A program made the position numbers and the translations under genes. Below the pieces are notes generated by a model. It was not told where the DNA came from. It did no database searches and saw nothing but the letters and a program-made list of their open reading frames with translations. Positions 1 to 64,000 of a stretch of 64,000 nucleotides of DNA are shown piece after piece (within the stretch, counting starts at the first letter, position 1; each line of letters begins with the position of its first letter). The DNA is from an uncultured cyanobacterium. Lineage in GTDB: Bacteria > Cyanobacteriota > Cyanobacteriia > PCC-6307 > Cyanobiaceae. The stretch is from the NCBI GenBank assembly GCA_903882285.1, contig CAIRWM010000055.1:9473-73472 (forward strand). The letters are read 5' to 3'.

Positions 1-1
1 G

Positions 2-121
2 CCGGTGCGGCGTCTGATCGGCTGGTGGGCGGAGGCGATCCGCGATGACCGGCCGATGCTGCCGGGCCTGGGCGAAGCGCTGCTGAGCCAGCGCTGCTGC
101 GACTGGGCCCGCGCCGGTTAG
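2..121 (+). CDS. 3' end of a gene entering from the left edge (PVRRLIGWWAEAIRDDRPMLPGLGEALLSQRCCDWARAG*), possibly the C-terminus of a Gfo/Idh/MocA oxidoreductase
   Basis: Open frame 2 with GC-rich third positions ends at TAG 119-121. The family call rests only on vague resemblance. Confidence 0.4.
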   Translation, partial: PVRRLIGWWAEAIRDDRPMLPGLGEALLSQRCCDWARAG

Positions 122-177
122 GGGGGGGTTCAGGCGACAGGGCGGGTTTCCGCCACCCCCTTCACGCCCCTCAATCC

Positions 178-194
178 GTAGCAATCGCTACTAT
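178..194 (+). promoter_or_regulatory. NtcA-type box GTA-N8-TAC (GTAGCAATCGCTAC) overlapping a -10 element TACTAT (189-194)
   Basis: GTA 178-180, 8-nt spacer, TAC 189-191, with perfect GTAGC/GCTAC arms. The TAnnnT hexamer shares the TAC and places the predicted TSS near 201, where the riboswitch begins. Confidence 0.75.
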
Positions 195-200
195 TTAAAG

Positions 201-295
201 ATCGTTGACCAGGCCGCACCCACGGTTCTGGCGGAACTAGGGGCCCCATCCGATCCGGGTCCACCCTTTCCGGGTCTGCCCTGAAGCAACGCGCC
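201..295 (+). ncRNA. Glutamine riboswitch, glnA (glutamine-I) class
   Basis: ATCGTTGA-CCAG..CTGG-C-GGAACTA-GGG..CCCT-GAAG-CAACGCGCC. P1 is CGTTG/CAACG, P2 is CCAG/CTGG with inner CCG/CGG, and P3 is closed by AGGG/CCCT. This matches the remembered glnA scaffold CGUUGACCCAG..CUGGGCGGAAGUAAGG..CCUGAAGCAACGCG. Confidence 0.85.
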
Positions 296-343
296 ATCCA
301 TCCCTGTCGGCTGCGGCCGCAGGACTTCCAAGGAGGCCCTTCC

Positions 344-457
344 ATGACCCATACCACCGCCCAGCAACTGGCGCGCCAGGCCGAAGCCGCACGCCGCGCC
401 GCCCGCGAACACGCCTACACCGTTCAGTCCCTGCGCAAGCAGCAGCTGATCGACTGA
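344..457 (+). CDS. Unannotated 37-aa protein [37 protein letters not shown], candidate nitrogen-regulatory microprotein
   Basis: AGGAGG at 331-336 lies 7 nt before ATG 344. Codons are GC3-rich, the stop is TGA 455-457, and a terminator follows. Confidence 0.72.
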
Positions 458-481
458 GCCGTTGGTGCCGCGGCCGGCCGC

Positions 482-507
482 AGCCCCGCCCGATGGCGGG
501 GCTTTTT
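482..507 (+). terminator. Rho-independent terminator after the small ORF
   Basis: AGCCCCGCC-cgat-GGCGGGGCT followed by TTTT. Confidence 0.85.
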
Positions 508-617
508 GCTGCGACAGGGCGCGGCGGGGGCATCCCCTAGACTCCGCGCCAGACAGAGGCGGGAGGTCCCCGCCAGCCGTCGTCCCTTCCGTTCCCCCCT
601 ACCCGCGAGGTTTTTCC

Positions 618-1691
618 ATGGCGCTCGTCCCGCTTCGCCTGCTGCTTGACCACGCCGCTGAGAACGGCTACGGCATCCCTGCCTTCAACGTGAACAATCT
701 GGAGCAGGTGCAGTCGATCATGGAGGCGGCCTACGAGACTGACAGCCCGGTCATCCTGCAGGCCTCCCGCGGTGCGCGCCAGTACGCCGGTGAGAACTTC
801 CTGCGCCACCTGATCCTGGCTGCAGTGGAGACCTATCCCGACATCCCGGTGGTGATGCACCAGGACCACGGCAACAGCCCTGCGACCTGCTTCGGCGCCG
901 CCGCCAACGGCTTCACCTCGGTGATGATGGACGGCTCGCTGATGGCCGACGCCAAGACCCCCGCCAGCTACGAGTACAACGTGGCGGTCACCAAAGAAGT
1001 GGTCGACGTGGCCCACGCCATCGGCGTGAGTGTGGAGGGCGAACTGGGCTGCCTCGGCTCCCTGGAAACCGGCATGGGTGAGGCCGAGGACGGCCACGGC
1101 TTCGAGGGCAAGCTCGATCACAGCCAGCTGCTCACCGATCCCGCCGAAGCCGCCGATTTCGTCGCCAAAACAAAGGTGGATGCCCTGGCGATCGCCATCG
1201 GCACCAGCCACGGCGCCTACAAGTTCACCCGCAAGCCCACCGGTGAAGTGCTGGCCATCAGCCGCATCGCAGAGATCCACAAAGCTATCCCCAACACCCA
1301 CCTGGTGATGCATGGCTCCTCCTCAGTGCCCCAGGAGTGGCTGGACATGATCAACAAGTTCGGCGGTGCCATCCCGGAGACCTACGGCGTGCCCGTGGAG
1401 GAGATCCAGGAAGGCATCCGCAACGGCGTGCGCAAGGTCAATATCGATACCGACAACCGCCTGGCCTTCACCGCCGCCGTGCGCGAGGCCGCCTTCAAGG
1501 ATCCCGCCAACTTCGATCCCCGTCACTTCAACAAGCCGGCCCGGCAGTACATGAAGCAGGTGTGCCTGGATCGCTACCAGCAGTTTTGGTGCGCCGGCAA
1601 CGCCAGCAAGATCAAGCAGCGCGACATCAACTACTACGCCGGTCTCTACGCCAAGGGCGAACTCGACCCCAAAACCGCCGTCGCGGCCTGA
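618..1691 (+). CDS. fbaA: Fructose-bisphosphate aldolase class II
   Basis: [27 protein letters not shown] start, [20 protein letters not shown] and KVNIDTD motifs. True start is ATG 618. Possible -10 TAGACT at 538-543. Confidence 0.97.
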
Positions 1692-1748
1692 TCAGGGAAC
1701 CAGGAGGCTTGACCAGTGATTGGTCCTCCCTCCACACTCCAGCGTTAC

Positions 1749-1774
1749 AGGGGCCCCTTCGGGGCCCTTTTTTT
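1749..1774 (+). terminator. Rho-independent terminator after fbaA
   Basis: GGGCCCC-ttc-GGGGCCC followed by a T run. Confidence 0.85.
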
Positions 1775-1805
1775 ATGGACTGGGGGCCCTGGCCTTCGCT
1801 CAGCG

Positions 1806-4610
1806 CTACTCCGGGGCCGGCAGCGGCGGAGCGGAGGTTGGCAGGGAGCGGCTGGTGTCGAGCAGCGCCTGGATGCCCTGCTCCAGGGTGCGCTCCATCA
1901 CAATGCGGGTCCCGTCGCTCACCACGACGCGGGTCAGGGTCGGCAGACCACCTTGCCGGGCCTTGAGGTACACCGGCTCCACGTAGAGCAGGGCCTTGCC
2001 GATCGGCACCACCAGCAAGTTGCCTTGAATCACCTCCGAGCCGGAGCGGTCCCAGAGGCCGAACTGCTGGCTGATTATCGGATTTTGATTGATCAGGGCG
2101 GTGATCTGCTCCGGGCCGAAGATCGGCGTCTGGGTGGGGAAGCGCAGCAACACCAGCTCGCCGTAGTGAGGATCGTCGCTGCGGGCGGCCAGCCAGGCGG
2201 CCAGGTTGGGACGGGCCAGGGGGGTGAGCGGCTGCAGCAGCAGGAACTCCGGCGGCAGATCCGGCTGCAGCTGGGCACTGACGTGATAAGGCCGAACCGG
2301 CACCTGACGGGCGCCGTAGATCTCCTTGGGCACCTGCCAGACGTCGTCTCCGCTGTAGAAGATGCGCGGATCGGTGACGTGGTACCGCAGCAGTTGGGCG
2401 GTCTGGAGCTGGAATTGGCGGATCGGGTAGCGGATGTGGGCGCGCAGCTCGGGAGGCATGGCCGCCATCGGAGCCAGCAGACCGGGGAAGAGTCGGCGCC
2501 AGCCCGCGATGATCGGATCATCGGGCTCGCTTACATAGAGCTTCACCTGGCCGTCGTAGGCATCCACCACCGCCTTGACGGAATTGCGCAGGTAGCGGAT
2601 GTCGGGATGGCCCGGCACAGGGGCGCTGTAGGGATAGCTGCGGCTGGTGGTGAGCCCGTCGACGATCCAGAACTGATGCTGTCCCGGCGCGAACGGACCT
2701 GGCTTCGCCAGGACGGCGGAGACCAGATAGGGCTCACTCTCGAAGCGCACGAAGGGGGCCAGGGTACGCAGTCGTTCGCGAACTTCGCGGCGGAGCAGCA
2801 GGCGGCTGCGCGGTGTCAGGGCGCCGCGACTCAGCAGTTTCGGCTCCCCGAGATAGAGGGCGGCGGCGAAGCGATGCCCACCCCCGGCCAGGGACACCCC
2901 GGAGCGGCCACTGTAGGAACTGTAGAAATTCTCGTCCCCCTGGGGATAGTCGAACTCCTGAACCCGGGAGGGGGCGATCGCATAGGGAGACGGCAGGGCT
3001 CCGTAGTAGAGGCTGGGGTTGCCGATCGGGATCGCCGCCTTCACCTGCTCGCGGCTGATACCGAGCTGAGCGCTGCCTTCGATGCGCGGCGGGTTGCCCA
3101 GATCGCTGATGAAGTAGTCAGGCAGGCCATCCGGTCGGCTGCTGTTCACGGGCGACACCGTGAAGCCCTTGCCGTGGGTGAAGACCAGATGGCGGTTGAG
3201 CCAGGTGCGGGCCGCCGGGGGCAGGGCCGAGGGGTCCATTTCCCGGGCCGTGATCATTACCTGCTGGCGCCCTTCGGTGGCGACCTGGCCCATTGCGTAG
3301 CGGTCGACCGCCGGTTCTGAGAAGCGGTAGTAGACGCGCAGTTTCTGCAGCTGCCGGTTGGTGGCCAGCAACGGCAGACTGTCCCAGAGGCGGATGTTGC
3401 GCAGGGTGGCCCGGCTGGCCGCCACATCGGCGGCGGTGAGCCGGTGCTGGGGATTGACCGAGCGCGATGCGATGCGATCGAGCTGGAAGGCGGCACGGGT
3501 GGCGGCGATCGAGCGCGCCAGGTAGGGGGCCTCCCGCTCCAGCTCCCGTGGCTTGACCAACATCAGCTGCAGCAGCGGCAGCAGCAGGGCCTCCAGCAGG
3601 GGGACCAGCAGCAGCAGGCCGGTACTGATCAGCAGCCCCGGCGCCCGCCAGCCCCGGCGGGGCAGCCTCGCCACCAGCAGCACCGCCGCAAGCAGCGCCA
3701 GCAGGGCGGCCAGGCTGCGCAGCGGCAGCGCGACATGCACATCCAGCCAGCCGGCGCCAGGCACACTGCCCTGGGTGCTGAGCAGGAGCTGGTGGCGGCC
3801 GAGCCAGAAGGCCGCTGCGGCCAGCAGGGCCATCAGGCCGAGGGGAGGGCGCAGGGCGCGCAGCTGGGCAGCACTGAACCCCTCGAAGGCGCCATCACTG
3901 AGCTGGGGGGAGCGGGCCATCAGGCCCCAGAGACCGGCGCTGAGGCCCGCCACCAGCAGGGCAGCCGCAACCGTCAGGGCCAGGGCCAGGGCGGGGAAGC
4001 GCGCCAGACCGAAGCTGACGTCGGCACCGAGCATCGGTTCGCGCAGGCCGGCATCGGGCGCCACCAGGGCAAGGCTCCACAGGCCCCAGCCCCGGGCCAG
4101 CACCACCCCGGCGGCGAGGGCCGCTACCGCCGCGGCGATGCGGGAGACCAGCAGAGGGCGTAACAGCAGCGCCAGGACCAGCAGTCCGGCCAGCAGCACC
4201 CAGAGCAGCGAGGGCATTCCCTCGAGGGTCACCAGCCCGTAGAGGCGGCGGGAATCAAAGGGATCGTGCAGCAGCCGTCGTGCCAGCTTGAGCAGAAGGA
4301 TCGCCGGCAGGATCTGGCCGAGGATCAGCGGCACCAGGGCGAGGCCATAGGCCCGTGTCGCCAGCGCCATGCGCCGTTCCGCCCGGCGGGGCTGACGCCA
4401 GAGCCACACCAGCCAGATCTGCAGACCCCCGCAGAGGGCGACCCCCACCAGAGCACCACCGAGCTGCAAGAGCCAGCGCCGGAGCAGCACGTCCACCAGC
4501 TGGAACTGGCCGAACCACTGCCATTCGATCCAGACCCTGGCCGCCAGCCAGACCGCCAGCAGGAAGCCAGCGGCCATGCCGAGCACCAGGGCGCGACGTC
4601 GTTGCGGCAC
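1806..4610 (-). CDS. UPF0182 family membrane protein
   Basis: N-terminal TM helices, then NIRLWD, YYRF..VDRY, HLVFTHG.G, RNSVK.VVDAYDG and SEVIQGNLLVVPIG..LLYVEPVY motifs. Probable start GTG 4610. Confidence 0.9.
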   Translation of the reverse strand: MPQRRRALVLGMAAGFLLAVWLAARVWIEWQWFGQFQLVDVLLRRWLLQLGGALVGVALCGGLQIWLVWLWRQPRRAERRMALATRAYGLALVPLILGQILPAILLLKLARRLLHDPFDSRRLYGLVTLEGMPSLLWVLLAGLLVLALLLRPLLVSRIAAAVAALAAGVVLARGWGLWSLALVAPDAGLREPMLGADVSFGLARFPALALALTVAAALLVAGLSAGLWGLMARSPQLSDGAFEGFSAAQLRALRPPLGLMALLAAAAFWLGRHQLLLSTQGSVPGAGWLDVHVALPLRSLAALLALLAAVLLVARLPRRGWRAPGLLISTGLLLLVPLLEALLLPLLQLMLVKPRELEREAPYLARSIAATRAAFQLDRIASRSVNPQHRLTAADVAASRATLRNIRLWDSLPLLATNRQLQKLRVYYRFSEPAVDRYAMGQVATEGRQQVMITAREMDPSALPPAARTWLNRHLVFTHGKGFTVSPVNSSRPDGLPDYFISDLGNPPRIEGSAQLGISREQVKAAIPIGNPSLYYGALPSPYAIAPSRVQEFDYPQGDENFYSSYSGRSGVSLAGGGHRFAAALYLGEPKLLSRGALTPRSRLLLRREVRERLRTLAPFVRFESEPYLVSAVLAKPGPFAPGQHQFWIVDGLTTSRSYPYSAPVPGHPDIRYLRNSVKAVVDAYDGQVKLYVSEPDDPIIAGWRRLFPGLLAPMAAMPPELRAHIRYPIRQFQLQTAQLLRYHVTDPRIFYSGDDVWQVPKEIYGARQVPVRPYHVSAQLQPDLPPEFLLLQPLTPLARPNLAAWLAARSDDPHYGELVLLRFPTQTPIFGPEQITALINQNPIISQQFGLWDRSGSEVIQGNLLVVPIGKALLYVEPVYLKARQGGLPTLTRVVVSDGTRIVMERTLEQGIQALLDTSRSLPTSAPPLPAPE

Positions 4611-4770
4611 GGAGAAGGCAGACACCCGCCGAGGGTAGGCAGAACCACCCCAGGGACAAGGGGTCCCGCAGCAGCGACAGAACCCCAACCCCATACCAGA
4701 CCCAGCGGGTCGGAATAGAAACGCCAGGCTATCCACCGCTGGTAGCGTGGTGCCACTGCACGTTGCGGCC

Positions 4771-6054
4771 GTGACGACCACCCTGTCCCGCTCAACCTTC
4801 ACCGGGCTGCGCTGCAAGGAATGCGGCCAGGGCTATGAGGCCGGCGCCCGCCATGTCTGCGAAGACGTCTGCTTTGGCCCGCTGGAGGTCGCCTACGACT
4901 ACGAGGCCATCAAGGCCCGCGTCAGCCGCGCCACGATCGAAGCCGGGCCCGTCTCGATCTGGCGCTATCGCGACTTCCTGCCGATCGAAGGCGACCCGAT
5001 CGATGTGGGCACCGGCTTCACGCCGCTGCTGCGGGCCAACCGGCTGGCCCGCCGCCTCGGGCTCAAGCGCCTCTACATCAAGAACGACGGCGTCAACATG
5101 CCCACCCTGTCCTTCAAGGACCGGGTGGTGTCGGTGGCCCTCACCCGCGCCCGCGAACTTGGCTTCAGCACCGTGAGCTGCGCCAGCACCGGCAACCTGG
5201 CCAACTCCACCGCCGCGATCGCTGCTCACGCCGGCCTGGAGTGCTGTGTCTTCATCCCCAGTGATCTCGAGCTGGGCAAGGTGCTGGGCACCCTGATCTA
5301 TAACCCCACCCTGATGGCGGTGAAGGGCAACTACGACCAGGTAAACCGGCTGTGCTCAGAGGTGGCCAACACCTACGGCTGGGGCTTCGTCAACATCAAC
5401 CTGCGTCCCTACTACTCCGAGGGCTCCAAAACCCTCGGCTACGAGGTGATCGAACAGCTCGGCTGGCAACTGCCCGATCACATCGTGGCGCCGCTGGCCT
5501 CCGGCTCCCTGTTCACCAAGATCCGCAAGGGCTTCGACGAATTCATCAAGGTGGGCCTGGTCGACGAGAAGCCAGTGCGCTTCAGCGGCGCCCAGGCCAA
5601 GGGCTGTTCGCCGATCGCCCAGGCCTTCGCCGAGGGCCGGGACTTCATCACGCCAGTGAAGCCAAACACCATCGCCAAGTCGATCGCCATCGGCAACCCC
5701 GCCGACGGTCCCTACGCCATCGATATCGCCAACCGCACCGGCGGCAGCATCGCCGCCGTCAGCGACGACGACATCATCGACGGGATCAAGCTGCTGGCCG
5801 AAACCGAGGGGGTCTTCACCGAGACCGCCGGCGGCACCACCATCGCCGTGCTCAAGCAGCTGGTCGAACAGGGCAAGATCGACCCTGAGGAGACCACGGT
5901 GGCCTACATCACCGGCAATGGCCTCAAGACCACCGAGGCCATCGCCTCCTCAATCGGTGAGCCCTTCCTGATCGAGGCCCAACTGGACAGCTTCAATGCC
6001 GCCTGGGAGAGAGCCCAATCCCTGCAGCGGGCCAGCTGGGACAACGTCGGCTGA
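4771..6054 (+). CDS. thrC: Threonine synthase-like PLP enzyme with an N-terminal Zn-finger-like CxxC..CxxxC
   Basis: [10 protein letters not shown] (PLP Lys), CASTGNL, ETAGG and ITGNGLK motifs. Probable start GTG 4771. Confidence 0.88.
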
Positions 6055-6127
6055 GCCGCCCCCACTCCAGCGCCGACCGCCCTTCACCCCTCTCCCCTCC
6101 CCTTACACCCACCGCAATCCGTTAGCC

Positions 6128-6403
6128 ATGGCCGTTCAGGTTCTGATCCCCACCCCGCTGCAGAAGTTCACCAACGACGAAACCAGCGTCACGCTCGAGG
6201 CCGCCAGTGTTGATGGCCTGCTGCAGGCGCTGGAGGTTCGCTATCCGGGCATCCTCGTCCGCCTCTGCGACGAGAAAGGCATGCTGCGCCGCTTCCTCAA
6301 CGTCTACGTCAACAGCGAGGACATCCGTTTCCTCGAGAACCAGGCTACCAGCCTCGGCGATGGCGATGAGGTGAGCATCGTGCCCGCCGTGGCAGGCGGC
6401 TGA
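6128..6403 (+). CDS. MoaD/ThiS-family ubiquitin-like sulfur carrier
   Basis: 91 aa, [35 protein letters not shown] with a C-terminal GG. Confidence 0.9.
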
Positions 6404-6611
6404 GCAGCAGGCCTCTTTTTGCGCTCAGCCGAGAGCACACCCAGAACCCCCGTGAGAGCCCCAGCGGCACTCCTCAGCGGCTAGAAGCATCGGTATCCGC
6501 TACGACGATGCCCGGGAAGACTCCCCGCAATCCTGGGCCCAGCTTCCATGTCCCGGCGGCGGCCACCCTCTCGGTGGCGACCGGGGCACCGCACCCTCCG
6601 GAACCGCCGCG

Positions 6612-7589
6612 ATGAGCCCGATCCCCACCCGCATCACCTCGCCGCACGACTGGCAGAGCGGCCTTCGCCTGTACGACTACCGCCAGGCCGCCAACCCGGT
6701 GCGACCCGGTCTCACCGAACCGATCCCCTACAGACAGTGGGCAGCGGAGATGCACGCAAAAGGCCCCACGGGGATCCTGCCGCTTGATCTGAGTGATGCC
6801 CTTGGCTGCGAGGGTCCCGCAACGAGTCCGGCCCTGGCCGCCCATTTTCTGCGGTTGCTGCCGGGGGAGGGGCTGAAGGCTTCAGCCGTCTCCACCAGCT
6901 CGCTGTTCTACGTGCTGCGCGGCCGGGGTCAGCTGGAGCGGCCCGCCACCAGTGAGGCCTGCCCCGCCCTCGAACTCGACTGGTGCCACGGCGACCTCTT
7001 TGTGGTCCCCGCCGGCGCCGATCCGCTGCTCCAAGCCAGCGAGGAGAGCGTTATCTACTGGGTGCATGACGGGCCGCTGCTGCGCTATCTGGGGGTGGAG
7101 CCGAGCAGGCCCCGCTTCGCGGCGCGCCACTACCCGGCGGCCCTGCTGGAGCGCGAACTGCAGCAACTCCTGGCCGACCCCAGCGCCGCCCGCAGCAACC
7201 GGCTGAGCTTGCTGCTCAGCCACGACGACCTGCCCGCCACCCGCACGGTCACCCACACCCTCTGGGCCATGCTCGGCCTGGTGCCGGCAGGAGCGGTGCA
7301 ACCACCGCACCGCCACCAGTCGGTGGCCCTCGATCTGATCATCGACTGCGATCCCGGCTGCTACACCCTGGTCGGCACGGAGCTGGCAGCCGACGGCACG
7401 ATCCGCAACCCCACCCGCATCGACTGGCAGGCCGGGGGGGCCTTCATCACGCCACCCGGACACTGGCATGCCCACGCCAACGAGAGCGGGCGGACAGCGC
7501 GGCTACTGCCGATTCAGGATGCCGGCCTACATACGTACCTGCGCAGCCTCGACATCCGCTTCGCTGGCGGCGTGGCCGGCGGCGACTGA
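6612..7589 (+). CDS. Bicupin protein, gentisate-dioxygenase-like
   Basis: Cupin motifs LFYVLRGRG..GDLFVVP and PPHRHQSVAL..FITPPGHWHAH. Confidence 0.75.
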   Translation: MSPIPTRITSPHDWQSGLRLYDYRQAANPVRPGLTEPIPYRQWAAEMHAKGPTGILPLDLSDALGCEGPATSPALAAHFLRLLPGEGLKASAVSTSSLFYVLRGRGQLERPATSEACPALELDWCHGDLFVVPAGADPLLQASEESVIYWVHDGPLLRYLGVEPSRPRFAARHYPAALLERELQQLLADPSAARSNRLSLLLSHDDLPATRTVTHTLWAMLGLVPAGAVQPPHRHQSVALDLIIDCDPGCYTLVGTELAADGTIRNPTRIDWQAGGAFITPPGHWHAHANESGRTARLLPIQDAGLHTYLRSLDIRFAGGVAGGD

Positions 7590-9446
7590 GGCCACGGCAG
7601 GGCCTGCCGGCGGCGGCAGGACGGGATGGGCAGCCTCCCAGGCCTCCACGACGCTGCGAAAGTCAGGCCCGTCAATCGTCTCCTCGGCGATCAGCAGCTC
7701 CACCAGATCATCCATGAGGGCCCGCCGAAAGCTGAGGATCGCCACGGCCTCCTCAAGGGCCGCACGGGCCAGACTGCGTACCTGCTCATCGATGCGATTG
7801 CCGGTGTCCTGGGAGTAGGGGGCCTGGGAGCGGATCCAGTCCCGGCCAAGGAACACCTCGCCAGCCTCACTCTCCAGGGCGATGGGCCCCAGGCTGGAGA
7901 AGCCGTAGCGGGTTACCATCTCGCGGCAGATCTGGCTGACCATCTGCAGATCGCCGGCAGCTCCCTGGGTCACCTCACTGGGACCGAAGACAACGATCTC
8001 GGCCGCCCGTCCCCCCAGCACCACCACCAGGCGGGCACGCAGGTAGGCCCGGCTGATCAGGCCGGAGTCGAGGATGTCCTCATCGGGCATGGTGCGGGCG
8101 AAGCCACCGACGCCCCCGGCCCGGGGCAGCAGGGTGACCTTGTCGAGCTTGTCGGCGTGGGGCACCAGCGTGGTGAGCAAAGCGTGACCCACCTCGTGGT
8201 AGGCGATCAGGCGCTTCTTGGCGCTGTCCTGGAGCGGCGCCGAGGTTAGTCCCATGGTGATGCGCTCGAGCGCATCCCCGATCGCCTGGTCGTCGATGCT
8301 GCTCTGATGACGACGGGCGGTGAGGATCGCCGCCTCGTTGAGCAGGTTGGAGAGGTCGGCGCCGGAGAAGCCCGGGGTGCGCGAGGCCCAGTCGGCGAGA
8401 TTCACCGAATCGGCCAGGGGACGGGTGCGGGCATGCACGGCCAGGATCTCTTCGCGGCCCTTGCGGTCAGGCAGATCGACGGTGATGCGGCGATCGAAAC
8501 GGCCAGGACGCATCAGGGCGGAATCCAGCACATCAGCCCGATTGGTGGCCGCCAGCAAGATCACGCCGGAGTTCTCCTCAAACCCGTCCATCTCCGTGAG
8601 CAGCTGGTTGAGGGTCTGCTCCCGCTCGTCGTTGCCCCCACCGATGCCGGCACCACGCTGGCGCCCCACCGCGTCGATCTCGTCGATAAAGATGATGCAG
8701 GGGGCCTTGGCCTTGGCCTGGCGGAACAGGTCGCGAACCCGGCTGGCCCCCACACCCACGAACATCTCGACAAACTCCGAGGCGGCCATCGTGAAGAAGG
8801 GCACGCCGGCCTCGCCGGCGATGGCTCGGGCCAGCAGGGTCTTGCCGGTGCCGGGGGGGCCCACCAGCAGCACTCCTTTGGGGATCTTGGCGCCGATAGC
8901 GGTGAAGCGCTCCGGGGTGCGCAGAAAGGTGACGACCTCCTGCAGCTCCTGCTTGGCCTCGCCGATCCCGGCGACGTCCTCAAAGCGCACGGTCACGGCG
9001 CCCTCCGGCTGCACCCGGGGCTGACTGCGGCCGAAGCCCATGGCGCGATTGGCCACCTGGGCCGAGCGGCGCACGAGCAGGCTGAGACCGAACAGCAGCA
9101 ACAGCACCAGCAGGATGTTGCCCACCAGGCCGGCCACCGCCTCATCGCGCTGCTCATCCCGCACGGTGAGGGGCACCCGGGACTGCTCGGCTGTACGTAA
9201 CAGCAACTGGTTGTCACTGAAGACCGGCACGCGGACACGGGAGCCGTCCTTGAACTCCACGCTCACGTCGCGCTGGCGCGGCGAGAGCTCAAGCGAACGG
9301 ACCTTGCCACCGCTGAGGTCGCGCAGCAGCTGGCTGTAGGAGGGCGGAGCGACCGAGCGGGGCACCAGCGAGAGGGAAGGCCTGACGGAAGCGGGCGCCG
9401 ACGTGGGCGTGGACGGGGCCTCGGAGGGCTGAGAGCTGCTGGTCAC
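7527..9446 (-). CDS. ftsH: ATP-dependent zinc metalloprotease FtsH
   Basis: GPPGTGKT Walker A, IIFIDEID Walker B, SRH ATNR..LD.AL.RPGRFDR and HEVGH Zn motif. Probable start GTG 9446. Confidence 0.96.
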
Positions 9447-9533
9447 AGGGATCCGGGGCAGGACCTGACTGTAGCGATTTGACGAAAGGAAGGGCGGCAG
9501 CTGAAGATCTTGGTTTGGATCGAGAATGAAGGG

Positions 9534-9713
9534 ATGGCTGTTCCCAAGAAGAAAACCTCCAAAGGCAAGCGGAACCAGCGCCACGCCCACTGGAAGGCCA
9601 AGGCCGGCGTTGCCGCCCAGAAGGCCCTCTCGATCGGCAAGGCCGTGCTCAGCGGCCGTGCCCAGGGCTTCGTCTACCCGATCGCCGAAGAGGGCGACGA
9701 CGCCGAATCCTGA
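9534..9713 (+). CDS. rpmF: 50S ribosomal protein L32
   Basis: [21 protein letters not shown] is a typical cyanobacterial L32. Confidence 0.96.
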
Positions 9714-10654
9714 GCCGGCACGCCAACGGAACGGCAACGGCGGCGGCCATCCAGCACTGCCACGGCCACCAATGGCAGATCCAACCCAGCCAGATTGAAT
9801 CGAGACTGATCCACCCCGGCCAAGGCCCCGATGTCCCAGTCCTGGCGCCCTGAGACCGAAGCCTCCCAGCCGGGCGGCAAGAGCGGATCCTGGTACAGGG
9901 CCGGCGGCAGGGAGCAGATGCTGGCGCGCACCAGCCGATCGAGTTCCGCCGCCGCCAGCCAGCCACCACCGGCCCGGCGCTGCTGGGCCTCAGCCTGAAA
10001 GCGCCAGCGGCGCGGCAGACCCCAATGGAGGGGCCGCAACAACGCCAGCCCATCGCAGGCGCGCCAGATCGGCCGGTATGTCGCCAGCTGCCGGTCCCAG
10101 TACGGAAGCCACTGGCGCTCCAGCGGCGTGAGCTCCGCCAGGTCCTGAGTGGGCAGGTCGGCGAGCGCCTCGGCGCCGAGGGGACGGCAGCCCATCAGCC
10201 AGCCTTCGAGCAGCAGCGCCTCGGCCTGCTGCCCTCGCCAGCCATGGCGATCCCCCTGACCGGCGGCCATGGTCTTGTCGAAGCGGGGCAGCCGCAGCCG
10301 CCCGCTGCGGCGCCAGTTGGCCAGGGCCTCCTGCAACAGAAGCAGGTCGTGGCTGCCCGGCGGCACCCGCCCCACCCCGAACGGGTTCCCCAGCAGAGCG
10401 CTGCGCCGCTGCGGCCAGGGCAGATAGAGATCGTCGATCGAAGCCACCGCCAGGGACAGTCCCAGCCCGGGGGCCAGCCGTTCCAGCAGCCGGGCCAGGC
10501 TGCTCTTGCCCGCCCCCACCGGCCCGTTGAGCGCCAGCACCGGCCGCCGCTGACCGCCATGGCAGCGATCGACCAGAAACCGCAGCAGCGGAAGGGCGAA
10601 GCCCTCCACCAGGGCCGGATCGATCGCGGGGAGCTCCGTCAGCGGTGCCGCCAT
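9674..10654 (-). CDS. P-loop kinase resembling plant-type D-glycerate 3-kinase (GLYK)
   Basis: [37 protein letters not shown] and WRFQAE, in the order seen in GLYK/Tda10. Probable start ATG 10654. Confidence 0.65.
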
Positions 10655-10676
10655 CAGAGGGGACGGCAGTCGTCCC

Positions 10677-11024
10677 TCAGGTTCCAAGCTTGAAGGCCTC
10701 CAGCACCAGGGCGTAGGTGGTGCCGATGCGCAGGTTGTCGACCATCACCCAGCCCAGGGAGGGCTCATCCCCCACCAGACGGGTGCGCAGCCGCACCAGC
10801 AGCTCCATCAGCAGCAGCAGCGCCAGCACCATCGCGACGCGGCCACCGGGAAATCTCAGCAGCAGCAGACTGCTGAGGTTCTGGGCCAGATAGAAGCCAA
10901 CCAGCAGCGACAGCAGCGACAGACTGCCCGCCCGCCAGCTCTGGCGCAGCTGACGCAGCAGCGATCCACCCAGACGGCTCTGCAGCCGCTGCAACCGGGT
11001 GCGCTGCGTCGCCGGGCCGGTCAT
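10677..11024 (-). CDS. Ycf20/DUF565 family membrane protein
   Basis: WR..SL.LLSLLVGFYLAQ..VDNLRIGTTYALVLEAFKLGT. Its ATG overlaps the upstream stop (ATGA). Confidence 0.85.
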   Translation of the reverse strand: MTGPATQRTRLQRLQSRLGGSLLRQLRQSWRAGSLSLLSLLVGFYLAQNLSSLLLLRFPGGRVAMVLALLLLMELLVRLRTRLVGDEPSLGWVMVDNLRIGTTYALVLEAFKLGT

Positions 11025-11782
11025 ACATCGCCCCTCAATCTCTGCAGGTAGGAGAGCGTCACCTGGCCCTCGGGGCAAGGCACACCGGCGAGCAGGTCCG
11101 CGGGCCGCCCCGGATCACCAAGACCGTCCAGTACGGCCCTGGCACCAGCGAAGCGCTCCAACGGCTGGTCAGCGGTGGTGCAGCTGAGGGTCACCAGGGT
11201 ATCGAGGCCGGCGGCCGTCGCCGCCGCAAAACCCTGGGGGGAGTCCTCGATCGCCAGAAGCTGCCCCGCCGGCAGGCCGAGGTTAAGGATCGCCAGCCGG
11301 TAGGCCTCGGGATCGGGCTTCTTGGCGCGCACGTCGTCGCCGCAGATCCAGAAGCTGAAGGCGTCGGCCAGATCCGCCAGGGCGCCGGCCGCCAGCGCAG
11401 CCACCGCCGGCCGGCCGCTGGTGGTGACGATCCCCTGGCGCAGCCCGGCCTGCTGCGCCTCGCGCACCAGCCGGGCCACCCCGGGGCGCAGCGGCAGCTC
11501 CCCCCGCTGCAGCAAGGCGCCGTAGTGGAGCTGCTTGCAGCGCTGCAGCACGGCCACCCGTTCCGGATCAGGGGGCTCCCCCTCCGCCTGCGCCAGGAAG
11601 GCGCTGAGACGCTCGCGGCCGCCACTGATCGCCAGCAGCCGCCGGTAGATGGGCCCATCCCAGCGCCAGGGCAGGCCCTGCTCCTCAAAGGCGGCGTTGA
11701 AGGCCAGGCGATGGCCATCCAGTTCGGTCTCGGCGAGGGTGCCATCGACGTCCCAGAGCAGGGCTGCCAGGGGTTCGGCCAT
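11021..11782 (-). CDS. CbbY-like HAD-IA hydrolase
   Basis: WDVDGTLAETE.DGHR.AFN, GGRERL, IVTT, KKPDPEAY and AIEDS motifs. Confidence 0.88.
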   Translation of the reverse strand: MAEPLAALLWDVDGTLAETELDGHRLAFNAAFEEQGLPWRWDGPIYRRLLAISGGRERLSAFLAQAEGEPPDPERVAVLQRCKQLHYGALLQRGELPLRPGVARLVREAQQAGLRQGIVTTSGRPAVAALAAGALADLADAFSFWICGDDVRAKKPDPEAYRLAILNLGLPAGQLLAIEDSPQGFAAATAAGLDTLVTLSCTTADQPLERFAGARAVLDGLGDPGRPADLLAGVPCPEGQVTLSYLQRLRGDV

Positions 11783-11873
11783 CGGGCGCCTTGCTGCGGT
11801 CCAGGCCCGGGAAGATTAGGAGGGCTGCGGCCGTCCACCTCGGGGCGCACAATGCAGCCACCCTGCCCGCGCC

Positions 11874-13838
11874 ATGGTGCTGCCAGCCCCCGACGAGCAA
11901 CGCTGGCAACTGCCCGCCCCCCTAGGCCCCGCCGATCCCAGCGCCGAGGCGCAGGGACTGCCCCAGGAACTGCAGGCGATGCTGCAGCGCCGCGGCCACA
12001 GCGGTGCGGCGGCGCTGAAGGCCCTGCTGGATCCCGAGGCGGCCCCGGATCCCCGCCTCCACTTCCCCGATCTGGTGGCGGCCGAGCAACGGCTGGAACA
12101 GGCCTGCCGCTGCGGTGAGGCGGTGGCGATCTGCGGCGACTACGACGCCGACGGCATGACCAGCACGGCCCTGCTGGTGGGGGTACTGGAACGACTGGGG
12201 GCCAGGCCCCAGGCGGCAATTCCCAGCCGCATGGACGATGGCTATGGGCTCAATGTGGCGATGGTGGAGCGCCTCGCCGCCGCGGGGGTGCGGCTGCTGA
12301 TCACGGTCGACAACGGCGTCGCGGCCCGCGAGGCGCTGGAGAGGGCCGAGGCCTTGGCGGTGGAGGTGATCCTCACGGATCACCACAGCCTGCCGGAGGT
12401 GCTGCCGCCGCACCGGGCCCTGCTGCATCCGGCCGTGACGCCGGAGGACTCCCCCTTCCGCGGCCTGGCTGGCGTGGGGCTGGCCCACGTGCTCGCCAGT
12501 GGCCTCTGCCGCCGCATGAAGCGCCGCGACGGCCTGGAGATCGCCCTCGACCTCTTCTGCATCGGCACCATCGCCGACATGGCCCCCCTGATGGGAGTAA
12601 ACCGCCGCTGGCTGATGGATGGCCTGCCCCGACTGGGCCGCAGCACCCTGCCGGGCCTGCGGGCGCTTCAGCAGATCGCCGGCATCGAGGAACGCCCCCT
12701 CGACGCCGAGACGGTGGGCTTTCAGCTGGCGCCGCGCATCAATGCCGTCGGACGCCTCGGCGATCCCCTGCTGGTGGTCGAGCTGCTCACCACGGCGGAT
12801 CCGGAGCGCGCCCTGGAACTGGCGCGCAGCTGCGAGGCGCTCAACCGCCAGCGACGCGAACTCTGCAGCGCCATCGAAGCGGAGGCGCTGGCCTTGCTCG
12901 AGGCCGATGGTCCGCATCGCCCCTCCTTTCTGCTGCTGGCCCAGAACCACTGGCATCACGGCGTGATCGGCATCGTCGCCGCCCGGCTGGTGGACCGCTT
13001 CGGCCTGCCGGCGGCGCTGCTGGCGGGCGAGGGTGAGGGCCGCCTGCGGGCCTCGGTGCGCGCCCCGAAGGGTTTTGCCGTCGACAGGGCCCTGCGGGCC
13101 TGCGGCAATCTGCTGGAGCGCTACGGCGGCCATCCGGCCGCCGGGGGATTCACGGTGCGGGCCGAGGCCCTTAACGCCCTGCACGAGCGGCTCGAGACCC
13201 TGGCCTGCCAGTGGCTCGGTGAGGGGGGCGGCGGCCGGCCGGTGCAGCCCGAAGCCCTGATGCCCCTCAAACGGATCGATCGCGACTTCTGGGAGCAGCT
13301 GCGACGCCTGGAACCATTCGGCATCGGCCATCCCATCCCCCTGTTCTGGAGCAGCCGCTGCGCCGTCAGCCAGTGCCGTCTGATGCGGGGCGGCCACCTC
13401 CAGCTCGAACTGGAACAGAACGGCGCTCGGCGCCGGGCCATCGCCTGGCGCTGGCAGGGACCGGAGACGGTGCAGGGGCCCGTGGATGTGGCCTATCACC
13501 TGCGGCTGGATCGCTGGCAGGGCCAGGAGCGGCTGCAGCTTGAGATCGTGGGACTCCGGTCCAGCTGCGGCGAGGAAGTGGTGCTGCAGCGGCGCGATCG
13601 CACTTACTGGTGCCGGCGTAAGGACGGATACTTGGTGATACGCAACGCTGCCGGCGCCGAATTGCATGCCCTGGTGAGTGCCGACACGGGGACGATCAGC
13701 GGACCCAGCCACGCCGGGAAGACCGGTACCAGGGAGTCCTCAGAGCCGCCTGGGTTGCCGACGCCATCTCTGCAGAACCATCCGTACCTGCAGGCGCTGG
13801 CGCGGGAGGCGGCGATGGCCCTGGGACTCACGGCCTGA
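11874..13838 (+). CDS. recJ: Single-stranded-DNA-specific exonuclease RecJ
   Basis: GDYDADGMTST, DGYGL, ITVDNG, TDHH (DHH), GTIADMAPL, APRINAVGRL and GGHPAAGG motifs. Confidence 0.95.
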   Translation: MVLPAPDEQRWQLPAPLGPADPSAEAQGLPQELQAMLQRRGHSGAAALKALLDPEAAPDPRLHFPDLVAAEQRLEQACRCGEAVAICGDYDADGMTSTALLVGVLERLGARPQAAIPSRMDDGYGLNVAMVERLAAAGVRLLITVDNGVAAREALERAEALAVEVILTDHHSLPEVLPPHRALLHPAVTPEDSPFRGLAGVGLAHVLASGLCRRMKRRDGLEIALDLFCIGTIADMAPLMGVNRRWLMDGLPRLGRSTLPGLRALQQIAGIEERPLDAETVGFQLAPRINAVGRLGDPLLVVELLTTADPERALELARSCEALNRQRRELCSAIEAEALALLEADGPHRPSFLLLAQNHWHHGVIGIVAARLVDRFGLPAALLAGEGEGRLRASVRAPKGFAVDRALRACGNLLERYGGHPAAGGFTVRAEALNALHERLETLACQWLGEGGGGRPVQPEALMPLKRIDRDFWEQLRRLEPFGIGHPIPLFWSSRCAVSQCRLMRGGHLQLELEQNGARRRAIAWRWQGPETVQGPVDVAYHLRLDRWQGQERLQLEIVGLRSSCGEEVVLQRRDRTYWCRRKDGYLVIRNAAGAELHALVSADTGTISGPSHAGKTGTRESSEPPGLPTPSLQNHPYLQALAREAAMALGLTA

Positions 13839-13848
13839 GGCCAGGCCC

Positions 13849-13956
13849 TCAGAGGGCGCCGCGGCGGTAGAAGAGGATGAAAATCACAGCCGGCCCGGCC
13901 AGGGTAATCAGGGCCAAGGCGCCGAAGTTGGCGATCAGGTGGAAGTCGATGCCCAT
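13849..13956 (-). CDS. psb30: Photosystem II protein Psb30 (Ycf12), 35 aa, absent from the ORF track
   Basis: Manual translation gives [35 protein letters not shown]. Confidence 0.92.
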
Positions 13957-14168
13957 GGTGCGCTGGCTCTTCAATGGCGATCGGCTTTCACTTTAGGTGG
14001 TTGCCGCCCGTCAACGCCGGCCGTCGCAGCGCCTGTGACGCCTTGTCACAGCGCCGGCCCGGTGGCATGCCGCCGCCGCGGGCCAAGCTGGTGGTGGAGC
14101 CAGGCGACACCCAGCGGGCCCTCCCGCATCCAGAGTTCCACCCCCCCTCCCCCGCACTTTCACGGACG

Positions 14169-14552
14169 ATGCAGAAATGGCGATGCATCAGCGGCTGCGG
14201 CGCATGCTGCCGGCTGGACCCTGCCTTGCGGGGCGAGGCCCTTGAGGCCCTCGACGTGGAGCAGCGCCAGCTCTACCTGTCGATGGTAGGAGTGGACGGC
14301 TGGTGCATCCACTTCGACACGGGGGGGCGCCGCTGTCGCATCTATGCACAGCGACCCGAATTCTGCCGGGTGGAGAACCTGGTTCGGCTGTTCGGTGGCG
14401 GCGGCGACAGCGGCCGTGGCGAGGTCGATAGACCGCCGCTCGAGCAGGACGCCGACGCCCTGGCCATCTCATGCTGCCGCCAGCAGATCCGCAGTGAATG
14501 CGGAGGTCGTGGCAGGGTAATGCGACGCTTCGAAAGTGCCATCCGCCGGTAG
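14169..14552 (+). CDS. YkgJ-family cysteine-cluster protein
   Basis: CISGCGACC, C.HFD...RRC.IYAQRPEFCR motifs. Confidence 0.85.
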   Translation: MQKWRCISGCGACCRLDPALRGEALEALDVEQRQLYLSMVGVDGWCIHFDTGGRRCRIYAQRPEFCRVENLVRLFGGGGDSGRGEVDRPPLEQDADALAISCCRQQIRSECGGRGRVMRRFESAIRR

Positions 14553-14554
14553 CC

Positions 14555-14986
14555 ATGACCCCTCCCCCTGAGTGCGATCCCGCCGAGGCAGCTGAGCTGG
14601 CTGGGGCCGCTCGATCCCCTGAACAAGCTGAGGCTGAGCCCTCCGACCCAGCCCCGGCCCCGACCTCCCGGGCCGGCAGTTGGGGGGCAGTGTTCCTCTC
14701 CACCGCCACAACGGTCTTCCTGGCGGAACTCGGCGACAAGACCCAACTGGCGGCCCTGCTGCTCTCGGCCGAGTCAGGCCGACCCGCCGTGGTGTTTCTG
14801 GGGGCCTCCCTGGCCCTGATCTGCTCGAGCCTGGTGGGGGTGCTGCTGGGCCGCTGGCTCTCCACGGTCATGGAGCCGCGCCAGCTTGAGAAGGCCGCCG
14901 GCATCCTGATGGTGGCCCTGGGGCTCTGGCTCGGCCGCCAGGCGATGCTGCACCTGGCCCCGCTCAGCCATCAGCCCCTCCCCTGA
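14555..14986 (+). CDS. TMEM165/GDT1 family half-transporter
   Basis: FLAELGDKTQLA motif followed by TM helices. Confidence 0.88.
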   Translation: MTPPPECDPAEAAELAGAARSPEQAEAEPSDPAPAPTSRAGSWGAVFLSTATTVFLAELGDKTQLAALLLSAESGRPAVVFLGASLALICSSLVGVLLGRWLSTVMEPRQLEKAAGILMVALGLWLGRQAMLHLAPLSHQPLP

Positions 14987-15004
14987 AGCCTGTCTCACCA
15001 CCCC

Positions 15005-15328
15005 ATGTTCGCCCTGCTGGCCTCCACCTTCGTCACCGTGTTCCTGGCGGAGCTGGGCGACAAGACGCAGCTGGCGATCGTCAGCATCAGCGGCACCTCA
15101 AGCCGGCCGGGCGCCGTCTTCGCCGGCAGCGCCGTCGCCCTGGTGCTGGCCAGCCTGGTGGGGGCCGCCGCCGGCGGGTCCCTGTCCTCGGTGATTCCCA
15201 CGGATGCGCTGCAGCTGGCCGCCTCCGTGGGTTTTCTGGTCATCGGCACCCGGCTGATCCTCAGCTCCTCCAGGCCCATCGAGGAGACGGACAATGCCGA
15301 TGCTGCCGACGGCAACCCCAATCCCTAA
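15005..15328 (+). CDS. TMEM165/GDT1 family half-transporter (second copy)
   Basis: FLAELGDKTQLA motif followed by TM helices. Confidence 0.88.
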   Translation: MFALLASTFVTVFLAELGDKTQLAIVSISGTSSRPGAVFAGSAVALVLASLVGAAAGGSLSSVIPTDALQLAASVGFLVIGTRLILSSSRPIEETDNADAADGNPNP

Positions 15329-15500
15329 ACTCAGCGCACACCGATCGCTGAGGGGCCTGCTTCCCGTACCGCAGGTTCCCTTGCCGCGCTTCGGCCTCCG
15401 CCGCACCAGCGGCCCCGGGCCCCAGCCCGAGACCACGGTCCCTGGCGGCCGCACTGTCGCGGCCCGTCGTTGCCTCCACCTCTCCCCAGCTCAGATCCCG

Positions 15501-17786
15501 ATGAAGTTCACGGTCGCCGACCTGCTCGACCAGCTCTCCACGGAGGAGTGCCTGCCCCTGGCGAAACTCGAGAAGTCTCTCGCCCTCACCACCAAGGGGG
15601 ACCGGCAGCAGCTGCGCATCGGCCTCGATGCCCTGGTGCGTCTAGAACTAGTTTGCGAAAACGAAGCAGGCCTGCTGCGCCGCGACTGCCCGGAGCTGAT
15701 TCCGGCGCGCTTGCGCTGCTCCAGCAAGGGGTTCTGCTTCGCCCTCCGTGATGACGGCGGCGAGGACATCTACATCCGCGACCACCAGCTCAACCACGCC
15801 TGGAACGGCGACCGGGTACTGGTGCGGATCAGTCGTGAGGGCGGCCGCCGCCGCTCGCCCGAGGGGGGCGTGCAGTGCATCCTCGAGCGCAACACCACCA
15901 GCCTGCTGGCCCAAATCGAACGGCAGGAGGAGCGACTGGTCGCCGTTCCCCTCGACGACCGGCTGCTGACCAGCGTTGAGCTGCCGGCCGAAGACGAAGT
16001 GCATCTCGAACCGGAGCAGGAGTCGGTGGTGGAGGTGCGCATCGACCGCTTTCCGGTGGGTCAGTTCGCGCCCCAGGGCCATGTGGCTCGCAGTCTGCCG
16101 GTGCGGGGCGGCGAGGAGGCCGATCTCGACCTGCTGTTGACCAAGCACCACCTGCACGAACGTCCAGCCGCCCCCCGCGCCACCCTCAAGGCGCCCCAGG
16201 AGAAGGGGCGCAACGACTTGAGCGCCCTGCCAACCCTGCTGCTGGAAGGCTGGAGCGGCGAGAACGCGCCGATCCTGCCGGCCCTGTCCCTGGAGCAGCG
16301 CGAAGGCGGCTGGCGGCTTTGGCTGCACAGCCCCGCCGTGGCGGAGCGGGTGGGCCTGGGCACCGGCCTCGACGGCTGGATGCGCGAGCAGGTGGAGGCC
16401 GTCTGTGCCGGCCAGCGCTGGCTGCCGCTGCTGCCCCCCGCCCTGGCCAAGGGGGCCGGCTTCCAGGCCGGCAAGGAGCAGGAGGCGGTCTCGGTGGCCC
16501 TCGACCTCGACGCCGAGGGATCCCTTGAGCACTACCGCTTCTGCCTTAGCCGCATCCGTCCCGATGTCCGGGTCGACGCTGCCGCCCTGGAGGCGCTGGC
16601 TGAACGCAAGCCCAAGGCCCGCACGCTGCCCGCGGCGCTCAAGGCCCTCAAGGATCAGCTGCCGCTGTTGGAGCAGGTGTTGACCCTCAGTGAGCTGCTG
16701 CGGCAGCGGCGACTGGCCGCCGGCTCGATCGATCTCGACCTCGCGATTCCAACGCTGGAGAGCCTGGGCGATCTGCGTCTCCCGGCCCCCGATGGCGGCA
16801 ATCAGGGCTGGCTGGTGGAGCGGGGCGGCACCACCCCCGACGGGGTGCTGCGTGAGGTCGTGCTGGTGGCCCACAGGGCCCTGGGCCAACATCTGGCCGC
16901 CCTGAAACTGCCCGGCCTGTTCGCGCTCAATGCCCCGGCGGAGGCCGCTGAGATCAATGAAGTGGCCAAGGCGGCCCTGGCCCTGGAGATCCCCTTGGAA
17001 CTGAGCGCCGAAGGCAATGCCAGTGCCGCCGAACTCGCGGCCGCCTTCGCCGGCACCGATCGCAAGCGGGCTCTCCAGCAGCAGCTGCGGGACAGCCTGC
17101 GCCCGGCCCAGCTGGGCGCCGAGCCAGGTGGTTATGCCGTGGCCGGGGAGCCCTTGGCCTTCGCCCCCTGGGCCTGCCCCGGGCTCCACTACGCCGATCT
17201 CTGGAACCAGCACCTGCTGGTCACCCTGCTCAGCGAAGGCAAGGACCGGCCCACGGTGCGCCACAAGATCAGCGCCGACATCGCCAGCGACAGCTGCCAC
17301 GGGGCGATCGACTGGGCCCTGCTGCCCCCCTCCCAGCTGGCCCCCTACGAGCAGGCGCTGGCCCACGGTCTGCCCCAGCGCCTAGATGGTCGGCGACGCC
17401 AGCTGCAGGAGTTCCAGGACGACCTGCTGACGATGGCGCAGGCCCGCCATGCCGAGCCCCAGGTGGGCCAGACCCTGCCGGGAGTAGTCAGTGGCGTGCA
17501 GAGCTACGGCTTCTTTGTAGAGGTGCCCCCCTCCAACGTGGAGGGGTTGGTACATGTCAGCTCTCTCAAGGACGACTGGTACGAGTACCGCTCGCGTCAG
17601 AACCGGCTGGTGGGGAGAAAGTTCCGCCGCACGTACATGATCGGTGACAGCGTCGAGGTCGAGATCCAGAAAGTGGATGCCCTGCGCCACCAGATCGACC
17701 TGGCCGTGCTGATGCCAGATCTAGAGGCTCAGGAGGACAGCAGCGAGGACGCCGCTGAAAGCATCGACGACGTGGCCTCGGACTGA
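15501..17786 (+). CDS. RNase II/R (RNB) family protein with cold-shock and S1 domains, catalytic motif degenerate
   Basis: KGFCFA/HAWNGDRVLV (CSD), GRNDL..LP (RNB start), and SYGFFVE..VEGLVHVSSL.DDWYEY (S1). Start ATG 15501. Confidence 0.85.
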   Translation: MKFTVADLLDQLSTEECLPLAKLEKSLALTTKGDRQQLRIGLDALVRLELVCENEAGLLRRDCPELIPARLRCSSKGFCFALRDDGGEDIYIRDHQLNHAWNGDRVLVRISREGGRRRSPEGGVQCILERNTTSLLAQIERQEERLVAVPLDDRLLTSVELPAEDEVHLEPEQESVVEVRIDRFPVGQFAPQGHVARSLPVRGGEEADLDLLLTKHHLHERPAAPRATLKAPQEKGRNDLSALPTLLLEGWSGENAPILPALSLEQREGGWRLWLHSPAVAERVGLGTGLDGWMREQVEAVCAGQRWLPLLPPALAKGAGFQAGKEQEAVSVALDLDAEGSLEHYRFCLSRIRPDVRVDAAALEALAERKPKARTLPAALKALKDQLPLLEQVLTLSELLRQRRLAAGSIDLDLAIPTLESLGDLRLPAPDGGNQGWLVERGGTTPDGVLREVVLVAHRALGQHLAALKLPGLFALNAPAEAAEINEVAKAALALEIPLELSAEGNASAAELAAAFAGTDRKRALQQQLRDSLRPAQLGAEPGGYAVAGEPLAFAPWACPGLHYADLWNQHLLVTLLSEGKDRPTVRHKISADIASDSCHGAIDWALLPPSQLAPYEQALAHGLPQRLDGRRRQLQEFQDDLLTMAQARHAEPQVGQTLPGVVSGVQSYGFFVEVPPSNVEGLVHVSSLKDDWYEYRSRQNRLVGRKFRRTYMIGDSVEVEIQKVDALRHQIDLAVLMPDLEAQEDSSEDAAESIDDVASD

Positions 17787-17791
17787 CGCCG

Positions 17792-18424
17792 ATGTCGTCC
17801 TCCGCCCCCGTGGTGCTCGCCGTGTCGGGTGCCTCCGCCCAGCCGCTGGCCGAGCGGGCCCTGCAGCTGCTGCTAGAGGCCGACGAGACGGTCGAGATGG
17901 TCACCAGCCGCGGCGCCATCGGGGTCTGGCAGGCAGAGATGGGCCTGCGGGTCCCCAGCGAACCCGACCTCCAGGAGCGCTTCTGGCGCGAGCGCACCGG
18001 CTGCGACCGCGGCGTGCTGCGCTGCCACCGCTGGAACGACCAAGCGGCCGCCATCGCCAGCGGTAGCTTCCAGACGCGGGGCATGGTGATCCTGCCGGCC
18101 AGCATGGGCACGGTGGGGCGCATCGCCTCCGGGGTGGCCCTCGACCTGATCGAACGAGTGGCCGATGTGCACCTGAAGGAGCGCCGCCCGCTGGTGATCG
18201 CCCCGCGGGAGCTGCCCTGGAACCTGGTGCACCTGCGCAACCTCACCGCCCTGGCGGAAGCGGGGGCCTGCATCGCCCCGCCGGTGCCGGCCTGGTACCA
18301 CCAGCCCAGCAGCCTCGATGAGATGGTGGACTTCCTGGTGATCCGCGTCTTCGATGCCCTCGGCCTTGAGCTGGGCGCCCTGAACCGTTGGCAGGGGCCG
18401 CTGCAGCGGCCATCCTCGTCCTGA
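17792..18424 (+). CDS. ubiX: Flavin prenyltransferase UbiX
   Basis: VSGASA, IASGSF, PASMGTVGRIASG, KERRPLVIAPRE and PPVPAWY motifs. Confidence 0.92.
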   Translation: MSSSAPVVLAVSGASAQPLAERALQLLLEADETVEMVTSRGAIGVWQAEMGLRVPSEPDLQERFWRERTGCDRGVLRCHRWNDQAAAIASGSFQTRGMVILPASMGTVGRIASGVALDLIERVADVHLKERRPLVIAPRELPWNLVHLRNLTALAEAGACIAPPVPAWYHQPSSLDEMVDFLVIRVFDALGLELGALNRWQGPLQRPSSS

Positions 18425-18461
18425 CGCTCCCCTGAATCCCCTGGCCCTGCTGCGCCGCCTG

Positions 18462-19022
18462 TTGCTGCTCCCCCTGCTGTCGCCCCTGCTGGCGGCGCTG
18501 CTGGTGGCCGCCATGAATCCGCGGCCGGCCGTGTCCCTGCGGCTGCTCACATGGCGGTCCCCCGCCATGCCTCTGGGGGCCTGGATCGCCGCCGCCGCCG
18601 CCGCCGGTGCGGCGCTCAGCGGCAGCGCCACGGCCCTCTCCCTGCGCCAAAACGCTCTGACCCTGCGACGGCGCCAACGGCGTGGCGTCAGCAGCTTCGA
18701 GCGCGAGATCGGGGCCTGGGACTCCGGGTTTGGAGGCGATACCCAGGGGCGTGCTGTCAAGCGCCCGCAACCGCCCACCTCCGTGTCCCGCAGCAGTTCG
18801 GGCGTCGGCAGTGCGGGCCCCAGCCGGGCCGCAGGGGAACCGGCGCCGACGGTGTCCGTTCCCTTCCGCGTGATTCGCCGCGCCCCCGCTGCGGCCGCCT
18901 GCCCCGCTGGGGTGGGAGCCAGGGTGGTGGCGGACGCCAGGGTCGCGACCGCCCCGACACCAGAGCCGGTGCCGGTGGGGGCCGAGGAGGACTGGGGCGA
19001 GAGCGTCAGCGACGACTGGTGA
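18462..19022 (+). CDS. Conserved hypothetical membrane protein
   Basis: Two hydrophobic segments, LRLLTWRSP.MPLG.W and a C-terminal EEDW...DDW. It sits in the ubiX run of co-oriented genes. Confidence 0.6.
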   Translation: MLLPLLSPLLAALLVAAMNPRPAVSLRLLTWRSPAMPLGAWIAAAAAAGAALSGSATALSLRQNALTLRRRQRRGVSSFEREIGAWDSGFGGDTQGRAVKRPQPPTSVSRSSSGVGSAGPSRAAGEPAPTVSVPFRVIRRAPAAAACPAGVGARVVADARVATAPTPEPVPVGAEEDWGESVSDDW

Positions 19023-19092
19023 GCAGGCCGTCAGACGGGCGAGGGGAAGTGCCTACAGTTCCGCCCAGCATCCCGCTCGTCAGGCCCCCACG

Positions 19093-19533
19093 GTGACCGA
19101 CTCCGCCCGTCCTGCCCCCGAACCCCCCCCTGCTGAGGCGAAAGCGCCTCCCGCCGCCAAGGCCAAACCGCCGGCCCCGGAGGACACCCCCTTCGAGCGC
19201 TTCGTGCCCGAGCTCTTCCTACCGGCGCTGCGCCGGGAGCTGGAGGCCTATGGCGGTCCGGCGCCAGAGCTGAGCTTCGAGCAGGGAGCGATGCCGGTGG
19301 TGGGCCGTGACTGCTGGATGGTCCAGGGCAGCCTGCCGGGGGAGAGGCGCTTCTGGCTCTGCTTCACCAGCCCCGACATCAGCGCAGCCAAGACGATCGC
19401 CATCAGCGAGGGGGGCGGTGCGCCCAGCCTGCTGGAGTCGTTTCTGATCGACGAGAAGAAGACCACCCTGGCCCTGCTGGTCTCCCGCCTGGTGCAGCGG
19501 CTTAACGGCCAGAAGTGGCTCGGAGCCAACTGA
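19093..19533 (+). CDS. DUF2996 family protein
   Basis: [43 protein letters not shown]. Confidence 0.85.
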
Positions 19534-19609
19534 AGCGGCTTCACACGCCGCCCGGCGCAGCCGGCAGCCCCCCTACGATGGATACATCAGCCTTCTCCCG
19601 CGACGCGCG

Positions 19610-20716
19610 ATGGTGCCTCCCGCCGCCACAGCCACCGAGTCCCACCAGAGTGCCAGCCCCGCTCTCGGCAGCCCCGATGCCCCGGTGATCAAGGACCCAG
19701 CGAAGGACACGATCCTGACGCCACGGTTCTACACCACGGATTTCGACGCCATGGCGGCGATGGATCTGCAGCCCAACGTGGTTGAGCTCGAGGCAATCTG
19801 CGAGGAGTTCCGCAAGGACTACAACCGCCATCACTTCGTGCGCAACGCTGAATTCGAGGGAGCGGCCGACAAACTCGATCCAGAGACGCGGCGCGTCTTC
19901 GTCGAGTTTCTGGAGCAGAGCTGCACCTCCGAGTTCTCCGGCTTCCTGCTGTACAAGGAGCTCAGCCGTCGCATTAAGCAGAAGAATCCGCTGCTGGCCG
20001 AGTGCTTCGCCCACATGGCCCGCGATGAAGCCCGTCACGCCGGCTTCCTCAACAAGGCGATGGCCGACTTCGGCCTGCAGCTCGATCTCGGCTTCCTCAC
20101 CGCCAACAAGGCCTACACCCACTTCAAGCCCAAGTTCATCTTCTACGCCACCTATCTGTCCGAGAAGATCGGTTACTGGCGCTACATCGCCATCTACCGC
20201 CACCTTGAGCAACATCCCGAGAGCAAGATCTTCCCGATCTTCAACTTCTTCGAGAATTGGTGCCAGGACGAAAACCGCCACGGGGACTTCTTCGACGCCC
20301 TGATGAAGGCCCAGCCGGATACGGTGCGCGGCTTCACCGCTCGCCTCTGGTGCCGCTTCTTCCTGCTGGCGGTATTCGCCACCATGTACGTCCGCGACGT
20401 GGCGCGCAAGGAGTTCTATGAGGCCCTCGGCCTCGACGCACGCACGTACGACAAGTACGTGATCGCCAAGACCAACGAGACATCGGCCCGCGTCTTCCCG
20501 GTCGTGCTTGACGTGGAGAACCCCAAATTCTGGCAGCGCCTTGAGCGGCTGGTCAATAACAACCAGGCCCTGAGTGACGCCGACGCCTCCGCGGCACCCG
20601 CTCCGCTCAAGGCTCTGCGCAAGCTGCCGTTCTGGGCAGCCAATGGCTTGGAGATGGCCAAGCTGTTCCTGATGGCACCGATCCGCAGCGAGCGCTACCA
20701 GCCCGCCGTCCGCTGA
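19610..20716 (+). CDS. acsF: Mg-protoporphyrin IX monomethyl ester oxidative cyclase
   Basis: [44 protein letters not shown] and DENRHG diiron motifs. Confidence 0.97.
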
Positions 20717-20771
20717 GGGCAGCCCTGCCTTTCCTTAATCACCCACCTGGTCCTCCCCACCCGGTCCTTCC

Positions 20772-22232
20772 TTGGTCGTTTCCGCCACCGCATCCATCGC
20801 CTCCAGCGCCGGCGACCTCCAGAACCCCCTCTGGCGCAACCGGCTCGAAGCTCTGCTGAGCCAGGGGCGCGCCGCCGGGGCCGATCTGGTGGAAGTGTTT
20901 CTGGAGCGCACCGATCATCTCGGTGTGCTGGCTGAGCAGGAGCGCATCACCAGCGTCAGCCCCGCCTTCGGCATGGGCGCGGGCATCCGGGTGTTCCTGG
21001 ACGGGCTCGACGGCTTCGTCTCCACCAACGACCTCAGCGACAGCGGGCTGGTGCTGGCCCTTGAGCAGGCCCTTGGCATGCTAGGTCTGAGGTGCAGCAG
21101 TTCCGCTGGCATCAGCGGCAGCGCCTCTAGCCTTTTTCAGGGTCTGCCGGAGCTCCGGGACTTCGGCGTCACGAAGTACGACTGGCTGCAGCGCTGTCCC
21201 CGGCTGGATGAGAGCACTGGGCGGCTGCTGGAGGGCACGGCCCTGCTGGAGCGACACGGCTCCCATCTGCAGGCCCGCCGGGGCACTTACTCCAGAGACT
21301 GGCAGGAGGTGCTGGTGGCCGCGAGCGATGGCACCTTCGCCCGCGACATCCGTCTGCACCAGTCCCTGGGGCTGAGCGTGCTGGCCGCCGATGGCGAGCA
21401 CCGCGCCAGCCTGGGGCGCCGCTACGGCACCACCGACCGGCCCGACGACCTGCGCCAGTGGGATGCGGAGGCCTCCGCCCAGGACGTCTGCGCCAGTGCT
21501 GGCACCATGCTCTACGCCGACTACGTCGAGGCGGGACAGTTCCCCGTCGTGCTGGCGAACCGCTTTGGCGGCGTCATCTTCCACGAGGCCTGCGGCCACC
21601 TGCTCGAGACCACCCAGGTGGAGCGCGGCACCACCCCCTTCGCCGACATGGTTGGGCAGTCGATCGCCCACGAGGCTGTCACTGCGATCGATGAGGGCCT
21701 CAGCGGGGGTGCCTTCGGATCGCTCTCCATGGACGACGAGGGCATGGAGCCGCAGCGCACGGTTCTGATCGAAAACGGCGTGCTGCTGCGCTTCCTCAGC
21801 GACCGGGCCGGCGAACTGCGTACCGGCCATTCCCGCACCGGCAGCGGTCGCCGCCAGAGTCATGCCTTCGCGGCCGCCAGCCGCATGCGCAACACCTTTA
21901 TCGCCGCCGGTCCCCACACCCCGGGGGATCTGATCGCCTCAGTGGACAGGGGGCTGTATTGCAAATCGATGGGCGGCGGCAGCGTTGGACCCACCGGCCA
22001 GTTCAACTTCGCCGTCGAGGAGGGCTATCTGATCGAGAACGGCAGCCTCACCAGGCCGGTCAAGGGGGCCACCCTGATCGGCGAGGCCAGGGAGGTGATG
22101 CCGCGCATCTCGATGTGTGCCAACGACCTCGAACTGGCTGCCGGTTACTGCGGCTCGGTGAGCGGCAGCATCTTCGTCACCGTGGGGCAGCCCCACATCA
22201 AGGTGGACACGATCACCGTGGGGGGGCGCTGA
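20772..22232 (+). CDS. tldD: TldD family metalloprotease
   Basis: [21 protein letters not shown] and GQPHIKV motifs. Confidence 0.93.
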
Positions 22233-22234
22233 CC

Positions 22235-23638
22235 ATGGCCGAACCGATTCCCGCCAGCCTCGATGCCGAAGCGCTGCGGCAGCAGTTGGAGCAGTTCGCC
22301 CGCAGCGAAGGGATCCGCCAGTGGGATCTGGGGGCTTCCTGCAGCACCAACACCTCGGTCCAGGTCGACCGGGGCGAGCCCAAGCAGATGAAGGGCTCAC
22401 AGCGCAGCGCCATCACCGTGCGTGTCTGGAACGACGACGGATTGGTGGGCATCACCAGCACTTCCGACCTCTCCGAGGCGGGTCTGGCGCGGGCCCTCGA
22501 GGGCGCCCGGGAGGCCAGTGCCTTTGGCAATCCCGACCCGGCCGAGACCCCAGCCTTCTCCCCCCTGGCAACGGCGCCGCTGCCACCGCTCGAGCAGCCC
22601 CGCGGCGAGACGCTCAGCATCCTCACCCTGCTCGACACCCTCAAGCAGGCGGAGCGGGAGTTGCTCGAACGCCATCAGGCGATTGGCACCGTTCCCTACA
22701 ACGGCCTCTCCCAGAGCAGCAGCGAGCGCATCTACCTCAACAGCGCTGGCGCCTGCCGCCACCAGCCCCTCACCAGTGCCAGCCTCTACCTCTATGCGCG
22801 GGCCGAAGAGGCGGGCCGCAAGCCACGCAGCAGCGGCGCCGTGCGCCTGGCCTACAGCGCCGATCAGCTGGATGTGGCCGGCTGCATTAGCGAGGCGGCG
22901 GAACGCACGATCGCCCATCTCGACTACGCCCCGATCACCACGGGCCATTACACCTGCGTGTTCAGTCCAGAGGCCTTCCTCGATCTGATCGGCGCCTTCA
23001 GCAGCATGTTCAACGCCCGCTCAGTGCTCGATGGCCTGAGCCTGAGCCGGCGCGAATCGCTCGGCGAGACGATCGCCGTGCCCTTCCTCTCCATCCACGA
23101 CAACGGGCTGCATCCCGGCAACATCGGCGCCGGCACCTTCGATGGTGAGGGCACGCCCACGGCCCGGTTGGCCCTGGTCGATGGCGGAGTGCTGCAGCAC
23201 TTCCTGCATTCCGAGGCCACAGCCCGAGCCCTCGGCGTTGCACCCACCGGCCATGCCGGCATGGGCTCGAAGGTCTCGGTCGGCCCCGACTGGTTCGAGA
23301 TCGGTGCCACCCCTGGCAGCGGCGGCGGCGAGGCCGGCCTGGATCGCTTCACCGCCTCGGGCCACAGTGCCGCCGAGGGCCGCGGCCTGGTGGTGATCGA
23401 TTCGCTCTCGGCCCTGCACGCCGGCGTAAAGTCCAGCCAGGGTTCCTTCTCCCTGCCCTTCGACGGCTGGCTGATCCAGGACGGTCAGCAGCGCTCGATC
23501 GAGGCGGCCACCGTGGCCGGCGATATCCGCCACGTGCTGCGCGGCATCGTCGGCTTTGAAGGCACGCCCAAGGTGACCCATGAGGGGCTCTGCCCCTGGG
23601 TCTGGGTGGAAGGACTCTCGATCACCGGCGACTCCTGA
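22235..23638 (+). CDS. pmbA: PmbA/TldE family protein
   Basis: Adjacent to tldD and lacks HExxxH. FDGEGTPT, GSFSLPFDGW and EAATVAGD motifs. Start ATG 22235. Confidence 0.88.
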   Translation: MAEPIPASLDAEALRQQLEQFARSEGIRQWDLGASCSTNTSVQVDRGEPKQMKGSQRSAITVRVWNDDGLVGITSTSDLSEAGLARALEGAREASAFGNPDPAETPAFSPLATAPLPPLEQPRGETLSILTLLDTLKQAERELLERHQAIGTVPYNGLSQSSSERIYLNSAGACRHQPLTSASLYLYARAEEAGRKPRSSGAVRLAYSADQLDVAGCISEAAERTIAHLDYAPITTGHYTCVFSPEAFLDLIGAFSSMFNARSVLDGLSLSRRESLGETIAVPFLSIHDNGLHPGNIGAGTFDGEGTPTARLALVDGGVLQHFLHSEATARALGVAPTGHAGMGSKVSVGPDWFEIGATPGSGGGEAGLDRFTASGHSAAEGRGLVVIDSLSALHAGVKSSQGSFSLPFDGWLIQDGQQRSIEAATVAGDIRHVLRGIVGFEGTPKVTHEGLCPWVWVEGLSITGDS

Positions 23639-23642
23639 GGCC

Positions 23643-24653
23643 ATGCGAGTGCTCTACTGGGGCACGCCGTCCTACGCGGTGCCCGGGCTGGAGGCGCTCG
23701 CCAACGCCGGCCATGAGCTCGTCGGTGTGGTCAGCCAGCCGGACCGCCGCCGCGGCCGCGGTGGCGACCTGATGCCATCGCCGGTCAAGGCCAGGGCCCT
23801 GGCCTTGGGTCTGCCGGTGTTAACCCCCGAGAGGATCCGGCGCGAGCCGGAGCTGCAACAACAACTGGCCGACCTGCGCCCCGACCTCTCGGTGGTGGTG
23901 GCCTTCGGCCAGATCCTGCCACCGGCGGTGCTGGTGCAGCCGCCCCTGGGCTGCTGGAACGGTCATGGGTCGCTGCTACCGCGCTGGCGCGGGGCCGCAC
24001 CGATTCAATGGGCCCTGCTGGAGGGGGACGCAGAAACCGGCGTGGGGATCATGGCTATGGAGGAGGGGCTCGACACCGGCCCGGTGCTGCTGGAGCGGCA
24101 TCTGGCCATCGACCTGCGCGAGAACGCCCTGCAGCTCGGGGAGCGGCTGTCCCAACTGACCGCCGAATTGCTGATCGAGGCCCTGCCGCGCATCGAGGCC
24201 GCCGGGCCGGGCCCCGAGCTGGAGCGCTGGCGGCGGCTGGGCCTGCGGCCCCAGAACCTGGAGGGCATGACCTACGCCCGCATGCTCAAGCGCGAGGACA
24301 GCCGGGTGAACTGGCAGGGCTCGGCCCTGGCGATCCACCGCACCGTGATGGGGCTTTACCCAGGAGCCTTCACCACTTTGGGGGGTCGCCGTCTCAAGCT
24401 GCTGGCCACCGAGCCTCTGGTGGAGCGCCTGGCCGATCAGCTCAGCCCGGAGGCTGCTGAACTGGTCGGGCGCTGGAGCTCCGGTGCCGCCGCCGGAACC
24501 GTGCTCGAGATCGTGCAGGATGTGGGGTTGGTGGTGGCCACTGGCGGATGCCCATTGCTGCTGCGCCAAGGCCAACTGGAAGGCAAGAGCGCCGCCGAGG
24601 CAGGCCGTTTGATCCAGCAGCTCGGGACCGCAGCTGGCGAGATCCTGGCCTGA
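23643..24653 (+). CDS. fmt: Methionyl-tRNA formyltransferase
   Basis: YWGTP, VVSQPDR, VVAFGQILP, HGSLLPRWRGAAPIQW and GLDTG motifs. Confidence 0.96.
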   Translation: MRVLYWGTPSYAVPGLEALANAGHELVGVVSQPDRRRGRGGDLMPSPVKARALALGLPVLTPERIRREPELQQQLADLRPDLSVVVAFGQILPPAVLVQPPLGCWNGHGSLLPRWRGAAPIQWALLEGDAETGVGIMAMEEGLDTGPVLLERHLAIDLRENALQLGERLSQLTAELLIEALPRIEAAGPGPELERWRRLGLRPQNLEGMTYARMLKREDSRVNWQGSALAIHRTVMGLYPGAFTTLGGRRLKLLATEPLVERLADQLSPEAAELVGRWSSGAAAGTVLEIVQDVGLVVATGGCPLLLRQGQLEGKSAAEAGRLIQQLGTAAGEILA

Positions 24654-24924
24654 AATGCTGGGCCCAGCGGCAGACGCATGCAATCGATGGCCAGCGTTGG
24701 CACCCTGGCCGTCGTTGAGGTGATCGCAAAGCCAAAAGAAAACGGAAGAAGCCAAACAGACAATGACTAAGAAAATCGAAAGATTGACGATTGGATGGAG
24801 ATGCCTAAACCGAGAGTCGCGGGTTGAGGCTGCTGCCTAACGTTCTGTGTTGTTAGGGTCTGCACACAGGTAGACGAGCCATCCCACCGATTAGACCCTA
24901 TGTAGTGTTCGACTTCAGGGCTTC

Positions 24925-25116
24925 ATGGGTAGCGAACTGTCATTCGTCAATGTCACCGGCACCGGCTGTCTGATTTACCGGGAAACCTCCGGGCGATACA
25001 TCGTGAGCCATAAAGAGAAGCCGTGCCAACGGCTCCAGGCAGCCACTCTCGCCGGCGCCTATGCCGCCTGCAAGGGTCTGGAGCAAGGGCAACTCGACCG
25101 GCCGGTGGTGGCCTGA
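24925..25116 (+). CDS. Hypothetical 63-aa protein
   Basis: ORF with plausible codon usage following a lower-GC intergenic stretch. No recognised family. Confidence 0.5.
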   Translation: MGSELSFVNVTGTGCLIYRETSGRYIVSHKEKPCQRLQAATLAGAYAACKGLEQGQLDRPVVA

Positions 25117-25149
25117 ACGCTGGTCCGGGGCCTTCCTGATCCGGCCTGC

Positions 25150-25347
25150 TCAGGCCACAGGAAGGCTTCCCTCAGGTTGACGGCGGTGCAGTTCATGCAA
25201 GCCTTCCAGCTGATTGTGAACGGACACCAGCTGATCGCGGATGTGGCGGCTGTTCTCGATCTTCGACAACGCCAGCAACATCGCCTCAATCTGGGCTTTG
25301 CAGTCGATCAGGACGCGGCACTCAGTGGAGCCAGGTTCGTAGGGCAT
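25150..25347 (-). CDS. Hypothetical 65-aa helical protein (MPYEPGSTECRVLIDCK...)
   Basis: GC3-rich codons and coiled-coil-like composition. Confidence 0.65.
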   Translation of the reverse strand: MPYEPGSTECRVLIDCKAQIEAMLLALSKIENSRHIRDQLVSVHNQLEGLHELHRRQPEGSLPVA

Positions 25348-25421
25348 GGAAGGGAGCGATCACCGACGTAGCTCAGCCCAGAGTGGGCAGCAAAACTGTC
25401 GCAACCGCTGCCGAATTCCGC

Positions 25422-26726
<1,305 letters not shown>

Positions 26727-26859
26727 CGGGGCCTGCCCCTGGACGGGGGCGAGGGAAGCCGCGCTAGCGGTGGCCGGGGCCGCAGCGGCGCGGCTCGCGG
26801 CGGTGCGATTGGCGGCGTTAGGGGAAGGGGCCGTGACCTGAACCGCGGAGAACGAAAGT

Positions 26860-27228
26860 TCAGCCTAGGTGGGGGGCCGCGGCGTAATGGGCGCAGCGCG
26901 CGCAAGGGCCCTCGGGCAGGACCGCACAGCGCAGCAGGGGGCTGCGGGCATTGAAGCGGCAGGAAGGATCGCCGATCACCCAGCGGCCGTTCCAGTAGCG
27001 GGCATCAGCGGGCTGGCGCTGCGCCTTCACCTGCAGAGCAATGCTGGCCAGTTCATAGCGGCCGTTGCACAGGCGATAGCGGTGGCGGCGCTGCAGCACC
27101 AGAAAACTGCGCTCCTCCAGGGTGAGCCAGCGACCGGGGTGGGGCACCTTTCCCAGATCGGCGACCTCCAGGGTGGTGATCAGCCGATCGTCGTCGATGC
27201 GGCGCAGCTCGATGCGCAGAGCGGTCAC
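26860..27228 (-). CDS. DUF6464-like cyanobacterial protein
   Basis: RRHRY.L..GRY and [27 protein letters not shown] motifs. Confidence 0.75.
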
Positions 27229-27231
27229 GGC

Positions 27232-28089
27232 TCAGCGGCCACCGGTGCTGGCCTCGGGCTCGGGATGAAGCTCGGGTTTGGAATGGAGCTCAGCTTCGGG
27301 CTGGGCGCTGATCGGCTCCCGCACCGAGAACCCCCACACAAACAGCAGGGCCACGCTCAGCAGCAGGATCCACTCCGGTACGGTGAACGCCGGCAGGGCG
27401 AGGCGCAGCAGCAGCCGAATCCCCACCAGACCCACGGCCAGGTAGCCGGCACTCTCAAGGTGGCGGAACTCCTCCAGCCAGCGAATGAACAGCCCTGCGG
27501 TGAGCCGCAGGGCGATGACGCCGATCACCCCGCCGGCCATCACCAACGGCAGCCGGTCGGTGACGGCCACGGCCGCCGCCACACTGTCGAGGGAAAAGGC
27601 CAGGTCCGTGAGAGCCAGGGTCAGCACCACCGACGCCAGGCTGGCGCCTGCGGAGCCCGCAACGGAGCCAGGCGGGGGAATCTCCAGCGTTCGCTCCGAT
27701 GCTTCCACCACCTGCAATTGCACTGGCAATGGCACTGGCCCAGCTGCCGCAACGGGCTTGGGCTCATCGCCGCCCAGCAGGTGGCGGCCGCAGAGCCACA
27801 GCAGGTAGCCCGCCGCCAGCAGCTGCAGAGGCCAGGCATCCAGCACCCAGCGGGCCGCGACAATCAGGGCCAGCCGGAAGATCAGGGCCAGCAGCAGGCC
27901 GAAATTGAGCGCCTGGCGCTGACGCTGCGGATCGTGCATGCGCCTCGAGATAGCCGCCAGGGCAATGGCGTTATCAGCGGAGAGCACGGCCTCCAGGCCC
28001 ACCAACAGCGGTAGCAGCAGCAGCACTTCCCTCCACTCGTCGGCCGCCTGGATCAGGGGCGAGAGCGAAGGCACCATTTCCGCTTCCAT
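27232..28089 (-). CDS. TerC family integral membrane protein
   Basis: LEAVLSADNA, DLAFSLDSV.AAVA and GVIALR..F..LE..GYL.VG.VG motifs. Confidence 0.9.
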   Translation of the reverse strand: MEAEMVPSLSPLIQAADEWREVLLLLPLLVGLEAVLSADNAIALAAISRRMHDPQRQRQALNFGLLLALIFRLALIVAARWVLDAWPLQLLAAGYLLWLCGRHLLGGDEPKPVAAAGPVPLPVQLQVVEASERTLEIPPPGSVAGSAGASLASVVLTLALTDLAFSLDSVAAAVAVTDRLPLVMAGGVIGVIALRLTAGLFIRWLEEFRHLESAGYLAVGLVGIRLLLRLALPAFTVPEWILLLSVALLFVWGFSVREPISAQPEAELHSKPELHPEPEASTGGR

Positions 28090-28164
28090 GGCTGAGCGCT
28101 CGCTCGCCAGCGGAGCGTGAAAGGAGTCACTCTAGGAATCCCTCAATGTTCAAGTCCCCGGCCG

Positions 28165-29022
28165 ATGCAGCTCCGCGCCCGCCTGGTGCATGCCGATGAC
28201 CACCGCCGGGTGGTCGAGGTGAGCGCCCGCGAGGGCGACCAAGCGCTGGGCAGCGCCCTCGGCGAGGGGGCCACGGCGGAGGAAGCCGAGGACCGGGCCA
28301 TCGCCAGGCTGCGTCAACGGCTGGGAGCGGCTGCCGGGCTGGAGGTCGCCCCCCCCCAGGCCCGGCCAGCTCCCCTGCGCCGGGCCGCAGAGCCAGCGCC
28401 GACGCCAGCCCGAATGACGGAACCGATGACGGAGCCAGCCATCAGCCCGGCGGTCAGGGACGCCCCAGGGGTGGCCGCAGCAGGAACCACCCCTTCACCG
28501 ATCGCGCCCCCCACGGCTCCCTCAGAGGCACCCCCTACGGCACCCTCCAGGGGGCAGCCCGAGGAGCCCCCCGCTGATCCGGACGACTGGAGCGCCGAGC
28601 TGGCCGACATCGAACTGCAGCTGCGCCGCCTCGGCTGGGATCGGGAGCGCGAGGCGACCTATCTGCAACGCGCCTTCGGCCATCCGAGTCGCAGTCGCCT
28701 CACCACCTACGCCGATCTGCTGGCCTATCTGAGAGCCCTCGAGGACCTCGAGCCCGACAGCGATCCGGGCCTGGCCGCCACGCCACTACGGCGCAGGGAT
28801 CTGCTGGCCCAAAGCGACCAGCTACTCGCCCAGCTGGGCTGGGACGCCGAACGCGGCCGCAGCTTCCTTGAGCAAGAACTGGGGGCCGCCAGCCGCCGAC
28901 AGCTGAGCGACCAGCAACTGCTGCAGTTCAACATGGCGCTGGAGACCGCCTGGATCGACCGAGCGCACGACGCCTGCGGCCAGGCGTCGGCCGGCGATCC
29001 GGTGCCTGTTATGGGAAGGTGA
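28165..29022 (+). CDS. Conserved hypothetical protein with a Pro/Ala linker and two C-terminal LGW repeats
   Basis: Start MQLRARLVHA. Repeats LRRLGWDRERE..YLQRAFG..SRSRLT and LAQLGWDAERG..FLEQELG..SRRQLS. Confidence 0.7.
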   Translation: MQLRARLVHADDHRRVVEVSAREGDQALGSALGEGATAEEAEDRAIARLRQRLGAAAGLEVAPPQARPAPLRRAAEPAPTPARMTEPMTEPAISPAVRDAPGVAAAGTTPSPIAPPTAPSEAPPTAPSRGQPEEPPADPDDWSAELADIELQLRRLGWDREREATYLQRAFGHPSRSRLTTYADLLAYLRALEDLEPDSDPGLAATPLRRRDLLAQSDQLLAQLGWDAERGRSFLEQELGAASRRQLSDQQLLQFNMALETAWIDRAHDACGQASAGDPVPVMGR

Positions 29023-30102
<1,080 letters not shown>

Positions 30103-30143
30103 GCCCGGGGCCAGGGGCCCAATGCCAGGCGCCAGGCCTGAAT

Positions 30144-30962
30144 TCAGGCGCGGCCATCCAGACAGTGGATCGCCACCAGGGCCCGACCAATGCCGAGGCG
30201 GTTCTGATGGGCATAGGCCTCCCGCTCCATCGCCTGCTCCCGCTCACTGGCACCGGCATAGAGGGGATCGGCCAGCGGACTTGCCAGCGGAGCAGGCACC
30301 GGCGGAACGCCCCCCGGCGGAGCCCCCCCCGTCGGGGGGATTCCCCGAGGAGCGCTCTGCGTCGAAGCGATCCCCAGGCTGACCGGCCGGGAGCGCAAGC
30401 CGCCGCCAGCACAGCTCTGCGCCACATGGATCGCCTCGTGATTGAGCACCCGGGCGAAATCCAGCGTGCCCCGCTCCACCACATCAGGGCGGATCCGCAG
30501 AGTACGGACCTGGTGATCCCACTCCGCTGCGGCGCCGCTCTTGAAGGGCTCGCTGAGCTGCAGAGCCACCCCGGCCTGCTGCAGGGTGTCGAGCAACGCC
30601 ACGATGGCTTGGCGCTCCTCTTCATGGCGGGGGGGATGGGCCATCAGGGCCCGGATCTCCGGAATCGTCAGCTCCGGCTCCCCGGGCCGGCGCTTGTAGA
30701 GATAGCGAATGCCGCCATCGGGCAAGGGTTCGGCGCTGGGCACCCAGGCCCGGTCGCTTTCGGCGAGCTGCTCCAGCAGTCCTGCAGCGATCAGGGCCTG
30801 GGGTTGCTGCTCAGGTCTCGGCAGCGGCTCGAAGCGCTCGAGCAGGCGAGGCAAGGTCGCGGTTCCCACGGCCTGGGAGGCCATGCCATCCAGCAGGTCC
30901 GGCAGGGCCGCCAGCGCCAGGGCGACACCAACCAGGGAGAGCAGCAACCCGGATCGGGGCAT
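30144..30962 (-). CDS. Exported or membrane-anchored hypothetical protein with an HExxH motif
   Basis: N-terminal hydrophobic segment, NHEAIHVAQSC and a later EREAY. Probable start ATG 30962. Confidence 0.7.
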   Translation of the reverse strand: MPRSGLLLSLVGVALALAALPDLLDGMASQAVGTATLPRLLERFEPLPRPEQQPQALIAAGLLEQLAESDRAWVPSAEPLPDGGIRYLYKRRPGEPELTIPEIRALMAHPPRHEEERQAIVALLDTLQQAGVALQLSEPFKSGAAAEWDHQVRTLRIRPDVVERGTLDFARVLNHEAIHVAQSCAGGGLRSRPVSLGIASTQSAPRGIPPTGGAPPGGVPPVPAPLASPLADPLYAGASEREQAMEREAYAHQNRLGIGRALVAIHCLDGRA

Positions 30963-31056
30963 CGCGCGAAAGGCACCAGCAGCACCTCCCCAGCATGTCG
31001 TCCCGCCGACCGAGGAGGGCGCTTGCGAAGATCGCTGCTCGTCTTCCTGCCTGCCC

Positions 31057-34000
31057 ATGCCCCTCACCGCCCTGGTGCGCCAGCTGCAGCAGGTGCCCCT
31101 CACCGGCGAGGTGGCCGCCCGCATGGACCGCAGCGAGCGGCTTCGGCTGAGCGGAGCCGGGCGCCCGGCCAGGGCCCTGGTGGCCAGCGCCCTGGCCGGC
31201 CAGGCCGACGCACCGCTGCTGGTGGTGGTGCCCACCCTCGAGGAAGCCGGGCGCTGGGCGGCCCTGCTGGAGCTGATGGGCTGGGGCAGCGCCCAGCTGT
31301 ATCCCACCAGTGAGGGCTCCCCCTACGAACCCTTCGATCCCACCAGCGAGATCACCTGGGGCCAGCTGCAGGTGCTGAGCGAGCTGGTGACACCTGGGCG
31401 TCCAGGGGAGCGGGGCCGCACGGTGATCGTCGCCACCGAGCGGGCCCTGCAGCCCCACCTGCCGCCCCCCGAGGCCCTCGCCGCCCGCTGCCTCAGCCTG
31501 GAGAAGGGCGACGTCATCGACCTCGATGAGCTCGCCGACACCCTGAGCCGCCTGGGCTACGAGCGGTTGCCGACGATCGAGCAGGAGGGCAGCTGGAGCC
31601 GCCGCGGCGACATCGTCGATGTGTTCCCGGTCAGCGCCGAACTGCCGGTGCGGCTGGAATTCTTCGGTGACAGCCTGGAGAAGCTGCGGGAGTTCGACCC
31701 CGCCAGCCAGCGCTCGCTCGACCCGGTGGAGCGAGCCTGCCTCACCCCCACCAGCCACGCCCCGCTGGTGGCCCAAGCCCTGCGGCAACGGATGCCGACG
31801 GCGCTAGAGCAGCTGCTGCAGCCGGAGGCGCTGGAGCACCTGCTGGAGGGGGGAACCCCGGAGGGCATGCGGCGCCTGATGGGGCTGGCCTGGGAGCGGC
31901 CCGCCTCCCTTCTCGACTACTTGCCGGAACACTGCCTGATCGCCATTGACGGGCGGCGCCACTGCCTCGCCCATGGCCAGCAGTGGTTCGACCACGCCGC
32001 GGAGCATCACCGCGAGGTGAATGCCGAGATGGGCAGCGGGGCGGGAAGCGGCCTGCTGCCGCCGCTGCTGCACCGGCCTCCAGTCGAGGCGCTGGCCGAG
32101 GCGGAGCGCTTCCGGGGCTTCGATCTGGCCGAACTGCACGAAAGCGACCAGCACCCCAACAGCTTCGACCTCTCCAGCCGAGCCGTGCCGGCCCATCCCA
32201 ACCAGTTTGGACGCCTGGCGGGCCAGGTGAAGGGCTACCGGCAGGAGAAAGCGCGCGTCTGGCTGCTGTCGGCCCAGCCCTCCCGGGCCGTCGCCCTGCT
32301 GGAGGAGCACGACTGCCTCACCCGCTTCGTCCCCAACCCGGCCGACTTCCCCGCCATCGAGCGGCTGATCGAGCAGGGCATCCCGGTGGCCCTGAAGACG
32401 AAGGGCACGGCCGAGCTGGAGGGGCTGCAGCTGCCGGCCTGGCGGCTGGTGCTGCTCACCGACCGGGAGATCTTCGGCCAGCACAGCCTCAGCGGTGGCG
32501 GCTACGTGCGACGGCGACGGCGGGCCGCCAGCCGCACGGTGGATCCCAACAAGATGCTGCCGGGTGACTTCGTGGTGCACCGCAACCACGGCATCGGCCG
32601 TTTCCTCAAGCTTGAGAAACTGGCGATCGGCGGCGAGGCCCGCGACTACCTGGTGATCCAGTACGCCGACGGCCTGCTGCGGGTGGCCGCCGACCAGCTG
32701 GGCAGCCTGGGTCGCTACCGCGCCAGCACGGATGCCCCACCCGAGCTCAACCGCATGGGCGGCACGGCCTGGGCCAAGGCCAAGGAACGGGCGCGCAAGG
32801 CGGTGGCCCGGGTGGCAATGGACCTGGTCAAGCTCTACGCCGAGCGCCACCAGGCGCCGGGGTTCGCCTTCCCCAGCGATGGCCCCTGGCAGAACGAGCT
32901 GGAGGATTCATTCCCCTACGAACCCACCCCGGACCAGCTCAAGGCGATCGCCGAGGTCAAGCGGGACATGGAGCAACCGCAGCCTATGGACCGACTGGTC
33001 TGCGGCGACGTGGGCTTCGGCAAGACGGAAGTGGCGATCCGGGCGATCTTCAAGGCCGTCACCGCCGGCAAGCAATGCGCCCTGCTGGCCCCCACCACGG
33101 TGCTGGCCCAGCAGCACTGGCGCACCCTGAGCGAGCGCTTCGCCCCCTACCCGCTCAAGGTGGCGCTGCTCAACCGCTTCCGCACGGCAGCCGAGCGCAA
33201 GAGCATCCTGGAGGGCCTGGCCCTGGGCACGATCGATGTGGTGGTGGGCACCCACCAGCTGCTTGGGAAGGGCACCGGCTTCCAGCAGCTCGGCCTGCTG
33301 GTGGTGGATGAGGAACAGCGCTTCGGCGTGCAGCAGAAGGAGAAGATCAAGGCGCTGCGCAAGGACGTGGACGTGCTCACCCTGAGCGCGACGCCGATCC
33401 CCCGCACCCTCTACATGAGCCTCTCCGGGGTGCGGGAGATGAGCCTGATCACCACGCCGCCGCCGCTGCGGCGTCCGATCAAAACCCACTTGGCCTCCCT
33501 GGACGAGGAGGCGGTGCGCAGCGCCATCCGCCAGGAGCTCGACCGCGGCGGCCAAGTGTTCTACGTGGTGCCGCGGGTGGACGGCATCGAAGACGTGGCG
33601 GCCCAGCTGCGGGCAATGCTGCCGGGCCTGAAGCTGCTGGTGGCCCACGGCCAAATGGCTGAGGGGGAGCTGGAGAGCGCCATGGTCGCCTTTAACGCCG
33701 GCGAGGCCGACGTGATGCTCTGCACCACGATCATCGAGAGCGGCCTCGACATCCCCCGGGTCAACACGATCCTGGTGGAGGACGCCCACCGCTTCGGCCT
33801 GGCCCAGCTGTACCAGCTGCGCGGTCGGGTGGGGCGCAGTGGCATCCAGGCCCATGCCTGGCTCTTCTATCCCGGCGATGCCTCGCTCTCGGCAGCGGCG
33901 CGTCAGCGGCTGCGGGCGATCCAGGAGTTCGCCCAACTGGGCTCCGGCTACCAGCTGGCCATGCGAGATATGGAGATCCGCGGCGTCGGCAACCTGCTGG

Positions 34001-34638
34001 GGGTGGAGCAGAGCGGCCAGATGGAGGCAATCGGCTTCGATCTCTACATGGAGATGCTGCAGGAATCCCTGGCGGAGATCCAGGGGCAGGACATCCCGTC
34101 GGTCGACGACACCCAGATCGACCTGCCGATCACCGCCTTCATCCCGGCCGACTGGATCAGCGAGAACGAGGAGAAGATCGCCGCCTACCGTGCCGCCGCC
34201 GGCTGCGAGGGTAAGGAGGCGCTGGTGCAGCTCACCGCCGACTGGACCGATCGCTACGGGGCCATCCCGGCGCCGGTGCAGTCGCTGCTGCAGCTGATGG
34301 AGCTCAAGCTGCTGGCGAAGCGCTGCGGCTTTTCCCGCATCAAACCCGATAAGCCCAACATCGCCCTGGAGACACCGATGGAGGAACCCGCCTTCCGCCG
34401 CCTGCGCCAGGGCCTGCCCCAGCACCTGCATGGCCGACTGGTCTACCAAGGGGGGAGCGGCAGCATCGCCAAGGTGCTGGCGCGGGGACTGGGGGTGCTG
34501 CCGATCGAGCGCCAGGTGGAGGAGCTCAAGGGCTGGCTGGAGCAGATGGCCGCCCAGGTCCCCGGCGCCGATGGGCTGAGCGACAGCCAGCGCAGCGAGC
34601 AGCTCAAGGCTCAGGACGAGGCGGTGCTGAGCGTCTGA
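31057..34638 (+). CDS. mfd: Transcription-repair coupling factor
   Basis: VVHRNHGIG, CGDVGFGKTE, VDEEQRFGV, SATPIPRT, QLRGRVGRS and DMEIRGVGNLLG motifs. Start ATG 31057. Confidence 0.97.
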   Translation: MPLTALVRQLQQVPLTGEVAARMDRSERLRLSGAGRPARALVASALAGQADAPLLVVVPTLEEAGRWAALLELMGWGSAQLYPTSEGSPYEPFDPTSEITWGQLQVLSELVTPGRPGERGRTVIVATERALQPHLPPPEALAARCLSLEKGDVIDLDELADTLSRLGYERLPTIEQEGSWSRRGDIVDVFPVSAELPVRLEFFGDSLEKLREFDPASQRSLDPVERACLTPTSHAPLVAQALRQRMPTALEQLLQPEALEHLLEGGTPEGMRRLMGLAWERPASLLDYLPEHCLIAIDGRRHCLAHGQQWFDHAAEHHREVNAEMGSGAGSGLLPPLLHRPPVEALAEAERFRGFDLAELHESDQHPNSFDLSSRAVPAHPNQFGRLAGQVKGYRQEKARVWLLSAQPSRAVALLEEHDCLTRFVPNPADFPAIERLIEQGIPVALKTKGTAELEGLQLPAWRLVLLTDREIFGQHSLSGGGYVRRRRRAASRTVDPNKMLPGDFVVHRNHGIGRFLKLEKLAIGGEARDYLVIQYADGLLRVAADQLGSLGRYRASTDAPPELNRMGGTAWAKAKERARKAVARVAMDLVKLYAERHQAPGFAFPSDGPWQNELEDSFPYEPTPDQLKAIAEVKRDMEQPQPMDRLVCGDVGFGKTEVAIRAIFKAVTAGKQCALLAPTTVLAQQHWRTLSERFAPYPLKVALLNRFRTAAERKSILEGLALGTIDVVVGTHQLLGKGTGFQQLGLLVVDEEQRFGVQQKEKIKALRKDVDVLTLSATPIPRTLYMSLSGVREMSLITTPPPLRRPIKTHLASLDEEAVRSAIRQELDRGGQVFYVVPRVDGIEDVAAQLRAMLPGLKLLVAHGQMAEGELESAMVAFNAGEADVMLCTTIIESGLDIPRVNTILVEDAHRFGLAQLYQLRGRVGRSGIQAHAWLFYPGDASLSAAARQRLRAIQEFAQLGSGYQLAMRDMEIRGVGNLLGVEQSGQMEAIGFDLYMEMLQESLAEIQGQDIPSVDDTQIDLPITAFIPADWISENEEKIAAYRAAAGCEGKEALVQLTADWTDRYGAIPAPVQSLLQLMELKLLAKRCGFSRIKPDKPNIALETPMEEPAFRRLRQGLPQHLHGRLVYQGGSGSIAKVLARGLGVLPIERQVEELKGWLEQMAAQVPGADGLSDSQRSEQLKAQDEAVLSV

Positions 34639-36922
34639 GAGAAGGGCCAGCGAGGCCCGCCACGGGCAACAGCACCTGTGCCGAAGCCCCGCCGAGGTCG
34701 GAGCGGCCGAGAAGGAGCTGTCCGTCGTGGTTGGCCACGGCCCGGCGTACCAGATAGAGCCCGAGACCGAAGCCCCGCTGCTTGCTGCTGGCTATCGGCA
34801 GCCCGGCCGCCGCCAGGGTGGAAGCGGGAAAACCCGGTCCGTCATCGGCCACCTCCAGACGCAGCCCGCTGGCCCGCTGCTCCAGCCGCAGCTCCACCTG
34901 CCCCCCCGACGGCACCGCCTCAATGCTGTTGCGCAGCAGGTTGAGCACCATCAGCTGGAGCTGATCGCGATCACCTATGCAGGCCGCCGGCTGCTCCAGT
35001 CCCCGGGTGAGCACGCTGACCTGGCATCGTTCCGCCTCGGCCTGAACGAGCATCAGGGCGCCATGGACCGGGTTGCGCAGGTCGAGGGGCCTGCGCTGCA
35101 CCTCCCCCTGCTGCATCAGCTCGCGCACCTGGTTGATGGTGGTGCTCAGTCGTTTCACATCGACGCGGATGCCGTGGGCGACCTCCTCGAGCTCCTGGCG
35201 CCGCGGCAGGGGCAGGGGGTTGGCCAGCACCCGATCGAGCAGGCTGGAGCGCATCAGCAGCGTGGTGAGGGGCTGCTTGATCTCGTGGGCCATGGCAGCG
35301 GTCATCAGGCTGGTCTGCAGGCGCTCCTCCAGCTGGAGCCTGGACTGACGCTCCTGGCCGCTCATCAGCAGCAGGAACGCCTCCAAAAGTACGCTGACCG
35401 CCAGGGCCGCCAGCAGAAGGCTGGAAGAGATCGGCGCGCCGTAACTGGCGAGAAAGGCAGCGGTGGGCCGCACCTGGAGCTGCCAGAGCCGCCCGGCATG
35501 GGGAAAGGTCTGGCTGGAGAGCAGCGGGGAGGCCGGCGCCGGGACGGCAGGAAGGGCGGCCAGCTCCTGAGCGGGGGCTCCAGGCGTCACATCGAGTAGC
35601 CGGAACTGCAGTGAGCGCCAGGTGGGGTCGACGAAGCTGTCTGCCAGGAGGTCGCCGAGGCGATAGACCCCCACGGCGAAGCCCAGCGGCGGCTCCTGGG
35701 GGCGGATGGGCCCTCGCTGGGGCACCGGGAGCAGCAGCAGCATCCCCGGCTGTTGGCCTGCGTCCTGCACGAGCTGAACCGGAGCGCTGGCCTGGGCACG
35801 ACCGGTGGCCAAGGCCCGCCGGATCGCCTCGGCACGCACCGGATCCGAGTGGATGTCGTAGCCGAGGGCCTGGCGGTTGGAAGGCAGGGGTTCGATCAGG
35901 GCCACGGGCACATAGCGCGACCGCCATCCCTCCGTCTGCAGCCTGCCGCCGGAGCGCTCCCACAGCGCCAGGGTGTCATCGCCATGCTGCTGGCGAAGCC
36001 AGGCCTCGAAGCCGGGGCGGTCGCCGGGAGAGAGCAGGGGATTCCAGGACAGGGCATGCAACCCGTGCAGATCCTGAAAATGCGCCAGGGTGAATTGCCG
36101 AAAATCCTGACGATCCACGTCCAGAGAAGTGGCGAACAGGCTGCGCACCGCTTGCAGCGCCCCTTCGTGGCGCACCAAATTGAGCTGCAGGGCCGACTGA
36201 GCCCGGAACGCCTGCTCCTCGAGGGCCAGGGCAAGCTGGCGCTGACCGTCATGGACCTGGGCCAGGAACAGGCTCATCGCCAGCAGGGTGACCAACAGGG
36301 AGGGCAGCGCCACCATCCAGCGCCGCCCCACCCAGAGATCCGCCTGAGCGGGCAGCAGCATCAACACCAGCGGCGCGAAGACCACCACCCCGATGGACTG
36401 GGCGCCCCAGCGCACCAGCAGCTCCCGCAGGGCCTCCCCCGGAAGCCCCAGCCCCATCCCGAGGGGAACCAGAGCCTGCAGGGCGACGCCAGCGCCGCAG
36501 GCGGTGGGTCCCGTCAGCAACAGAAACGCCACGATCTCCCCGGGCCGCACCAGGGCAGGTCGGCTGCCCAACCAGCGCCGCACCAACAGCGCCCCGAGCC
36601 AGGCCGCCGCTATCGCACCGACCACCGTACCGACCACCGCACCGGCGTCAACCGCTGTTGACGGGAGCTGCCACCAGGGCGCATGACAGGCCAGGGCTCC
36701 CAGCGCCACGCCCGGCAGCAGCCCAGGACCGCACTGCAGCACTAGGGCCAGGGCCAGACCTGCCGAGGGCCAGAGGGGGACGGCCTGACCAACGCCCCTT
36801 CCGATCAGCTCGATGAGCAGCCCGAACGCCCCGTACGCCAGCGCTAGGGCGAGGTTGGTCGCCAGCCAGGGCCCCGAGCCGTAGGCCGGAGGGCCCTCCT
36901 TCTGGCGTCGCCAACCGCTCAC
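34604..36922 (-). CDS. MASE1-CHASE sensor histidine kinase
   Basis: MASE1-like TM region (LWPSAG.ALA), CHASE (YVPV..IEP...N..ALGYD...DPVR), H-box AHEIKQPL, N-box NLLRNSIEA, DDGPG and GFGLGL. Confidence 0.88.
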   Translation of the reverse strand: MSGWRRQKEGPPAYGSGPWLATNLALALAYGAFGLLIELIGRGVGQAVPLWPSAGLALALVLQCGPGLLPGVALGALACHAPWWQLPSTAVDAGAVVGTVVGAIAAAWLGALLVRRWLGSRPALVRPGEIVAFLLLTGPTACGAGVALQALVPLGMGLGLPGEALRELLVRWGAQSIGVVVFAPLVLMLLPAQADLWVGRRWMVALPSLLVTLLAMSLFLAQVHDGQRQLALALEEQAFRAQSALQLNLVRHEGALQAVRSLFATSLDVDRQDFRQFTLAHFQDLHGLHALSWNPLLSPGDRPGFEAWLRQQHGDDTLALWERSGGRLQTEGWRSRYVPVALIEPLPSNRQALGYDIHSDPVRAEAIRRALATGRAQASAPVQLVQDAGQQPGMLLLLPVPQRGPIRPQEPPLGFAVGVYRLGDLLADSFVDPTWRSLQFRLLDVTPGAPAQELAALPAVPAPASPLLSSQTFPHAGRLWQLQVRPTAAFLASYGAPISSSLLLAALAVSVLLEAFLLLMSGQERQSRLQLEERLQTSLMTAAMAHEIKQPLTTLLMRSSLLDRVLANPLPLPRRQELEEVAHGIRVDVKRLSTTINQVRELMQQGEVQRRPLDLRNPVHGALMLVQAEAERCQVSVLTRGLEQPAACIGDRDQLQLMVLNLLRNSIEAVPSGGQVELRLEQRASGLRLEVADDGPGFPASTLAAAGLPIASSKQRGFGLGLYLVRRAVANHDGQLLLGRSDLGGASAQVLLPVAGLAGPSLRRSAPPRPEP

Positions 36923-37105
36923 ATGGCCCGTGATCGATAAGAAATCAGTCTAGGCGGGCGAAGTCGCCCGCACCAGCAATAGCTTTCAAAGCCAAAATCC
37001 CGCCCAACGACCACAACCAACCCCCCGTGCCGATCCTCCTCCCTGCACGGTCCTGCCGATCTGCCGCGGCGCCAGGCCCACGCCAGGGCTCCAAGGCCCG
37101 CAAAA

Positions 37106-37139
37106 GTTCGTTACAGTCATGAGAAGTTGTGTAACGAAC
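37106..37139. promoter_or_regulatory. Perfect 10-bp inverted repeat (putative operator or 5' hairpin)
   Basis: GTTCGTTACA-N14-TGTAACGAAC, ending 4 nt before ATG 37144. Confidence 0.55.
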
Positions 37140-37143
37140 CCCC

Positions 37144-37317
37144 ATGGGAGAGCTGATCGATCTGGGCTCCGGCCTGCATGGCGGCTCCGGCCTGATGTCC
37201 GCCCTGGCCAGCGTCCTGGCCCTTGGGATCTACGCGCTTGTCACCGGGGAGCGTGAAAACAACAACGACGATGACGACTCCAGCCCAGGCGGTGGCTTGA
37301 TGCAGCCGGTTGCCTGA
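37144..37317 (+). CDS. Unannotated 57-aa single-TM microprotein with an acidic tail
   Basis: Manual translation gives MGELIDLGSGLHGGSGLMSALASVLALGIYALVTGERENNNDDDDSSPGGGLMQPVA. The DDD..GGG.MxP tail resembles small picocyanobacterial proteins. Confidence 0.7.
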   Translation: MGELIDLGSGLHGGSGLMSALASVLALGIYALVTGERENNNDDDDSSPGGGLMQPVA

Positions 37318-37455
37318 TCCAAACGCCGCCGTGCTTCACCCGCTGGGAGGAGCTGTGGCGGCTAACCGAACCTCCATGGCGACGGCTTTCCACCGGTTGG
37401 GTGATGCTCCAACCCACCCCGATGTTCCAATGTGGAGAGCAACTGTCGTGGGCCC

Positions 37456-38043
37456 ATGGCTGCCCTACCGACCCGAATCCCAGCGCCACCTCCCGGAGCC
37501 CGACCGACTCCATTGTCGTCAGCTCTTAGCGGCCTGATCGCACTGCTGGTGTCAGCGTTCACAAGCGACCTGGCCCTGACAGTGGCTGCGGCAGCGGCCC
37601 CGGTTCGGCCTCCCAGCTGGCGTGACATCGACAATCTCAGGGCCCTGCTGGAAGCCAGCGGCTCCACGGTGGTGCAGCGGGACTGCAACCAGCACGGCCT
37701 GCATGGCCTGTTTCACCAGCAAAGCCAAACCATCGTGATCTGCCGGGTGCACCGCAATCCGGCCTCTGTCTGGAACACACTCACCCACGAGGCCACCCAC
37801 AAGATGCAGGCCTGCGCCGGCGGCACCATCACCCGTCCAGAGCATCACAGGGTTATGGCCCAGAGCCTGGCCCTCCATGCCCCGGAGGAATGGCGTTCCC
37901 TGCGCCTCTATCCCCGCAATGAGCAGCTCGGCGAACTCGAGGCCCGCTACACGGCCCGCCTCGATCCCGCCCAAGTGCCCCAGCTGTTCCGCCGTTACTG
38001 CGGCGGGCAGAGCCTGCCCTCCACCCTCACCCAACGGCGCTGA
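37456..38043 (+). CDS. Exported hypothetical protein with an HExxH motif
   Basis: Hydrophobic N-region, THEATHKMQAC and a later ELEARY. Confidence 0.7.
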   Translation: MAALPTRIPAPPPGARPTPLSSALSGLIALLVSAFTSDLALTVAAAAAPVRPPSWRDIDNLRALLEASGSTVVQRDCNQHGLHGLFHQQSQTIVICRVHRNPASVWNTLTHEATHKMQACAGGTITRPEHHRVMAQSLALHAPEEWRSLRLYPRNEQLGELEARYTARLDPAQVPQLFRRYCGGQSLPSTLTQRR

Positions 38044-38047
38044 CGCC

Positions 38048-38716
38048 ATGAACGATCTGCTCCTGTCCCTGGCCATGGCCGCCCTCGGCCAGCTCGGCGG
38101 ACCCGGCCTTGGGAACCAAGGGTTTGGCGGTCCCGGTTTTGGCGCGCAGGGACTCGGTGGCCTGATCCCCGGACTGGCCCGTCCGGGCCGCATCGGCCTG
38201 ATGCCAGGTCCCTATGGCATCAACGGCGGCTTTCCGGGCCGGGGCTACCCGGGAAGTGGCTATCCCGGCAGTGGCTATCCCGGCAACGGCTATCCAGGAC
38301 GGGCCATCCCGCCGGCGGGCCTGGTGCCCCGACCCGGCGGGGTGAATGGCAGCGCTCCCTCCCCCTCCCTGCAACTGGCGACAGCCAGCGCCGCCCGCTG
38401 CCTGGAGAGCAGCGGCGGGCTGCCCACTGCGGATCAGCAAGACCTGCTGCGGCACCAGGGCCGTCTCTGGGGCTGGACGGATGGCTGGCAGAACAGCATC
38501 AGCAAGGCGCAGAGCGATCGTCTGATCGCCCGTCACGGAGGCTGCACCCCCTTCCTAAACGCCCTGCGCGATGGCAGCCTGCGCCAGGGACGGGGGCCCC
38601 TTCCCACCACCATTGGTCAACGGCCGCTGGGGGGATCTCTGCCCGCGCCGCAGCGGCCGTCAGGCAGGGCCCCCAGCAGCGAGGCTGAGGCTTTCGGGCT
38701 TGCTCCCTATCGCTGA
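38048..38716 (+). CDS. Gly-rich exported hypothetical protein with GYPG(S/N) repeats
   Basis: ATG 4 nt after the upstream stop. RGYPGSGYPGSGYPGNGYPG repeat and a Cys pair in the C-domain. Confidence 0.65.
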   Translation: MNDLLLSLAMAALGQLGGPGLGNQGFGGPGFGAQGLGGLIPGLARPGRIGLMPGPYGINGGFPGRGYPGSGYPGSGYPGNGYPGRAIPPAGLVPRPGGVNGSAPSPSLQLATASAARCLESSGGLPTADQQDLLRHQGRLWGWTDGWQNSISKAQSDRLIARHGGCTPFLNALRDGSLRQGRGPLPTTIGQRPLGGSLPAPQRPSGRAPSSEAEAFGLAPYR

Positions 38717-38741
38717 GGGCGGCCCGGGGCAGCGACAGGGC

Positions 38742-38975
38742 TCACGACGGTCCCTGCTGCTGCTCCGCCCGCCAGGCGGCCGGCACCAGCACCAGGAAGA
38801 GTGCCCACCAAAACAGCACCCCCAGGGCCAGAGGGGCGGTGATCCAGAGGCGCTGCCACAACAACCAGCTGGCCGTCGGAAACGCGATCCCGGTCAGCAG
38901 GATCGACCAGGGCTGACACCACCAGGGCTTCAGCGACCAGATGGAAGCCGGCTCAGGGGCTGGTGGGGGGAGCAA
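38742..38975 (-). CDS. DUF6737-like small membrane protein
   Basis: WSLKPWWCQPWSILLTG motif and two TM segments. Confidence 0.75.
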   Translation of the reverse strand: MLPPPAPEPASIWSLKPWWCQPWSILLTGIAFPTASWLLWQRLWITAPLALGVLFWWALFLVLVPAAWRAEQQQGPS

Positions 38976-40293
38976 GGGCGGCGGGGAGATTGGGACTGCC
39001 GGGCTTGTAGGCTTTTTGCTGGGACGTGGGCTGCTGCAGCTTCTTCACCAAGGCGTTCTCTGCGACGCGGTACTGGCTGTCCTTGCGAGTGCCCAGATCC
39101 TCCAGCGTGAGCTTGGAGGCCTCCGCATCGGTGAGCTTTGCCGGCACATCGGGGTTGATGCCCCGGTGGTGGATGTCGTGGTTGGCGGGAGTGAGGTACT
39201 TGGCGATGGTGACGGTCATGCCGGAGCCATCGGAGAGGCCCCGCACCGACTGGACCAGGCCCTTGCCGAAGGTCTTCTGGCCGACCAGCACGGCGCGGTT
39301 GTTCTCCTGCAGGGCGCCAGAGAGAATCTCGCTGGCGCTGGCGGATCCCTCGTTGACCAGCACCACCAGGGGCTTGGTGGTGAGGGCGCGGCCCGTGGCC
39401 CGCTTCACGTCCTGGATGCCGTCGCGGGTCTTGGTGGAGACGATGATCCCCTCGTTGAGCCACTGGCGGGCGATCTCCACACTGGAGATCAGCAGACCGC
39501 CGGGGTTGCTGCGCAGGTCGAGAACGTAGCCCTGCACCCCCTGCTCCTCGAGCTCCCGCAGGGAGGCCCGCATCTCCTTGCTGGCGTTGGCGTTGAACTG
39601 CTTGAGGCGGATGTAGCCCACCTTCACCCCATCGGGGGTGGTGTTCACCTGGTGGTTGACGGCGTGGAGCTCGATCAACTCCCGCATCAGCGGCACGTCG
39701 AGGTTCTGTCCCTTGCGGCGCAGCACAAGCTTGACCGTGGTGCCGGCCTTGCCGCGGATCAGCTTGACGGCATCTTCGGTGCTCATGCCCTTGGTGGGCT
39801 TGCCGTCGATCGAGACGATCACGTCCTTGGGCTGCACGCCGGCGCGGGAGGCCGGCGATCCATCGATCGGCGACACCACCACCAGGTCCTTGGTGTCCTT
39901 GTCGAGACTGAGCTGGATGCCCACCCCAGAGAGTTCCCCGGAGGTGTCGATCTGCATCTCCTTGAACTCCCGCGGATCCAGGAAGCGGGTGTAGGGATCG
40001 TCGAGGGTGCCGAGCATGCCCCGGATCGCCTCGTAGGCCTCCTTGGGACTGCCGTAGCTCTTGGCCAGCAGTTCGCGACGCAGCTTGCGCCACTGCTCGG
40101 GGGTGTACTTGCCGGTGGTGTCGAGGTAGTCGCGGAAGACGATCTGCCAGGCCTGGTCCATCACCTCCTTGGGGCTGTCAGTGATCGACACGCCTCCTGC
40201 GGGTGAGATCGCCATCTCCCGGGCCATCACGGCAGTGGCCGCGAGGGCCCCAATACCCACCAGCACCACGACGCTGGTGCGACCGCTGCCCAT
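38953..40293 (-). CDS. ctpA: Carboxyl-terminal processing protease (S41)
   Basis: LDDPYTRF, PDZ (GVGIQL), DLRSNPGG, NEGSASASEI and TFGKGLVQ motifs. Confidence 0.93.
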   Translation of the reverse strand: MGSGRTSVVVLVGIGALAATAVMAREMAISPAGGVSITDSPKEVMDQAWQIVFRDYLDTTGKYTPEQWRKLRRELLAKSYGSPKEAYEAIRGMLGTLDDPYTRFLDPREFKEMQIDTSGELSGVGIQLSLDKDTKDLVVVSPIDGSPASRAGVQPKDVIVSIDGKPTKGMSTEDAVKLIRGKAGTTVKLVLRRKGQNLDVPLMRELIELHAVNHQVNTTPDGVKVGYIRLKQFNANASKEMRASLRELEEQGVQGYVLDLRSNPGGLLISSVEIARQWLNEGIIVSTKTRDGIQDVKRATGRALTTKPLVVLVNEGSASASEILSGALQENNRAVLVGQKTFGKGLVQSVRGLSDGSGMTVTIAKYLTPANHDIHHRGINPDVPAKLTDAEASKLTLEDLGTRKDSQYRVAENALVKKLQQPTSQQKAYKPGSPNLPAALAPPTSP

Positions 40294-40397
40294 GCAGGTT
40301 GTCCTCGAACAAGATGAAGTCAGGTCAAGCTAGCGCCAATGGGCGAGGGCTTCATCCGTGCGGAGAACCGGCTCGTGCAACAGGATTAGGTGTCGGC

Positions 40398-41633
40398 TCA
40401 GGGATCGAGCCAGCGGCCGTCCTCCCGGATCAGCGCAATCAGGGCCTCCACCCCCTCGGCCTCGGGCACCCGGCGGATCTCCTCGCGGCCGCGGTACAGC
40501 GAAATGGTGCCGGGGGTCTTGCCCACATAGCCGTAGTCGGCATCGGCCATCTCCCCGGGACCGTTGACAATGCAGCCCATCACGGCAATGTCCAGGCCGG
40601 TGAGGTGCGCTGTGGCGGCTCGCACCCTGTGCAGCACCGCCTCAAGATTGAATAGGGTACGACCGCAGCTGGGGCAGGCCACGTACTCGACCATCGTCTT
40701 GCGCAGCCCGAGAGCCTGCAGGATCGAATAGCAGACCGGTATCTCCTTCTCGGGGGCTTCAGTGAGCGAGACACGGATCGTGTCGCCAATGCCCTCAGCC
40801 AGCAGGGGCGCAATGCCGGCCGTGCTCTTGATCCGCCCGTAGTCGCCGTCGCCGGCCTCGGTGACACCGAGATGCAGGGGGTAGGGGAAGCCCTCGGCAT
40901 CCATCCGGGCGGCCATCATTCGATAGGCCGCCATCATCACGGGGGCGCGCGACGCCTTCATCGACACCACGATGTTGTGGAAGTCGAGGCGATCGCAGAT
41001 GCGGATGAACTCCAGCGCCGACTCCACCATGCCCAGCGGCGTGTCGCCGTAGCTGAACAGCATGCGCTCGGCCAGGGAGCCATGGTTGACGCCGATGCGC
41101 AGGGCCTTGTCCTGGTCCTTGAGCAGGCTGACCAGGGGCTCGAAGGTCTCGGTGATGCGATCACCGATTGCGGCGATCTCCTCGGCGCTGAACTCGGTGC
41201 GGTTGGGATCGGGTTTGTCAAAGACAAACAGACCCGGATTGATACGCACCTTGTCGACGTGCTGCGCCACTTCCAGGGCGATCTTCATGCCGTTGTGGTG
41301 CACGTCCGCCACCAGCGGCACCGGCTGGTAGGTATCGAGGAGGCGCTGGCGGATCTCCCTGACCGCCTTGGCGTGGGCCAGGCTGGGCACGGTGAGCCGC
41401 ACGATCTCGCAGCCGGCCTCATGCAGGCGGCGGATGCCGGCGGTGGCCCCCTCGATGTCAAGGGTGTCCTCGTTGATCATCGACTGCACCACCACCGGGT
41501 GCTCGCTGCCGATCCAGACATCCCCCACCCGCACGCTGCGGGTGGGGCGGCGGTGGATCACCGTGTCAAAGCGACGATCGCCGCCGCCGGCGCCGGCCGA
41601 AGCAGTGGCAGGGAGGGGCGGAGCGACGGTCAT
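40398..41633 (-). CDS. ispG: HMB-PP synthase (GcpE)
   Basis: [40 protein letters not shown] and [10 protein letters not shown] motifs. Confidence 0.97.
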
Positions 41634-41663
41634 CGCGAGGGGGGGACGCGTGGAGAAAGCCTG

Positions 41664-42365
41664 TCACAGCGGCCGGGGGTTTGGGCCGCCGCCCGGCCCC
41701 CCCGCCGGCCGATCCCCGCCAGGGCGACCCCCATCGAGACAGCGCCGCACCTCCAGGAGGTCCTGGGCGGTGTGCCACCGCGGCGAACCCTCCCGCAGTC
41801 TGGGATTGCGCAGCAGGTAGGCGGGGTGCAGCAGGGGCATCAGCCAGCGGCCCGTGAGCAGCCCGCCAACGCCTGGGAGCCACTGGCCCCGCAGCCGGGT
41901 GATGCCGCCCTTGATCCCCAGCACCCCCTGAAGGGCCGACGCGCCCACCAGCAGGATCAGCGCCGGATCCACCAGGGCGATCTGCTGCTCCAGCCAGGGG
42001 CGGCAGGCCGCCATCTCCGCGGCCGTGGGCCGGCGGTTGTCCGGTGGCCGGCACTTCACCACATTGCAGATATAGACGTCGCGATCGCTGGCGATGCCGG
42101 CGCCAGCCAGCAGCTGATCGAGCAGCAGGCCGGAACGCCCCACGAAGGGCAACCCCGCCGCGTCCTCCTGGGCGCCGGGTGCCTCGCCGATCAGCATCAG
42201 CCTGGCCGCACCATGGCCGCGGCCCACCACCACCTGCTGGCGCCCCCCGGCCAGGCCACAGCAGCGGCAGGCCGCACAGGCCGTCGCCAGCGCATCCAGC
42301 TGGCTGCCCAGCTGGGCATCGTGATCGTCGGTGCGGAGGGCCAGGGGTGCCGCGGCAGGGGCCAT
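41664..42365 (-). CDS. Uracil-DNA glycosylase family 4
   Basis: CAACRCC, IGEAPG, PFVG.SG, NVVKCRPP and HPAYLLR motifs. Confidence 0.9.
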   Translation of the reverse strand: MAPAAAPLALRTDDHDAQLGSQLDALATACAACRCCGLAGGRQQVVVGRGHGAARLMLIGEAPGAQEDAAGLPFVGRSGLLLDQLLAGAGIASDRDVYICNVVKCRPPDNRRPTAAEMAACRPWLEQQIALVDPALILLVGASALQGVLGIKGGITRLRGQWLPGVGGLLTGRWLMPLLHPAYLLRNPRLREGSPRWHTAQDLLEVRRCLDGGRPGGDRPAGGPGGGPNPRPL

Positions 42366-42505
42366 CACTCTGGCCGGGGGCGACCCCTTGGCCACCCCGC
42401 TTCGTCACTCGAATCGGGTGCACCAATTGGTGCGCCCCTGAACCCCGGGGGCGGGCAGGCGTGCGGCAGGATGATTGCAGCCACTGATGCGCCGTGTCCG
42501 CCACG

Positions 42506-43720
42506 ATGCCGGCCCCGCTGACACCGGCGCCCCCGGCCCCGTCGCCGGACGCACTCACCCTCTCGCGGCGGGCTGCGGCGTTGCAGCCGTCGCTCACCCT
42601 GGCGATCACCGCCAGGGCCCGCCAGCTGCGAACCGAGGGCCGAGACGTCTGCAGTCTCAGTGCCGGCGAGCCCGACTTCGACACGCCCGCCTTCATTCGC
42701 GCCGCCGCGGCCGAAGCCCTGGAAGCCGGCCACACCCGCTACGGCCCCGTCGCCGGCGAACCCGCCCTGCGGCAGGCGATCGCCGCCAAGCTCAGCGAGG
42801 AGAACGGCGTCCCCACCTGCAGCGATCAGGTGCTGGTGACCAATGGCGGCAAGCAGGCGCTCTACAACCTCTTCCAGGTGCTGCTCGATCCGGGCGACGA
42901 GGTGCTCCTGCCGGCGCCCTACTGGCTGAGCTACCCGGAGATGGCCCACCTGGCCGGGGCCACGGTCACCCTGCTGCCCAGTGACGCCGCCACTGGCTTC
43001 CGCCTCACCGCCGAGCAGCTGGAGGCCGCGATCACGCCGTCCAGCCGCCTGCTGGTGCTCAACACCCCCTCCAATCCCACCGGCATGGTGCTGAGCCGGG
43101 GTGAACTGGAGGCCCTCGCCGCTGTGCTGCGCCGCCACCCACGCCTGGCCGTGGTCTGCGATGAGATCTATGAGTTCCTGCTGGCCCCGGGCCACAGCCA
43201 CCACAGCTTCGCCGCGGTGGCCCCCGATCTGGCCGAGCGCATTTTCATCGTCAACGGCTTCGCCAAGGGCTGGGCCATGACCGGCTGGCGCCTGGGCTGG
43301 CTGGCCGGGGCCAGGGCGGTGGTGGCCGCCGCCAGTGCCCTGCAGAGCCAAAGCACCAGCAATGTCTGCACCTTTGCCCAGTACGGGGCACTGGCGGCGA
43401 TCACCGCCCCCCGCGACTGCGTCCGGGAGATGGCGGCCCAGTTCAACGAGCGCCGGGCCCTGCTCAGCCAGGGCCTGATGGCGATCGAGGGGGTGCAGCT
43501 GCTGGCCCCGGAAGGCGCCTTCTATGCCTTCCCGGATGTCAGTGCCTGGGGCCTCGACTCGATGACCCTGTGCGACCGCCTGCTGGAGGAGGTGGGGCTG
43601 GCGCTGGTGCCCGGCATCGCCTTCGGCGACGACCGCTGCATCCGCCTCTCCTGCGCCGCCTCGCTCGACACCCTGGAGGATGGGCTGGCGCGGTTGCGCC
43701 GCTTCCGCACATCCCTCTAG
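42506..43720 (+). CDS. aspC: Aspartate aminotransferase-like PLP enzyme (class I/II)
   Basis: GEPDF, GGKQAL, PYWLSY, NTPSNPTG, DEIY and NGFAKGWAMTGWRLG motifs. Confidence 0.9.
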   Translation: MPAPLTPAPPAPSPDALTLSRRAAALQPSLTLAITARARQLRTEGRDVCSLSAGEPDFDTPAFIRAAAAEALEAGHTRYGPVAGEPALRQAIAAKLSEENGVPTCSDQVLVTNGGKQALYNLFQVLLDPGDEVLLPAPYWLSYPEMAHLAGATVTLLPSDAATGFRLTAEQLEAAITPSSRLLVLNTPSNPTGMVLSRGELEALAAVLRRHPRLAVVCDEIYEFLLAPGHSHHSFAAVAPDLAERIFIVNGFAKGWAMTGWRLGWLAGARAVVAAASALQSQSTSNVCTFAQYGALAAITAPRDCVREMAAQFNERRALLSQGLMAIEGVQLLAPEGAFYAFPDVSAWGLDSMTLCDRLLEEVGLALVPGIAFGDDRCIRLSCAASLDTLEDGLARLRRFRTSL

Positions 43721-43786
43721 GCCCCCCCTCTCGGCCCCACCTGGGGCGATGGCATGGGGCAGGATCGCCAGGCGCCCAGGAGTGCG

Positions 43787-44464
43787 ATGAGCCTCACCGT
43801 TCCCAGAAAGCTCGTGGTGATCGGCGACAGCGGCGTGGTCGGCTGGGGGGACCCGGAGCGGGGTGGCTGGTGTGAAAGGCTCCGCCGCCACTGGATGGAA
43901 CTGCCTGATGGCCCGGTGCTTTACAACCTCGGCGTGCGCGGCGACGGGCTCGAACGGGTGGCGGCCCGGCTGCCTCAGGAGGTGGCCCGGCGGGGTGAAC
44001 TGCGCCGCCAGACCCCCCAGGGCATCCTGCTGGCGGTGGGACTGAACGACACGGCCCGGGTGGGACGGCCCGACGGGCGCCACCAACTCGCCCCGGACGC
44101 CTTTCTGTTCGGCCTGCAGCAGCTGCTGAGGCAGGCCAGCGCCCTGGCGCCGGTGCTGGTGCTGGGGCTGACGCCGGTGGAGGAGCGGGCCATGCCCTTC
44201 GCCGAGGTGCTCTGGTACGGCCTGGAGACGATCCGTCGGTATGAGGGCTTGCTCGAAGAGGCCTGCCTGGAGGCGGATGTGCCGTTCCTACCGCTGCTGG
44301 AGAGCTTTCTCGACGACCCCCGCTGGAGCCACTGGCTCGAGCCGGATGGACTACATCTCAACAGCGAGGGCCACGGCCAGCTGTACGAGCGGCTGAGCCG
44401 CTGGCCGGCGCTGCTGCGCTGGGCCGATCTCGAACCGATCGGTCTGGCGACGCCCTCCTTCTGA
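43787..44464 (+). CDS. GDSL/SGNH esterase
   Basis: GDS, NLGVRGD, GLND and DGLHLN motifs. Confidence 0.88.
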   Translation: MSLTVPRKLVVIGDSGVVGWGDPERGGWCERLRRHWMELPDGPVLYNLGVRGDGLERVAARLPQEVARRGELRRQTPQGILLAVGLNDTARVGRPDGRHQLAPDAFLFGLQQLLRQASALAPVLVLGLTPVEERAMPFAEVLWYGLETIRRYEGLLEEACLEADVPFLPLLESFLDDPRWSHWLEPDGLHLNSEGHGQLYERLSRWPALLRWADLEPIGLATPSF

Positions 44465-44633
44465 ATCAGCTCGCATGCAGGTTGAATCGCCTCCCATGCA
44501 GGACCTGGCCGCCAGGTAGCCGGCCCGGAAGCCGGGCGGTTCACCCGATCGGGGGATCCGGAGTCGCCCGTTCGGGTGATGTGGCTGATGGCGACGAGGG
44601 GGACGGTGGAACGATGCCCGTGCGTTGTCCCGC

Positions 44634-45569
44634 ATGTCCACCGCTAACTCCGAAACGCAGGCCGCACAACAGCGGCAGCAACGCAACCAGTGCCGGCTGC
44701 TGGCCTACGCCGGCAGCCACGATCCAAGGCGGCGGCGGGTCTGGCGCGATGCCCTGGTGGCGGACAACCTGCCACTGGTGCACACCATCGCCGGCCGTCT
44801 TGCCCGCCAGGGAGCCCTCCCCTTCGACGACCTCGTTCAGGTGGGAAGTCTGGGGCTGATGCGGGCGATCGAAACCTTTGATCCGAAGCGCCAGGCCCAA
44901 CTCAGCACCCTGGCGGTTCCCTACATCCAGGGCGCCATCCTGCACGAACTGCGGGACCGCCAGCACCTGATGCGGGTACCGCGCAGCCTCTGGGAACTGC
45001 GGCAGAGGCAGGCGAAGCTGCAGCAGCAGCGCTGCCGCCAGGGTCTGCCCCCTCTGGGGGAGGCGGCCCTGGCCCAGGCGCTCGGCTGTGCGCCGCAGCT
45101 GCTCCGGGAGGTGCGGGAACTGGCGGCGGTCACCGCGGTGCGCAGCCTCGATGCTCCTCGCAGCGGCGGCGAGGATGGCGAGAGTCCGGGATCGCTGCTC
45201 GAGCAGCTGGCCGCCCCCGCCAGCCCGGGGAGCGACGCAGGGCCTGGAGACGGGGAGACGGTGTCGGAAGAAACCGCCGCGGAGCTGCGCTGGTTGCGTG
45301 GGGCCCTGGCGCAGCTCGATCCCCTCATCCGAGAGCTGCTGGAAGGGCGGATCCTGCACGGCTGCACCTGGGTGGAGCTGGGAAACCGGCTGGGGCTCCA
45401 TCCCCGCCAGGCCCAGCGCCGCTGCCTCGCAGCCCAGGCGGCCCTGCAGCGGGCAGGGGCAAGCTGGCGCGATGGCCTCAGCCGATCGGCGGCGCCAACC
45501 AGGGCAGCAGCAGCATCGCCAGCAACGCCGCCAGCAGGGTCTGCAGGCCATTCACCACCTCATTGGTGA
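44634..45569 (+). CDS. sigF: Group 3 sigma factor, SigF-like
   Basis: NLPLVH.IA, DDLVQVG.LGL.RAIE.FD, STLAVPYI.GAILHELRD..MRVPR and RSLD motifs. Confidence 0.8.
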   Translation: MSTANSETQAAQQRQQRNQCRLLAYAGSHDPRRRRVWRDALVADNLPLVHTIAGRLARQGALPFDDLVQVGSLGLMRAIETFDPKRQAQLSTLAVPYIQGAILHELRDRQHLMRVPRSLWELRQRQAKLQQQRCRQGLPPLGEAALAQALGCAPQLLREVRELAAVTAVRSLDAPRSGGEDGESPGSLLEQLAAPASPGSDAGPGDGETVSEETAAELRWLRGALAQLDPLIRELLEGRILHGCTWVELGNRLGLHPRQAQRRCLAAQAALQRAGASWRDGLSRSAAPTRAAAASPATPPAGSAGHSPPHW

Positions 45570-46239
45570 GCAACGCGGAGCGGCGCTGCAGCGTGGCGCC
45601 GATCAGGCTCTCGAGCAGGGTGGCCACCAGCCCTACCAGGCTCACCAGCAGCCAGTCGCGCCAGCCGCTCAGCAGGTCGAGCGCCAGCATCACCAGGGCC
45701 ATCAGGGCACTGCCCGCCAGGCTGGCGGCGGTGCCCTCCAGGCTCACGGCCCCTTCCGTGCCCGCCGGCACGGGCCGCAGGCTGGTGATCAACAGCGTGC
45801 GCCTTCCCCAGCGTTTGCCGATCTCACTGCCGAAGGTGTCGCCGAGCTTGGCGCTGAAACTGGCGGCAAAGCCCGCCAGCAGCAGGCCGCGACCGGCGAG
45901 GGGAGCGAGCGGCACCAGCAGGGCCAGCACCGTACCCACCAGGGCCGAGCCCCAGACGTTCTCGGGCCCGCGGCGGCCGCCGCGGGCCTCCGCCAACCCC
46001 TGTTGCTGCTTGCGGCGGAAGCCGATCCTGGTCACCAGCGAGCCCAGGGCCAGATAGAGCACCACCGCCAGCCAGCCCCGCCAGCCGAGGCTGCCCCAGA
46101 GCAAGGTGCCGAGCAGGCCCGCATGCGCCCAGCCCGAGGAGGTGAGCAGGGGGACCCGCTGGGCGAGGGCGATCAGCACGGCGTTGATCGCCAGGGCCAC
46201 CAGCCAGTGGCCCGGCTCCTGGGGGGGCAGAGGCAGCAT
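45478..46239 (-). CDS. DUF92 (TIGR00297) membrane protein
   Basis: RRGPENVWGS, KLGDTFGSEIG and GTEGAVSLEGT motifs. Confidence 0.88.
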   Translation of the reverse strand: MLPLPPQEPGHWLVALAINAVLIALAQRVPLLTSSGWAHAGLLGTLLWGSLGWRGWLAVVLYLALGSLVTRIGFRRKQQQGLAEARGGRRGPENVWGSALVGTVLALLVPLAPLAGRGLLLAGFAASFSAKLGDTFGSEIGKRWGRRTLLITSLRPVPAGTEGAVSLEGTAASLAGSALMALVMLALDLLSGWRDWLLVSLVGLVATLLESLIGATLQRRSALLTNEVVNGLQTLLAALLAMLLLPWLAPPIG

Positions 46240-46332
46240 CAGCGGTGGGGATGTGTTGCACAGATCTAAGCCAGGGCAGCGGCGATGCTGTCGGCGGCGG
46301 ATAATCGCTGCACCCGTTAGCCGGCCGGCGCC

Positions 46333-46716
46333 ATGGTGTTCAAGAGCAAATTCTTCCTCGACCTCAGCGGCGGCGAAGAGCTGAAGCCCGTCCAGGTGGC
46401 TCCGGTGCGGCCGGCCGACAGCGACCAGCCCGCCCCCGCAGCCAAGAGCCCGGCAGCCGCCACCCCGGCCGCCGGAGAGGCGATCAGCGCGACCCCAGGA
46501 TCGGCCGAGGGCTCAACCGAGGGCTCCAGCCTCACCACCACCGAGGCGATCGCCGCCGAACTGGCCGCCGCCCAGGCCAACCGTCCGGCCCCCAGCACGG
46601 CCACCTTCGCTCCCGAGTGCGTGGTGGCCGGCGGGGCCATCCCCCGGAGCCGCCGCAGTGCCGGGGCCAACCTCGGCGCCTTCAAGGAGATGGCGAAGGG
46701 GATGATGCGCAGCTGA
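46333..46716 (+). CDS. Ala/Pro-rich hypothetical protein
   Basis: GC3-rich codons, low-complexity middle, and a C-terminal RRSAGANLGAFKEMAKGM. Confidence 0.65.
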   Translation: MVFKSKFFLDLSGGEELKPVQVAPVRPADSDQPAPAAKSPAAATPAAGEAISATPGSAEGSTEGSSLTTTEAIAAELAAAQANRPAPSTATFAPECVVAGGAIPRSRRSAGANLGAFKEMAKGMMRS

Positions 46717-47455
46717 GCGAGCGCCAAGCCGCCAGGGCGGCGATCGCCGCCACCCCGGCCGTGGACGTGCGCAGGATCGAGGGCCCCAGGCTCACCAGCC
46801 TCCAGCCGCCTGCCTGGGCGGCCTCTTCCTCCTGGGGGCTCCAGCCACCCTCCGGCCCGATCGCCAGGCTCAGACCGGCTGTCTCGCCCTGTCGCAGCAG
46901 GCAAGGCAGCAGCTCAGCGAGCTGCGGCAGCCCCCCGTGACGGGTGGTGGCCAGCAGCCTTGGCCCCTGCGGCACCGCGTCAAACCAATCCAGGGCCTCG
47001 AGCGGTTCGGCCAGCGCCGGCAACCAGAGCCGCTCGCACTGTTCGGCCGCCTCGGCGACGATCGTGCGCCAGCGCTCCAGGGGTAGCCGCGGGCCCGTCT
47101 GGCTGCGCTGCGCCCTCAGGGGCTGGAAGCGATCGGCACCGAGCTCGGTGGCCATGCGCCACACCAGCTCCACCTCTCGCTTCGGCGGCGCCATCGCCAA
47201 CTCCAGCCAGGGCCAGGGTGCCGGCTGATTCTCCAGCGGGGCCTCCAGCGGCTGCTCAAGCTGCAGCAGGGACTCGTCCGTCAGCACGGCGGTCCAGAGC
47301 GATCCCTGGCCATCGACCAAGGCTACCTGATCGCCGCGGCGGCAGCGCAGCACCCGGCCCAGGTAGTGCTGCTCGGGCTCCTGCAGGAGCACCTCGCCGG
47401 GGGACAGGCGCAACCGCTGCGGATCGATCAGCAGCCGGCGCAGTTCACGGGCCAT
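46682..47455 (-). CDS. rsmE: 16S rRNA m3U1498 methyltransferase
   Basis: HYLGRVLR, ATELG, EAAEQCER, IGPEGGWS and SLGPSILRTSTA motifs. Confidence 0.92.
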   Translation of the reverse strand: MARELRRLLIDPQRLRLSPGEVLLQEPEQHYLGRVLRCRRGDQVALVDGQGSLWTAVLTDESLLQLEQPLEAPLENQPAPWPWLELAMAPPKREVELVWRMATELGADRFQPLRAQRSQTGPRLPLERWRTIVAEAAEQCERLWLPALAEPLEALDWFDAVPQGPRLLATTRHGGLPQLAELLPCLLRQGETAGLSLAIGPEGGWSPQEEEAAQAGGWRLVSLGPSILRTSTAGVAAIAALAAWRSLSCASSPSPSP

Positions 47456-47465
47456 GGACGCGGAC

Positions 47466-47918
47466 TCAGTAGCGGCCGGCCGCGAAGGGATCGTCGGGGT
47501 CGTCCTCCACGGGCCAGTCGTCATTGACACCACCGATCACCAGCTCGACGATCTCCACCACGTCGTTGTCAAGCTGGCGCAGGGCGTTGATCAGCACGTC
47601 GAGCGCCAGGGCATCACTGGTGCCCAGGTCAAGCCAACAGCGCCCCCAGTCTTCCTGGTATTCCATCGCCGCCATGTTGTGCATCAGGGCCGGCAGGGCC
47701 TGGGCCGCGCCCTCCTCGTGCCAGTGCAGCTCGCCCAGATCGGCGCCGGCCTCATGGGCCTGCAGGTTTTCAGCATTAAAACCGCCGAGCTTGCCGAGCA
47801 CGAACCAGCTGTCGAACACCCCCTCGACGTAATCCCGCTCCCCCTGGCGGGGGGGATTGGCGAAGCGAAGCCAGATCCAGCAGTTGAACGGATCGACCTC
47901 GCGGAAGCGGACCTCCAT
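47466..47918 (-). CDS. DUF3531 family protein
   Basis: FDSWFVLGKLGGFNAENLQ and WGRCWLDLGTSD motifs. Confidence 0.85.
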   Translation of the reverse strand: MEVRFREVDPFNCWIWLRFANPPRQGERDYVEGVFDSWFVLGKLGGFNAENLQAHEAGADLGELHWHEEGAAQALPALMHNMAAMEYQEDWGRCWLDLGTSDALALDVLINALRQLDNDVVEIVELVIGGVNDDWPVEDDPDDPFAAGRY

Positions 47919-48016
47919 GGCGGCAGCCGGCGGCGGCGCGGGGAACTCCCCTCATGCAACCACGCGAGAGGCATGCCGCCATGCACGACAGCGAGCCAGC
48001 CTGCATGCTGGGGGGC

Positions 48017-48661
48017 ATGCTTGAGCTCCAGGCCCTTCGCTACCACCCCGCCACATCGTCCGCGCCAGTGCTGCACGACGTGGCGTTGCGGCTGGCCGAG
48101 GGCGAACCCGCCTTGGTGGCAGGTCGCAGCGGCAGTGGGAAGACCACCCTGCTGGAGCTGATCAGCGGCCTGGCTGAGCCCGATGGCGGCCGCATCCTCT
48201 GGAACGGCGAGGTGCTCAACGCTCGCCAGCGGCGCTGGCTCTGTGGGCTGGTCTTCCAGTTCCCGGAGCGCCATTTCCTGGGTCTTACGGTGGCGCAGGA
48301 GCTGAAGCTGGGCCAGAAGCGCCTGCGCTCCGACAGGATCGCCGCCGTGCTGCAGCAGGTGGGCCTGGGTGGGGTGTCACTGCAACAGGCACCGGAGCGC
48401 CTCAGCGGCGGCCAGCAGCGGCGCCTCTCCCTGGCGGTGCAACTGCTGCGCGATCCGCACGTGCTGCTGCTCGACGAACCCACCGCCGGCCTCGACTGGA
48501 CCGTGCGCGAGGAGGTGCTGCAGCTGCTGGCGGAGCTCGGCCGCGACCGGGCCCTGCTCATCGTCACCCACGAGCCCGAACTGTTCCGCGGCATCGTCCG
48601 TCAGGGATGGCGCCTGGAGAACGGCACACTCCTTACGATGCCTGCATACGGGCTGCGCTGA
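48017..48661 (+). CDS. ABC transporter ATP-binding protein
   Basis: [27 protein letters not shown] and THE motifs. Confidence 0.9.
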
Positions 48662-49575
48662 TGGCCGATCAACTGCTGCGGGCCACCGCCGCGGGCGGGG
48701 GCATCCGCCTGGTTGCCGTGACCACCACGGTGGCCAGCCGCTACGCCCGGCGGCGCCACCACCTCTCCTTTCTGACCACGGCCCTGCTGGGCCGCGCCAT
48801 GGGGGCCGGCCTGCTACTCGCCAGCTCGATGAAGGTGGCCCATGGCCGCGTCAACCTGCGCATCCAGTCGGATGGTCCGCTGCGGGGCCTGATGGTGGAT
48901 GCCGGCCGCGACGGCACGGTGCGGGCCTACGTGGGCAACCCGGCCCTGGAACTCGATCTGGTGAGCGAGCCCGGTGGCAGCCCCCATTTCAACTTCCGCA
49001 GCGCCACCGGTACCGGCTATCTGCACATCGTCCGCGACCGGGGCGAGGGCGAACCGTTCAGCAGCACCGTCGAACTGGTGAGCGGCTGCATCGGAGACGA
49101 CGTCGCCTCCTACCTGCTGCACTCCGAGCAGACCCCGTCGGCGGTGTTCGTCGGCGAGCGCCTCGACAGCCACGGGGTGCGCTGCAGTGGGGGGGTCCTG
49201 GTGCAGGTGCTGCCCAAGGCCGCGCGGGAGCCGGCCCTGGTGGCCCTGCTGGAGGAGCGCTGCCGCGAGATCACCGGCTTCAGCGAGCGCCTCGAGGCCA
49301 ACGCCGACCACTTGCAGGGCCTGCTGGAGGACATCTTCCCCGACCTCGATCCCCAGCCCCTCGAGGATGTGCAGGCCGTCACGCCGGTGCAGTTCCACTG
49401 CCGCTGCAGCCGCAGCCGCAGCGTCGGCGCCCTGAAGCTGCTGGGCCGGGACGAACTCGATGCCATCCTGCGCGAGGACGGCCACGCGGAGTTGACCTGC
49501 CACTTCTGCAACGAGGTCTACCGCGTCGAGAGCCGCGAACTGCAGGAGCTGATCGACGAACTGGCGGTGGCCTGA
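48661..49575 (+). CDS. hslO: Hsp33 redox chaperone
   Basis: [10 protein letters not shown] and C-terminal CRC...CHFC zinc centre. Confidence 0.93.
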
Positions 49576-49589
49576 GGTCCGGCTCAGGC

Positions 49590-50237
49590 TCAGGCGATCA
49601 ACAGGGCGCCAAGCAGGAGCAGCAGCAGGGCCGGCAAGCTCTGTACCTGCAGCTCTCCGATCGGCAGACCCAGCGGTAAAGAGGGGTTGATGGCCCCCAA
49701 CAGCAGGCCACCGAGCATCAGGCCCAGAGCGAGCAGGGCGAAACTCCAGCCAACGGCAGCCAGGAAGCGCCCGCTGCGGCGCTGCAAGCTGATCACCGTC
49801 ACCAGGGTGGCGAGGGCCAGCAACAGTTCGGCCGGGGCCGCCGGCAGCGCGAACAACAGCACCAGCAGGAGCCCCTGGGCTCCGAGCGGGAACCAGAAGT
49901 CGCGGCCGGAGGCGAGGGCCAGGCTCGGCAGGGAGAACCGGGGGGCGGCCAGCCTTGCCGCAGCCAGCTGTGGCAGCTGCGGCAGCTGCGGCAGGGCAGG
50001 CCGCTGGGGTGGCGCGGCCGCCGCCTGCTCACGCTGGGACGCCGAGCGGGCGGCACTGCTGACGCGCCCCTGCTGACGCTCCTTGAGGCGGTCCATCAGC
50101 ACGGCATCGTAAGCCGCCTCGACGCGGGACCGGGCCATCGGATCCTCGCCGACCTCCTCGAGCCGGGCATCACGGGCCGCCTGCACCGCATCGAAGGGGG
50201 CATCGGCGGGAATGGCGAGACGCTCGTAGGGATCCAC
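49590..50237 (-). CDS. CPP1-like (J-like domain) membrane protein
   Basis: DPYERL.I..DA.F..V..AR...EAAYDAVLMDRLKERQQG, followed by TM helices. Confidence 0.82.
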   Translation of the reverse strand: MDPYERLAIPADAPFDAVQAARDARLEEVGEDPMARSRVEAAYDAVLMDRLKERQQGRVSSAARSASQREQAAAAPPQRPALPQLPQLPQLAAARLAAPRFSLPSLALASGRDFWFPLGAQGLLLVLLFALPAAPAELLLALATLVTVISLQRRSGRFLAAVGWSFALLALGLMLGGLLLGAINPSLPLGLPIGELQVQSLPALLLLLLGALLIA

Positions 50238-50356
50238 GGAGGAGGAGATGGGGAGGACGGGTCTCCGGCAGCCACCGGGGCAACGCTGGAAGACCAGGAG
50301 GACGTCCGGGCTGGAGCTGGCGCCTGGATTCGTCCCCAGAGCGTACCGAGGCCTGC

Positions 50357-50596
50357 CTAGAAAAGTGGTTCAGCCCGGCGATAGCCCGCCTCCTGCTGCA
50401 GGCGGCGACCGCAGGCTTCGACTTCGGCGGGGGCCAGGCGCCAGCGGCGCTTCAGCAGGGGCATCTGGGGGGGCAGATGGCTGCCCTCGCGCACCTCAAC
50501 AGTGGCCCCGCCCAGGCTCTCCCAGGACGGAATGAAATTCACGTAATCGCTGCCCCCGTCACTGCGGGGCCGCACCAGCCAGAGCGGCATCGGCAT
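50357..50596 (-). CDS. Small hypothetical protein, DUF1651-like
   Basis: WLV..PLLKRRWRL..GYRRAEP pattern. Confidence 0.55.
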   Translation of the reverse strand: MPMPLWLVRPRSDGGSDYVNFIPSWESLGGATVEVREGSHLPPQMPLLKRRWRLAPAEVEACGRRLQQEAGYRRAEPLF

Positions 50597-50696
50597 CACA
50601 GACACCGCCCAGGGCGGCGTGACGAAATGTTGCTTTCATTCTGTCGAGGATGGCCGCGCTTCGTGGCCGCTGCCGACAAGCCAACTGGCCGCGCCC

Positions 50697-52394
<1,698 letters not shown>

Positions 52395-52432
52395 GGAGCC
52401 AGCCTGCCAGGCAACGGTGAAGGGAGCGGGTC

Positions 52433-53143
52433 TCAGGCGAGCCGCCCCCAAACCTCGAGATACTTCGGGCCCACCTCCTGCACCTGGAGCCCCTCCAGAT
52501 CGGCGCGCTCCAACTGCTCGGCCACCTCCGCCTTGGTAAAGGCGGCCTGCAACGAGTGGCGGTAGTCCCGGCGCAGCACCTCGGGGGCTGAGGCCATCTC
52601 AGCGGCGGTGAAGGCATCGGCTGCCTCCGGCGTGGGCGGCCGGCGCAGATCCTGGAGGTAGACGGCAGCACCAGGAGCCGCCAGGCGCCGCACCGCATCC
52701 CAGAGCACGGCCGGATCGTGGAGATGGTGCAGCAGGCTGTTGCTCACCACGGCACTGAAACCCTCCCCTAGCCAATCGCCGGCGGGCAGGGCCGTACGGG
52801 CCTGATCGATGGCGGGCAGCAGCACCTGCAGGAGGCGCACCGAGTGGCGCCAGCCCGCACCCATTCTCCGGCGGGCCTCGGCGATCGCCAGCATCGGCTC
52901 GGAACCGTCGATGCCCAGCACCAGGCTGCCGCGGCAACGATCCGCCAGACGAAAGGTGATGTTGCCCGGTCCGCAGCCGAGATCGACGATGCGGGGCCCC
53001 AGCCCACAGGTGTCGCTGCCGTCGTCGAAGTGCTCGATCATCCGCTCCACCATGGCGGCATCAGCCGCGGCAAAATCAGCCTCCGCATAGGCCTGGGCCT
53101 GGGCGGCATCGTCCATCAACTCTGGTTCGCAGATCCGCTCCAT
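52433..53143 (-). CDS. Class I SAM-dependent methyltransferase
   Basis: [24 protein letters not shown] and SNSLLHH motifs. Confidence 0.85.
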
Positions 53144-53345
53144 GGCGCGATGGCGAGGTCGCTGGCTTCCTCATCAAGCTGCCACAGATGGCCCGGGCAG
53201 CAAGACGACAGCCGCCGCTCCGATCCAGTTGCCCACCGTCAGACCAGCTCACGCCGGCACCGCAAACGCCGTGTCTGGTGGCCTGGATGCTTGCCGACCC
53301 CACCGGTGGCGTTTAGGGTGCACGCCACGCCGTCTCCGATCCCCT

Positions 53346-55739
53346 GTGACCCTGAGTCCTTCGCGTCCCGACACGGCCCCCGCCGGCAGCTCGGCCCCCG
53401 CTGGCAGCCCCGTCACAGCCGGGCTGGAGCACGCCCTGCGGTCCAGTGGCGGCAGCGATGATCGCGGGGTGTTTCCCGCCACGGCCCCGGCGGCCAATCC
53501 GGTCTTTTATCGCACCTACAGCCGCAAGACGGCCACCGGCCGCGAGAGCTGGCATGAGGTGGCGGAGCGCAACCTCCAAGGGCTGTGCCAGCTCGGCCAT
53601 CTCAGCGACGACGAGGTGGCCCTGCTGCGCCGCATGCAGCAGCAGCAGAAGGCCCTGCCCTCCGGACGCTGGCTGTGGATCGGCGGCACCGAATGGATCG
53701 AGCGCAGCGAAAACTTCTCCGGGGCCTACAACTGCACCTCCACCAACTTGGTGGACTGGGAAGCGTTTGCCCTGATGATGGATCTAGCGATGATGGGCTG
53801 CGGCACCGGCGCCATCATCGAACCGCATCTGATCGAGCGCCTGCCGGTGGTACGCAACGCGCTGGTGATCGACGTCATCAGTGACATCGGAGTCACCGCC
53901 GCCGCCGATCGCCAGGAGAGCACCACCCACCAGATCGACGGCCACCGGGTGGCGATCAAGGTGGGCGACACCCGCCACGGCTGGGTGGATAGCTACCGGC
54001 TGCTGCTGGAGCTCAGCAGCGACGAGCGCTTCAGTGAGCCGGTACACGTGTCGGTGGATCTGGCCGACGTGCGGCCGGTGGGCGAAAGTCTGAAGGGGTT
54101 CGGCGGCATGGCCAACCCGGTGAAGCTCAAGGACCTCTACGGCCGGGTCGCCCAGATCCTCAACCGGGCCCGGGGCCGTCAGCTCACCTCGGTGGAGTGC
54201 TGCCTACTGATCGACGAGGCCGCCGTCACGATCGTGGCCGGCAATATCCGCCGCAGCGCCGGCATGCGCCAGTTCGCCGCCGACGATCTCGAGGCGTCCC
54301 GCGCCAAGGACAATCTCTGGCAGCAGGACAGCGAGGGCAACTGGCGCATCGACCCCGAGCGCGATGCGCTGCGGATGGCCAACCACACCCGCGTGTTCCA
54401 CACCCGGCCCAGCCGGGAGGTGGTGCTTGAGGCGGTCAACCGCCAATTCCAGTCCGGCGAAGGTGCCATCCAGTTCGCCCCCGAGGCGATAGCCCGCTCC
54501 AACGCCGATCTCCTGCCCACTCCCGAGCTGCGCAGCGAATTCATTGGCGTCTACTGCGAGCAGGGTCGCGAGGAAGCCGGCCGCTGGCTGCAGTTGCATC
54601 ACTCCGGCATCGGCGCCGACGAACTGGAGCACCGCCTCGGCCGCTACGGCCTCAACCCCTGCGGCGAGATCCTCGGCGCCGACTTCCATTGCAATCTGGC
54701 CGAGATCCATCTCAACCAGATCGATCCGCACGATGAGCAGGCCCAAGAGGATGCCTTCAAGGCCGGCGCCATCGCCGTGGCCTGCCTGCTCAACCACCGC
54801 TTCGAGGTGGAGCGCTATCGCCAGAGCCGCGCCTGGGATCCGATCGTGGGCGTGAGCTTCACCGGCCTGTTCGACTTCTTCGTGCACGCCTTCGGCACCC
54901 CGTGGCTGCAGTGGTGGGAGGCTGGCCGTCCCGACAGCGAAGAGGGCCGGGGCTTCCGCGCCGAGGAGGCCCGCTACCTGGGCCGCTGGAAGGCGATCGT
55001 CAACCAGGCGGTGTGGGAGTACTGCGATCGCCATGGCCTGCAGCGCCCCAACCGCTGCACCACCGTGCAGCCCGCCGGCACCAAGAGCCTGCTCACAGGC
55101 GCCTCCCCAGGCTGGCATCCGCCCAAGGCGCAGCGCTTCATCCGCCGCATCACCTTCCGCAAGAACGATCCGGTGGCGCTCGCCTGCATGGACTACGGCT
55201 ACACGATCGTGCCCAGCCAGAGCGACAAGGATGAGCAGGGCCGCCTGCTGGACGATCCGTTCGATCCCCGCTGCGGCGAGTGGCTGGTGGAGATCCCCAC
55301 CGAAGTGAGCTGGGCCAACATCCCCGGCGCCGATGCGGTTGAGATCAACAACTTCTCCGCCTTGGCCCAGTTCGACTTCTACATGCAGGTGCAGAAGCAC
55401 TACACGGCCCATAACACCTCGGCCACGGTGGAGTTCCGCCAGCATGAGATCGAGCCGTTGGCCGATGCCATCCATCGCGCCATCGACAACGGCGAGGGCT
55501 ACATCTCCGCCGCCCTGCTGGCCCGCTTCGACGCCAATGCCACCTTCCCGCGCCTGCCCTTCGAGCCGATCGACGCCGCCACCTACGCCCGTCTCTCCGC
55601 CGAGGTAATCGAGCGGCGGCGCATCTCCGACTTCTTCGAGGCGCTGCGTCGTTACGACGGAGGCGAGCTGATCGAGGCCGGCCCGGCCGGCTGCGATTCC
55701 GACAAGTGCCTGCTGCCGCTGGCGAAGCCGGCGACCTAA
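53346..55739 (+). CDS. nrdJ: Adenosylcobalamin-dependent ribonucleoside-triphosphate reductase (class II)
   Basis: PSGRWLW, YNC, GCGTG, GNIRRSA, NPCGEI, CNL and TTVQPAGTKS motifs. No intein insertion seen. Confidence 0.95.
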   Translation: MTLSPSRPDTAPAGSSAPAGSPVTAGLEHALRSSGGSDDRGVFPATAPAANPVFYRTYSRKTATGRESWHEVAERNLQGLCQLGHLSDDEVALLRRMQQQQKALPSGRWLWIGGTEWIERSENFSGAYNCTSTNLVDWEAFALMMDLAMMGCGTGAIIEPHLIERLPVVRNALVIDVISDIGVTAAADRQESTTHQIDGHRVAIKVGDTRHGWVDSYRLLLELSSDERFSEPVHVSVDLADVRPVGESLKGFGGMANPVKLKDLYGRVAQILNRARGRQLTSVECCLLIDEAAVTIVAGNIRRSAGMRQFAADDLEASRAKDNLWQQDSEGNWRIDPERDALRMANHTRVFHTRPSREVVLEAVNRQFQSGEGAIQFAPEAIARSNADLLPTPELRSEFIGVYCEQGREEAGRWLQLHHSGIGADELEHRLGRYGLNPCGEILGADFHCNLAEIHLNQIDPHDEQAQEDAFKAGAIAVACLLNHRFEVERYRQSRAWDPIVGVSFTGLFDFFVHAFGTPWLQWWEAGRPDSEEGRGFRAEEARYLGRWKAIVNQAVWEYCDRHGLQRPNRCTTVQPAGTKSLLTGASPGWHPPKAQRFIRRITFRKNDPVALACMDYGYTIVPSQSDKDEQGRLLDDPFDPRCGEWLVEIPTEVSWANIPGADAVEINNFSALAQFDFYMQVQKHYTAHNTSATVEFRQHEIEPLADAIHRAIDNGEGYISAALLARFDANATFPRLPFEPIDAATYARLSAEVIERRRISDFFEALRRYDGGELIEAGPAGCDSDKCLLPLAKPAT

Positions 55740-55829
55740 CCGATCTCGCCCCTCTCACACCCGATAGCCCCAGCGTCCAGCGGCGCTGGGGCCGTTTCGT
55801 CGTCACAATGGGGCCAGCCTTGCAACCCC

Positions 55830-56990
55830 ATGTCCACCCGCCTCAAGGTTGCCTTCGGTCTGCTGGCCCTGGTACCGGTCTCGGCGGCGGCCGAACGGTT
55901 CGGCTGGGGGGACACGGCCGTGTTCCTCACCTCGGCGGGCGCCATCCTGCCCCTGGCGCTCTGGCTGAGCACCGCCACCGAAGAGCTCGCGCTCATCCTC
56001 GGCCCCTCAATCGGCGCCCTGCTCAACGCCGTGTTCGGCAACGCCACCGAGCTGATCATTGCCCTGGTGGCGCTGCGCGCCGGCCTGGTGGAGATCGTCA
56101 AGGCGAGCATCACCGGCACGGTGATGGCCAACCTGTTGCTGGCGCTCGGGCTTTCAATGCTAGCCGGAGGCCTGGGGCGCAGCGAGCAGCGTTTCCAACC
56201 GGTGGTGGCCCGCGTCAATGGCTCGGCGATGACCCTGGCGGTGCTGGCGATCCTGCTGCCCAGCCTGGCGGCGCTGAGCAACGGCGAGGGCAGCGGTGGA
56301 GACGGCGTGATCGGCAGCGGCAGCGAGTCGTTCTCAATGTTCGTGGCCTGGGTGCTGCTGATCGTCTACGGGCTCACGCTCGTGTTTTCGCTGCACACGC
56401 ACCGCACCCTGTACGAAGTGGCGGAAGTGGACCTGACGGACGGGGCCCTGGGCGAGGAGAGCGGCCCCAGCACCGCCGACCACGGGCAGGCGCAGGCCTC
56501 CAAACCGGCCCTGCTGCCCTGGCTGCTGGTGCTGATCGGCGTCACAGTGGCGCTCGCCTACGAATCCGAGCTGTTCGTGGGCGTGGTTGAGGCGGTGACC
56601 GAGCGGATCGGGCTGTCGGCGTTGTTCACTGGTGTGGTGCTGCTACCCCTGCTCAGCGGCTTCTCCGAGTACGTCACCTCCGTGACGATGGCCCGCAAGA
56701 ACAAGATGGACCTCTCGGTCTCGGTGGCTCTTGGCGCCACCCTGCTGGTGGCCCTGCTGGTAGTGCCGCTAGTGGTGCTCCTGGGTCCGCGGCTCGGCCA
56801 CCCGATCGACCTGCGCTTCAACCTCTACGAGCTGGTGGCGGTGATCACCGCCGTGGTGGTGAGCAACCTGGTGAGCCTCGATGGCCGCTCCGACTGGCTG
56901 GAAGGGGTGCTGTTGCTGGCGGCCTACGTGATCCTGGCGGCAGGCTTCTATTTCCAGGGCAGCCCGGCCCCAGTCCTGCCGATCGGATGA
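55830..56990 (+). CDS. cax: Ca2+/H+ antiporter (CAX/ChaA)
   Basis: GALLNAVFGNATELII and ASITG..NLL alpha-1 repeat, with about 10 TM segments. Confidence 0.9.
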   Translation: MSTRLKVAFGLLALVPVSAAAERFGWGDTAVFLTSAGAILPLALWLSTATEELALILGPSIGALLNAVFGNATELIIALVALRAGLVEIVKASITGTVMANLLLALGLSMLAGGLGRSEQRFQPVVARVNGSAMTLAVLAILLPSLAALSNGEGSGGDGVIGSGSESFSMFVAWVLLIVYGLTLVFSLHTHRTLYEVAEVDLTDGALGEESGPSTADHGQAQASKPALLPWLLVLIGVTVALAYESELFVGVVEAVTERIGLSALFTGVVLLPLLSGFSEYVTSVTMARKNKMDLSVSVALGATLLVALLVVPLVVLLGPRLGHPIDLRFNLYELVAVITAVVVSNLVSLDGRSDWLEGVLLLAAYVILAAGFYFQGSPAPVLPIG

Positions 56991-58210
56991 CGACCCCCAT
57001 GCCTGACAGCACGGACCCCGCACCGATCAACACCCCGATCGCCGTCAGCGACCCGCCGCCTTTCCGGGCGAGCAACCTGGCCAGCCGGCTGCGGCGCTCG
57101 GCCAGCCTGCAGCTGCTGCTCAGCTCGCTGCTCACCCTGTTGGGGCTGGTGCTGCACCTCAGCTGGCTGGCGGTGCCAGCCGGGCTGCTCACGACCCTGC
57201 TGGCGCTGCTGCAACTGGTGCCGCCCCTCTGGCGCCAACTGAGCAACCGCTTCGACGACGTGCCCACCGCCCGGGTGCTGGCGGTGGTGGGGCTGGTGCT
57301 AGCGGCGATCGCCCTGCCAGTCGCCCTGGGCTGGTGGGATCCCTACCTGAGCTTCTGGCAACAGGAGAACTGGGCCGCGATCGGCGCCATCGGCGAGGGG
57401 GTGATCGGGGCCGTCGGCCAGATCCTGGTGGCCCTGGTGGCCCTAGCGATCGCCTGGCGCCAGGTGATGGTTGATCAACGGCTCACCGGCCAGCAGAACC
57501 GGATCACCCAGGCACAGACGATTGACAGCTTCATCCACGGCATCTCGGAACTGATCAGCGATGAGGAGGGCCTGCTTGAGGACTGGCCGCTGGAGCGGAT
57601 GCTGGCCGAGGGCCGGCTGGCCGCGGTGCTGGGCAGCGTCGACCGGGACGGCAAGGCCCGCATCCTGCGCTTCCTCTCCCACGCCCGCCTGCTGACGCCG
57701 CTGCGCCGCGACCACCGCCTGGGCCGGGCCATCCTCGATGGCGAAGGCGGCTACGAGGAAGACCGCCGCAATGGCATCCCCGTGATCCGGCTCAACGCCA
57801 TGCTCAAAGGTGTCGATCTGTCCGAGACCGATCTGCGCACCGTGGACTTCAACGGCGCCGACCTCTGCGGCACCGATTTCTCCGGCGCCGACCTGAGCGA
57901 AGCCAATCTGGCCAGCACCAACCTCGGCGGCGCCAATCTGGAGCGCACCCGGCTGGAGAACACGCGCTTCTTCTACGGCCGTCCCCAGACAGCCAGCCCC
58001 GCCGGCGGCAGCGCCACCGCCGACCACGGCACCGGCAACGGCACCGGGGCAATCGTTGAGAACCTCAACCTCTCCGGCGCCCGCTGGCTCGATGCCCAGG
58101 CGCACTTCTATCTGGCCAGCTGGAGTGGCAACCGCTCCCGCGCCACGCTTCCCGGAGGCTGCCAGGGCATCCCCAGCCAGTTGGAGGGCTCGCGGTCCCG
58201 CCGCGCCTGA
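56987..58210 (+). CDS. Membrane-anchored pentapeptide-repeat protein
   Basis: TM helices, then (A/T)(D/N)LxX repeats (LSETDLRTVDFNGADLCGTDFSGADLSEANL). ATGA overlap with cax. Confidence 0.85.
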   Translation: MTTPMPDSTDPAPINTPIAVSDPPPFRASNLASRLRRSASLQLLLSSLLTLLGLVLHLSWLAVPAGLLTTLLALLQLVPPLWRQLSNRFDDVPTARVLAVVGLVLAAIALPVALGWWDPYLSFWQQENWAAIGAIGEGVIGAVGQILVALVALAIAWRQVMVDQRLTGQQNRITQAQTIDSFIHGISELISDEEGLLEDWPLERMLAEGRLAAVLGSVDRDGKARILRFLSHARLLTPLRRDHRLGRAILDGEGGYEEDRRNGIPVIRLNAMLKGVDLSETDLRTVDFNGADLCGTDFSGADLSEANLASTNLGGANLERTRLENTRFFYGRPQTASPAGGSATADHGTGNGTGAIVENLNLSGARWLDAQAHFYLASWSGNRSRATLPGGCQGIPSQLEGSRSRRA

Positions 58211-58297
58211 AGCCCTCTCCCAACAACGATGGGCGGCCCGTGGGAAACTGGAGCCGTCCGCCGGCCGGAGTTCGCTCCCCCAGGCAGGGACACCCGT

Positions 58298-58382
58298 GGA
58301 GGGGTGGTCGAGTGGTTGATGGCTCCGGTCTTGAAAACCGGCGAAGGGAAACCTTCCGCGGGTTCGAATCCCGCCCCCTCCG
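58298..58382 (+). tRNA. tRNA-Ser(TGA)
   Basis: GGAGGGG/CCCCTCC acceptor stem, anticodon arm CCGGT-CTTGAAA-ACCGG, long variable arm and GGTTCGAATCC T-loop. CCA is not encoded. Confidence 0.96.
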
Positions 58383-58453
58383 TTCATTCGCTGCGCTCGC
58401 ACCAGAGCGCATCCCGCTGCGGCAGGCTAGCCATAACGCCCGCGGCTTCCTTG

Positions 58454-59155
58454 ATGGTTCATCGCTTCCTGGCCCAGCCCCTGCTGCGCTGCCTCGTGGT
58501 GCTGCTCCTTCTGCTAGGCAGCGCCGTGCCCGCCTGGGCTGAGTTCTCCCTGCCGCCCCTGCCCTACGCCGCCGACGCCCTGGAGCCGGCAATCGATGCC
58601 ACCACGATGACGATCCACCACGACCGCCATCACGGCGCCTACGTGGCCAATCTCAACGCCCTGATTAAGGCCCATCCCTCCTTGAAGACCCTCAGCCTCG
58701 ACGCGCTGCAGGGCCAGATCTCCCAGTTCCCCGCCGCGGTGCGCAACAACGGTGGTGGCCACTGGAACCACAGGCAATTCTGGGCCGTGATGGCACCGGC
58801 GGGGCAGGGCGGTGCGCCGTCGGAGCCGCTGCTGGCGGCGATCAACGCCAGCTTCGGTTCGCTGGAAGCGATGCAGGAGCAGTTCAACCGAGCGGCGGCC
58901 GAGCGCTTCGGTTCGGGCTGGGCCTGGCTGATCCGCAACGCCGATGGCACGCTCGCGATCACCAGCACCGCCAACCAGGACAATCCGCTGATGGACCTGA
59001 GCGGCATCGAGCGAGGCACTCCGCTGCTGGGCCTCGACGTGTGGGAGCACGCCTACTACCTCCACTACCAGAACCGCCGTCCCGATTACATCAAGGCCTG
59101 GTGGCCGCTGGTGAACTGGAACGAGGTCAACCGCCGCTTCAACGCCCTGTCATGA
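58454..59155 (+). CDS. sodA: Mn superoxide dismutase with an N-terminal signal peptide
   Basis: IHHDRHH, RNNGGGHWNH and TANQDNPL (Mn-type signatures), and DVWEHAYY. N-terminus ..LLLLLGSAVPAWA|EF. Confidence 0.9.
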   Translation: MVHRFLAQPLLRCLVVLLLLLGSAVPAWAEFSLPPLPYAADALEPAIDATTMTIHHDRHHGAYVANLNALIKAHPSLKTLSLDALQGQISQFPAAVRNNGGGHWNHRQFWAVMAPAGQGGAPSEPLLAAINASFGSLEAMQEQFNRAAAERFGSGWAWLIRNADGTLAITSTANQDNPLMDLSGIERGTPLLGLDVWEHAYYLHYQNRRPDYIKAWWPLVNWNEVNRRFNALS

Positions 59156-59376
59156 CCGGCAATCTCCAGGCCATCGGCTTTCTGTTCACCTGGGTGCTGG
59201 GCTGGGGCATCGGTGGCTCCCTGATCGACGCCGGCTTGATCCAGGCCGGCGTCTATTCCCTTGAGAAAGGCCAGCTGGGTACGGCGGCCACCTTCACCCT
59301 GTGGACGCTGCTCTGGGGTGCCGGCGGCATCGGCATCTACCGGCGCTGGACCCAGCCCAAGCCGCCCGGGGACTGA
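59152..59376 (+). CDS. 74-aa two-TM hypothetical protein coupled to sodA
   Basis: ATGA overlap with the sodA stop. Two Gly/Trp-rich hydrophobic segments. Confidence 0.7.
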   Translation: MTGNLQAIGFLFTWVLGWGIGGSLIDAGLIQAGVYSLEKGQLGTAATFTLWTLLWGAGGIGIYRRWTQPKPPGD

Positions 59377-59393
59377 GTGATGATCCGGCGGCG

Positions 59394-60182
59394 ATGGTGA
59401 GGGCACAAACCCTGGTGCGACCCCCTAAGTCAGCTGCCTTGCAGCCTGATCGGCAACGGCGGCTGGCACGGATCCTCGGAGCCGGACTGGGCGGCGCCCT
59501 GATGGCGATGCTGCCGATGGCCCCGCGAGGAACCGCCGCCCAACCGAAAAGCCCCATCGCCCTGCCGGAGCCCGAGGGCCAGACCCTGCTGCTGCAGAGC
59601 GTTGATCGTGCCGATTACGGCCCCCTGGCCGAACAGTTCCTCACCCAGGCCAGGCTCAGCTACTGCGGTGTGGCCAGCATGGTGATGGTGCTCAACAGCC
59701 TGGCGGTGCCGGCACCGCTGGCGGCGGGCTACGGCAACTACCGCTTCTGGACCCAGGAGAACGTGTTCGACTCCCCCCGCACCCGGGCGGTGCTCAGTCC
59801 TGAGCTGGTGGCGCGCCGGGGCATGTCCCTGGACCAACTGGGGGCGCTGCTGGCCAGCCATGGGCTGCAGACCAGGGCCATCCATGGCGATCGACTCAGT
59901 CTGGCCCAGTTGCGCCTGCTGCTACGCCACAACCTCAACAACCCCGGCGATCGCCTATTGGTCAACTACGACCGCACGGCCGTGGGCCAGGCCGGTGGCG
60001 GCCACATCTCCCCGGTCGCCGCGTACCACGCCGCCACGGATCGGGTGCTGATCCTGGATGTGGCGCGGTATCGCTACCCGTCAACATGGGTGGCCTTGGT
60101 CGATCTCTGGCAGGCGATCCGCAGCACCGACAACAGTTCTGGCCGCAGCCGCGGGGTGGTGGTGGTGCGGCGGATCAACTGA
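59394..60182 (+). CDS. Phytochelatin synthase family protein (prokaryotic type)
   Basis: TQ..LSYCGVAS (Cys), GGHISP (His) and LILDVARYRYP (Asp). Basic plus hydrophobic N-terminal leader. Confidence 0.9.
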   Translation: MVRAQTLVRPPKSAALQPDRQRRLARILGAGLGGALMAMLPMAPRGTAAQPKSPIALPEPEGQTLLLQSVDRADYGPLAEQFLTQARLSYCGVASMVMVLNSLAVPAPLAAGYGNYRFWTQENVFDSPRTRAVLSPELVARRGMSLDQLGALLASHGLQTRAIHGDRLSLAQLRLLLRHNLNNPGDRLLVNYDRTAVGQAGGGHISPVAAYHAATDRVLILDVARYRYPSTWVALVDLWQAIRSTDNSSGRSRGVVVVRRIN

Positions 60183-60220
60183 GCTGCTCGAAGGGGTAGC
60201 TTCCCCCCCCTGCTTTGGGC

Positions 60221-60541
60221 TCAGCCTGGGGTCAGCTGTTGCAACTGGGCCTCTAGGCGCTGGCGCAAGCGCGTCTGGACCAGGGCGCAGAGGTCGTCGA
60301 CCAAGGCGTGATCGGCGCTCCAGATGGTGCGCACACCAGCGCGCTGGCAGCACACCAGGCCAGCGCGCTGCAGCTGACCCAGCTGACGGCTGATGTGTGA
60401 CTGGGAGAAGCCGGTGGCCTCGATCAGGGCGGCCACATCCATCGGACCATGCTTGAGCTGACAGAGCAGCTGCAGCCGCGCCGGCTCACTCAGCAGCCGG
60501 AAGAACTGGCTGTATTCCTCCAGCAACTGGGGGCTGGGCAT
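60221..60541 (-). CDS. ArsR/SmtB family transcriptional regulator
   Basis: FRLLSEPARLQLL and SQSHISRQL..L..AGLV winged HTH. Alternative start at 60559. Confidence 0.88.
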   Translation of the reverse strand: MPSPQLLEEYSQFFRLLSEPARLQLLCQLKHGPMDVAALIEATGFSQSHISRQLGQLQRAGLVCCQRAGVRTIWSADHALVDDLCALVQTRLRQRLEAQLQQLTPG

Positions 60542-60606
60542 CGAGGCGATGGTGCCCATGGCGAGTGGGGTATGACGTTAAAAGCATTATGAGCACCCTG
60601 AACGCC

Positions 60607-61256
60607 ATGCCGAGGCCGTCCGCTCCATCCCCCGACCATCCAGGGGAGTTCTGGGATCAGCGCTTTAGCGAGAGCGGCTTTGCCTACGGAGATGAGCCCA
60701 ACGACTTTCTACGCCAGCAGGGGCAGCAGCTGATTCCCGGCCAGGCTGTCTGACTGGCCGAGGGAGAAGGCCGCAATGCCGTCCACCTGGCCCAGCTTGG
60801 CCATGCCGTGCTGGCTCAGAACCTCAGCCCTATGGGCCTGGACAAGGATCAGCGGCTGGCCACTACGCAGCCATCGAGACCCTCTGCTGTGACCTGGCCG
60901 ACTTCGAGCCCCCGCCGGCCAAATTTGATCTGGTGGTGGCGATCTGGATGCATCTGCCGGCCCGCCTGCGAGCCGAGACCCAGCGCCAAGCCATGGCCGC
61001 CCTGCGGCCAGGCGGCCATCTGATCCTGGAGGCCTACACCCCCAGCCAGCTCCGCTCCGCTACGGGTGGTCCACCCGTGGAGGCCTTGCTGATCGAGCCC
61101 CCCGTCCTGCACCAGGAACTGGTAGGACTGGAGTTTCTGGTGCTGGAGGAGCGCAAGCGCTGGATCGAAGAGGGCCCCTACCACCGGGGCCAGAGCGCTG
61201 TGGTGCAGCTGCTGGGTCGCAAACCCAGCGGCAAATCCGGCCGACAGGTCCCCTGA
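60607..61256 (+). pseudogene. Disrupted class I SAM methyltransferase (TehB-like family)
   Basis: FWDQRF..AYGDEPNDFL..GQAV*LAEGEGRNAV with an in-frame TGA at 60751-60753. A frameshift near 60865 precedes AIETLCCDLADF..LVVAIWMHLP..LRPGG.LILEAYTP. Confidence 0.85.
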
Positions 61257-61426
61257 GCCGATCCCTCCGTTCCCCCTGGCGCCAGCTGTTCACTTAGTGC
61301 AGCGACTCCATCCAACCTCCTTCTCGAACGCCTCCCGCTGACATCGCCTGGTGTCGCCTGTGACAGCAGAGCATCCGGAACGGCGCTCAAGATGCTGTCC
61401 CCATAGGTTGCTGACGAGGTTGCCGG

Positions 61427-61699
61427 ATGACCTTCTTGTCTGGTCCTGAGCGTGATGGCCGCAGCCGCACAACGCGGGCCTACCGACTCATCGATGCCCT
61501 GTGCCTGCCCCATCCCCAGCTCGATGGGCTCTATGACTCGATCGAGGAGGCCATCCTGGATGCCACCGGCTGGCTCGAGGATCTCGGCCCCGAAGGTGGC
61601 CAGGTGTCGATCGGCCTGGAGGTGAGCACGGCCAGCGGCGACTGGCGCACGATCCGCCAGCCCGTGCCTTTGCTCTGCCCCCTGCCCCTGCTCGTCTGA
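61427..61699 (+). CDS. Hypothetical protein
   Basis: YRLID..HPQLDGLYDSIEEA..IGLEVST.SGDWRT, with GC3-rich codons. Confidence 0.65.
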   Translation: MTFLSGPERDGRSRTTRAYRLIDALCLPHPQLDGLYDSIEEAILDATGWLEDLGPEGGQVSIGLEVSTASGDWRTIRQPVPLLCPLPLLV

Positions 61700-61720
61700 T
61701 GCGCTCAGCCAGCGCGAGGC

Positions 61721-62329
61721 TCAGATCTCCATGGAGCTCACCAGCTTGAGCTGTCACATCGCCTTGCCGGGGATCAGTTTGTAGCTCACGTGACGCACCC
61801 CGCCAGTGGCACGCGCATTGCTATCGCCCTCTTTCTAAATGGGGGAGCGCCTCACCAGGCTCGTCCTCACTACGGCGACTTGGTCGTGGCCGCGATAGCC
61901 CTTGGTGTCGCTGGTCCCCAGATCCTGAAGATGAATCGGCAGCAGGCCACCGCTGGCTGGGGTGCTCCAGGCCAGCACCGTGCCGTAACTGCCACTGCCG
62001 GCGCTCTGGACACAAATGAACAGTTCCGGCAGGCCGTCGCCGTTGAGGTCTTCCATCTCAGCGCCGATCACCTGGCCATCCACCTCCTGCCGCACCACCG
62101 GCAGAGCTTGGCCCCGACGGCTGGGCCTGACGCTGAGCTGGTGAACCGAGCCCTCGCCGCTGGCCACCACCACGTTCACTCCCTGCAGGCTGAGGCTGCG
62201 CACAAACGGCTTGGCCAGGGCAGGACAGAGCCAAGCTCCCAGGCTGCTGACCGACAGGGCGAGCACCAGCAGGCTGGCGGGCCTCAAGGAGGCAGGCCGC
62301 AAGGCAGCAGGCAGCAGACTGGAGGCCAT
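61721..62329 (-). pseudogene. PliI-family lysozyme inhibitor with two in-frame nonsense codons
   Basis: Signal peptide, SLSLQG, DG.V.GAE..DLNGDG.PE, SAGSGSYG and GYRGHD. Reading continues RRSPI*KEGDSNARATGGVRHVSYKLIPGKAM*QLKLVSSMEI, with TAG at 61835-61837 and TGA at 61754-61756. Confidence 0.8.
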
Positions 62330-62501
62330 GAATACAGGGCCCCAGGCTTCCAGCCGGATGGCCGGACGGGGGCTGCAGGGATGGGGCACCAAACCGTCAC
62401 GATCGACCGATCGCCCCACCCCCTCCAAGGAGGGGCATCAAGGGGAGATAACGAGAAGGCTGGCGTAAGAGTTCTAGAATGATTTTCTTGCATGGCTCGA
62501 T

Positions 62502-62732
62502 GTGAAGGTCACACACCACGGTGAGGAGCATCTGCTCTGTCTCTCTTCCGAGGAGGTGGCCCTTCTGGTGGACCTTTGTCACGCCGCCGCCATCTCCGAT
62601 CACCTGGGCGGCTCGGCCGATACGCCCCGCAAGCTGCGGCGCTTCATGGGCGACGTGCAGGGCTCCCTGTTCGACACGGCCCAGTCCGTCTGGCGGCGGC
62701 GCCGCAAGCGGCCCCGCACCCCCAGCAGCTGA
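62502..62732 (+). CDS. Hypothetical 76-aa protein
   Basis: GC3-rich codons and a basic C-terminus. Confidence 0.55.
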   Translation: MKVTHHGEEHLLCLSSEEVALLVDLCHAAAISDHLGGSADTPRKLRRFMGDVQGSLFDTAQSVWRRRRKRPRTPSS

Positions 62733-62748
62733 TCGCCGGAGCTGCCCC

Positions 62749-63543
62749 TCAGCGGCAGGTCCAGCCGCCATCTACCGGCAGCACCACTCCGGTCACGAAA
62801 CTGGTAGCCGGAGCGGCCAGGAACAACAGGGCGGTGTCCAGTTCCTCCAGGCGGCCGAAGCGCCCCATCGCATAGCGGCGCAGCAGCTTGGGACCGATCA
62901 CCGGATCCTCCAGCAGGTGGGCGGTCATCTCGGTGGGGAAGTGGGCGGGGGCCAGGGCGTTGACGCTGATGCCGTGGGGCGCCCACTCGCCGGCCTGGCT
63001 GCGCATCAGACCCACCAGCGCATGCTTGCTGGCCACATAGGGGGCCAGGGGGCCCGTTTCCTCCCCGGCCAGGCCGAAGATCGAGGCCACATAGATCACC
63101 CGCCCCACCCCGGAGGCGCGCAGCGGCTCGAACAGGGCGGAGGCCAGGCTCGCCTGGCTGCTGACATTGAGATGCAGCACCCGCTCGAACAGCGGCGGGT
63201 CGAACTGCCGCACCCCACCACGGCCGGGCATCCCCGCCGCGCCTACCAGCACATCGCAGCCACCCAGGCACTCCACGGCGCGCCGGGCCACGGCGGCGGG
63301 GGCAGCGGGCTCCGCCAGATCGGCCACCTCGGCCAGCAAGCGCGGCGCCAGCTCAGGATGGCGATCGCGGATCTCCTGCAGGCGCTCCGCCCGGCGAGCC
63401 ACCATCACCACCCGGGCACCCGCCCTTGCCAGCACCAGCGCCAGTCGCTCGCCGATGCCGCTGGAGGCCCCCGTGACCACGGCCCGGCGCCCGTCGAGAT
63501 CAAACAGCTCGCGCGGGGAACGGAGCGGGGCCTCGGTCGTCAT
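62749..63543 (-). CDS. Short-chain dehydrogenase/reductase
   Basis: VTGASSGIG, YVASKHA (YxxxK), VNALAP and TG.VLPVDGG motifs. Confidence 0.9.
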   Translation of the reverse strand: MTTEAPLRSPRELFDLDGRRAVVTGASSGIGERLALVLARAGARVVMVARRAERLQEIRDRHPELAPRLLAEVADLAEPAAPAAVARRAVECLGGCDVLVGAAGMPGRGGVRQFDPPLFERVLHLNVSSQASLASALFEPLRASGVGRVIYVASIFGLAGEETGPLAPYVASKHALVGLMRSQAGEWAPHGISVNALAPAHFPTEMTAHLLEDPVIGPKLLRRYAMGRFGRLEELDTALLFLAAPATSFVTGVVLPVDGGWTCR

Positions 63544-63815
63544 GACAGCGCCGCGCCGCCCCGACGCCGTTCGGCCAGCAGGGTGGTGACCATCAGCCGC
63601 AGGGTGAGGCGATTGCCTCCGACCGCTCGCCAGCGGTCGAGCCACTGAATCAAAGGGGCCGGAGTGGCCTCAGCGGCCAGGCCAAGCCGGGCCAAAAAGG
63701 CGCTGGCATCATCGAGACAGGAGTCGCCCTCGCCAAAGCCATCGAGCAGCGGATCGAGGGCCGCATGCAGGGTTTCCAGCTCGGCGGTACTCAGTTCGGG
63801 CAGAGGTTCGACCAT
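63540..63815 (-). CDS. Hypothetical protein coupled to the SDR gene
   Basis: Its stop overlaps the SDR ATG (ATGA). Helical composition. Confidence 0.55.
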   Translation of the reverse strand: MVEPLPELSTAELETLHAALDPLLDGFGEGDSCLDDASAFLARLGLAAEATPAPLIQWLDRWRAVGGNRLTLRLMVTTLLAERRRGGAALS

Positions 63816-64000
63816 GCCCCCAGCATCGCGCGCCGCTCCTAAGGTCAACATTGACGGCATCTTGACCCACCCGCCGCCCGTGCTCAAGCTCTGCCTGCAG
63901 GGGCTGGTCTGCCTCACCATCGGCCTGCGTGCCCTGGCCTTGTTCGGCGCCCTGCGCCGCGCCTGGCGCAGTCCAGGTCTGCTGACGACAGCAGCAGCTG

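Follow-up and report, generated by a model that had tools for sequence, protein, structure and literature searches.

The gifB (IF17) leader of Synechocystis sp. PCC 6803 has an NtcA-repressed promoter and a type-1 glutamine riboswitch, and experiments have shown this element to be an ON switch (Klahn et al. 2018, PMC6212724). In marine Synechococcus and Prochlorococcus, which also belong to the Cyanobiaceae, the Glutamine-II element (Downstream-peptide, RF01704) precedes short DUF4278 "IF17-like" peptides such as PMM1846, and these systems likewise combine an NtcA box, a glutamine riboswitch and a tiny peptide (PMC6316151). Repression by NtcA has also been shown for IF7 (gifA), a 65-residue glutamine synthetase (GS) inactivating factor whose arginines are essential and whose gene has no riboswitch. 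The control of GS in picocyanobacteria without IF7 or full-length IF17 has been described in a review as unclear (PMC6316151).

We analyzed a 64-kb stretch of DNA (64,000 nucleotides, hereafter the window) from a Cyanobium-type freshwater cyanobacterium; all features described below lie on its plus strand. At positions 178–508 the window contains a cassette in which an NtcA-type box over a predicted -10 element, a type-1 glutamine aptamer, a predicted helix between an anti-Shine-Dalgarno (anti-SD) and a Shine-Dalgarno (SD) sequence, a 37-codon ORF and a terminator follow one another in this order. The leader resembles that of gifB: in both, an NtcA site lies at or over the -10 (predicted here), the transcript starts with an RF01739 aptamer, and an anti-SD tail follows P1 directly. 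As with gifB, the unit is monocistronic, its product is small and basic, and its expression is predicted at nitrogen excess. Unlike that of gifB, the product is a predicted 37-residue single helix with neither a DUF4278 domain nor an IF7-like C-terminal region. The Glutamine-II systems differ in having a pseudoknot instead of the three-way junction found here, many copies instead of a single one, and YRG repeats that are absent from the cassette peptide.

An earlier note, made from these letters, had described an NtcA-type box overlapping TACTAT, an AGGAGG, a 37-codon ORF with five Arg, one Lys and three acidic residues, and a terminator isolating the unit from fbaA. All of these were found: the box and hexamer at 178–194, AAGGAGG at 330–336 ahead of the ATG at 344, the ORF with the composition given at 344–457, and a 9-bp stem with TTTTT at 482–508, beyond which a separate fbaA promoter can be read at 531–545.

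On its left the cassette is bounded by the 3' end of a GFO/IDH/MocA-family oxidoreductase gene (2–121; ORF list and Pfam families on identical contigs), which lies outside the cassette and directly abuts the fbaA promoter in cassette-free genomes. The right boundary, also outside, is the box CATCCCCTAGACTCC (531–545), which is conserved with and without the cassette and which we read as the fbaA promoter with a -10-like TAGACT; the fbaA start is at 618. The intrinsic terminator has eight G-C pairs in its 9-bp stem (482–503), and a comparable hairpin and T run were found in most orthologues, an obvious T-run terminator being absent from a few (L027, L028 and L030). In 46 species, spread over 7 genera of the Cyanobiaceae, the cassette occupies the same locus, flanked by the MocA oxidoreductase gene and by fbaA; in other species this site is cleanly empty. 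Because the same architecture is repeated at 46 species-level loci, the cassette is more than chance. The locus is constantly beside fbaA, so the neighbouring genes give no hint of function.

The NtcA-type operator GTAGCAATCGCTAC (GTA-N8-TAC; 178–191) is kept in the orthologues. Its TAC half-site opens the inferred -10 hexamer TACTAT (189–194), for which the orthologues have TAC[TCGA][AG]T in the equivalent position, and promoter geometry would put the start of transcription 5–7 nt past the -10, at 199–201. No match to a -35 element was found. The pattern GTA-N8-TAC-NNT has one match in the 64-kb window, that at 178–194; shuffled windows gave a mean of 0.15 matches, with at least one match in 13 of 100 shuffles. 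Among the orthologous cassettes the box lies over the predicted -10 in 46 of 46. The aptamer begins 10 nt past the TAC, and in the first 23 cassettes measured the distance from box to aptamer is fixed at 24–25 nt. NtcA itself is encoded in the genome (374 bits). If the inferred -10 is right, the box would have the geometry of a repressor site, as opposed to a site near -41.5, and NtcA would repress the predicted cassette promoter.

A search with the RF01739 covariance model returned the match that the earlier note had anticipated. Positions 201–295 align to the whole model (1–53 of 53) with 30.1 bits, at an E-value of 5e-5 in the local scan and 1.5e-4 against the whole genome, of which this is the sole RF01739 match. 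The score is below the Rfam gathering threshold of 35 bits; it is lowered by long inserts in P1a and P2, and the orthologous copies range from 29.7 to 42.8 bits, many of them above 35. The parts of the aptamer are P1 (203–207 with 287–291), the base of the P1a stem (209–213 with 227–231), the junction CGGAACUA (232–239), a long P2 arm (240–282) and GAAG (283–286), and its 5' end coincides with the predicted transcription start. Across the orthologues the three-way junction of P1, P1a and P2 is retained via compensatory changes: pairs 3–7 of P1a vary among A-U, G-C, C-G and G-U, and the base of P2 is preserved. P1 is CGUUG/CAACG here versus CGUUC/GAACG in gifB and other cyanobacteria, a double change. 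G234 and C292, which correspond to crystal positions 23 and 60 and which we take to be the long-range closing pair, are kept. The five nucleotides that contact the ligand in the glutamine aptamer (C1, G2, G22, C58 and G59; PMC6698751) are all present by sequence, as C203, G204, G233, C290 and G291.

The crystallized glutamine-I aptamer (PDB 5DDO/5DDP, "Synechococcus sp.") shares with the cassette the core and junction CGUUG(A/G)CC.., GG(C/U)GGAAGUA(A/G)GG and CCUGAAGCAACGCG. Its natural sequence, however, traces to a distant cyanobacterium (G028), whose locus L018 it matches and where a DUF4278 gene follows; like the cassette, this locus has its box over the -10 and the CGUUG/CAACG variant of P1. 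The cassette was considered as the source of the crystallized aptamer and rejected: pattern searches of genome contigs and across the family found nothing, a 16-mer matched unrelated bacteria by chance only, and the source is L018-like. Ligand binding has therefore been demonstrated for a sister aptamer.

The description of the aptamer as complete and glnA-class holds for its extent, given the full-length match at 201–295, but the aptamer is not fully canonical. At position 237 a C stands where the E-loop otherwise has its conserved bulged G (numbered G26 in the crystal sequence that the RNA-Puzzles paper quotes), a further difference from the gifB leader, and the E-loop reads ACUA here versus the canonical AGUA opposite GAA. 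In the solved structure the E-loop is 23-GAAGUAA-29 / 50-UGAAGC-55 (PMC5393176). All 60 other aptamers examined, 42 from other cassettes and 18 from other cyanobacteria, have a G at the equivalent position. Among the cassettes C237 is unique to the host species, where the identical base occurs in seven independent metagenome assemblies. It is conceivable, if unlikely, that C237 impairs the riboswitch in this species, in which case either NtcA alone would govern the cassette, with translation permanently low via the intact anti-SD, or the glutamine threshold would be changed. The universal G in the other aptamers, the position within the E-loop (PMC5393176), the fixation in seven assemblies and the three or more losses of the riboswitch within the family all fit such an impairment. 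However, P1, the ligand contacts, G234 and C292, the anti-SD, the SD and the ORF are all intact, and the E-loop lies outside the ligand-binding pocket (PMC6698751). Long hairpin inserts, moreover, account for much of the low score, and orthologues that have the canonical G go down to 29.7 bits. By descent the window aptamer is an orthologue of the others, and a working switch seems less certain here than in relatives; for a normal glutamine response in the host species we see the chances as evenly balanced.

Directly 3' of P1 and C292 (the equivalent of C60) lies the predicted anti-SD GCCAUCC (293–299), which was recovered both in the minimum-energy fold and by RNAalifold. Its partner is in the SD region AAGGAGGC (330–337), of which GGAGGC is conserved in 18 aligned leaders, and the helix between them would enclose a platform hairpin (303–323) that is predicted in nearly all leaders, with differing sequences. 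In minimum-energy folds of the tail the anti-SD pairs with GGAGGC in 19 of 23 leaders, and RNAalifold gives the same helix; both strands are invariant, so that covariation speaks neither for nor against it. Aptamers of other cyanobacteria carry a similar tail, GCGCCUC. A pairing of the ACUUCC before the AUG with GGAAGU of the aptamer core was also considered and was dropped, since folding consistently recovers the anti-SD adjacent to P1. In three species the aptamer and the anti-SD have been lost together, and the NtcA box, the SD and the ORF have been retained. Such a joint loss is the pattern that would be expected from an ON switch if the peptide matters. With three deletions and a mutated copy here, the riboswitch layer appears to be evolutionarily dispensable, and NtcA control appears never to have been lost.

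The ORF (344–457) encodes a basic peptide of 4.25 kDa with a pI of 10.8. AlphaFold2 modelled a helix over residues 3–36 (pLDDT 77), and a single amphipathic helix is the predicted structure of the peptide. Purifying selection acts on the ORF, with a dN/dS of ~0.27 and third-position variation in 31 of 37 codons, and both its length of 37 codons and its stop codon are fixed in the 46 species. R17, R18 and R31 are invariant in an alignment of 20 sequences and, by eye, in the further orthologue peptides inspected; Arg11 is replaced by Leu in one genus.

These data bear on the idea that the ORF yields no functional protein and would instead affect fbaA in cis, whether as a leader peptide or as a by-product of RNA structure. 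Such an action would suit a position that is always immediately upstream of fbaA and the few orthologues that lack an obvious T-run terminator, but it is extremely improbable in view of the dN/dS and third-position bias, the constancy of length and stop codon, the strong SD and the same fbaA promoter box in genomes that cleanly lack the cassette. A leader-peptide attenuator was rejected: the ORF, which runs to 457, and the terminator stem, which starts at 482, are 24 nt apart and do not overlap, the fbaA box is independent of the cassette, and it is the amino-acid sequence that is under purifying selection.

Pfam and NCBIfam scans of the peptide returned no match, nor did PF14105 (DUF4278) match it. 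A profile search of 1.84 billion proteins gave 12 matches, of which ten are visibly of the same family and two are weak and of a repeat type; longer matches in this exhaustive search came from chimeric contigs or from wrongly called starts whose frames read through the leader. No match was found in phage and plasmid collections, and a PDB sequence search with the peptide returned designed helical proteins only. That the peptide may be a new family, as had been suspected, is supported by the lack of Pfam and NCBIfam matches, by the ten of 12 profile matches that form its own family, and by hhalign probabilities of 0.1% and 0.16% against two IF7-like profiles. The IF7-like profile itself has no solved relative in the PDB.

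With IF7 the peptide shares its small size, its basic character and conserved arginines, as well as NtcA repression, which is predicted for the cassette. It is about half as long as IF7 and has no sequence relationship to it, and its gene, unlike gifA, is preceded by a riboswitch. The promoter and riboswitch module does look homologous to that of DUF4278/gifB-type genes, the distant DUF4278 locus sharing the box over the -10 and the P1 variant, and both kinds of product are small, basic and Arg-rich and start with an "AR.L" motif. One could thus see in the peptide an extremely diverged homologue of IF7 or of the IF17 C terminus, and in the cassette a gifB with a shrunken coding region. We consider this very unlikely: besides the hhalign values, BLASTP gave no alignment with IF7 or IF17, the IF7 motifs RQQ and W..QGK..P.F..YDRS are absent from the peptide, and the exhaustive profile search of 1.84 billion proteins found neither distant relatives nor IF7 intermediates.

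In the host genome we found no DUF4278 gene and no IF7-like gene, and for Glutamine-II (RF01704) only noise (E ≥ 0.75), which leaves the peptide as the sole glutamine output under riboswitch control that was detected there. Within the genus the peptide is present in 66 of 125 genomes, together with a short DUF4278 protein in 18 and without one in 48; a further 40 genomes have DUF4278 only and 19 have neither. Peptide and DUF4278 are thus anticorrelated, with an odds ratio of 0.18 that is drawn from related, non-independent genomes. The peptide as a simple replacement of DUF4278 was rejected, since both co-occur in 18 genomes. The conservation of peptide together with aptamer, which the earlier note had raised, was confirmed at 12 of 12 loci found by the peptide alone, each with an RF01739 match just upstream (29.7–42.8 bits). 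It is highly probable that in this family a real peptide is under real NtcA and riboswitch control.

The reading we favour, with a probability of roughly 0.45, is that of an autonomous cassette that reports nitrogen excess through a peptide damping nitrogen assimilation, with GS as the first candidate. At low nitrogen, when 2-oxoglutarate is high, NtcA would sit on the GTA-N8-TAC over the -10 and block transcription. At high nitrogen the promoter would be active, and the transcript would open with the type-1 glutamine aptamer. Without glutamine, the seven nucleotides directly 3' of P1, GCCAUCC, would pair with GGAGGC of the SD; with glutamine bound, P1 and, as in the published structure, a long-range G-C closing pair would be locked and would occupy the neighbouring nucleotides, so that the SD would be freed and the peptide made. 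The terminator would close the unit ahead of fbaA, which would have its own promoter. The product, a 4.3-kDa helix of pI 10.8, would then bind and damp a nitrogen-assimilation protein and, with GS as the target, would be analogous to IF7/IF17 in function without being their homologue. Expression under nitrogen-replete conditions, as proposed from the letters, has the comparative evidence behind it, namely the box in 46 of 46 cassettes, the aptamer at the predicted start, the gifB-type platform, the terminator and the separate fbaA promoter. Its glutamine-driven part is less certain here than in relatives, because C237 stands at the bulged G of the E-loop.

Judged by its regulation, the peptide most likely acts by binding and damping a protein of nitrogen assimilation, and on the same grounds we tentatively name GS as that protein, at somewhat less than even odds. 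The same regulation could serve another target, be it PII/PipX/NAGK, GOGAT, or the uptake of ammonium, nitrate or urea, a reading that we regard as plausible without thinking it probable. PirA (Ssr0692) of Synechocystis, which serves as a model for such a target only, is reportedly repressed by NtcA and is said to accumulate on ammonium upshift, and we know of no riboswitch that controls it. PirA is described as interacting with PII and as controlling how much flux enters the ornithine-ammonia cycle (PMC8092223). The cassette peptide would resemble it in being a small cyanobacterial regulator of nitrogen metabolism that works by binding another protein. A target other than GS would also agree with the lack of similarity between the peptide and the GS-binding region of IF7, and with its co-occurrence in 18 genomes with short DUF4278 proteins that have themselves been proposed as GS factors; the genome has four GS-like genes, any of which could be the GS paralogue concerned. 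On the other hand, all characterized or proposed cargo of cyanobacterial glutamine riboswitches has been linked to GS control (PMC6212724), and in the clade there is no further candidate for a GS inactivating factor that has an IF7-like part.

Our wider proposal, which we hold to be possible rather than probable, is that this 37-residue helix is the first member of a new effector family for nitrogen excess. The helix would fill the role of the missing IF7/IF17 in Cyanobium-type picocyanobacteria, inhibiting GS or another assimilation step via an interface unrelated to that of IF7, and would be their sole RNA-based glutamine-sensing output, with a riboswitch layer that can be dispensed with and an NtcA control that is never lost. 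The cassette adds a product other than DUF4278 to the cargo known for glutamine riboswitches, and it offers natural variants for the function and decay of a switch, namely a G-to-C exchange in the E-loop that is fixed within a single species, and three independent aptamer deletions. It also joins the exact control logic of gifB to an unrelated peptide product that is small enough for chemical synthesis, which makes the question of GS control directly testable. A conserved peptide unlike any known protein is a good candidate for the missing nitrogen-assimilation regulator of the Cyanobium-type group.

Positions 178–508 of the window contain a compact plus-strand unit flanked by a MocA-family oxidoreductase gene (plus strand, stop at 121) and fbaA (plus strand, ATG at 618), and every part of the nitrogen-control cassette proposed in the earlier note was located there. 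The unit opens with an NtcA-type box of the pattern GTA-N8-TAC (GTAGCAATCGCTAC, 178–191), the TAC of which begins a predicted -10 hexamer, TACTAT (189–194); we infer the placement of this -10 and of the transcription start. These are followed by a covariance model match to RF01739, the glnA-class type-1 (glutamine-I) riboswitch (201–295), a predicted anti-Shine-Dalgarno (anti-SD) tail, GCCAUCC (293–299), a predicted hairpin (303–323), the Shine-Dalgarno (SD) region AAGGAGGC (330–337), a 37-codon ORF (ATG at 344, end at 457) and a terminator with a 9-bp G+C-rich stem and a T run (482–508). The extended pattern GTA-N8-TAC-NNT matched only the cassette box in the 64-kb window, against 0.15 matches expected, and NtcA itself is encoded by the genome. 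Among 46 species-level cassettes that we read, all carry the GTA-N8-TAC box, and the distance from the box to the CGUUG of the aptamer is 24–25 nt in the first 23, in agreement with the proposed NtcA box on the -10. Several cassettes have a second, imperfect NtcA-like box (GTATCAGGGCTCAC, GTAGCAACACGGAC) in the -35 region, where it precedes the main box by 1–2 helical turns (about 25 nt at loci L038, L040, L041, L045 and L049; positions 95–108 of L209); it is absent from the window's cassette.

The distribution of the cassette was examined in related genomes. When relatives were searched with RF01739, members of the genus showed the cassette in this layout, ahead of fbaA. Searches with the peptide alone found it in 66 of 125 genomes of its own genus and in 32 of 301 genomes of an order-wide sample (7 of 34 genera), where every match fell within one family; the small-genome or marine-type genera g20 (0/73), g24 (0/33) and g27 (0/24) had none. 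All 12 loci retrieved by the peptide alone showed an RF01739 match 40–50 nt upstream of it (29.7–42.8 bits), which independently confirms that aptamer and peptide are conserved together. The occurrence of one locus across seven genera argues for a probable old ancestry with later losses. Five genomes of the genus, all complete or nearly so, lack the cassette, and in them the oxidoreductase stop directly meets a conserved fbaA promoter box, GGGCATCCCCTAGACTCC, indicating that the cassette is a clean indel of ~390 bp and that fbaA is independent of it. A strongly conserved box, CATCCCCTAGACTCC (window 531–545 and loci L192–L196), precedes the fbaA start by ~75–100 nt in every genome inspected, cassette-bearing or not, and is presumably the fbaA promoter, with a -10-like TAGACT. 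One genome with 3% contamination (G102) has two copies of the peptide gene (L209 and G102:C24:533-643); the copy at the oxidoreductase locus forms a complete cassette with a more diverged peptide (MSITTATQLARAAAEARRAAKQNGYAVNALRRQHLID).

An SD of GGAG type and an ORF length of precisely 37 codons were kept in 46/46 cassettes, and the aptamer in 43/46. G230 (L211), which also lacks the anti-SD, has a poly-C tract where the aptamer would be, and G286 (L212) and G301 (L218) have lost the aptamer core and anti-SD through an apparent deletion fusing two CCCTGGCCGGCGGC-like stretches. These three genomes retain the NtcA box, SD and 37-codon ORF, and the G230 peptide retains the core motifs ARQAE.ARRAA and LQSLRKQ.LI. 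Since the gene stays translatable once the sensor is lost, such variants would fit an ON switch ahead of a peptide that matters. Sequence comparison thus far shows the predicted NtcA control to be a more persistent layer than the riboswitch.

The window's aptamer matches RF01739 end to end and is the only match in the genome (30.1 bits; genome-wide E-value 1.5e-4), though it scores below the Rfam threshold of 35 bits; a glutamine-II element was not found in this genome. Compensatory changes occur in P1a and at the base of P2 among orthologues, and P1 is CGUUG/CAACG in the cassettes versus CGUUC/GAACG in other cyanobacteria, a double change. In the solved glutamine-I structure, C1, G2, G22, C58 and G59 contact glutamine (PMC6698751) and the E-loop strand reads 23-GAAGUAA-29 (PMC5393176). 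The window keeps the equivalents of all these contact bases. Crystal positions 23 (G) and 60 (C), taken to form the long-range closing pair of that structure, have their equivalents in the window as well. The junction, however, reads GGAACUA versus GGAAGUA, with C237 aligned to the middle G of the E-loop strand, presumably the bulged G of the sarcin-ricin-type motif. The aptamer described earlier as complete is therefore so in length and ligand contacts, but not at this conserved G. Seven independent metagenome assemblies encoding the same peptide have the identical C, so that it is not an assembly error, and G occupies the position in 42/42 other aptamer-bearing cassettes and in 18 aptamers of other cyanobacteria. 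The low score is owed only in part to C237: among orthologues that carry G, those with long hairpin inserts go down to 29.7 bits. We consider the chances about even that the aptamer still senses glutamine in this species.

In 19 of 23 leaders, folding from P1 to the start codon paired GCC-A-UCC, directly 3' of P1, with GGAGGC, around a hairpin of species-variable sequence. RNAalifold gave the same helix plus an extra pair using the glutamine-contacting G59; because both strands are invariant, covariation speaks neither for nor against the helix. A comparable tail, GCGCCUC, is found on aptamers from other cyanobacteria. For Synechocystis gifB, which encodes the glutamine synthetase (GS) inactivating factor IF17, an ON switch was demonstrated and SD masking of this kind proposed (Klahn et al., PMC6212724). 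By analogy, glutamine binding would fix the nucleotides beside the anti-SD and thereby free the ribosome site. The crystallised RNA, whose sequence is quoted in PMC5393176, shares junction sequences with the window's aptamer. The natural source of the 5DDO/5DDP constructs matches positions 1500–1557 of L018, a locus of a distant cyanobacterium (G028), where a GTAGCATTTGTTAC box over a TACAGT -10 precedes the aptamer and a 94-aa DUF4278 protein (MELTYRG...). L018 and the cassette both have a GTA-N8-TAC box over the -10, whereas the cargo of L018 is a DUF4278 gene; ligand binding is thus demonstrated for a sister element only, not for the cassette.

The peptide evolves as a protein-coding sequence would be expected to: variable alignment columns number 20, 17 and 31 of 37 at codon positions 1, 2 and 3, and dN averages 0.18 and dS 0.65 (ratio 0.27). 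The first 20 sequences share T4, A6, Q8, A10, Q12, A13, R17, R18, L30, R31 and L35 without exception, and R11 is Leu in one genus. The peptide's mass is 4.25 kDa, its pI 10.8 and its net charge about +2.7, and AlphaFold2 modelled it from the family alignment as a single helix (residues 3–36, pLDDT 77). The suggestion of a possible new family, recognizable neither as IF7 nor as DUF4278 (the IF17 N-terminal domain), was borne out by the searches. Pfam and NCBIfam gave no match, BLASTP gave no alignment with IF7/IF17, and profile-profile comparison with IF7-like regions (ORFs behind aptamers of other cyanobacteria and bona fide IF7-type proteins) gave probabilities of 0.1–0.2%. Among 1.84 billion representative proteins, a profile search picked out 12: 10 from the peptide's own family (miscalled starts, truncations, chimeras) and two weak matches to repeat-type proteins. 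The peptide's 13 database clusters are 'hypothetical' or nameless, phage and plasmid collections held no copy, and a literature search found no published description.

Across the genus, 18 genomes have both the peptide and a short DUF4278 protein, 48 the peptide only, 40 DUF4278 only and 19 neither, an anticorrelation without exclusivity, for which the odds ratio of 0.18 makes too strong a case because related genomes are not independent; the co-occurrence in 18 genomes argues against simple redundancy. In many genomes of the genus, the DUF4278 genes (L058–L060, L062–L066) have no detectable glutamine aptamer, encode 64–71 aa without an IF7-like C-terminus, and are preceded ~60–130 nt upstream by a palindrome, TGTTCA-N3-TGAACA (e.g., aaatgttcagaatgaacagtg), that looks like a putative operator for some other regulator. 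In other cyanobacteria (G025, G031, G032, G036), a naive ORF call places small hydrophobic or unrelated ORFs, rather than DUF4278, behind some type-1 aptamers of high score (e.g., MSSSVFTTTELIAVISLYCIAFCPILCWVL...; L008, L009, L033, L014, L034), and these ORFs may be further cargo; G031 has seven aptamers, three spaced ~300 nt. The window's genome has four GS-like genes on contigs C67, C116, C43 and C44 (L188–L191): one best GSI match (450 bits), two more paralogues with the GS catalytic domain, and a partial match in a 733-aa frame that may be of GSIII type.

The cyanobacterial cargoes studied or proposed under such logic all damp GS (PMC6212724, PMC6316151). No IF7-like, IF17 or DUF4278 gene was found in the window's genome, where the peptide is the sole glutamine-riboswitch output found, and the modelled short basic amphipathic helix would be suited to docking onto another protein. 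On these grounds GS is our first-choice target, at a probability of roughly 0.4. Ranked after it, as a serious minority possibility, is action on another nitrogen node, namely PII/NAGK (as PirA), GOGAT or transporters. The regulation suggests that the peptide would be made under abundant nitrogen, with NtcA off the DNA and glutamine high.
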